Shown here: positions 1-64,000 of the stretch, piece by piece | How positions within the stretch are numbered: position 1 is the stretch's first letter | Layout: every line of letters begins with the position of its first letter | Source of the DNA: Sphyrna mokarran | Taxonomy: Eukaryota | Assembly: GCA_024679065.1 (NCBI GenBank) | Contig: JAGIQG010000043.1 | Span: 1,302,001 to 1,366,000, forward strand | DNA: 64,000 bases | Reading direction: 5' to 3' | Program-made: the position numbers and the translations under genes | The notes under the pieces: generated by a model | What the model was told of the DNA's origin: nothing | Seen by the model: only the letters and a program-made list of their open reading frames with translations | Database searches by the model: none

Positions 1-1165
1 TGAAACATCTGAACTCCGGAACCTGCAACAACCATTCCTGTCCCTGCTCTATCCACGTCTCTGAAATGGCCACAACATCGAAGTCCCAAGCACCAATCCA
101 GGCTGCAAGTTCATCCACCTTATTGCGTATGCTCCTCGCATTAAAGTATACACACTTCAAACCACCCTCCCGTTTGCCACTATACTGCTGCGACCTAGAA
201 ACCTTATCCGTGACCTCCCTATTCACATCCTCCTGTATACTGGCACAACAATTCAGGTTCCCATCCCCCCCCGAATCAGTTTAAACCCCCCCCGAATAGC
301 ACTGGTAAATTTACCCCCCAAGATATTGGTACCTCTCCGGTTCAGGTGCAGACCATCCCTCTTGTAGAGGTCCCACCTTCCCCAGAATGAGCCCCAATTG
401 TCCAAATACCTGAACCCTTCCCTCCTGCACCATCCCTTTAGCCACGAGTTCAAATGTTCCCTCTCCCTATTCTTTTCTATGCTATCCCGCGGCACAGGTA
501 ACAAACCAGAGATAATCACTCCGTTTGTTTTAGCTCTAAGTTTCCACCCTAGCTCTCTGAATTTCTGCTTTATATCCCCATCCTTTTTCCTACCTACGTC
601 ATGGGTACCTACATGCACCACAACTTGGGGCTGGTTCCCCTCCCCATTAAAGATCCCGAACACTCGGTCAGAGATATCACTGACCCCAGTGCCCGGGAAG
701 CAACATACCAACCTGTCCCCTTAACTAGGGAGTCCCCAGTCACTAATCCAGATCTTTTCTTCCCCCTTCCCACCTGAGCATCAAGGACAGGCTCAACTCC
801 TGATACCCGTACTCCATAACTTATCCCGGTTCTATCTTCATCCCCAACAGCATCCAAAGCAGAGTACTTATTACGTAGAGGAACAGCCTCAGGGGAACTC
901 TGCACTGACTGCTTCTTACCCCTTCTAACAGTCACCCATGTATCACATTTAGGAGTAACTATCTCCCTGTAGCTTTTATCAACAGCCATCTCTGCTTCCC
1001 TAATAATTCTTAGTTCCTCCAGTTCCAGCTCCAGGTCCCTAACACGGTCCTCAAGGAGGTGGAACTGGATGCACCTCTGGCAGGTGTAATCAGCTGGGAC
1101 ACTACCAGTGTCCCTCACCTCAAACATCCCACAGGAGGTACATCGCACTGCCTGCACTGCCATCC
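1..1165 (-). mobile_element. CR1-clade LINE, 5' part: ORF1 (Cys-finger/coiled coil plus SGNH esterase, frameshifted) and start of ORF2 endonuclease
   Basis: ORF 609-1163 (CTSCGM...YTCQRC, heptad LEDRVRDLELELEEL) and ORF 253-711 (VVVHVGTHD, DGLHLN esterase motifs); bases 1-250 match the endonuclease start seen again at 63440-63600. Confidence 0.9.
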
Positions 1166-1245
1166 CTATTACTTCCTTTACACAGAAACAAACATAAACT
1201 TAAACTTACCTGCTCACTCTCCTAGTCGCTCTCCATTTTTTTGCT

Positions 1246-2222
1246 GGAGGCAGGCATTCCGGAGTTATTTAAGAAATACTTAGATGGGCACATGGACAGA
1301 ATGGGAATGGAGGGGTATAGAAAACTGATTTAAAATAGGGATCATGTTCCTTGGGAGTTCCTGGGAAGTGTGTAAATAGATGATTAGATTGGTGTACTTG
1401 TTTTTATCCTTCAGATGTTTAGTCCACTTTGTTGTCTAACAAGGGGCATATACGCGATGGGTCGTGAGAGGGGTGCTCTTGGATTTTTCCGAGCGTATCC
1501 TTATTGAAACATATAAGATGGTTAGAGGTTTAGATAGGGTGGACAGTGATAGCCTTTTTCTTTGGATGGAGAAAGCGAGCACGAGGGGACATAGCTTTAA
1601 ATTAAGGGGTGGTAGTTTTAGGACGGATGTCAGAGGCAGGTTCTTTACCCAGAGGGTAGTAAGGGTATGGAATGCCCTGCCTGCTGCAGTTGTAGATGCG
1701 CCAAGTTTGGTGGCGTTTTAGAGGTTAGTAGATAAGTTTATGGACGAAAAGGGAATGGTTTAGGTTCGAGGGTCATTGCTTTTCCCTAATTGGTCGGCGC
1801 AACATCGAAGGCCGAAGGGCCTGTTCCGCGCTGTAATGTTCTATGTTCGATGTTCTATCCTAGTGCTTCACGTTGTTAGTGTACGCTTGATCTGGAACAT
1901 TTGATGGACAACACGACCGCTCAGTTACTATCGCTTTGTTGTGCAGATACCTGAATTTGTGCCTGTAACTGTGGGAGTTTGCGCATTCTCCCCGTGCTTG
2001 CGTGGGTTTTCTCCGCGTGCTCCGGTTCCCTCCCACATGTCAAAGATGTGCTCTTAGGCGAATTGGGAAAACAAATTCTCCCTAAATTGTCTCAAATTTT
2101 GTTTTTAAACCATGGATCTATAAACATTGACAGGGTTCACGGGTAGACGTGGCATCATCGGGGTGGCGGCCCAGGCTTGTTGGGCCGAAGGGCTGTTTCC
2201 GTGCTGTCTTGTTATTTGTTCT
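1246..2222 (+). mobile_element. 3' end of CR1 family 2 (long 3' UTR with V-SINE core), interrupted at 1501-1857
   Basis: Colinear with 29600-30223 and 44390-45013 once 1501-1857 is removed; TATCCT at both junctions. Confidence 0.8.
1501..1857 (+). mobile_element. CR1 family 1, 5'-truncated 3' fragment
   Basis: LIETYKM...FFTQRVVRVWNALP, ending in GTTCTAT-type tail. Confidence 0.9.
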
Positions 2223-2529
2223 TTGATCTTTGTTAATGGGCCAGGGCACCTATCTAGCATGTCTATCGGACTGGAGAATGAAACTAGCAGCACCACTGGA
2301 GGAATCCCACACAGGCACGGGAAACAGTGCAAACTCCACACATACAGTGACCTGAGCATGGAAACAATCCCAGGTCCCTGAAATTGTGAGGCATAATTGA
2401 TAAGCGCAACAAGACACTCAGCCTGGGGCCGGGGCTGGGAGGGCAAATGCATACTGTCGTGCTTTCAAATCACCTGAGCTCCTTCTATTTCTTCCAAACA
2501 GATAGCAATCATCCTGATTTGTCACCGTG

Positions 2530-4090
2530 CGGTTTTGCAGGCATTACACAGTGCGATCCCAGTGAGGCGCTGGTGAAGGGATTAATCCCAACATTAATGA
2601 ACTACATTAACCTGAATGTGGAGAGCCTGGTAGGAAGGATTACTGACAAAATGGGTTCGGATATGCGCAGTGAGTGTTCAGCTTCAGTGAGGGCCTGAAC
2701 TACAGACATGATGAGGTGGTAGAGGCAGCCGCAGAGAGCGTGGCTCGGCAGCAAAGACGCTCATTGCCTGTGACTGCATCTGTTTGCTGTTTCAGAACAC
2801 CCTTACTCACAGCCCGTTCAGTGCTGTGCAAAACGCACTGAGGGGAGGAGATCGCTAACCAACATTCCGACCACTTCACCACCTGATACTTGAGATGGAA
2901 AATACCACTCGAGCAGAAGCTGCCAGTTTACTTCAGCTTTAATAATTGTGGTGTTTTTTTTTTGCACAGAACTGCCTGCAGTGGTCAAACGCTGGGACTA
3001 AGTGTGAGAATACAAATTGATGAGTGTGTCCAACCTGGGGTGTATTAGATTAAACAGAGAACAGGCTAGTATACAATATGAGGGAGAAAAATCGCACGGA
3101 AAGAGTACCAACTCGCCTGTGCCCATTATGTTTCTAAAACGGAAGTAATCCCATTTGCCTGCGTTTGGCCAATATTCCTATATACGGACCACACTCTTGT
3201 GTGAAAATGTTTCTTCTCAAAACCCTTTTAATCGCTCCCCTCTCCTATCGTGGATAATCGGCACCCGGAATAAAACGGCGCAGATATGGGGAGAACGTGC
3301 AGACGCCAGTACAGGCAGTGACCCAAGCCAGGAGTCGAAGCGGATCTTGGAACTGTGAGACAGCAATGCTAACCATACTAATGCAGTAAATATAGGGTTC
3401 AGCCGGGAGGGGAATTGGACATTGTCGAATTACCATGCCCCCACTGCTCGTTCCACCAATTTCCAGCAAAAAAACAATCTTCCTGAATTGTTACAGTGCG
3501 TTTGTGTCGATATTACACCGTGCGAACCCAGTGAACTGCTGGTCAAGTGATTGGTTCCCTCTATTAATGAGTGTCATTAATATGAATGCGAAGAGCTTGG
3601 TGGAAAGGATTACTGATAAAATGAGTTCTGAAATGAGCAGAGAGTGTTGGGCCTTACTGAGAAATGCTTGATTTTGAACGATGAAGAAGGGAGTCAGTAG
3701 AAGCCGTAGCTGAGAACTAGCTTTGGCAGCAAAGAGGCGCATTTCCTGAGAGCGCGGCTGATTGCTGCGAGTCTCAAAATATTCTTACCCACCGCCTAAT
3801 TGGGGCTCTGCAACATGAACTGAGATGCGGAGATGGTTGGCCAAAATTCTGATCATTTCATCACCTGATGTTTGAGATGGAAAAAAAAAATGATGTTCTT
3901 GCCAGAAGCTGTCAATGCCTTTCCTGTTTTTTTTTACAGTTGAGGCGCTTCATGTACAAAACTGCATAAGTTGGTCAAACACTGAAACTAAGTGTTAAAC
4001 TGCAGATTGATGAATGTTATCCTCCGAGGGTGGATTTGGAGTAAACAGAGAACAGGCTCGTGTACAATTAGAGAGAGAAATACAACATGG
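2530..4090 (+). repeat. Diverged direct duplication of a ~560-600 bp unique segment (about 2530-3090 and 3490-4090), probably a decayed coding exon
   Basis: NVESLVGRITDKMGSDMRSEC vs NAKSLVERITDKMSSEMSREC; several differences are synonymous; both copies have stops and frameshifts. Confidence 0.7.
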
Positions 4091-4451
4091 GAACAGGTCC
4101 TTCAGCATCACTCGTTCTTGTTGACCAGTTTTCCTAACCTGAACTAATTCCGTTTCCCTGCACTTGACCATATCCCTCTCGACCTTATCCATTCATGTAC
4201 TTGTACAAATGTTTTTTTAACGTGTTATACCTGCAACTAACATACCCTTTGAAAGATTATTCCATATGCGCACCACGCTCTGTATGAAGCACTTTACCCC
4301 AACATCCCTTGATATGTTCCCTCTCAACTTCGAGCTGTGCTCCTTAGTTTTGCTTCCCGACTCCTTTTGATGAAGCTGCTTGTGAACTCACTGGGAATAT
4401 ACAAAACCCACCTGCAGGGGCAAGTATCAGTAACAACCACATGTTGACTTC

Positions 4452-4768
4452 TGTGGACAGTGATAGCCTTTTTCCTAGGATGGAGAAAGCTAGCACGAGG
4501 GGACACAGCTTTAAATTAAGGGGTATGAGTTATAGGACGGATATCAGAGGTAGGTTCTTTACTCAGAGTGATTAGGGAGTGGAATGCCCTGTCTGCAGCT
4601 GTTGTAGATGCGCCAAGTTTGGTGGCGTTTAAGAGGTTAGTTGATAAGTATATGCAAGAGAAGGGAATGGTTTAGTTAGGAGGGGCATTGCTTTTTATTT
4701 TGGTCGGCACAACATCGAAGGCCGAAGGGCCTGTTCTGTACTGTATTGTTCTATGTTCTATGTTCTAA
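4452..4768 (+). mobile_element. CR1 family 1, 3' fragment
   Basis: Near identical to 21670-21988; (GTTCTAT)n tail. Confidence 0.9.
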
Positions 4769-5506
4769 GACTTTATTTCAAATTTGGACTAACTGTCTTC
4801 ATTTGCGCCCCTCTATCGTACAAAGAGGAAATTCCGACACTGGAATTAGCTCAGTTTCGCAGGAGGATAGCAGGGCGGAACTATCATTAGTAACTATCAT
4901 TAGTATCATTAGACAGACAAAAGAAATACAGACTGGGTCTCTTATTCAAAAAGATAATGCTGATGGGTAACAGAATAGATTTCCTGAAAATTGAACCAGT
5001 AGCACCTATTCAGTAGCAGTTTCCGGCAATGGCCTCGTGGTATTATCGCTAGACTATTAATCCAGAAACACAGTTAATGCTCTGAGGATACGTTTAGAAT
5101 TCTGTCACGAGTGCTGATTTAAATTTGATTTCGATGTAACAATTTGGAAAATCTGGAATTAAAGATATACTGATGAGCATGAAAGCATTGTTCACTCTCA
5201 GAAACGAACCAACCTGGTACACTCAATGTCTTTTCGGGACGGAAATCTGCCACCCTCACTCGGTCTGGCCTACATGCGATTTTACAGCCACAGTAATTTG
5301 GTTTTACAGTGTCAATGAATCTGAAATGCCCCCCACGTGCAAAAAGTAAATGTTAGCCAGCCACCACGCCCGTGTCCTACGAATGATTAAAAACTTAGAT
5401 ATTTAAACTTAGAAACGTTCACCCGAATCTTCAGTTTGCATCTTTCCAATAGTACACTCTGCACTACACTGGAAAAAAGTTAATTATTGCACTCTACTAA
5501 GTTCTG

Positions 5507-5775
5507 CAGTGGACAGCACTGCTGCCTCACAGCACCAGAGAACCGGGTTCGATGTCTGGTTTGGGTCACTGTCTAGGTGGAGTCTGCATGTCCTCTCCCT
5601 GTCTGCGTGGGTATCCTTGGTCACTCTCACGAGCTAGTTGCTGCATTGGCCGTGCTAAAAATTGTCCTTCCTGTATCCGAGCAGGTGTCGCAGTGTGGCG
5701 AATAGGGGATTTTCGCCGTAACTTCATTGCTGTATTACTGTAAGCCTAATTCTGCCATTAATAAAATAAACTTTA
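5507..5775 (+). mobile_element. tRNA-derived V-SINE-like element; related copies at 6262-6550 (+) and about 7490-7785 (-)
   Basis: A/B-box-like head (cagtggacagcactgctgcctcacagc...gggttcgat), V-SINE-like core, shared tail ending aataaa. Confidence 0.7.
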
Positions 5776-6025
5776 TTTCAAGAAGATTCGATGTTTAGAG
5801 TCGGCTGCTCAGCTGTGGCGCACAAACTATAAGGATTGTCAAACGCATATTGCGTTCACCCCAACACTGCCCTATAATGGTGACATAATCTCCACAGCAG
5901 ACGTCGTCATAGTTTCCATTGAATCTGTAAAGGCCCAACTGAGTGGGACGCAGACCACGTTATTGTGTCCACAGTGTCTGTAGAAGCGAGCCCATGAGAC
6001 ACAATACGAGGAAATTTCAATCAAC

Positions 6026-6080
6026 ATGGTCGAAGAATCTCTATCTTTGATAGTCATTTTCCAAATCCTGAGATTTCACT
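6026..6080 (+). CDS. Gene A exon 1, signal peptide (MVEESLSLIVIFQILRFH)
   Basis: ATG in aacATGg context, hydrophobic core, phase-1 GTGAGT donor at 6081. Confidence 0.75.
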
Positions 6081-6634
6081 GTGAGTAAGAGGCGGGTAGA
6101 AATTTTAAGCAGAATGAATTTTATAAAAAATAATGAGTTTTCTTCGAAGCCAAAAAAACGTGCCAGAGTTCAGGTGAAGGCTTTTGAACTAATCATATAA
6201 ATTAATTTATAAAGCGAAAAAAATATGTATAACAAACGAAAATTACAAAGAATAATGAGATTGCACAGTGGATAGCACTGCTGCCTCAGAGCGCCAGAGA
6301 ACTGGGTTCGATACCTGTTTGGGTCGCGGTCTGTGTGGAGTCTGCACGTCCTCTCCCCGTCTGCATGGGTTTCCTCCCATCGCTCAAGTTTGCTCCCACA
6401 GTCCAAAAGAGGTGCCAGTTGATGCATTGGCGGTGCTAAAAATTCTCCCTCAGTGTATCCGGACAGGCCTTGCTCTGTGGAAAACAGGGGATTTTCGCCC
6501 TAACTTAATTGCAGTGTTAATGTCAGGCTACTTCTGACATCAATAAAGTACGTTTTAAATCGAGGCGATTTGATTTTTAGAGTCTGCTTCAGGTATTTCA
6601 ATAATCAGTGCTTCTCTCACAATAAACTCTCTAG

Positions 6635-6964
6635 TTACAGAATCCGAGTCCTCTCTGTCTCAGATCCCCTTCACAGTGACAGCTGCAGTGGGCCAAACGG
6701 TGGAGTTATTCTTCCATGACACTCAAGAAGTGAATTTGGTATCCGACTATGCTTGGTACAAACAGAGGCTGGGTGAAGCCCCGATACTAATAAACACCAC
6801 AACCTGTACTAGGCCCAACTGTAAGTTTATTTCTGAAAAAGGCAATCCAGGGAATGTGTTGATTCTGAAAATTCGCAATGTCCAGACCACTGACTCTGGT
6901 TCGTACTACTGTATATATACTTGGTCTGCACTGTTCGGGGATGGAACCATACTCCTGGTTGGAG
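6635..6964 (+). CDS. Gene A exon 2, Ig V-set domain with germline-joined J motif
   Basis: LSQIP..VGQTVEL, WYKQRLGEAP, LKIRNVQTTDSGSYYC and FGDGTILLV in one frame; acceptor ending 6634 (the one ending 6640 would create TAA); GTAAGG donor; B-strand Cys is Phe. Confidence 0.9.
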
Positions 6965-7055
6965 GTAAGGGATCAAGTGAAATCCATTCAGAGTATGCAC
7001 ACCATTATCTTTTTTGTGTAAATTAATCGTTAACTATGTCCCAATTTCTGTCCAG

Positions 7056-7385
7056 ACAGTTCCACCAACAAGACGGCTGTGCAAGTATTTGTCCCGCTGG
7101 CTGAGCTGGATGTGCATGATGCCGTGCCCTTAGTGTGTTTGGTCAATGGAGTTTCTTCCAATCAGGTGGCTATTTTCTGGAATATTTCTGGCCTGGTCAC
7201 TGAGGGATCGAGTGATCCCGGGACAATGGAGGAGGATGGGACCTACAGCATCAGAAGTCGTGTCATGGTGTCGGGGCAAGTCTGGAGAAGTGGCGGTGTC
7301 TGTACTTGCATTGTTCAACCGGGGATTTCAGGCAAATATTGGACGGAGAGCGTGTTCTTCCCCAAAGCAACAGAAACTGGGACAG
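7056..7385 (+). CDS. Gene A exon 3, Ig C1-set domain
   Basis: VQVFVP, LVCLVNG, IFWNISG, DGTYSIRSRVMV, WRSGGVCTCIV; phase 1-1; tccag acceptor, GTGAGT donor. Confidence 0.9.
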
Positions 7386-8329
7386 GTGAGTTGTTAATCT
7401 CCACAATGATGCCTTGAATTCAACTCGGATTCACTTGTGGTAATGTTCCAAATATTCAGAAAGTGACACCTGTTACGTACACAGGAGTAATCTCCCGTTG
7501 TGCCTGCATTATTTATTAGTGTCACAAGTGTGCTTACATTAACATTGCAATGAATTTGCTGTGTAAATCCCCATTCCGGCGCCTCTTGGAGTGCACTGAA
7601 GAAGAATTTAGAATGCCCAATTCCGCCAAGCAGCATGGCTTCCGAGAGTTGGAGGAACGCCTCCAAATTGGAACGCCTGCAAGAAGCGAACACCGATCTA
7701 GGAGAACGTGCCGATCCTGCTCCAAGCCAATATTCAAACCATACTCTGGCACTGTGAGACAGCGGTGGTAACCACTGTGCAGCCCGGAATCTGGTCACTT
7801 CTCCCCTTCAAGGCAGAGTGTTTTTGCCTGCTGCAAGTTTTTACTGAATCTGCTTTCTGCGCCCTATCCAGTCATTGGATTTTCAAATTCAGTTCAAGTC
7901 AGTCCGACGCTGGATGCTCTTTGCAATCAAGAAACAAACACGAGTTGACATTACTTTCTAAATGTGCCTTTTTTGACTGAGGTACTAGTTCAATTTTCCA
8001 CAATCTCACTCCAGAATCTCTGGTGTCCGTTTGGCACCTGTTGCATTATACATTCCTAATACTGGAATCCAATCGCCTTAAGATCAAGATCAAAAGCAAC
8101 ACAAAAATTGCGTTTTAAACAATTTTATACTTTTTGATATTTGATTAAGAGCACGTCTGAATGGCCAATGGAAGCGTATGTAACAATACATATCGCAACT
8201 GGAATTGTATTTGGACTCTGTAGTGGGAAATGTGCAAAGCTTTGAGGGAAAATTAGGTAGTGTGACAGTATTTCAATAGCTGTTTGAAAGATGCGGTGCA
8301 GTCTACGTGCAGTGGGTTGACCCATAATG

Positions 8330-8820
8330 ACATTAGGGATCGAGTTCTACAATTTTGATCCAGCAACTGCTACAGAATGCCGATATGTTTCCAAGTCGTG
8401 ATATTGAGTAGTTTGGAAAAGGAAATGCAGCTGGTGATGATTCCATGTATCCGCTGCCATTGTCCTTCTGGATGAAACGGTTCTAGGTTTGAAAGATGCT
8501 GCCTCGGATCATTGGTGAATTGCTGAGTGAGTGCACACGCTGCTGCTTCTGAGCATCGGCTGATGGAAGGAGTGAATGTGTTGCCAATCAAGCAGGCTGA
8601 TTTGCCCTTGATGATGTCAAGCTTCTTTCGCTTTGTTGGAGTTGCACCCAACCAGGCAAGTGAAGGGTAATCCATCACACTTCTGATTGTGCTTTATAGA
8701 TGGTGAACAGGTTTTGGGGAGTCAGGAGGTGAGTTATTCTCCACAGGATTCCCAATCTCTGACTTGCTTTTTGTAGCCAGTCTGTTTAAATGGGGATTCC
8801 CGTTGAGTTTTGAGCCATGC
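8330..8820 (-). mobile_element. Old LINE fragment, RT C-terminal region, distinct from family 1/2 CR1
   Basis: ORF 8370-8678 MDYPSLAWLGATPTKRKKLDIIKGKSACLIG resembles the LINE thumb motif. Confidence 0.6.
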
Positions 8821-8974
8821 TAACCTGATAGAAAATGTTAATTGTCATTCAGTTATAGATATAACAGAATGTCGAGAGGCACTGCTTAGAGTATCTGCGT
8901 TTAGCTTCCCGTCCTAGCAACGCAGAAAGATTTCTTTGACCCAGCAGCCATTTGTAACAGATTTCTCTCCATAG

Positions 8975-9076
8975 GATGGTGCAATCTGGCACAATCCGTT
9001 GCCATTATTATCCTGGTGATTCCGAATATCCTTCTTGTCCTTCTTTGCTTTTGTATTTGGAAGAGAGGCAGAACAG
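8975..9076 (+). CDS. Gene A exon 4, stalk and transmembrane (GWCNLAQSVAIIILVIPNILLVLLCFCIWKRGRT)
   Basis: ctccatag acceptor, 102 nt phase 1-1, about 21 hydrophobic residues then KRGR, GTGAGG donor. Confidence 0.85.
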
Positions 9077-9173
9077 GTGAGGAATAATATCCAGTATGGA
9101 TATCATTACTATTGTTCATCCTATCTGATTCCCCTCGAAGTTTTAAATTGCTGATCACAGTGTCTTGTTTCAG

Positions 9174-9204
9174 GAGAACGAGGGGAGGTAGCCGCTAATG
9201 AAAG
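9174..9204 (+). CDS. Gene A cytoplasmic exon 5 (GERGEVAANE)
   Basis: tttcag acceptor, GTGAGT donor, open in the incoming phase. Confidence 0.7.
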
Positions 9205-9404
9205 GTGAGTAACTGGGCCAATTTCAAAGTTCACCTCTCTGTATGTAATATGATTTTCAACATAATTCAAAACCACTACTTATTCCAATGGCGCATGTTG
9301 AATTTTCCCATATTTTACCAATGAGTGACTTTTTTCTCAAATATTTCTTGGCCAGGATTTGCAGGGTATAATTCCTGTTTAATTCTGTTTATTTTCTTAT
9401 CCAG

Positions 9405-9457
9405 TTTTAGCTTGACAGAAAGAATGAGTAGAGGGCAGCGGAAAGACAAGCAAATGG
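9405..9457 (+). CDS. Gene A cytoplasmic exon 6 (SFSLTERMSRGQRKDKQM); alternative in-frame start at 9411
   Basis: Polypyrimidine tract plus ccag, GTAAGT donor, phase 2 to 1. Confidence 0.65.
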
Positions 9458-10218
9458 GTAAGTTGCATCCAAACGTTTGCAAAGATTCAACATCATTGAA
9501 CAGATCAATCATGGAGTCTTTGCAGTGCAGGAGGCCAGTCGGCTTATTGAACCTGCATTGAGACCAATCCCATCCAGGCTCTATCCCTGTCGCCTCACAC
9601 ATTTACAGAGTTAATACTCCAGACGGACCCTATTCATTTCCTGTTGGATATACATGTCGATTATGCTGCAATTTTCCCTAATTTTACCAGGCAGGTCTTT
9701 CTCATATCCATATCCAGAGTTGCCTAGTGCTTCACATCTTTACTGTTTGCTTAAACTGATCCAACTGACGGGCAACACGACAGCTCATTGACTATCACTG
9801 TTTGCTGTGCAGACACATGGACCTGGGTCGGATCTCCGACTTAGGCCGGTGTCTGTGACAGTTTGTACTTGCTCCCCGTGCTTGCGTGGGTTTTCTCCGG
9901 CTGTTCCGGTTTCCTCCCATACCTCCAAAACGTGCTTTTAGGCTGATTGATGTTAACAAATTGTCCCTAAATTAGACCTCCCTTAATCTGGCACACACAT
10001 TCTCTAAATTTGCACCCCTTTATTGTAGAGTCCAAGAGGCGTAGACAAAAGTCAGAGGTGGAAGAAGGATTGGAATGAGCCACTCACTGAATGTTAAAAT
10101 GGCGGCGCCGGCTTGTTTCGCCGAAATGCCTGTTTCCTGAGCTGTGTTACTCTGTGTTCGTTGTTCGTTGTATTCCTGACTGCTTTCCTAAATTGACACC
10201 TTCCACTTTGTTATATAG

Positions 10219-10268
10219 ATGACCATCGCCAAACACATCGACAGAGAACACAGGAATGTCTAGTTCAG
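10219..10268 (+). CDS. Gene A cytoplasmic exon 7 (DDHRQTHRQRTQECLVQ)
   Basis: atag acceptor, CAG/GTAAGA donor; only the phase-1 frame is open, which matches exon 6. Confidence 0.6.
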
Positions 10269-10674
10269 GTAAGAGTTTTGCAAATATTTTAATACCATTT
10301 AGGAAATTGGATTTTGGGATAAGTTGCAGGATGTCCCACCCGGGATAGTACATGCGGCTATCAGCGAGCAGCTCACTGTCTGAAACATCTAATTGTGAAC
10401 CAAAATACATTCGTCCACATTTTGGAATCAGAGCATATATCTCTGCGCCTCTTCCAAAATATTGTACAGCGAGCGAGTTAATGTTCCGTTTACAATATAT
10501 CAGGTAGACGTTTCTGCAGATTTCCGGCAGTTTTCATTGCTGATTGCAAGATGTCTTACTTCTCTTCACTTTCTGTTTTTTTTTACATGGTGGATCTAAT
10601 TCCCCCTTAATCAGTTCCAGGTTTCCTCCCATCTGTGCACTGTTGGAAGTGTATTAATTGCTGGGATTATCTTT

Positions 10675-11460
10675 ACAGTGCAATAATGGTTAACAATGCT
10701 GTTTCACAATGTCAGGGACTTGGGTTCAATCTTCGGCTTGTGTCAATGTCTCTGTGGAGTTTTCACGTTTTCCCTGTGCCTGCACGGGGTTCCTCCGGGT
10801 GCTCCAGTTTCCTCTCACTGTCCAAAGATGTGCGGATTAGGTGGGTTGGCTATGCTGAATTGCCCTTAATGTCAGGGGGACTAGCGAGAGTAAATGCATG
10901 GGATTATAGAACATAGAACATTACAGCGCAGTACACGGCCTTCGGCCCTCAATGTTGCGCCGACCAATGGAACCAATTTTTGAGGCTCTATCTTAAACTA
11001 TTCCAACGTTATCCATATGACTATCCACTGACAATTTGAACGCCCTTAAACTTGACGAGTCCACAACTGCTGCAGGCAGGGCATTCCACGCCCTTACTAC
11101 CCTCTGAATAAAGAACCCACCTCTAGCATCTGTCCGATAACTACCTCCCCTTAGTTTAAAGCTATGTCCCTTCGTGTTATCCATCCCCATCCGAGGAAAA
11201 GGGTTCTCACTATCCACCCTATGTAACCCTCTGATCATCTTATATGTCTCAATTAAGTCACATCTTAGCCTTCTTCTCTCTACTAAAAATAACCACAAGT
11301 CACTTAGCCTTTCCTCATAAGATCTACCCTCCATATCAGGCAAAATCCTGGTCATCCTCCTCTGCATCCTTTCCAATGCCTATGGGGATAGGGCCTGGGT
11401 GTGATGGTGGTGCAAACTGGATGGACCGAATGACCTCATGCTGTACTGCAGGATTCTATA
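10675..11460 (+). mobile_element. HE1/V-SINE-like element interrupted by a CR1 3' fragment (10908-11378, - strand)
   Basis: SINE head and core 10675-10907, tail resumes at about 11380; the insert encodes ORF 10993-11376. Confidence 0.75.
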
Positions 11461-11469
11461 TACGTGTTA

Positions 11470-11770
11470 GTTTGAGCTAGTGTGTTTGTGAAATTCTTTG
11501 CATCTCTGTGTCTGTGATGTTGAGAGTTTGTTGTGTGTGAAGTTGTGACATTCTCTTTCTGTGTAACTTTTGTAACTTTCTCGGTGAGAGATTGTGTCTG
11601 TGTTGAGTGGGACAGATGAATGTGTGTGTGCATGAGGGGGAGACTCAGAGAGAGAGAGATAGAGGCTACGTGTTTGAGGGAGTCGGTGAATGAGTGAAAA
11701 CTTCCGTACTGTATGTGTTTCTGTGTGCATCTGTGTCCTATGTGTAAGTGTGTCTGAGTCTGTGTGTCCT
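11470..11770. repeat. Degenerate TG/GA low-complexity tract
   Basis: Interrupted tgtgtg and gagaga runs. Confidence 0.7.
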
Positions 11771-12476
11771 GGAGCTGTGAAGCAGCAGTGTTCCATGCCG
11801 CCCGCGATGGATGATGTTACTGGCTAATTCATTCTTCCATAGATGCCATTTATTTTGAAATTGGGATAGAGAACAGTGGAAGCGGGTTAAATAAACACTT
11901 TGAAAGGAAATTGGATAACTGCTTGTTGGAAAGAACATTGATGAGCATTATGAAGAAAGCTGAGGCGAAGTTTGAACTAAATAGGATGTTATCGCCTTTC
12001 AGACTTATTGCTAGAAGATTAGTCCATGAACTCAGCAAATGTTCTGAGGATTGTGTTCCAGTCCAACCCCACCACAGGGCGGAACATATATTCAGTGAAA
12101 AATTTTTGGAATTAAGTATCCACTGATGAACAAGAAACCATTGTTAGAAAAAAAAAACACGTGAGCGACACTATTGCAAAGTAAATGTGCCATTCTTATC
12201 TAGTGTGGCCTACATTCTTATCTAGTGGGCGGCAGACTGCGCAAAGTCAGCAATACCCACGTCCCATGGATGAATACAAAGTGGATTGCTCTTTCAATGA
12301 TCCAACAGGGATTCATTGGGCCGAATAGTTTCCATCTAAACAGTAGCATTCTACGGTTTTATGTAACACTTTTGAGATTTGGTGTCATCCTATATATTTA
12401 TGGCCGGAGACCTGCTACTGCACTTTAGGGGATCTATTGCTCCCTTTGATCATTCTATAATTTGTGAATGTTTCAG

Positions 12477-12515
12477 AGTGGACCTAACGACGCCTTCCTG
12501 GATTTGGCCGCCTAG
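12477..12515 (+). CDS. Gene A putative terminal coding exon (SGPNDAFLDLAA*)
   Basis: tttcag acceptor; exon and 3' UTR conserved with 38440-38850 (-); reading frame assumes direct splicing from 10268. Confidence 0.5.
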   Translation, partial: SGPNDAFLDLAA

Positions 12516-12931
12516 GAAAAGAGGTCAAAAAAGAAGGCGGGTCGAAAGTAAGAATCCAAACCATGAATTATGGAGGGTGGCAGAATTTCCTGAAAATCCC
12601 CCAGCCTCGTGGAAGTACCCATGGAGTCAACGAGATTCTCTTCAAGCAGTTATACTTTCCCTACGCATCCGCCAAGCATTGGCTCCAGCGTTCAATGTCA
12701 ATTATTGGAAAATAAATTTACAATATTTCACTGGAATGTTGTTCTTCAGCTGTAGACGAAATTTCGAGGAATGTTCAGAGACTTTCCTGAGTCTCTCTGG
12801 AGATTTTCTGCTGATCGTATTGCTCAAATTACTCACATGAGATGTACCACTTTTCTTTGTAAATGTCAACACGCGAATACCAATTAATGATTCTATCTTT
12901 ATAACGTTGACTTGTTTTGACCTTGATTAAC

Positions 12932-12937
12932 AATAAA
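12932..12937 (+). terminator. Putative poly(A) signal of gene A
   Basis: AATAAA in ttgattaacAATAAActta, conserved in the paralogue at 38445-38450 (-). Confidence 0.55.
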
Positions 12938-13742
12938 CTTAAAACTAAATGTAATCGTTATGATGCTGCAATTTCCGTTGAACTGACACTATCATTGCAG
13001 AATTCAGATGTTTGTCAAGGCTTCAGGTGTGACAGGTTTGATGATTTGTCGAATTGGAATTCAATGAGAGATGGTCCCAGATTGCAGTGCATGGAATTTC
13101 CAATGTTTTCATCATAGTTTTGTAATATGTGAATTCGTGTTTGTATTTAACTTAAACCCATACATTTCAAAGCAACAGGATAAATACAATGTTACGGAAG
13201 AAGTAATGAATTTCGATTTGTGCTCTGCAGCATTTGGATCTTCTTATCAATCCTTCTCATTTCCTCACCAGCTCTGTCCTCACTTATAGAAAGTATTATT
13301 TTCGTGAGACTATTAATGCAGAAACTCACATGCCACAAACTCAGTCGTCTTGCATGATCGGGCGTTTAAAGAGTTCATCTCAATGCTTCTTAAATGTTGT
13401 GAGTGCTCCGACCTTTACCACCATCTCAGGCAATGGCTTTCACATTTCTATTATCCTCTGAGTGGAAACTTTTTTTTTTCATTTCATCTGCTGTAAACCT
13501 CGTGTTCGTTAGCTTAAGTCAATGCCACAGGCTGGGTATTGATCACTCTGCTCTGGTAAAAAAAAAAGTTCCTTCCTATCAATCCTATCTATGCCGCTCA
13601 TTTTTTTAAAAAACATCAATCAGTCCCTCCCTCAACTTTCTCTGCTCGAAGGTAAATGGCCCTAGCCAATCCAGCCCTCAGCTGAAACAGTGCAGGAATG
13701 TACAATAACTCCCCCGTTTAGGCGAGCTCAGTGATTGTATAT

Positions 13743-15128
13743 CATAGAACATAGAACATTACAGCACAGAACAGGCCCCTCGGCCTTCGATGTTGCGCCG
13801 ACCAATATAAAAAGCAATGCCCCTCCAAACTAAACCATTCCCTTCTCTTCATATACTTATCAACTAACCTCTTAAACGCCACCAAACTTGGCGCATCTAC
13901 AACTGCTGCAGGCAGGGCATTCCACTCCCGAACCACCCTTGGGTAAAGAACCTACCTCTGACATCCGTCCTATAACTATCACCCCTTAATTTAAAGCTGT
14001 GTCCCCTCGTGCTAGCTTTTTCCATCCTAGGAAAAAAGGCTATCACTGTCCACCCTATCTAAACCTCTAATCATCTTATATGTTTCGATCAGGTCCCCTC
14101 TTAGCCTCCTCCTTTCTACGAAAACAACCTCAAATCCCTCAGCCTCTCCTCATAAGACCTGCCCTCCATACCAGGCAACATCCTGGTAAACCTCCTCTGT
14201 ACCCTCTCCAATGCCTCCACATCTTTCTTATAATGCGGGGACCAGAACTGCACACAATACTCCACGTGCGGCCGCACTAGAGTTTTGTACAGTTGCAACA
14301 TGACGTTGCGGCTCCGAAATTCAATCCCTCTACCAATAAAAGCCAAGACTCCATATGCCTTCCTAACAACCTTCTCGACCTGACTGCCTACTTTCAGGAT
14401 CTATGCACATACACACCAAGATCCCTCTGTTCATCTAGACTACTAAGAATCCTACCATTTGCCCTATACGCTACACATTTATTATTTCTGCCATAGTGCA
14501 TTACCTCACACTTTTCCACATTAAACTCCATTTGCCCCCTCTCGGCCCAGCTCTGCAACTTGTCCAAGTCCCTCTGCAAACTATAACACCCCTCTTCACT
14601 ATCTACAACTCCACCGACTTTAGTGTCATCTGCAAATTTACTAATCCATCCTTCAATACCCTCATCCATATCATTTATAAAAATTACAAACAGCAGGGGC
14701 CCCAAAACAGACCCCTGAGGTACACCACTTGTCACCGAACTCCAAGATGAATATCTCCCATCAACCACCACCCTCTGTCTTCTATCTGCTAGCCAATTCC
14801 TAACCCACTTAGCTAAATCACCCTCTATCCCATACATCTGCATTTTCTGCAGAAGTCTTCCATGGGCCACCTTATCAAACGCCTTACTAAAGTCCATATA
14901 TACCACATCAACCGCCTTACCCTCATCCACCTCCTTAGTCACTTTTTCAAAAAACTCAATGAGGTTAGTAACGCACGACCTACCCTTCACAAAACCATGC
15001 TGACTATCTCCAATCAATTCATTTCTCTCTAAATAACTATAAATCCTATCCCTAATTATTCTCTCCAACACTTTGCCCACCACAGAAGTAAGACTCACTG
15101 GCCTATAATTCCCTGGAAGGTCTCTCTT
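13743..15128 (-). mobile_element. CR1 family 1, RT and 3' tail
   Basis: ORFs 14394-15155 (NYRPVSLTS, GVPQGSVLGP, KFADD) and 14116-14346. Confidence 0.95.
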
Positions 15129-15399
15129 CAATTTTGAATTATTTATGTTGACCATTTGTGAATGAAAACGATATTAAAATGATGCTGACATAGGTTGATT
15201 GAACACATTTGGACTGAAGCAAAGTAAAACCAGTTGTGAGCAAATCCATATTGTAAGTTTGGCATCTGTGCTTTGAAAAAGCAGGAAAAGTTAATATTGA
15301 CTGAAAAGTAACTCAATCCCCACCCAGATGTGATATCTCAATATTATCCTCTTGGTGACTTTAGGTCACTTGGACAAATTCCTTAGTAATGAAGGCAAG

Positions 15400-17100
15400 G
15401 CAGCCCACTTTCTTCACATAGCTGGAACTCCTCCTGTTGAACGCTGTTGAAAATCTGGAAACTGTTTTTTGTTGGGTGTCTGAGTGATAGTTACCGCACC
15501 AAGCCGGGTAGCTGAAGTGAAAACATAGATCAGGCACTATGTGAATGTAAGAGGGAACAGGATTGAGGCGCTGAATATGTCCCTCCACTTCGATGTTTGT
15601 GATCACACTCAACCATTCTGTAATTGCTTGTTCGGCCAACAATGAAATACAGAACTATTTTCCTGACTCAGCTATGCTGGTCAGAAATCACAATGTTTAT
15701 TTATTTGTTTTGTTTAATTTTCGCATTAACTTGCATAGATTGCAATTCAAGTTAGCTTTCTGTCCATTCTGGAAATCAATGATTTACTGTGACTGTTCTG
15801 GCGCCACCACCAGGAAGAGAGATTGAATAGATTGGTCTGTACTCGTTAGCATTTAGAAGGCTGAAAGGGATCTTATGGGCACATATAAGATAATGAAGGG
15901 GCTAGATAGGGTAGAAGCAGAGAGATTCTTCCCACTTAGAAAGGAAACCAGGACTAGAGGGCACAGCTTCAAAATAAGGGTGGAAGGAGGGGCAGTTTAG
16001 ACCGAAGCTGAGGGAAAATGTCTTCACTCTAGGGTGGTAATTCTCTGGAATTCTCTACTCATTGAAGTAGTAGAGGCTACCTCATTGAATATATTACAGC
16101 TTGGTAGATTTCTGACAGGCAAGGGAATGAAGGGTTATGGGGAGAAAGCAGGAAAGTGGAACTGATTCATTTCAGATCAGACATGATCTTATTGAATGGT
16201 GGGGCAGTCTCGAAAGGCTATATGGCCTTCTGCTGCTCCTATTTATTCTGTTCTTATGCCACATTCCGGCCAGACCAGATATAGAGAGTCGCTTATCTTC
16301 CAGAAAAGAGATCAGTAATTGATTACATTGATCATGGTTGTCATGGGTCAGACGGGATGTTAATCCAAATAATTTAATTTAAATTTCTCCATCTGCCCTG
16401 ATGTATTTGGAATTCTTCTTCCTAAGTAACCATTGACTCTTTTCACACAAATGAATGTGTCTGATTGACCATGTATCTCGGGTGTGAGGCCACTGCACAG
16501 TTCCTTGCTCAGGGTTTATATTGGTAAGTCTTTGTACAGCTGTCCTCTCTCCTCGTGGCTAGCAGTTAAGACAAGAAGTGCATCCACCTTGCCGCCCTCA
16601 ATGTGGCTGACCTGTCCAAAACTGATTATGGTTGTATGTAAATTAAAACAAGAAGAAAAAGAAATACAAACGTTATTATATTGGTGGCAGTGGAATCATT
16701 GTCAGCCCAGAGGGGCAGAATGTCCAAGTGGATAGATTGGTGACTGTTTCCCGTGAACGATTCTGATCAGCTGCAAATGATTCTTTCTTTCACCATGAAA
16801 TTATTTTTCTGTCAGAAGTGAGCATTGACTAAATTTTCTACTTAATACCTCAGTGGCTCTACCGCTCCAAATGCGCTACTCAAATGGATGACCGATTAAG
16901 ACACAGACCTGCAAAGAGATGTTGCAACGTACAGGGTGATAGAAAGTTGCTGGACTGCGGTAGCACAAGGAACCGGAAGAAATGTTGAACATGCACGTTT
17001 TGCAGACACAGCGTGCTGCGGTGTAAACTGCGCCCTAAAAATATTAGTGCAGGGTGAATTGTGGTTCAGAGTTTCCTGTTTATAGATGAAGAGGCCGCGC
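15400..17100 (-). pseudogene. Decayed multi-exon gene remnant, copy 1 (Cys-rich exon; possibly TNFR-superfamily-like)
   Basis: Homologous to 36330-37480; acceptor before 16611 then GGCTSCLNC*P; split by a CR1 at 15825-16258. Confidence 0.3.
15825..16258 (+). mobile_element. Older CR1 3' fragment
   Basis: Degenerate end of ORF2 and tail; absent from the paralogous segment. Confidence 0.75.
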
Positions 17101-18099
17101 ACAGCTCAGTCTGCAATGAGAAACATCTTCTACTTAGTGCTAAGCACGCGTTAAGACTGATCTAACTGTGTCGAGCAGATAATATGGCTGAATTCTGCAA
17201 CATGGCTGTTTGTGAAATTCGAATTGGCACAGCAGATAGCAAAATATTACATTGTATTCATCCCAAACACCTCACCATATTCTGTTTTCTGCAAAGAAGT
17301 AACGAATGAAAAAGTATTCAAAAGGATGCAATTGTTTTCATGGCGGTTTCGCCCATGTACAATTCTCCCTATCTCCTTGGATCATAATCCCATCTTTCGA
17401 TTAGCGGGCTATCTACTGCGGGCTGGTGGTTATAGTTCACACGAACTTCCTCCCACATCAATACAATCGCCGACATCCCCAAACACACATCCCACAACTA
17501 CCAACGACACATTATTTAATTCCTTCCTCTTTCCTCAGTTTATTCAGTTTCACAATGAAATGTATGCCTGTAGATCGGATGATTGTGGGGACTATTTATA
17601 TATGTTCTCTATCTAATGAGCAAAGACTTTCCTCGTGAACTGTCTTCGTCTACCCTGATGATTTATTTCATAACTTTACCTTGCCTATCCTCCACGCTTT
17701 TACCCTTGTATTCCCCAGAGGACAGACGGCTGGTTATCCAATGCTTGTTCTGGTGCACATAAATAGCGAATTGGAGCCGTCCATGTTCAGACCCAAGCAA
17801 ACATTTGCAGCGTTGTTGTTCATTAAATCGCGGTTTCAGACATCCGGAATCATACAGATATCTAAACAGGCGTGGAATGTCTTGAAATCACGTTCAATGC
17901 CCGCATAATCCAAGCGTAAAAAATGAGGCAATATTGTCGACAATATATTCATGCATTATTAATATTTTTCCCCTGAGGAGTAAGATATACCAGAGAATCG
18001 CGTAAGAATGTTTTCAATGTCTGCAAAACCCGATGTCCAGATACAAAATCTCTCAGTAACAAATAGGAAGAAGATTAAGTCTATCACTCCAGTGGACAT

Positions 18100-18355
18100 T
18101 AGAACATAGAACATTACAGCGCAGTCTATGCCCTTCGGCCCTTGATGTTGTGCCGACCGGTGAAACCAATCCAATGACCCTCCCCGCTAAACTATTCTAA
18201 TGTGATCAATATGCCAATCCGCTGTCCATTTGAACGACCTTAAAGTTGGCGAGTCCACAACTGCTGAAAACAAGGCATTCCACGCTCTTACTACCCTCTG
18301 AGTAAGGAACCTACTTCTGACATCTATCCTATAATTAGCAGCCCTCAATTTAAAG
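18100..18355 (-). mobile_element. CR1 3' fragment
   Basis: agaacatagaacattacagc tail, similar to the insert at 10908. Confidence 0.75.
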
Positions 18356-19628
18356 TGTTTCAAACATTAAGTGTTTCTTTCTATTTGGTCTCAGTTTGAA
18401 TCGATGATTCAGTTGCACTGCAGAACGCGTGGGAGGTTTTCCAACCCTAGGGAATGTTGCAGGGGATAAGAATAGTGGTTAAGTGAAAAGATGCAACTGA
18501 TGAATCGAGGAAGGTGTTCAAATGGGAGCAAATCATTGACTGTTGATCACATGGATGCCTATATTTTCAACAATGCAGAGTGAAATGAGCAAAAAAAAAC
18601 ATGGAGAACGGGGAAGGATCTTTCGGGTGTAGAGAATATGTGTTTATTACTGTGACTTTCGAAGATTAAGGAACAATCTGATTTTCCTTAAATAGCAGAA
18701 TAATATAATTAGGATTGACAGAGAGTAACAATTTCCTCTGGGAATGGTGCGAATATCCAGAAGAGAAGCTTCAAAATTGTGTGTAGTTAGCCTAAATTCA
18801 AGGTATTATATTTGTTTTGGGCATTATAATGATCGTAAGATGTTTCATTCTCAGCATGATTTAATTGACCCACTCGGAACCTTTAATCAAACAAAGTTTA
18901 TTTAAGAAAAGAAGTGAGAAATATAACAAACAGAAGTCGCTTAACTTTCACCAATTATAAGATTTAAATATCATACCGTATACTATTAACAGCGATCTAT
19001 ATCTGTTGCTCCAATTTAAAGATTTCTTCTATGTAACCTTCCTCAGAATTGTTTAACACAAAAACACGTTACCTCACGCGATACTAGATTTCCAGCCATT
19101 AATACCAATCAATAGAAATCCAAACAACAGTTTTCAGAGAAGTATATATACACAAGACAGCAAAATAATTACATAAATCTAGTTTCATCAGCTTTGAGAT
19201 TTCAGATCTTCGGGATTAAGAGAATAACTCTCTCTCTCTTTCTCTTCCTCTCTGCAGCTTCCAGAACAGCAACACTCAGAAAGCAGAATCTATAACACCA
19301 GAGAAGGGTCAGAACTGATGGTTCTATCTCAAGTCCAAACATTTAAATAGCAATGAAATTGGAATTTTCTGTGAAAGATCCGTTGTTCACGATCATATGA
19401 CCTGAGCCGCACTGACCAAGTTGCTCTGCAAGCCCAAGGGAACACACACAAGAAAACAGATTGCTACATTAGTTCAGATTGAAAAAAAGGCATAATAACA
19501 AGTTTGATGTCTCAATAACAATGGAAGATGCCGTTGCAGACAAAAGTTCGCATAAGATGCCAAGGACTGCGAGAGACATCCTGTAGATCAACATGATTAA
19601 AACACAGTTTAATCATGTTTTGACTCAG

Positions 19629-21988
19629 TTTTTTGACTCAGTATGTAGAGAGGCCAACTAGAGGTGAGGCTACATTGGATTTGGTGCTGGGCAATGAGCC
19701 AGACCAGGTGTTAGGCTTGGAAGTTAGTGAACATTTTGGTGATAGTGACCACAATTCGGTTACGTTCACCTTAGTGATGGACATGGATAGGCATGAAGCT
19801 GGGGGCTGTAGTTATAGCTGGGGGAAGGGTAATTATGAGGCCATCAGGAGAGAATTAGGGTGCATAGATTGGACTAGGGAACTACAGGGACTGGGAACAT
19901 CTGGAATGTGGTGCTTATTCAAGTAGCAGCTGCTGCGAGTCCTTGATAAGTATGTCCCTGTCAGGCAGGGAGGAAATGGTCGAGTAAGAGAGCCTTGGTG
20001 TACGAAAAAGTTGATTTGCTGGTTAAGAAGAAAAAGGAGGCTTATGTCAGGATGAGGCTTGAAGGCTCAGGTAGTGCAATGGATAGCTATAGATTAGCTA
20101 GGAAGGAGGTAAAAAGTGAATTGAGGAGAGCTAAGATGGGACACGAGAAGATGTTGGCTGATAGGATTAAGGAGAATCCTAAAGCTTTCTTTCGATATGT
20201 TAAGAATAGAAGATTGGTTAGGGCAAGATTAGGGCCAGTCATAGACAGCAGTGGGAGGTTGTGCGTGGAGCCTGAGGAGATTGGAGAGGTACTGAATAAA
20301 TATTTCTCTTCGGTATTCACGCAGGGTGATGTAAATGTAGTTATGGAGAACACTGAGGTACAGGGTTGCAAACTGGAAAGTATTGAAGTAGATAGGGAGG
20401 ATGTGCTAGATATTCTTGAGGGTTTGCAGTTGGATAAGTCCCCTGGGCCGGACAGGATTTACCCTAGGATTCTCTGGGAGGCAAGAGAGGAGATTGCAGA
20501 GCCTCTGGCTCTGATCTTCAGGTCCTCGTTAGTTACGGGTGTGGTTCCGGAGGACTGGAGGATGGCGAATGTGGTCCCATTGTTTAAGAAGGGGAAGAGA
20601 GACCTTCCTGGGAATTATAGTCCAGTGAGTCTTACTTCTGTGGTGGGCAAGGTATTGGAGAGAATTATTAGGGATAGGATTTATAGTTATTTGGAGAGAA
20701 ATGAATTGATTGGGGATAGTCAGCATGTTTTCGTGAAGGGTAGGTCATGCCTTACTAACCTCATTGAGTTTTTTGAGAAAGGGACCAGAGAGGTGGATGG
20801 GGGTAAGGCGGTTGATGTAGTATATATGGACTTTAGTAAGGCGTTTGATAAGGTGGCCCATGGAAGACTTCTACAGAAAATGCCGATGTGTGGAATAGAG
20901 GGTGATTTAGCTAATTGGATTAGAAATTGGCTGGCAGATAGAAGACAGAGGGTGGTGGTTGATGGGAGATTTTCTTCGTGGAGTTCGGTGACGAGTTGTG
21001 TGCCTCAGGGGTCTGTTTTGGGGCCCCTGCTGTTTGTAATTTTTATAAATGATCTGGATGAGCTTATTGAGGGATGGATCAGTAAATTTGCAGATGATAC
21101 TAAAGTTGGTGGAGTGGTAGATAGTGAAGAGGGTTGTTTTAGTTTACAGAGTGACTTGGACAAGTTGCAGAGCTGGGCCGAGAGGTGGCAAATGGAGTTT
21201 AATGTGAAAAAGTGTGAGGTAATGCACTTTGGCAGGAACAATAAATGTGTAGAGTATAGGGCTAATGGTAGGGCTATTAATAGTGTTGAGGAACAGAAGG
21301 ATCTTGGTGTATGTGTCAATAGATCCCTGAAAGTAGGCAGTCAAGTGGATAAAGTTGTTAAGAAGGCATATGGAGTCTTAGCTTTTATTGGTAGGGGGAT
21401 TGAATTTAGGAGCCGCAGCATCATGTTGCAACTGTACAAAACTCTAGTGCGGCCGCACTTGGAGTATTGTGTGCATTTCTGGTCCCCACATTATAAGAAA
21501 GATGTGGAGGCATTGGAGAGGGTACAGAGGAGGTTTACCAGGATGTTGCCTGGTATGGAGGGCAGGTCCTATGAAGAGAGGTTTAAGGATTTGAGGTTGT
21601 TTTCGTTAGAAAGGAGGCGGCTAAGAGGGGATCTTATTGAAGCATATAAGATGATTAGAGGTTTAGATAGGGTGGACAGTGCTAGCCTTTTTCCTAGGAT
21701 GGAGAAAGCTAGCACGAGGGGACACAGCTTTAACTTAAGGGGTATGAGTTATAGGACGGATATCAGAGGTAGGTTCTTTACTCAAAGAGTGATTAGGGAG
21801 TGGAATGCCCTGCCTGCAGCTGTTGTAGATGCGCCAAGTTTGGTGGCGTTTAAGAGGTTAATTGATAAGTATATGGAAAAGAAGGGAATGGTTTAGTTTG
21901 GAGGGGCATTGCTTTTTATTTTGGTCGGCACAACATCGAAGGCCGAAGGGCCTGTTCTGTGCTGTATTGTTCTATGTTCTATGTTCTA
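19629..21988 (+). mobile_element. CR1 family 1, most of ORF2 (endonuclease C-terminus plus a 633-aa RT ORF)
   Basis: LDLVLGN and SDHNSV endonuclease motifs; RT motifs; (GTTCTAT)n tail. Confidence 0.95.
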
Positions 21989-23787
21989 CATTAGTTCGAG
22001 GCACGGCATCGTCACAGTGGGCTGAGTCAAGAAAATGTGGATGGGTGTAGTGGGGAGTGGCGGCCGGCGGCTGGCATATGATGTTTCTAGATAATGGAAT
22101 CTGTGTATTTGAATGTGACTTATTCACAATTCTTCAAATAAAGAAAACGGGGGATCTGTAATTCATAACTTAGAATAACTGTTGAGACGAGTACTAAAAT
22201 GAACCTGAACAAACAGAAATTCCTAAAAGACAGAAATACTGTCTTTTAGGAACTGGATAGATTTTTAGACGTGAGCTGTGCGGTTCGAGTTAAGATATTG
22301 TTACAAGTTGGTGGAAATTAACTCACTGAAGTGTTGAATGGTCTCCTACTGTTAGCATGCATGGCGGGTGCGGGAGTGGGGGCGTGGGGGGAGGGAAGAA
22401 AAGTAATTGTAAACGCTGATAAAAGAGAAATACGTCTAATGTTCATGCTGTGATAGATAGGATGTGAAACAAAAGTACAAATTCAATCAGCCAACGAATA
22501 CCAGACAGGTTCTTCCTTTGCTGTACATGGGTAAGGTTTTCTGATCCGATTCTGTAAAATCTACTGAGTGATGCTATCCAAAGCGAACATGCATTGGAAA
22601 TATTTTTTTTCTCAACAATAAATGCATCTTTGTTCATTACCACTTTCAAACATGTTCCAGAATGCTCTCACTCTGCATATTTTTTTAATTAATCCAGCGT
22701 GAACCCTCAACGAATTACTCAACTGCCTCATGAGTTATTTACACATTTCCAAGCGCGCACACATTCACTGCAAAAATGCCTTTGTTAATTCGCTGAAAAG
22801 CTACCGGCACCGCATTTGGGCTGAACCGATACAGGATCTGGAATAATGAGCTTACATTGGTGTTCAAAATCTGTTTCAATATATTGGTAACTTGGATACA
22901 GATACATTTTGAATTGTTCATTGCATATTTACTGCAGACAATACAGAATGGAATTCAAAATAAATGAGGAATTAGATGAGTGAAGAGGTGAAATTGCATT
23001 GCAGGCGATATTCCATTGTAGAATGGCGGGCATTATTGGAAGAGTGTGTTTTCCCCTTTGGGCGCCATCACAGCATTGATCCGCCAATCCGGGTAGACCT
23101 TCAAAAATTACTGTGCAACAAAAGGAATGTTTCTATACTAGATATACAGGAAATACACACTTCTCTCTGTCTCGTTCTCTTTTGTTCGTCTCAAGTTAGC
23201 TTGTTGGATCCCCACTGGAGACCAGACAAGCACAGCCTGTGGGTGAAAAATGATCCGTCAAAGTAATCCACACCATCATTACAGGGATAGGTGAGGCCAT
23301 TGAGCCCCTCAATCTATTCAACTGGATTCGGGCTGAAATGTATCTTAGCTCGTACACTACCACCATTTTTAAATATTCTTTAATATTCTCCTGAATATAA
23401 AACTATCCATCTCAGTTTTGCAATTCCCAATTGTTAACTAGCCTGATCAGCCTTTGTTCTATCTGGGGAACGTTTTCCAAAATTTGACACCAATTATGTG
23501 AAAAATCGACTTTCTAAGTGGACACGGTGTCTCCTAAGTTAACATTCTGCTTCCTTGGCCGGACATCCCCGGATCTCCCCGCTCCCCACTGCTTCCTACA
23601 GCACCGAGCCACGGCTCTATCCTCCAGTGCCACCAACGCCATTAAAGAAAAATTCACGAATTTCCTGGTGGCGGTGTGGTGTAAATGATAGGAAACCAGG
23701 TTGACACAAAATTCAACAACGGGCTGCACCCCTTTGCTGTGGAGGTAGGGAAAATAACCTGCATTATGGAAAATAAAACATACCTTT

Positions 23788-23843
23788 TTATTCTGTACAT
23801 GTGAGGCCTGTACATGTCAAGGCCTCATCACTTCTTGCATGGC
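23788..23843 (-). CDS. Gene B cytoplasmic exon 5 (GHARSDEALTCTGLTCTE*); stop caused by an internal duplication
   Basis: ttctttttcttctaaacag acceptor, AAG/GTATGT donor at 23783, TAA at 23790-23788. Confidence 0.65.
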
Positions 23844-23975
23844 CTGTTTAGAAGAAAAAGAAAATCGGGCTAAATTGCCATATATCATACATTTCATCCA
23901 CAGGATCAATAATTCAGAAGTAAATGGGAGGATTGAGGATGCCACGTGGTTGGAGAGTCTCCGAACAATCCTTAC

Positions 23976-24095
23976 CTCTCTTCCGAGTCCTGCAGCTCCA
24001 TCTCCCAGTCACACAGACCAATCCCAGAAGGAGTAGCGCCACGGACAACACCCACCTTGAAAGTGAAACAATGCATAGCGTTGTTACCGGAAAAT
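23976..24095 (-). CDS. Gene B exon 4, stalk and transmembrane (DFPVTTLCIVSLSRWVLSVALLLLGLVCVTGRWSCRTRKR)
   Basis: Long poly-T plus cag acceptor, 120 nt phase 1-1, GTAAGG donor, basic stop-transfer residues. Confidence 0.85.
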
Positions 24096-24826
24096 CTGAA
24101 AAAGAAAAAAAAAATAACTTTCAACTCCAGTTACAATTTTGGAAAACATAGATAAGTGATCACTTTGACCAAAAGTGCCTGTCTATTTCCCGAAAATGAT
24201 CATGTGCCGTCATGTGATGGAGCAGAGACGTTGCTGAACATTTTTTTTTCAATAGGAAACAGGGGAGAGAGAACGAGAGAGACTGATTGCGACTGAGAGA
24301 GAGCCAAAGTCGAAAGGTCATCGTTCAGTGAGAGAGGAAGTGACAGATACATTTGAAAGGAGTAATTCTGAGATAAAAGAGAGCGATAGAGCAGACACAT
24401 TAGACAGAATTCTTTCAGTTGGACATACATAACTGGTCAGATATAAGGGACACGTTAAGGAAACATATATAAAAACAGAGCACCCGACGTTAGAATGTTT
24501 TGAGACAAATAGCTGGCTATTTAAACGGAGCACCGTTAAACTGGACGAATCAGGCAAGAGTGAGAAAATTACATATATCAATAATTAGAGTCCGAAAAAA
24601 AAAAATATAGATGGTGACAGTGAGATAAGAGAGAACGTGGTTGACACATAACTGCTCTACGCCAACTAGGGATAGACATTGAATGCTGGAGATACATCAA
24701 CGTCCATGTTCCAGGAATGAATAAAGAAGAAAATCGGGACCGGAGTTGAAAGGAGGGAAAGGAAAAGGCGGGTGGATTGAGGAGAGATAGAGTGTTTAAT
24801 ACTGAGCGACACAGGGAGAACAGAGA

Positions 24827-25583
24827 AATAGAACATAGAACATAGAACATTACAGCGCAGAACAGGCCCTTCGGACTTCGATGTTGCGCCGACCAATTAG
24901 GAAAAAGCAATGACCCTCTAACCTAAACCATTCCCTTTACGTCCATAAACTTATCTATTAACCTCTTAAACACCACCAAACTTGGCGCATCTACAACTGA
25001 CGCAAGCAGGACATTCCATAACCTTACCAGCCTCTGGGTAAAGAACCTACCTCTGACATCCGTCCTATTACCACCACCCCTTAATTTAAAGCTATATCCC
25101 CTCGTGCTAGGTTTCTCCATCCTAGGAAAAAGGCTATCACTGTCTACCCTATCTAAACCTCTAATCATCTTATATGTTTCAATAAGGTCTCCTCTGAGCC
25201 GCCTTCTTTCTAACGAAAACAACCTCAAATCCCTCAGCCTCTCTTCATAAGACCTGCCCTCCATACCAGGCAACATCCTGGTAAACCTGCTCTGTACCCT
25301 CTCCAATGCCTCCACATCTTTCTTATAATGTGGGGACTAGAACTGCACACAATACTCCAAGTGCGGCCGCACTAGAGTTTTGTACAGTTGCAACATGACG
25401 TTGCGGCTCCGAAATTCAATCCCCCTACCAATAAAAGCTAATACTCCATATGCCTTCTTAACAAACTTATCGACTTGACTGTCAACTTTCAGGGATCTAT
25501 GCACATATACATCAAGATCCCTGTGTTCATCAAAACTATTAAGAGTCCTACCATTAGCCCGAGATTCTGCACATTTGTTATTC
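24827..25583 (-). mobile_element. CR1 family 1, 3' fragment in gene B intron 3
   Basis: ORFs 24923-25315 and 25337-25675; tail. Confidence 0.92.
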
Positions 25584-26923
25584 AAATGGTGAGAATAGAG
25601 AAAAAAGAGAGGGAGTGATATGCAGGAAGTCGGCAAGCTGACTGTGAATAACAGATTATTATACATAAACAACATGAACCGAATAATAGAGGGAGAGAGA
25701 TGAATAACGCTAAGTTAAGCAAACGGACAGATACATCAAATGGTATGTGCTGCTTTGTTCAACTGTGATAGTTCGAAGTAGAGACGAAAGATTGTATCAG
25801 TCATTACATATAGGTATGATTTGATAACGTTATGCGATGAAAATGGAATCACACATTTCATTTCAACCCACGGCGTCATGGGCCACCGACTTCCAACCCT
25901 TTTCCAGATGCCGCTGGAACATGGCTGTTTCTTGCCAACTGCCCCCGGAATACCCATTACTTCTGTCATTGACTTTCGTGCTATTCTTTTAAAACTTAAC
26001 TCTAAATCTCTCATACTTCCTAGAAATCTTCATATACGACTGTAGTGTTGTATGTGGCATTATATGTTACATGATGCTGCTATTCCTTTCTTTCTCCCAC
26101 ATGTACGATGTAAATGGTAAATTTTGCCTGTGCACCGTGCAAGAAACAACACCTTTCACTCAATCCCATACATATGAGTGTAATAAATCAAATCTAAGAA
26201 CTCTACGAACGGTATGATTTTTGTTTGTATAAGAAAATATACTTTTCAATGTGGCTCAATAAATGGGACAATAACAAAATCAAATTAACTCAACTCTATG
26301 TACCCTGTCATGGTGTGTGTTTTTTTTGTTTCTGTGTCACGCGCATGAAACAATGCTTTTCACTGTATCTAAAAAACACATGAGAATAATAGATAAAATC
26401 TATGCACTCTGTGAACTTTATGTCTTATCGGCACAGCGCAAGAAAATGTGTTTTTTCACTGCATCCCAAATACATATGACAATAATCAAAGCAAAGCGAA
26501 TCCATGTGTTCTATCAGTGGTATGTTTTGTCTTTGTAATGCGCTTAGATCAAAATGTTTCACTGTATCCCATTACATGTGAAAATAATAAGTGATCCCAT
26601 ATCAACACGGTGGAGCCATACATAGAAATGGGAAATTGGAGCAGGGAGAAGGCAGTCCACTTTTCGATGCTTCTCTGGCAATTTATACAAATGGCTAATT
26701 CTATCTCAATACTAAACAAGAACAGTTCTCTGATAAAGGGCAGATTAAATTTTCAACAGACTGAACTCTAACCAAATGAGAGATTTGAGACAGTCAAAAA
26801 TGTTTTGGATTTACGTAGAAATACAGTGGAGAAAGGGGCATGTTATTCCATTAGACAGCTCTGCGGAAAGCCTGTCATTCGCATTAAATCGGTGGGATCT
26901 ATTAAGACATTGTGAATAGCTAC

Positions 26924-27229
26924 CTTTCTGAGATGAGACACTTTTGCTGAAAATACTTTCTTCAGAGTTGATCTGAAGGGCGCAAGTGCAGCGAGCGCCG
27001 CTTCTCCAAGTTTCCGCCGGGGGACTGATGTAACTGCTGAAGGTGTAGGTGCCGTCCGGTTCTATTGCCCCCGAATCGGTCAGTCCCGCGGTATCCCGCC
27101 CAGAAACATCCCAGCGGACGGAAATGGAGTCAGGGGACAATCCTCTGATCAAACACAGCAACGGGACCCTTTCCATGACGGGAATCTGATGCTGCGGTGG
27201 GGTGAGGAGGGTTACGGTGGGAGAATCCG
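26924..27229 (-). CDS. Gene B exon 3, Ig C1-set domain
   Basis: PTVTLLTPP, LLCLIRGLSPDSISVRW, DGTYTFSSYI, WRSGARCTCAL; phase 1-1. Confidence 0.9.
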
Positions 27230-27330
27230 CTGTATCCGGCGAAACAGAGAGAGCCCATTAACAGATAGAACAGGACGCGTTTCAATTGGTATTGAAATGT
27301 TTACTTCAATGGAAGAATGACAAAAATTAC

Positions 27331-27669
27331 CTCTAATTATTAACTTGGATCCATTTCCGAATACCAGTTTTCCCTTGTTGAAATGGCGGATTGCACAGTA
27401 ATACACCCCAGAATCGTTTCTCCGCGTATCTGTAATCAGCAGTGAATATTTAGCCACTGTTTCAGAATTCATTTTTGACAAGGTTTTGTATTCCTCGACG
27501 TACTTGTCATGAATGGGAATCAATTTTATTTTGTTTTGCTGCGATTGCGTGTACCAATAGACTCTAGTAGCTCCTGACTCCCAGATATAGCAGTTCAGCT
27601 TAACAGGGCTCCCCTCCTGAAGTGTCTCAACCGATGGAGACTGGGACAAGATAGAATGAGATAATATGA
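27331..27669 (-). CDS. Gene B exon 2, Ig V-set domain with germline-joined J motif
   Basis: LSQSP, EGSPVKLNC, VYWY, LLITDTRRNDSGVYYC and KLVFGNGSKLII in one 339-nt phase 1-1 exon. Confidence 0.92.
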
Positions 27670-28056
27670 CTGAGAAGGAGAGAGAGAAAGAACAAGAGTC
27701 ATTACAAGTTTTCATGCCTGAAAACAGCCTTCGTCAAATAAATACCAATGTAGTGACAAATCGAGAAACAACGACAAAAAAGACGAGGTGCCCAGCTCAG
27801 GAACAATTAAATTGCGCTCACTATTGTGTTGTTTGCGCTGTTTTCTTCAGTGAGCAAACTAAGACTATTCACCAGAAAATCTATTGTAGACATTTAAGTT
27901 CATATATGGGAAGAGTAAGGATTAAATACATTGAAGTACTTCAGAATACACTGCTATTTTGTCCCATCCAACACATGTTGACCTTTTTTTTTCTCTGCTG
28001 ACTTCGGACTCTTGACTTTTCTTCAAGTCCTTAGAATGTCAGTTAAAAGACTACAA

Positions 28057-28622
28057 CAGGGTGGTTCGGGAGTGGAATGCCCTGCCTGCAGCAGTTGTAG
28101 ATGCACCAAGTTTGGTGGCGTTTAAGAGGTTAGTTGATAAGTATATGGAAGAGAAGGAAATGGTTTAGTTTGGAGGGGCATTGCTTTTTATATTGGTCGG
28201 CGCAACATGATCTATGTTCTTAACACCGACCCACTCCACAATAGTGTGAATGAAGCCAACTGAATTACTTGATAACAATGACCTGGACCATCTGATGGGC
28301 AACACGACAGCTCAGTGACTATCTCTCTGCTGTGTAGATACATGGATTTGGGCCTGCGTCTGTGGGAGTTTGCGCATTCTCCCCGTACTTGCGTGGGTTT
28401 TCTCCAGGCTCTCCGGTTTCCACCCACATCCCAAAGATGTGATCTTAGGCTAATTGGCGAAACAAATTCTCCCTAAATTGTCTCAAATTTGGTTTTAAAT
28501 CCACAGATCTGTAAACATGGACAGGGATCGCGGGTAGAGGTGGGGACATCGGGGTGGCGGCGTGGGCTCGTTGGGGCGAAGGGCCTGTTTCCCGTGCTGC
28601 TTTGTTCTTTGTTCTTTGTTGA
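28057..28622 (+). mobile_element. Short CR1 family 1 end (28057-28210) and family 2 3' UTR/V-SINE tail (28280-28622)
   Basis: Matches the other copies; (GTTCTTT)n tail. Confidence 0.8.
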
Positions 28623-28867
28623 CATGACAATACGTTTCAATTTCTATGCAATTCATTGATAGTTACATTGCATTTTCCATTGGGTTGCAGGGTCAATGTC
28701 AGTCTACTAGCAATACTAATAAATAAACTTTAATACATTTGTGGTTAAGTAAATCTTGCATGCTGAGTTTCATCTTACAGTTCTGCACGTCTGGAATGGA
28801 GACCATTCCGGTCCCTCGTGTCGGACCTTTGAAAGACTTATCCAATTATCCAAGACTTATCCAAAAA

Positions 28868-30223
28868 GACAATACAAAGATGGCTGGACTTGCGGATAGT
28901 GAGGAGCATTGTCAGGCGATGCAGCAGAACATAGATAGGCTGGTAGCTTGGGCAGACAGATGGCAGATGGAATTCAATCCTGATAAATGTGAGGTGATGC
29001 ATTTCGGGAGAAAGAATGTAGGGGGGAGGTATATGATAAAAGGTAGACCTATTAAGAGTGTAGGAACGCAGAGAGACCTGGGGGTGCAGGTGAACAAGTC
29101 TCTGAAGTGGCAAAGCAAGTGGAGAAGTTTGTGAAGAAAGCATATAGTATGCTAGCCTTTATAGGAAGGGTTATAGAGTACGAGAGGTGGCCTTTAATTT
29201 TGCAGATGTATAAAACGCTGGTTGGACCTCATTTGGAATACTGTGTCCAGTTCTGGTCGCCTTACTACCGGAAGGACGTGGAGACTCTGGAGGCAGTGCA
29301 GAGGAGGTTTACCAGGATGCTGCCTGGTATGGAAGGTCTGACTTACGAGGTGAGATTAGGCAAATTGGGACTGTTTTCCTTAGAAAGATGTAGACTTAGA
29401 GGAGATCTGATAGAGATGTACACGATTTTGTAGGGGATAGATAGAGTAAACAGGGCTAAGCTTTTCCCGAGGATGTACTCAAATAGCACGAGAGGTCACG
29501 GGCTTCGGGTGAGGGGGGTAAGGTATAATTTGGATGCTAGAGGGAGGTTTTTTACACAGAGGGTGGTGGAGGTATGGAATGCGCTGCCAAGTAAATTGGT
29601 GGCGGCAGGTACTCTGGAGATATTTAAGAAATACTTAGATGGGCACATGAACAGAATGGGAATGGAGAGGTATAAAAAACTGATTTAAAATAGGGATCAT
29701 GAGCCTTGGGAGTCGCTGGGAAGTGTGTAAATAGATGATGATATTGATGTACTTGTTTTTATCTTACAGGTGCTTTGGTCCACCTTGTTGTCTAACGAGG
29801 GGCATACACGCGATGGGTCGCGAGAGGACTGCTCTTGGACCTTTTTAAAGAGTATCCTACTGCTTCACATCGTTAGTGTATGCTTGACCTGGACCATCTG
29901 ATGGGCAACACGACAGCGCAGTGACTATAGCAGTGCTGTGCAGATACGTGGATTTGGGCCTGTGTCTATGGGAGTTTGCACATTCTCCCCGTGCTTGCGT
30001 GGGTTTTCTCCAGGAGCTCCGGTTTCCTCCCACATCCCAAAGATGTGCTCTTAGGCTAATTGGCAAAACAATTTCTCCCTAAATTGTATTAAATTTGGTT
30101 TTCAATTCATAGATCTATAAACATGGACAGGGATCGCGTGTAGAAGTGGGAACATCGAGGTGGCGGCGCGGGTCGTTGGGCGAAGGGCTTGTTTCCCGTG
30201 TTGTTTTGTTCTTTGTTCTTTGT
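28868..30223 (+). mobile_element. CR1 family 2, RT C-terminus and long 3' UTR
   Basis: WADRWQMEFNPDKC, HLEYCVQFWSP; UTR with V-SINE core; (GTTCTTT)n tail. Confidence 0.9.
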
Positions 30224-30539
30224 TCAATTGGTCACTCTCCCTCTTCTTTCCCATAATATCACAACTAATCTTGGTCCCTTGATTCATTTCTCCAATCCCC
30301 CAATTTTTAACGTTTCTATTGACTCTGCTTTCACCACCTTTCAGAAAGGACGTCCAGATGATAACAACTCAATGCATTAAAGAAAAATGCGTTCAGTACC
30401 CCGTCCTTACAATTACCGATCATCTTCCACATTTTTTTTCCTGCGGTTAGTAACTAAACTGGAATTGGAAACTGTTCACTGTTAATGAGCAAATTTAAAT
30501 TCTTCTCCACTCTATCTGAATATAATGAGGATATCTCAC

Positions 30540-30582
30540 CTTGGAACAGATGGAAGAATGCACAGATGCCGAGGAAACTCAT
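30540..30582 (-). CDS. Gene B exon 1, signal peptide (MSFLGICAFFHLFQ)
   Basis: gcaATGa start, 43 nt, phase-1 GTGAGA donor; conserved paralogue at 41847-41805. Confidence 0.8.
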
Positions 30583-30659
30583 TGCCCTTGACCCAAACGG
30601 CGAGACTCTGAGTCCCCGGTCCGAATCTCACTGAAAACTCGCTCCTTTTCTCTCTGTGT

Positions 30660-30760
30660 GAGGGCGTGTGAAATTTCCGTCCTGTGTGTGTTAATAACAT
30701 GCGATTGTGGTTGAAAAATTGCACCAAGGCAGACAGCTGTCTGTCGTTTTCCTGTTTATT
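30660..30760 (-). promoter_or_regulatory. Putative gene B promoter with RUNX-, E-box- and ETS-like sites
   Basis: TGTGGTT 30706-30712, CAGCTG 30734-30739, TTCCTG 30749-30754, 120-170 nt upstream of the ATG; short motifs only. Confidence 0.35.
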
Positions 30761-31057
30761 AATTGTCAATGTGCTGGCGTAGCTGAACATGCTTTGCTAA
30801 ATACCATAGGTATCTACTCAGAGTAGTTAAGATAAAATTGGAGAGCAAAGCACGGTTCTTCAAAATCCGGTGAGGTTAAAGAAACAATAGGAACGTTACT
30901 CTAAGGATTTCCCAAATGTTCTAGCAAAACTGATAGCTCCAAAATATCAGGGAATATTGAATAGAGTGAAGCCAGTTTCTGTAAAACAAGTGGAGATTGA
31001 GGCTTGACAGGAAATAGATGCTGCAAGTATGAAATTGTTGAAAGGACACATGTTGAA

Positions 31058-32020
31058 AGGCCCCTGCTGTTTGTAATTTTTATAAATGATCTGGAAAAGG
31101 GTATTGAGGGATGGATCAGTAAATTTGCAGATGATACTAAAGTTGGTGGAGTGGTAGATAGTGAAGAGGGGTGTTGTAGTTTACAGAGTGACTTGGACAA
31201 ATTGCAGAGCTGGGCCGAGAGGTGGCAAATGGAGTTTAATGTGGAAAAGTGTGAGGTAATTCACTTTGGTAGGAACAATAAATGTGTAGAGTATAGGGCT
31301 AATGGTAGGGCTCTTAATAGTGTTGAGGAACAGAAGGATCTTGGTGTATGTGTCAATAGATCCCTGAAAGTAGGCAGTCAAGTGGATAAAGTTGTTAAGA
31401 AGGCATATGGAGTCTTAGCTTTTATTGGCAGGGAGATTGAATTTAGGAGCCGCAGCATCATGTTGCAACTGTACAAAACTCTAGTGCGGCCGCACTTGGA
31501 GTATTGTGTGCAGTTCTGGTCCCCACATTATAAGAAAGATGTGGAGGCATTGGAGAGGGTACAGAGGAGGTTTACCAGGATGTTGCCTGGTATGGAGGGC
31601 AGGTCCTATGAAGAGAGGTTGAAGGATTTGAGGTTGTTTTCGTTAGAAAGGAGGCGGCTAAGAGGGGATCTTATTGAAGCATATAAGATGATTAGAGGTT
31701 TAGATAGGGTGGACAGTGATAGCCTTTTTCCTAGGATGGAGAAAGCTAGCACGAGGGGACACAGCTTTAAATTAAGGGGTATGAGTTATAGGACGGATAT
31801 CAGAGGTAGGTTCTTTACTCAAAGAGTGATTAGGGAGTGGAATGCCCTGCCTGCAGCTGTTGTAGATGCGCCAAGTTTGGTGGCGTTTAAGAGGTTAGTT
31901 GATAAGTATATGGAAGAGAAGGGAATGGTTTAGTTTGGAGGGGCATTGCTTTTTATTTTGGTCGGCACAACATCGAAGGCCGAAGGGCCTGTTCTGTGCT
32001 GTAATGTTCTATGTTCTATG
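31058..32020 (+). mobile_element. CR1 family 1, 3' half
   Basis: ORF 31004-31933 with KFADD; absent from the paralogous site near 42300. Confidence 0.95.
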
Positions 32021-32481
32021 TATGATTTCAAATGAATTGGTCACCTGTTTAAAATAGCGATTAATAAATGTAATTGCGAACTCAGAGATTGGGTGAAATA
32101 TGATCTGATTTAATGTAAATGTACTTGATTTATTATTGTCCCATGTATTAGGAACAAGTGCATAATATTGTTTCCTGCCCGCTATACAAAAAAAACCATA
32201 AAATATCCATCGAGTTCACACATTTGTTTTAATTTTGTCACAGGTATTGATGATGGCACGTTGATGGTGGCACGGTCTCAGAATGGTTACCACTGTTGCC
32301 TGGCAGTTGCAGTGACCTGGGTTCGATTCCCAGCAGGGGTCACTGTCTGTGTGGAATTTGAACATTTGTCTCTGTACCTGCGTGGGTTCGCTCTACGTGC
32401 ACTGCATTTCTCCCACAGTCCAAGAATGTGCCGGTTAGCTGGATTGGCCATATTAATTTCTCCCTGGTGATAAGCAGACTT

Positions 32482-33040
32482 GATGTAGAGATGCCGGCAT
32501 TGGACTGGGGTAAACTCAGTAAAGTTTCACAACACCAATTTTAAATCCAGCCAATTTATTTGATAGTAAATTCGCCAGCTTTCGACACTATGTGCCATCG
32601 TCAGGCAAATGCAGTTTTCTGGTCTGCAATAGCACTCATATCAACACAGACAGTCATAGATTGCTGATCAGAATGCGAATCCTTACATCTAACCTACTAT
32701 TCAAGTGTTAAAGTGGCTAACTATGTGTGTGAAGGGAATCCTGAGCATTGGTTAGAGGATTGTGTATTTTCTGCAGACAGCACAGTAAGCGAGGTTTTTT
32801 GCTAACCGAGGCAAGTTACAAGGGTTTACAGATAGTGTGTCATGAAGCCAAGATCCCTATTAAGACTGTCCTCATGTGTGTGGAACTTGGCTATCAGTCT
32901 CTGCTCAGCGACTCTACGCTGTTGTGTGTCCCAAAGGCCCCCTTGAAGAACATTTACCCGCAGGTCGGAGGCCGAATGCCCATGACTGCTGAAGTGTTCG
33001 CCCACAGGAAGGGAACTGTTTTGCCCGGTGACTTGCCAGA
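32482..33040 (-). mobile_element. Penelope-like retroelement 3' end (GIY-YIG C-terminus and terminal region)
   Basis: LPVGEHFSSHGHS...RRVAEQRLIAKFHTHEDSLNRD; hammerhead-like core downstream. Confidence 0.8.
32570..32610 (-). ncRNA. Degenerate minimal type I hammerhead ribozyme motif
   Basis: atttgc CTGACGA t ggcac ata gtgtc GAAA gct g gcgaat: stems I and II pair; cleavage-site base is G. Confidence 0.6.
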
Positions 33041-33989
33041 GTAAATAAATGGGATTTCGGGGATAGGGCCTTGGTGGGATGTGGGCCGTGCGCACTCGAT
33101 GGACCGAAAGGCCTCCTTTTGCACTGCAGGGGCTCGATCATCTGTATTCTGTGATCTATGGTCTGATTTCATTCATTATTATCACGTGTATTGGTATGCA
33201 CTGAAACGTGTTTATTTTTCTCATGCTTTATATGGACAAAACTAGCCGTTCATAGAATACATGGGGGAGAAGGAAATGAAAGGATGCAGGATAAACTTTT
33301 CCAGTATGGCTCAGGTGTAGAGAAAGATCAGCTTAATATATGGTAGGCGCATCCAAAACCCTGTTGGCAGGCCAGCAGGGAAGATGCTGTTTCGGAGACT
33401 GTTGATACGTGGTTTCAGAATTTTCTATTGTATTATCCGCAGCAAAAAGTTGGAAGAATGTGGAACACACTAGAACAGGAAATGAGTGAGATGAATGTCA
33501 TAAATGAATTCAAAGGAAAAGTAGGGGGGAGGCAGCAGGGAGAAAAAAGAAAGAAGGCTGTGTTGATGGGGTGATAGGAAGAGGCATTATGATGAGGCAC
33601 GTATGGAATATTAACTACTGCAATAACTGATGGGACGAATGATCCCCTTCTGTGTTTTGCATCTTATGCATTGTGATATATGAATATGTACAAGGCCTAC
33701 TAAACATAAACCAAGAGGTATCCCAAACAATTTAGGAAGAAATTTTATTTTTGGGGATTTATTATCGTGCTTGATGTAACAAATGCATTCTGCAAAACAC
33801 AATGCACTGAGTTTTTAATTAGTTCTGTTTTCGTGAGGGATGTTCTTTTTGCTTCCAGATGAGATTTCGATCGATTGTGTTTTGGCTTTGTTAAGCTTTT
33901 TGCTATCTGTGGAGAGTCAGTAGTTTGTGTTGATGTCTGGAGTTCAAATAAATCCAAATTTCTTGATTATTGAGCCCATTGGGAAGGAG

Positions 33990-35550
33990 GAAAGCCAGAA
34001 GACCATACGGCATGGGAGCAGAGTTCGGCTTTCGGCCCATTGAGGCTGCCCCGCCATTCATTCTTGTTTCATCCCCATTCTCCTGCCTAATCCTCTTATT
34101 AATCAAGAACCAATCTGTTTCTGTCTTCAAGGAACTCAACGACCCGAGCCTTCTGCGGGAAATAGTTCTACAGATTCACAATTCTCCAGCTGAAGAAATT
34201 AGTCAACATCTCTGATCGAAGGTATCAGTCCTTCAGTCGGAGGTCTGGTTCTAGCTTTCCTACTATTGGAAACATCGTGCCCACATCAACTCTACACCGG
34301 CCTCCCAATATCCTCTAAGTTCCAAAAAGATAGATCATAGAATTTAGAACATTACAGCACAATACAGGCCCTTCAGCCCTCGATGTTGCGCTGACCAATG
34401 AAACTAATTTTATGACCCTCTAACCTAAACTAGTCCAATGTTATCCATATGCCTATCCACTGACCATTTAAACGGCCTTAATCTTGGCGAGTTCACAACT
34501 GCTGCAGGGATCATCCCTCATCCTTCTGAACTCCAACGAGTTCACACCTAGAGTCCTCAGCATTTCCTCATAGCACAAGCTTATTATTCCAGGGATAATT
34601 CGCATGAAACTCCTCTGGAACCTTTGTAAGACAGCATATCCTTCCTTAAATATGGGACCAACAATGCTCACAATACTCCAAAAATGGTCAGACCACAGCC
34701 ATATCCAGCCTCAGAAGTGCATCAGTGATCTTGTATTTTATCCCACTCGAAATAAACACTAACAATTCTTTTGCCTTCCTGACTATCAAATGAACCTGCA
34801 CGTTAACCCTAAAAAAACCTTGAAAAAGGACTGTCAAAGCTCGTGTTCTTTTTTTCTGATTTCTGAAGCGTTTCCTCACTTACATAATAGCCTCTGCCTC
34901 CATTCCTCCTTCCAAAGTGCATAACGGCACATTTTGTCACATTGTATTCCAATCACCGCTTCTTTTGCCACTCTCTCAACCAATCCAAGTCATTCGGCAG
35001 CTCTCTTCCCCCGCTTCCTCCATACTACTTGCCCCTCTACATATCTTTGTATCCTCTGCAAACTTAACAACAGTGCCTTCAGATCCTTCTTCCAAATCGT
35101 TAATGTATGTTGTGAAAATTTGTGATGCCAGCACCGATCTCTGAGGCACACCATTAGTCACCGGCTGCCATCCTGAAAAAAGTTCCTTTCATACTCAATC
35201 TCTGCCTTCTGCCATCCAGCCAGTCTTCTATCCATGCAAAGATGTTACTCTATCACTCAGCCAGTTGAAAAATTCGCTGGGTCCCATGAGCTGTTATTTT
35301 CTTCAACAGCCTCTCATGTGAACCGTTTCAAAATCCTTATTGAAATCCATGTCACTGCCCGCGACTACTTACCTAGTCACCTCCTCAAATTAAAACAGTC
35401 GAAGTCGCGTGGCATAATTTCCCGTTGAGAGAAAAAAATATGCTGAGAACCCTTTTCTTAATCCTAACCTCCCCAAATGGAAATTAGTTCCGTCACTCAT
35501 ACTTTTTCCCTCCAGTTTCCTTACCAAAAGAGCTCGGCTCAATAGTCTGT
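33990..35550 (-). mobile_element. Old fragmented CR1 with a younger CR1 tail inserted at about 34335-34510
   Basis: GVPQRSVLA..YINDLEEG..KFAEDTK in ORF 34976-35161. Confidence 0.75.
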
Positions 35551-36329
35551 ATTCTTTCATTCTTCTCCGGACAATAACATCTGTTTTGTCGACCAGCACC
35601 GAACATGTTTTTTTTTATTAATTCCCTTTTCCATACTGAAGTTCCAGATCAGTGAGCTTGGTGTATTCAAATATTATTGAGTGACTTTAAACCACATCAG
35701 GAGCAATAAAGCTTCACAATGTCCTGTTAAATTCCATTTTCACCTTCAAATATTTGGTTTTGCTTATCCTAAGCTGTTTTCGTTCCAAGAACGAGAGAAG
35801 TTTCAGCCATTTCGAGGGAAATGTGATGTTGAAAACACAAAATCAGTTTAATGTGAATCCCTCATTCTCCAGTCAAATATCACTTTGTACTTTTAAAGTC
35901 ATTTTGTAATATTTATGTTGACCGCCTATGAAAGAAATGTACTTGACAATATTCGCTGGAAACATTTGCACTGAAGAGATACAGCGCCACCTATGGACAA
36001 ATTCATATTTGCACGAGGGCCATGAGAAAGGAGGTCAGGAAACATTTGGTAAGATTGACTGAAGTGTTTGTCATTTGGGAGCCAGATGTTATACCTCAAT
36101 AATATATTCCCCGTGATTTTAGTTCGCTTGAATTCTGGGCCAAGATTTAGCACTTCTGCCTCACAGCGTCAAGAATCCAGGTTTGATCCCCTACTTGGGT
36201 CACTGTCTGTGTCAGTGTTTTCTCTGGGTGCTCCCGTTCTCTTCAACAGTCGAAATATCAGGTGAATTGGCTATGCAAATTCTCTCTCAGTTAATGCGAA
36301 TAATTGTCGGAGTATGGTGAGTCACAGCT

Positions 36330-37480
36330 TTTGGAATTTGAAAAATTGCAAAATGTTTATTGTTGAGGAGGTGAACACAAGTTACAGAACAGGTATCTGA
36401 AGTGAAAATAAAGATCAGCCACAATGTGACTACAAGATAGAATACTCTCGAGTTACTGAATATACCCACTCTTCGATGTTTGAGACCACGTGACATTGTC
36501 TCTTGGGCAAGCACTGAAATGAAGAACTGTTTTCCTGACTCGGGTTTGCAGGTCAGATATAACAAGTTTCATTTTCTATGCCCTTGCACTGATTGCAATG
36601 CCAGATTTTGTTTTCTAACCCTGAAACGAGCGATTTGCTGGTACTGTTCCGGTGTCTGAGATAGACAATGCCATATATAGACGGGCAATTACCTGCGGGG
36701 AAAAAAAAAATCAGTGATTGATCACATTGTCAGGTTCACCATAGATTAAATTAGATTTTAATAGAATTTGTTAATTAATTTCATTTACATTTATCCACCT
36801 GTCGGGCTTGTATTTGCAATTATCCATCTTGAAATAACGACTAACACTTGCCACTCAATTGAATGCCTCTTAGTGAACATGTTTACCTGGTGTAGGATAA
36901 ATCTATAGTTCCTCACACACAGTGGACATTGTGATTCCTTATGCATAGTTTGGACACCTCGACTCTCGACTGGTGGCCTTCATTTGAGACATGAAGTGCT
37001 TCCATCTTGCGGCCCTGAATGTTTCTGACCTTTCCAAAATTGATTATGGTTGCATGTGAACTGAAGCAAAAAAAAGTCTGAGATTTTTTGAACAGTGGCC
37101 GTCAACTCATCCACGTCCCAGAGGAGAAGAACCTCCCACCGGATATATTGATGACTGTTTCCCATGATCAGCTGCAAACCATTCATTCTTTCACCATGAA
37201 ATTCCGATTATAGAAAATAGGTATTGGCTTAATTTTCTGCCTGGCTTACTCTTCCAGTGCTCTAACACTACAGATCCGCTCTTCCAAGGAGGACTGATGC
37301 AAAGGGATGCAGCACCACCGAGGACGATGCAATATTCGTGGGCTGCGATAACTCAGAGGACTAGAAGGAGTGTTGAAAATGGACTTTTTCAGAGACCACG
37401 GGCTGCTGTTAAAAATAGCGAACTATAAACTTCAGAGCGGTGCGAATTGTGGCTCAAAGTTTCCTTTCATAAGGTAAGAC
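36330..37480 (-). pseudogene. Decayed multi-exon gene remnant, copy 2 (leader-like, Cys-rich, TM-like and tail-like segments)
   Basis: Exon-like 37029-36887 (AG...GTAAAC), strong acceptor before 36692, FFISVLAQET near 36500; stops and frameshifts. Confidence 0.3.
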
Positions 37481-37877
37481 CCTCAGTCTGCAACGTTAAA
37501 CATTTACTAGCGCCTGCCGAATACACATGAAAACTCGTCCAAACTATGTTGAAAAGGCAATCTTGCTGAATTCAGCAACAAGAGTGTTTCTGGAATTCGA
37601 ATGGATACGGGAGGCAGCAGATTGTTGCATTGAATTAATTCCAAACACCCTATTATATTTTGTTTTAAGAAAAGACGTACTCAATGAAGAAAGATTCAAA
37701 ATGCTGCAAATAACTTTCTAACAGTTTCATCCAATATATTTCTCATTATGTCTTTGTGTCATATTTGCGTCATAATTCACCTCTTGACTAGCGGGCTGTG
37801 GGCCATGTATTCTGGCTGATGGTTACGTTTCACATGAATTTCCTCCCACCACTACATAACAGCTGCCAGTCTCCAAC

Positions 37878-37878
<1 letters not shown>

Positions 37879-37921
<43 letters not shown>
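37879..37921. repeat. Poly-C homopolymer (43 nt)
   Basis: Direct reading. Confidence 0.95.
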
Positions 37922-37922
<1 letters not shown>

Positions 37923-38439
37923 CCGTCATCAACCATCAACCTATCATTCTCTTTTCCTTCGTCTCTCCTTGGTGAGTTCATCCAGTTTCCCAGACAAATG
38001 TATCTTTGCTGATCGACTCAGTGTGGGAACTAATTCCATACAATCCCTACCCAATTATTAAAAAGTTTTCTCGTCAATGCACTGTCATCTTGATTAATGA
38101 CTGTATTATACTCCTGATAGTTCTTTCTCTTGACTCCACACGAATAGAAATAAATTGGCTGCTTCGAAGCTGACTTATTTTTCATATCTTTAACGTTTGC
38201 ATTGGTTCCCCTTCCTACTTTTAGCCTTGTCTTTCTTGGAAGACAAAATGATAGCAATTCAATGCTTGTTCTGATTGTTACCGATGTCAAATTAATTCTG
38301 TGCATGTTCTGACACAAGCAAACATTTCTGCGTCTTTTTTTTTCACCCGTGTTTTCAGACATTCGGCATCACAGGCATGTAAATATCTGACATTGCCAAC
38401 TCAACAAAAATCGCAGTATCACAAAAAAGACTCTTGATT

Positions 38440-41400
38440 ATAAGTTTATTGTTGATCAAGATCAAGGCAGCTGAGTTTTATACAAATAGAATAGTAAATT
38501 GATATTCAGGCATCAACATTTGCAAAGAAATATGTTTCCTGTGAACAATTTGAGCTACACAATCATCAGAATACTTTCAACGGAATTCAAGAAATTGTCC
38601 TAGCCTCGATCAATGCTTCTTCAAATTTGATGAACACGGTTCCAATGTAATATCCGTAACACAATGTCCAACCATTCACAGTGAAAACTGGAGCCTCTCT
38701 CTGGCGAATGCAGGGGGAAATGTCAGTTGTTTGAAGGGAATCGCTTTTGGTTTCATATTGTTTCCAATATGCTGCGGGATTTTCGGGAAATCCTGCTTCT
38801 GGCAGGGGCGTAGTCAGGTCACACTGAAAGAATCACAAATCATAGAGGGTTCTTCACAACTTTGATCCTGATGCAGTTCTTTGCTGGATGCTGAATATTG
38901 TGGAAACATGCCATCATTGACTATCCAATTGTGAAAATGTCTGGCTGATTTGAAAAATAAAAAATCGTTGGCATCAGCATTGGGTTTAGCATAGGACAGC
39001 ATAGAGATATTTTTGTTGGATACTTCATTACCTTCACCTTCTTTATGAAGTTGTTCTGTCTCCCTGAACACACGTACAAGAAGAAAGCTCTTCCAAAGAT
39101 CTACTAGGGCGCGGATTGGAATTATTCTGAATTCTATCAGTCCATCTCCATGTGATTTCCTCGGAATTTTTACACTGTTCAGGATGCACTGAGGTGCTAA
39201 CATGCATTCATACAATTCTGCAATGCATGAAGAGGCCAATTGATCTCACCGAGTCTGCATTGATTCTCCAACGAATCATCTCATCCATGGCTTAGTCTAT
39301 AACAAATACCCTTCACATATTGACACACTAAATGAATATTTAGCATAGCCAATCCACCTAACCTATAGTGACACACTAAATGAACATTTAGCATAACCAA
39401 TCCACCTAACGTATATATCTTTAGATTGTGGGAAGAAATGAAGTACCCAGAGGACACAGGCACATATACGGAGAGAACATTGAAACTGCACAAAGGAGTG
39501 TTTGAAGCCAGATTTCAAACAAAGATCTCTGGATCTATCAGGGAGCAATGCTAACCATTGTGTCACTGTGCCGTTCTCCGACATGACAAAGGATGTAATT
39601 TACAAATGGACTGACTGCTTACAGTGAATAAAACTGAAAAAAAAGAGATGAGACATTATAAAATTGCGAATAAAATGAAATTGTTGAATCGCGTTATTTT
39701 TATTTCATATGAAGTGGATGTGTCTCGGTAGGATTTTATTGGCGTCAAATCAGAAATCAGATCGCGTTTTGTTAGATATCCATAATTTTCCCACGCATTA
39801 CAATACGAATCAATTTATTCTAATTTTCTTGAGTCCATCCTAAGAAAAAGCTTAACCCTGTTTAATCTATCTACACTCCCCATAATCTTGTATACCTCTA
39901 TTAGATCTCCTCTAAGTATATATCTTTCTAAGGAAAACAATCCCAATTTGCCTAACTTCTGCTCGTAACTCAGACCTTCCATACCTGACAACATTCTGGT
40001 AAACTCCTGTGCACTCTCTCCAGAGTCTCCACGTCCTTCCGGTAGTAAGGCAACCAGATCTGGACGCAGTACTCCAAATGATAATCTCTTATAGAAAAGA
40101 CATCCTTCCTCAGATAACACTTAAAGAATACTCCAGGTGACCTATCCAGTGCCCGATGCAATTGCAGAAAAAGATCCCTAGTCCTAGACTCAGATCCTCT
40201 CTCTATGGAGGCCAACGCATCGTTTCGATTATTTACTGCCTGATGTTTGCATGCGCTTTTCAGCGTTTCTGCCTCTAATCTCAGAAGCTGAATAATGGAC
40301 AGCTCCCGGTGGCAGAGTGAAGATCAACATTTCAGTATGATGAACTCTGACCGAACGAGAAATCTGTGATAGGTCAGTAATTAATTGAATGCATCTAGAA
40401 ACACAGGGAGAAGAGGCACGTTACAGAATTAGACAGCTCTGCATTAAGTCTGACATTAGCATTAAATAGAGGGATAACAGAACATAGAACCTTACAGTGC
40501 AGAAACAGGCCCTTCGGCTCACCGGGTCTGCACCCACCACAATCCCACCCAGGCCCTATTCTCCCATATCCCTACATATTTACCCGGTAATTCCTCTAAC
40601 TTGCACAATCCATGATACTGAGGGGCAATTTGAGCATGGCCAATCAACCTAACCCGCGCATCGTTGGATAAGAGGTAATTGTGAATAGCTATCTCTCTGA
40701 AATGAGACACTTTCACTGAAAATGTTTTACTGGAGTTGATCTGAACGCCACTGCTCCAAGTTCCCACTGGGAGGCTGATGTAACTCCTGACAGTGTTGGA
40801 CCTGCCAAATTCCATTGCCCTGGAATCGGCCAGTGCCTCGATATCCCGCCCCAAAACATCTCCGAGAATGGGAAAGGAATCAGGAGACCATCCAGGACGA
40901 AGAAATGCTGATATGGAGGCAGAACATTTCGACAAATAACATCCCGCATCAGCTCACAAACACGTAAAATCGTGCTGAATATTGTGTTGGTTCTGCAGTT
41001 TACCTCTTCTCTTTTTTAAATACGCAACCCGAGTTCATTCACCAGAAAATCTGGTGTAATCTCTGGAGTGGACATATATGATGACATTACATGACTGTAA
41101 AGATTACAACAATCGTGATAGTTCTTCAGAATTTAATGCTGTTTTCACTCATTGACCATTTGTTTCCTATGACTTTGGGCGCTGGATTTTTTGCTCGAGT
41201 GTTTAGAATTTCAGTTTAAGGCTACAACTCCCACCCACTACCACCACCCCCCCACCACCACCATCCCAACACGCCAATAGCGTCAATGAAATCAAGTCGC
41301 ATCTTTTATGACAATTATCTTCAAATTCCCTTTAATTTCAATTCAGTCCATTGATATATGCATTACATTTTCCACTGCGTTAACTGTCTGTGTTTAGTTG

Positions 41401-41847
41401 CCAAATTAAGCTTGCAAACTAGTTTCATCTCAGAGCCCCACTCAATAGAAAGGGAGATCACTCGGTCCTTCGTCTTGGATTTGCAACTTTGAAAGATTTA
41501 CTCAGTTAGACACCGTCCTCTTGTTTTCCCTATATCACAGCAAATGCTGTCCCCTTGACGTATTTCTACAAATTCCCCATTTTGAAAGTTCCAATTGAAT
41601 CTGCTTTCACCGTCCCTTCACTCAGCACCTTCCAGGTGACAACAGCTCGCTGTGTTGGCAAAAAAAAAAATCTTTCTATCACGGACGTCCTTCGATCTGT
41701 GCTTCTCCCATTAGCGACCCACTTCTGCATTGGAAACAATTTATTCTTAATTAATCAATCCAAATTCCTCTCCATTCTGTCTGAACATAATGATGATATC
41801 TCATCCTGCAAGAGGTGGAAGAATGCAAAGATACTGAGGAAATCCAT
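38440..41847 (-). pseudogene. Pseudogene C: B-type leader and partial C1 exon, V exon deleted, terminal exon homologous to gene A
   Basis: Leader MDFLSIFAFFHLLQ 41847-41805 with donor GT>AT; C1 remnant about 40895-40693 with donor GT>AT; small exon 39063-39032; last exon/UTR 38824-38440. Confidence 0.85.
39815..40260 (-). mobile_element. CR1 fragments
   Basis: HLEYCVQIW..RKDVETLERV, LGLFSLER. Confidence 0.8.
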
Positions 41848-42809
41848 TGTCCTTGAACCAACCATGAGACTCTGAGCCCGCGATCAGAATCTCACTCACA
41901 ACTTGTTTCGTCTGTCTGACGGAAGTGTGAAATTTGCTCGCTCTGTATGTTAATAAATACACGATCTGTATATTAATAAATTCACGATAAATACACGAAC
42001 AGAGCTCGGCAGTTCTCTGAAGTTTTCCGGTTTACTGCAGGTCAAAGTGCTGGTACACACTGAACTTTTTTTACAAAATATCATTGGAATCCACTCAGCA
42101 GTTATTCGAGGCCTAGAAATCAAAGCACGTTTATTCAGAACTGATAAGAATTAATAGGCAATGAGAAAGGTACTGTAAATGCCTCATAGGTGCGGTAACA
42201 GAAGTGATACTTTCTAATTGTCAAAGAACATTCAATAGGCCAAAGCTGTTTTCTCTCAAACATATGCAGATGGAGGTTTGACAGGAAGCCAATATGTCTG
42301 ATTGTTTAAAGGGCAGACCTAGGATTTCAAATAAATTACTCACCAGTTTAAGGTAGTCATCAATAAATGCAATGGGGACATTCGCAATGTTGGGGAGAAT
42401 ATGATTTAATATAATCTGACTGCAAAGCAGATGAGAGATACGATGGCAGACATGACATGTGAGGCGAGAATAAATCGGTCATGACGGCATTCACTGGAGT
42501 TGAGAAAAATGAACCTCATTAAACTTATAACATTCGAACATGGTTAGACAAGACAGAATCGGAAAGAATTGTTCCCAATGGTGGGAGAGACCAGAACTAT
42601 GCGTCATAATTTTAGAACAGTTTCTTTTAGAACTGAGGTGAGAAGAAATGTCTTCACAAACAGGGTATTAAATGTGTGGAATTCGCTACCACGGAAAGTA
42701 GTTGAGGCCAAAACATGGTGGGGTTTCAAGAATAAATTAGATACAGCTTTTGGAGTCTAAAAGGATCAAGTTTAGGTTGGGTCAGAATATTGAATTTCAG
42801 AATGCAACA

Positions 42810-43130
42810 GAATCCTACCATGCAGATGGAGGTCATCTGGTATATCAAGTCTGCACTGACCACAATCTCACCCAGGCCTTATCCCTATAATACTATTCAT
42901 TTACCCTGGCTTCTACCCCGGGACAGTAAGTGTCCATTTAACATGACCAATCCATCTAACGCGCACATCTTTCGTCAGTGGGAGGAAATCAAAGCAACCG
43001 GAGGAAACACACGCAAACATGGGGAGGCCGTGCAAAGTCCACACAGACAGTAACCCAAACCGGGAATCAAATCCAGGTCCTGGCGCTGTGAGGCAACAAT
43101 GCTAACCACTGAGCCACCTTACTGCCCGTG
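42810..43130 (-). mobile_element. HE1/V-SINE-like element; similar - strand copies at about 39290-39580, 40478-40665, 46340-46670 and 48780-49097
   Basis: Reverse-complement tRNA-like head, V-domain core and CR1-like tail. Confidence 0.75.
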
Positions 43131-43979
43131 GTAATTAGTCATGACCAAAATGAATGGTGGATCAGGCTCCAAAGGTCGAATGGCTTCATCCTGCTTCTAT
43201 TTTCTGCTTTAATATAACCATGTTAAGGGTCTTCTTTGGAGTCATATCATGCGCACAGAGAAGCAAAATGTCCAGTCCAGTTCTGAATTGCAACTTCCAC
43301 TTTAACAAAGAAATATGAAAGCCAGATTGTTTCTTAACTGAGAAATTGGTAATTGCGACTGGAGAACGGGACATAGGTCCATTTTGTTGTTCTTTGTTCA
43401 TGGGATACAGAATCTAACTGCAGTAAGCAAGTTGGAAACCTTCGAAGGTTTGGACGGCTTCATCACGAGCGGATTTGTGGACTCTTGTAAGGATGACTTG
43501 GTGAATTTGTCTCTTAACTTGCTGAGATCTCGTTTGGAGCTTTGCATCCCGTTCTGGTCCTCTTCGCGAAGCCCTGACATAGGTCCCATTGAGGTCGTGC
43601 AATAGATGTTTATCAAATCAGTGTTTGCGATAAGGATTCGTCTGGGGAGAGATTCATGACACAGTGTCCATACTTCCGACAATTTTGACGCATGAGGCGA
43701 GCCATCATTGTTGCATATTAAATTCTTACACAGTGGAATCGGTTGGATGTAGATCAACGTCTTGTGGTTGATGAGTGAAATAACTGGGGGGAGGGGGAAT
43801 GGGATGATTTCAGGACGTGAAATCAGAATTGTGAACAGGGAAGATGGGAAGTTACCCATTTATAGTGATGAATCTTTGGAATCTTCCACAATAGCAAGCT
43901 TCCAAAACTCAGCTAATGTAAATTTTGAAGACAGAAGCCGCTAGGTTTCTCGAGACGTATCACTTCAAGGAACATTGCA

Positions 43980-45013
43980 CCAGAAGGACGTGGAGACTCT
44001 GGAGAGAGTCATGAGAAGGTTTACCAGGATGCTGCCTAGTATGGAAAGTCTGAGTTACGAGGAGAGGTTAGGCAAATCGGGAGGGATACAAGATTATGAG
44101 GGGCAAAGATAGAGTACAGTAAGAGTCTGGCAACACCAATTTTAAGTCCAACTGATTGGACTTAAAATTGGTGTTGCCAGATTCTTAATGAGTTCACCCC
44201 AGTCCAACGCCGGCATCTCTACATTATAGATAGAGTAAAAGGGGTTAAGCTCTTTTTCTAGGATGGACTCAAAAAAAACGAGGGGTCACGGGCTTAGGGT
44301 GAGGGGGGTAAGGTATAATTTGGTTGCTAGAGGGAGTTTTTTCACACAGAATGTGGTGGGGATATGGGACGTGCTGCCAAGTAAAGTGTGGAGGCAGGTA
44401 CTCTGGAGTTATTTAAGAGATACTTAGATGGGCACATGAACAGAATTGGAATGGAGGGATATAGAAAACTGATTTAAAATAGTGATCACGAGCTTTGGGA
44501 GTCCCTGGGAAGTGTATAAATAGTCGTTGGTATTGATATATTTGTTTTTATCTTACAGGAATTTTGGTCTATCTTGTTGTCTAGCAAGGGGCATTCACGT
44601 GATGGGTCGTGAGGGGGCTGCTCTTAGATTTTTCCAGAGTATCTTAGTGTTTCACGTCGTTAGTGTACGTTTGACTTGGACCATTTGATGGGCAACACGA
44701 CAGCTCAGTGACTATCGCTGTGCTGTGCAGATACATGGATTTGGGCCTGTGTCTGTGGGAGTTTGCACATTCTCCCTGTGCTTGCATGGGTTTTCTCCGG
44801 GCGCTCCGGTTTTCTCCCACATCCCACAGATGTGCTCTTAGGCTGATTGGCAGAACAAATTCTCCCTAAATTGTCTCAAATTTGATTTCAATCCACAGAT
44901 CTATAAACATAGGAAGGGATCACGGGGAGAGGTGTAACATCGAGGTGGCGGCGCTGGCTTGTTGGGCCGACGAGTCTGTTTCCCATGCTGTTTTGTTCTT
45001 TGTTCTTTGTTCT
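43980..45013 (+). mobile_element. CR1 family 2, 3' part, with a Penelope-derived insert at 44117-44227
   Basis: Colinear with 29270-30223; insert flanked by an AGATAGAGTA duplication. Confidence 0.88.
44121..44186. repeat. 31-bp inverted repeat with a 4-nt loop (Penelope terminal sequence)
   Basis: Arms 44121-44151 and 44156-44186, one mismatch. Confidence 0.9.
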
Positions 45014-45547
45014 ATTGAAAAACATGGATGAGGTCGGTAATCACTCTAGATCAAACGGAATGTCTGTGCCATCTCGACGGAATGAAATCTCCCTTCCTGA
45101 TTTTTTTTTTTTGCTGTGATTTCTTAATTTCCTCTGCCTTTTCTGTAACGACGGTTCCACTTGCCCCACTCCAATGGCTTTTCTTCACATTTAGTTCACT
45201 CAGAAAATGGTCCAATTCTAATTTGAAATCCTTAATTCAATGGACCATATCAAAATCTGAAAACGCAATCCAGACCTTAACTATTGGCAATGTGAGATGA
45301 AATGATTTTTGCATAATGACGCTGTTGCTCTTTGAGTTAAATCACCTTTAATCTATAACCTGCAACTAATACGACATTTGCAAACAGAAGCTGGTCTTCT
45401 TATATAGTGCCTGAAGTGAAAGATGCTGAACGAACTCAGATCCAGAAAGTTTCCAATTCAAAACTGAAAAAGTGACTGCATTCAGAATAATCCACACCAT
45501 TCCCTCTAATATGGACTATTTGTCAAAATAATAAGACTAACAATCGA

Positions 45548-46198
45548 TAGTCAAGTCGAGAAGGTGGTTAAGAAGTCATATGGAGTCTTAGCTTTTATTG
45601 GTAGGGCGATTGAATTTCGGAGCCGCAACGTCATGTTGCAACTGTACAAAACTCTAGTGCGGCCGCACTTGGAGTATTGTGTGCAGTTCTGGTCCCCCAA
45701 TTATAAGAAAGATGTGGAGGCATTGGAGAGGGTACAGAGGAGGTTTACCAGGATGTTGCCTGGTATGGAGAGCAGGTCTTATGAAGAGAGGCTGAGGGAT
45801 TTGAGGTTGTTTTCGTTAGAAAGGAGGCGGCTAAGAGGGGGCCTAATCGAAACATATAAGATGATTAGAGGTTTAGATAGGGTGGACAGTGATAGCCTTT
45901 TTCCTAGGATGGAGAAAGCTAAGACGAGGGGACACAGCTTTAAATTAAGGGGTGATAGTTATAGGATGGATATCAGAGGTAGGTTCTTTACCCAAAGGGT
46001 GGTTCGGGAGTGGAATGCCCTGCCTGCAGCAGTTGTGGATGCGCCAAATTTGGTGGTGTTTAAGAGGTTAGTTGATAAGTATATGGAAGAGAAGGGAATG
46101 GCTTAGTTTGGAGGGGCATTGCTTTTTATATTGGTCAGCGCAACATCGAAGGCCGAAGGGCCTGTTCTGTGCTGTAGTGTTCTATGTTCTACGTTCTA
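45548..46198 (+). mobile_element. CR1 family 1, 3' fragment
   Basis: ORF 45564-46106; tail. Confidence 0.93.
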
Positions 46199-47984
46199 TA
46201 TTTGTCAGTGTGGCTCTGGAAAGAGAGTACACCAATTTATTTCACATAATTATCATACCTGTCTACTCTAGATTTGCACCTATTTTCTTTTCATTTGTTC
46301 GTGGAACAAAGGCATAACTGGTTGTCCATCATTTAGAATAGAAGCATAGAACTTAACAGTGCAGAAAGAGGTCCTTCGGCCCATCGAGTCTGCACCGAGT
46401 ACAATCCCACCTAGGCCCGACCTCCATATCATACGCACTAATCCCTCTTACCTCCGTATCCCTGGATACTAAGGAGCAATTTCTTCGCATGGCCAGTCAA
46501 CCTAACCCACATATCTTTGAACTGTGGGAGAAAGCCGGAGTACCCGGCAGAAACACACATAGACACGAGGAGAATATGCAAACTCCACACAGGCAGTGAC
46601 CCGAACCAGGAATCGAACCCAGCCACCTGGAGCTGTGAAACAGTAATCTTAACCACTGTACTACCGTGCGCAAGAGCAGTTGAGAGTCAACCATACTATC
46701 ATGGCACTGGAATTGCATGCAAGCCAGACCCGGTAAGGGCAACAAATTTCATTCCCTGAAGGGCATTTGTGAACGGCATGTATTTTTTTCAATAATGGAC
46801 AGTGGTTCCATGGTGATGAGTAGATTTTTAATTCCATTTTTTAAAAAAAATGAATTCCACCATCTGCCGTGGGAAAAACGAACGCAGGTCCCTTGAACAT
46901 TTACAGAGTTTCTGGACGACTTGCCTAGCGTTGACACTTTTCATATTAATCGCTAACATCTAACGATTCCACTCGAGCCCAGCCTCAGTGATGGCACTAT
47001 GTATCTATAGCAAAATGACCTCTCTATAGAGGGAGTGGGGAGAAGGTTTACCAGTCTGGTCTTTCATATGAGGAGAAATAAGCATTATTATACTCACTAG
47101 AGCTTTGAAGAGTGAGATGTGATGTCATAGAAAAGTACCCAAAATAATTGTAAGGCAGTCTATTTGGCATCATATTGACGTTCTCAGATATTCACTTGTT
47201 CCAGCAAAGACAAACAGTGGCTGAAGTGTATATCATCTGTAAGAAATTATGAGGCATTGTTTAACACTGTTATCTCAAAATGTCAAGGATGGAGGTTCGT
47301 TTTCTGCCTTGTGTGGCTATCATTGTGGGTTTCCTCGCACAGCCTAAATGAAATAGGTTAGATGGATTGTCCATGCTAAACTGCCGCTTACTTTCCAAAG
47401 ATATTGAGATTAACTGCTGTGACTATGCTAAATGTGAAGGCATGAAAGTTAGTTTTTCTTTCAGAAAATGTTTTGAGACAATATGGGCCAAGTGTCCTCC
47501 TTCTCCACCAAGGGAATCCTACGATTCCAACTGAGCAAATCTGGTCCACAACTTCTCCAAACAAATTGAGAACTACGACCTAGAAGGACAAGGGCAAAAT
47601 GAATCACTGTGATGTGAAAGATGTACACAATTCAGATGAATGCACATTTCCACCATCGTCATTTGATCAAAACACTAGAAGAATCTGTCGAACTGACTTA
47701 AGAAGCATCACCTCCACATGTGCTTCTGAGCATCCAAGTTGTGAATCATCATCACCTTCTCAATGGATGATAGGCAGCAAGTGCTGATCTCACCACCCTA
47801 ACCCTCATCCCATGCATATATATTTTAAGCAATGAGTCATTGTAACTTCGGAAAAAACAGACTGCACGAGTCACTGCTCTCCTGCATGATGTCTTAAGTG
47901 TGAATTATGCCTTTCCTTGAACATGCAGCAAGAAACTGTTCAGATGTCTCCGACTGCAACGGAATCTTGATCAATTGAGCCAAG

Positions 47985-49530
47985 TGGGCTGAAAAATGTC
48001 AGATGGAGTTGAATTTAAATCAATGTGAGATGTTGCATTTTGGTCCATCAAACCCGATTGGGACTAACCCGGTTAATGAGAGGGCAATGGAGAGAGAGAT
48101 ACGGAATAAAGAGATCTAGGGGTACAAGTTCATAGCTGCTTGAACGCATAGCCCCAGGTGGGCAAAGTGTGAAGAAGGCATTCGTCATGTTTTGGCTTAT
48201 TGGTCTGAACATTGAATACAGGAGTTGGGAAGTCTTGTTGACGTTGAACAAGACATTGGTATGGGCACATTTGGGATACTGTGTACAAGTCTCGTCACTC
48301 TAATACTGAAAGGATATCATTAAACGAGAAATAATGCCGAACACAATTCACGAAAATGCTATCGGTGCTTGATGGTTTGAGTTATAAGGAGAAGTTGGAT
48401 AGACTGGGTTTTGTTTCTCTAAAATGTAGGAGGCTGAGAGATAATCTAATAGAGTTTTGAAAAATAATGAAGAGCGTAGGTCACCAAGATAGTCAATATT
48501 ATTTTCCAAAAATAGAGGACATACGGGTTTAAGGTGGGAGGGAAAGGATAAAAAAGTATCCAGATGGGTAATTTCTTTCACATGGAAGATGGTGAATGTC
48601 TGGAACAAGTTACCAGAGATCGTAGTGAAGGCGGGTAAAATTTTGCCTTTTGAAAAGCGTTTCGACAATTCCTCAGATAAGATTTCTAGAGGGATTTGGG
48701 CGAAATGTGGGCAAATGGGACTGGCTTAGTAGGTTAAAAAAGTACTGCACAGGCAAGATGGGCCAAAGGGCCTAGTTCATAGAAATCATAGAATTCTACA
48801 GAGCAGAAAGAGGCCCATCAGCCCATCGAGTCTGCACCGAACACAATCCCACCCAGGCCCTACCCGCATATCCCTCTAATCGCTCTAACCGAGTGTCCTT
48901 GGGCATTTTTTTAAGCATGGCCAATCAATCTAACCGCCACATCTTTGAGGGAGGAAACCTGAGTACCCGGAGGAAACCCACACAGACACGAGAAAAAATG
49001 TGCAAAATCACACTGACAGTGATCTGAGCCAGGAATCGAACCCAGGATCCGGAGCTATGAAGTGGCAGTGCTAAAAATTTTGCTACTGTGCCGCCCCATG
49101 CTATAAACGTCTATGACTCAATGGCTCTAAAAACCCATATTGCTTAAATATCACTAACTCTGAAACTGACACAAGTCCTTAAAGTCATGAGAAATATCGA
49201 TGGAGTTAGGAGTCAGAATATTGTTTTTCCTTGAGTTGAAACGTCTAATACGAGGAGCCATGCACTTAAGGTGAGAAGGGGAAATTTCAAAGGAGGTGTG
49301 AGGGACAAGTGCTTTTGTGGTAGCTGTCTGGAGCACGCTGCCAGGAGTGGTGGTGGAGACAAATATGGTATGGGTATTTAAGGGTTTTTGATATGCACAT
49401 TAATATGCAAGGAGTAGAGGGATATGACCTAAAGGCAGGCAGGAAGGATTTGCTTATTTTGGCCTTATGTTCGGCAAACATCAAGGGGCAAAGTTCCTGT
49501 TTCTGTGCTGTGCTATGTTTCATTCTCTAT
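47985..49530 (+). mobile_element. Old CR1 3' fragments (47985-48780 and 49170-49530) around a SINE
   Basis: Degenerate QMELN..CEMLHFG and ORF2 end motifs. Confidence 0.7.
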
Positions 49531-63400: not shown

Positions 63401-64000
63401 CCCCCCCCCCCTTCTACGTCCTTCTCTACTCTGACTCCGGAACCTGCAACAACCATTACTGTCCTTGCTCTATCCAAGTCTCTGAAATGGCCACAACATC
63501 AAAGTTCCAGGTACTGATCCAAGCTGCAAGTTCATCCACCTTATTGTGAATACTCATTGCATTAAAGTACACACATTTCAAACCATGCTTTACTCCACCC
63601 ATATGATGCTGTGCTTTACAGTCCTCATTTATGACCCCCCTATTCTCATCCTTCTTAACATCCGAGCTACTCAGGATCCCACCCCCCTCCCTCTGAATCA
63701 GTTTAAACCCCCTTGCATAGTCTTTGCAAATTTCCCCGCCAAGATATTGGTTCCCCTCTGGTTCAGGTGTAGGCCATCTCTCTTGTAGAGGTCCCACCTA
63801 ATCCAGAATGAGCCCCAATTGTTTACGAACCTGAACCCCTCCATCCTCTTCGCCACGAGTTCAAACATTCCCTATCTCTGTTCTTCTCTAAACTATCCCG
63901 TGGCACAGGCAATTGTCCAGAGGTAACCACTCTGTTTGTTCTGGCCCTAAGTTTCCACCCCAAGTCCATAAATTTCTGTTTACTATCCCCTTCCCTTATC
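57431..64000 (-). mobile_element. Near full-length CR1 family 1 (57431-59966 and 63268 to beyond 64000), interrupted
   Basis: 559-aa RT ORF, endonuclease ORF 59393-59875; resumes at 63268 after a TAAAAT duplication and runs into ORF1 esterase sequence. Confidence 0.9.
59967..63267 (+). mobile_element. Nested + strand CR1s: outer 59967-60167 and 62707-63267; middle 60168-60695 and 61661-62706; inner SINE-UTR CR1 60696-61660
   Basis: Sequence resumes across each junction (RNVM/LQL; WLAD/RRQRVVV). Confidence 0.88.

Follow-up and report, generated by a model that had tools for sequence, protein, structure and literature searches.

Two germline-joined V-C1 receptor genes of Sphyrna mokarran that may encode an activating A/B heterodimer

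Genes A and B of Sphyrna mokarran form an intact pair of germline-joined V-C1 receptor genes that have lost their ITIMs. We tentatively read them, from sequence, as encoding a likely disulfide-linked A/B heterodimer whose activating signal would run via an adaptor of the FcRgamma or zeta type docked on an Arg of the B chain. The window, i.e., the whole stretch of DNA analyzed, comprises 64,000 nucleotides (assembly GCA_024679065.1, contig JAGIQG010000043.1, positions 1,302,001 to 1,366,000). The relatives of the two genes in the surrounding cluster are mostly inhibitory, with ITIM-bearing tails.

Structure of genes A and B

The exons of both genes are listed in Table 1. The genes are convergent, and in each a single C1 exon separates the V exon from the TM exon. 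Their stalk/TM exons are bounded by AG/GT splice sites at junctions of phase 1. The motifs GWCN, IPNILL, TTLCIV, LSRWVL, and VTGRWS, which an earlier note on this DNA had quoted, were all found in their places, as was the convergent arrangement.

Table 1. Exons of genes A and B, in positions of the window
Feature	Position	Strand	Comment
Gene A leader exon	6026..6080	+	ATG start, phase-1 GT donor; resembles paralogue leaders
Gene A germline-joined VJ exon	6635..6964	+	Pfam V-set; acceptor inferred
Gene A C1-set exon	7056..7385	+	Pfam C1-set
Gene A stalk/TM exon	8975..9076	+	GWCN Cys codon 8980-8982; IPNILL Asn codon 9025-9027
Gene A cytoplasmic exon 1	9174..9204	+	
Gene A cytoplasmic exon 2	9405..9457	+	
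Gene A cytoplasmic exon 3	10219..10268	+	
Gene A last coding exon	12477..12554	+	ITIM remnant 12483-12500; early TAG 12513-12515
Gene B leader exon	30540..30582	-	
Gene B germline-joined VJ exon	27331..27669	-	Pfam V-set; FGNG J motif; Ile at W+9
Gene B C1-set exon	26924..27229	-	Pfam C1-set; in-frame AG acceptor immediately before 27229
Gene B stalk/TM exon	24095-23976	-	TTLCIV Cys 24075-24073; LSRWVL Arg 24057-24055 at Cys+6; VTGRWS end
Gene B cytoplasmic exon 1	23784..23843	-	One extra base relative to sisters; TAA 23790-23788, 4 nt ahead of last junction
Gene B last-exon remnant	23180..23236	-	4-nt deletion takes out ITIM tyrosine codon

The V domain of gene A was modeled with AF2 at pLDDT 86, and the fold matches of the model were antibody light chains almost throughout. 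This domain has Pro at FR2 position W+9, and its B-strand Cys is replaced by Phe, which also occurs in four close paralogues. The model of the gene B V domain likewise reached pLDDT 86; its fold search returned a mixture of nanobody, TCR, VL, and VNAR structures, with neither VH nor TCR V-beta singled out.

The deduced tails of both genes contain no Tyr and no ITIM. The ITIM remnant of gene A reads DAFL where the family has YASL. Compared with the inhibitory gene A1142, the last exon of gene A differs at 4 of 116 nt, corresponding to three amino-acid changes within the ITIM and one stop (p=0.012 for this clustering). The stops of genes A and B lie inside the last exon or at most 4 nt from it, and the tail lesions should escape nonsense-mediated decay. 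No RNA record was listed for gene A, a result that carries no information on its expression.

The surrounding cluster and the pairing of the chains

The earlier note had spoken of two genes and an invariant heterodimer. This leaves out the context: A and B are two of at least 75 genes in a cluster spanning 2.2 Mb, which holds at least 34 A-type and at least 41 B-type germline-joined VJ-C1-TM genes together with many pseudogenes and partial genes. These counts are lower bounds because the portion of the 2.86 Mb contig examined, picked around C1 matches, came to 988 kb. In genes A and B, and likewise wherever the cluster has a full-length V exon, VJ is a single open exon with no V/J split. Database entries label such genes Ig light- or heavy-chain-like. 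The literature searched yielded no description of the shark cluster; Fu et al. 2019 and Ohta et al. 2019 lay outside that search.

A-type and B-type genes alternate along the contig more often than expected (56 runs vs 38.2 among 75 C1 exons, p=2.5e-5). Orientation varies across the 61 A-B adjacencies, with 41 tandem, 12 convergent, and 8 divergent, and the subclades of neighboring A and B genes correspond. Alternation and matching subclades would also be expected from duplication of one ancestral two-gene block.

In the tree, A-type and B-type proteins formed separate clades (support 94/95 and 97/88), and the whole family stood apart from three Ig/TCR outgroups (99/97). The A and B clades each include proteins of shark or ray, sturgeon or paddlefish, lungfish, and turtle; alligator and caecilian proteins are also among the members, and coelacanth and salmonid proteins make up a third clade. 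Judged from this tree, both lineages are older than the split between sharks and bony fish.

The V domains of the two classes differ at FR2 position W+9, where 30/31 A exons encode Pro, whereas 25/29 B exons encode Met or Ile and none encodes Pro. At the same position in alignments, light chains have Pro and heavy chains Leu; two ray A-type proteins have Leu instead of Pro. The membrane-proximal Cys that the earlier note had pointed out in both chains proved invariant: all TM exons of the cluster encode it (A, 29/29; B, 37/37), as do TM-bearing homologues from other sharks and rays. In most shark homologues it lies 26 (A) or 25 (B) residues past the last C1 Cys motif. An invariant Cys spaced alike from C1 in the two chains, the alternating co-duplicated genes, the VL/VH-like asymmetry, and the two ancient lineages make disulfide-linked A/B heterodimers, also suggested earlier, likely on sequence grounds. 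C1 interface positions, assigned by Fab numbering, are hydrophobic in A and B alike and do not separate hetero- from homodimers. No natural A+B fusion occurred among six proteins examined, and in the PDB a TCR-beta-like protein matched no full-length TCR chain for comparing the spacing from Cys to TM.

Gain of a transmembrane Arg and loss of the ITIM

An Arg at Cys+6 or Cys+7 was found in 7/38 B TM exons, and the inhibitory sisters of gene B have Gly in its place. In gene B, the Arg at Cys+6 is followed by 17 apolar residues and then a cytoplasmic Arg. On a hydrophobicity scale, the top hydrophobic 17-mer begins just past the Cys+6 Arg, whereas the best 19-23-mers contain it; this Arg may therefore sit at the membrane interface. 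In FcRgamma-coupled receptors, the Arg is in the N-terminal TM segment, with that of FcalphaRI at TM position 3 (PMC1440944).

The ITIM is gone from all seven B modules with this Arg and is kept in all 30 without it, several of which are on broken genes; 37 of 38 modules could be scored, as one had no last exon in the DNA examined. A Fisher p of 1e-7 overstates the association because near-copies are counted as independent. The Arg modules point to at least three, and perhaps four, independent origins, as a single clade of all seven was rejected (p-AU 4e-46) and at least three changes are required. Four of the seven are in broken genes and one is downstream of an A-type ectodomain. An annotated horn-shark B protein (P0035) also combines Arg at +7 with absence of an ITIM. 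An Arg at Cys+15 or Cys+18 was rejected as an activating mark, as all four such B modules retain the ITIM. The genome contains two PF11628 TM exons with a CYxLD motif, which resemble adaptors of the zeta/FcRgamma type. The B Arg could recruit such an adaptor, as the earlier note implied, given how ITIM loss tracks the Arg (7/7 vs 0/30).

The same note had also offered an activating/inhibitory pair. An inhibitory A chain opposite an activating B chain is unsupported because gene A has lost its own ITIM, although most A last exons of the cluster retain one. Activating and inhibitory types are instead paired at the level of whole A/B cassettes. B1062, the B gene of a duplicate pair, carries the Arg and no ITIM, and B1118 carries the ITIM; over 2,990 bp of ectodomain DNA the two show 99.8% identity, against 75-80% in TM and tail, a pattern as in gene-converted paired receptors. 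The TM/tail module of gene B is old, to judge from its branch length (0.21) and from introns 75-80% identical to those of its sisters.

Discussion

The tail motif was lost in both chains and an Arg was gained in B; therefore, a joint activating two-chain receptor appears likely. Genes A and B would be expressed and their chains would pair V-V and C1-C1 as in Fab or TCR, with the stalk Cys locking the dimer. An FcRgamma- or zeta-type adaptor would bind the B-chain Arg and pass on an activation signal, and the pair would act as the activating counterpart to those A/B dimers that recognize the same ligand and inhibit. The joint ITIM loss itself carries no statistical weight because it is one event, copied once.

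A and B could instead form separate disulfide-linked homodimers, B activating via its Arg and A an unrelated ITIM-less copy, with the gene pairing a product of block duplication. We consider this unlikely, even though the stalk Cys fits homodimers equally and UrIg and UrIg2 are homodimers (PMC12227049). Canonical B TMs contain the motif GGxSAAA, whose small residues would suit self-association, A-B neighbors are mostly tandem, and the tail-less gene A2409 (Arg+9, Gln+16) adjoins an ITIM-bearing, inhibitory B. Homodimers do not readily account, however, for a class-fixed Pro vs Met/Ile at the V-V socket position, for the joint retention of both lineages over more than 400 My, or for an ITIM lost from gene A by focused changes exactly beside an activating-type B.

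Slightly less probable still is a decaying or decoy cassette, in which the tail lesions, Arg, Asn, and lost V Cys would be unselected damage and the proteins absent or non-signaling. The abundance of pseudogenes and partial genes points in this direction, as do the further 577-bp tail deletion in the duplicate gene A1043, the private TM Asn and missing canonical V Cys of gene A, and the location of 4/7 Arg modules on broken genes. Against it, the leader, V, C1, and TM exons and their splice sites are all intact in both genes, and the TM frame of the B module is open in both copies despite its age. Moreover, none of the 30 non-Arg B modules is ITIM-less, although several are on broken genes, and the Cys-to-Phe replacement is common to ITIM-bearing paralogues.

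A TCR-like polar interface, in which the A Asn complements the B Arg as the earlier note had it, is very improbable: both residues occur in this single pair, but the Asn is a one-base change private to gene A (found in 1/29 TM exons of A type, with IPIILL in the three closest paralogues) and is missing from the duplicate cassette with the same B Arg. At Cys+15 vs Cys+6, it would be offset from the Arg by nine residues, or ~13 angstroms along the helix, were the two Cys in register. The B TM has no Tyr or Lys, and the polar network of TCR consists of Asn, Tyr, and Thr rather than an Asn-Arg pair (PMC9860311). The gene A Asn is probably incidental. Of the three residues singled out earlier, only the Cys is thus invariant, the Arg being confined to 7/38 B exons and the Asn to one A exon. 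The GRWS ending, which the earlier note had set beside that of TCR alpha, occurs in 7/38 B exons, five of them ITIM-bearing, and is therefore a subfamily trait and no sign of TCR-alpha homology.

Beyond the preferred reading of genes A and B as an activating heterodimer, the family might represent an ancient germline two-chain, TCR-shaped system of jawed vertebrates, with a shark repertoire of ~35 A by 40 B combinations made without recombination and with activating heterodimers that repeatedly docked zeta/FcRgamma via an outer Arg; this wider proposal is doubtful. UrIg and UrIg2, the candidates for a pre-rearrangement antigen receptor so far described in sharks, are homodimers and not lymphocyte receptors. 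With its asymmetry, stalk Cys, and two pre-split lineages, the V-C1 A/B family corresponds directly in structure to a TCR-like heterodimer. The main differences between the cassette and its inhibitory twin are in TM and tail; the two therefore offer a natural experiment on the switch from inhibitory to activating, one that bears on whether the ITIM has to be lost from both chains. If the wider proposal is true, the system would serve as a living model for the change of a pre-RAG inhibitory V-C1 dimer into a TCR-like activating receptor.

Comparison with known systems

The closest known system is presumably PRARP / VJC1, reportedly the non-rearranging genes of Fu et al. 2019 and Ohta et al. 2019. 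PRARP / VJC1 is reported to comprise two related VJ-joined genes, whose ectodomain is V-C1 in non-avian vertebrates, with a tail ITIM and disulfide-linked homo- or heterodimers. The shark family also has a non-rearranging VJ exon followed by one C1, and two paralogous lineages common to shark/ray and bony vertebrates; its clades with turtle, alligator, caecilian, lungfish, and sturgeon/paddlefish fit the reported range. The tail ITIM is present in the family (30/37 scored B modules, most A) but absent from genes A and B. The shark family differs in its size, with at least 75 genes gathered in a single cluster, in the repeated origin of activating-type derivatives, and in gene conversion. None of 20 proteins looked up was named PRARP. 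The PRARP / VJC1 work is cited in PMC10751288 and PMC11599192.

The A/B family shares with TCR alpha/beta and gamma/delta the leader-VJ-C1-stalk Cys-TM layout, two classes with V asymmetry, and, in one of the chains, a basic residue at or near the outer part of the TM. In contrast to TCR, the shark VJ is one germline exon, the family's tails are long and ITIM-bearing, the chains lack TM Lys or Tyr and a conserved Asn, and the Cys is right at the TM edge. Identity as TCR chains was rejected because both the RAG-joined V and J segments and the TM core of TCR are missing, the latter having Asn/Thr in one chain, Tyr in its partner, and a TM Lys serving CD3. Identity as germline-joined IgL was rejected on the TM, the ITIM tail, and the tree position. 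UrIg and UrIg2 of elasmobranchs resemble the family as shark genes with a non-rearranging VJ exon, C1, and a disulfide-linked dimer (predicted for A/B). They are single genes for homodimers with three (UrIg) or 9-11 (UrIg2) C1 domains, highest in liver and gill (PMC12227049); the A/B genes have one C1, an ITIM tail in the family, and a large two-class cluster.

A SIRP-alpha-like cluster was found in the ESM Atlas (score 0.96). SIRPs are V-C1-C1 proteins whose activating members use a central TM Lys and DAP12. VJ and C1-set domains, ITIM tails, and paired activating members are shared, whereas the shark genes are V-C1 with an outer Arg. Siglec-5/14 are paired receptors with ectodomain gene conversion. 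The same is described for Siglec-11/16 (PMC5701461). As in paired Siglecs and FcRgamma-coupled receptors, the activating-type shark copy combines gain of a TM basic residue and ITIM loss with an ectodomain nearly identical to that of its inhibitory partner; those receptors are single-chain or homodimeric and of other folds, whereas the shark unit would be a two-chain V-C1 dimer. We take CD94/NKG2A vs NKG2C, which have C-type lectin folds, to be the nearest functional analogue.

Gene models of the window pair

The window is a piece of shark DNA (G000:C1027:1302001–1366000). The motifs quoted in the earlier note were all found at their positions in the window. The exon models of genes A and B, a convergent pair, were derived from splice signals and homologous proteins, not RNA. 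Both genes carry V and J in a single exon, so neither gene undergoes rearrangement. A third family member, a B-type pseudogene with a leader, a degenerate C1 and a missing V exon, lies at 40675–41844 (−). LINE-type reverse-transcriptase ORFs, presumably CR1-like, were detected at 19950–21896 (+) and 57517–59259 (−); together with many fragments, they occupy introns and intergenic DNA.

Exons of genes A and B (window coordinates)
Feature	Position	Strand	Basis
Gene A leader	6026–6080	+	splice signals, homologous proteins
Gene A VJ	6635–6964	+	Pfam V-set
Gene A C1	7056–7385	+	Pfam C1-set
Gene A stalk/TM	8975–9076	+	splice signals, homologous proteins
Gene A tail (three short exons, then last exon)	last exon from 12477	+	splice signals, homologous proteins
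Gene B leader	30582–30540	−	splice signals, homologous proteins
Gene B VJ	27669–27331	−	Pfam V-set
Gene B C1	27229–26924	−	Pfam C1-set
Gene B stalk/TM	24095–23976	−	splice signals, homologous proteins
Gene B tail	23843–23784	−	splice signals, homologous proteins
Gene B last-exon remnant	from 23236	−	splice signals, homologous proteins

Transmembrane Arg and ITIM loss

Canonical tails end with an ITIM (YASL in A; YARL or YAGL in B). Among 38 B transmembrane (TM) modules, the ITIM exon was destroyed in all seven with Arg at Cys+6 or Cys+7, counted from the stalk/TM Cys, and the ITIM was retained in 30/30 scorable modules without this Arg; one module, with no last exon within the examined DNA, was left unscored. 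The ITIM was also kept in the four modules with Arg at Cys+15 or Cys+18. A single clade for the seven Arg modules was rejected (p-AU 4e-46); at least three Arg/ITIM-loss changes are needed to accommodate the starred branches, and parsimony gives four. In other species, one of 19 B proteins having a TM (horn shark P0035) combines Arg at +7 with an annotated tail lacking the ITIM, which exon skipping could explain.

On the Hessa scale, the best hydrophobic windows of 19–23 residues include the gene B Arg, whereas the best 17-residue window narrowly misses it. In FcRγ-using receptors an Arg lies near the N-terminal end of the TM, being residue 3 of that segment in FcαRI (PMC1440944). The genome contains two zeta/FcRγ-type TM exons with the acidic residue. 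Gene B probably has an activating role.

Three B TM exons (L003, L008 and L029; C1027:789333, 935675 and 1709157) have a mid-membrane Arg at Cys+15 and retain the ITIM; by analogy with KIR2DL4, a dual-function receptor, their chains are possibly dual-function. At L002/L099 (G000:C1027:620000–632200, −), a B-type TM exon that has Arg at Cys+7, its ITIM exon destroyed, comes after A-type V-C1 exons. The surrounding 613–633 kb yielded no A-type TM exon, and this may be a chimeric A-ectodomain/B-TM gene. The A-type TM exons of L046 and L054 (C1027:2172719 and 2405650, −) carry Arg at Cys+9 together with Gln at +16, and a single inserted base puts a stop directly after the TM; both are possible activating A chains. 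The ectodomain of A2409, a tail-less A chain with this Arg and Gln, is nearly identical to that of ITIM-bearing A2481.

Joint ITIM loss and a probable conversion tract

The gene B tail exon has one extra base and a stop 4 nt upstream of the last junction; the ITIM Tyr is hit by a 4-nt deletion. The last exon of gene A differs from that of inhibitory A1142 at 4/116 nt, which alters three amino acids of the ITIM hexamer and creates one stop (clustering p = 0.012). Tyr is absent from both tails and, by the established rule, nonsense-mediated decay should not act on either stop. These changes are common to the duplicate cassette A1043/B1062. B1062 is 99.8% identical to inhibitory B1118 over 2,990 bp of leader-V-C1 DNA. 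In the TM/tail, identity between these two falls to 75–80%, whereas B1062 and gene B share 98% there. This suggests that the activating module is old and that the ectodomain of at least one copy was recently homogenized with its inhibitory twin. The identity pattern matches that of Siglec-11/16 (PMC5701461).

Stalk Cys and the A-chain Asn

The earlier note proposed that A and B dimerize through the stalk Cys, with the A TM Asn (IPNILL) complementing the B TM Arg (LSRWVL). Conservation bore out the Cys: within the cluster, 29/29 TM exons of A and 37/37 of B carry it, and most shark homologues place it 26 (A) or 25 (B) residues past their last C1 Cys motif. Conservation did not extend to the Asn, found in 1/29 A exons (gene A itself, its closest paralogues having Ile, one base away), missing from the duplicate cassette and seen in the hydrophobic span of 0/12 other-shark A proteins having a TM; Arg at Cys+6/+7 occurs in 7/38 B modules. 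With Asn at Cys+15 and Arg at Cys+6, the two could hardly reach each other if the stalk Cys were linked in register. The TCR TM interface is an Asn-Tyr-Thr network (PMC9860311), and the gene B TM has neither Tyr nor Lys. Asn-Arg complementarity is not borne out; Arg instead tracks ITIM loss.

Organization and spread of the family

A search with the window C1 exons revealed two paralogue classes across 0.6–2.85 Mb of contig C1027. Within the 988 kb around C1 matches, we counted at least 34 C1 loci of type A and at least 41 of type B; three further B TM modules lacked a V-C1 of their own there. The two classes alternate (56 runs versus 38.2 expected, p = 2.5e-5), and subclades of neighboring A and B genes correspond. 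The 61 A-B adjacencies comprise 41 tandem, 12 convergent and 8 divergent; the convergent layout is therefore a trait of the window pair's subclade. Elsewhere, L072 and L073 (C894:2.36–2.39 Mb, contig 26.5 Mb) form a head-to-head A/B pair with a divergent B. Outside the family, the A C1 is next best matched (35%) by four C1 exons at G000:C838:36.03–36.09 Mb.

Many sharks and rays have homologues that databases list under Ig-like names, and profile search with name look-ups added members from chimaera, sturgeon, paddlefish, salmonids, coelacanth, lungfish, caecilian, turtles and alligator. A tree of 55 proteins separates an A-type clade (94/95) from a B-type clade (97/88), each mixing cartilaginous and bony vertebrates; coelacanth and salmonid proteins form a third, and three Ig/TCR outgroups, two on long branches, lie outside. 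The SAAALL TM motif of shark B chains recurs in the salmonid V-C1-Cys-TM-ITIM proteins P0042–P0044 and P0046, although their V-C1 sequence places them in the third clade.

Probable A/B pairing

Nine residues after the V-domain FR2 Trp, Pro occurs in 30/31 A and Met/Ile in 25/29 B V exons, an asymmetry resembling that of light and heavy chains. Fold matches of the gene A V model (pLDDT 86) were nearly all antibody light chains; those of the gene B V model were mixed. Five A genes (window 6635–6964, L010, L011, L014 and L015) have the V-domain B-strand Cys replaced by Phe but retain the second Cys pair; the gene A model still shows a V-domain fold.

The invariant Cys, the alternation, the long co-retention of two lineages and the V asymmetry make an A/B heterodimer moderately likely. 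Loss of the ITIM from both chains is what an obligate pair would predict, yet it is one event. Against a heterodimer or activating pair, block duplication by itself would produce alternation, tail-less A2409 adjoins an inhibitory B, broken or chimeric genes carry five of the seven Arg modules, and the Pro is missing from two ray A proteins. A heterodimer and an activating gene B, taken jointly, remain a tentative reading, somewhat more doubtful than probable.

Discussion

The window contributes the counted link between Arg and ITIM loss, which arose independently more than once, an intact A/B cassette in which both chains have lost the ITIM, a probable conversion tract, and the rejection of the A-chain Asn as a complementary residue. 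The features tested rejected TCR, SIRP and UrIg identities for the cassette. The family is most likely of the PRARP/VJC1 kind, with which it is a candidate for orthology. By analogy, the A/B cassette would work like a paired activating receptor on a TCR-shaped scaffold.
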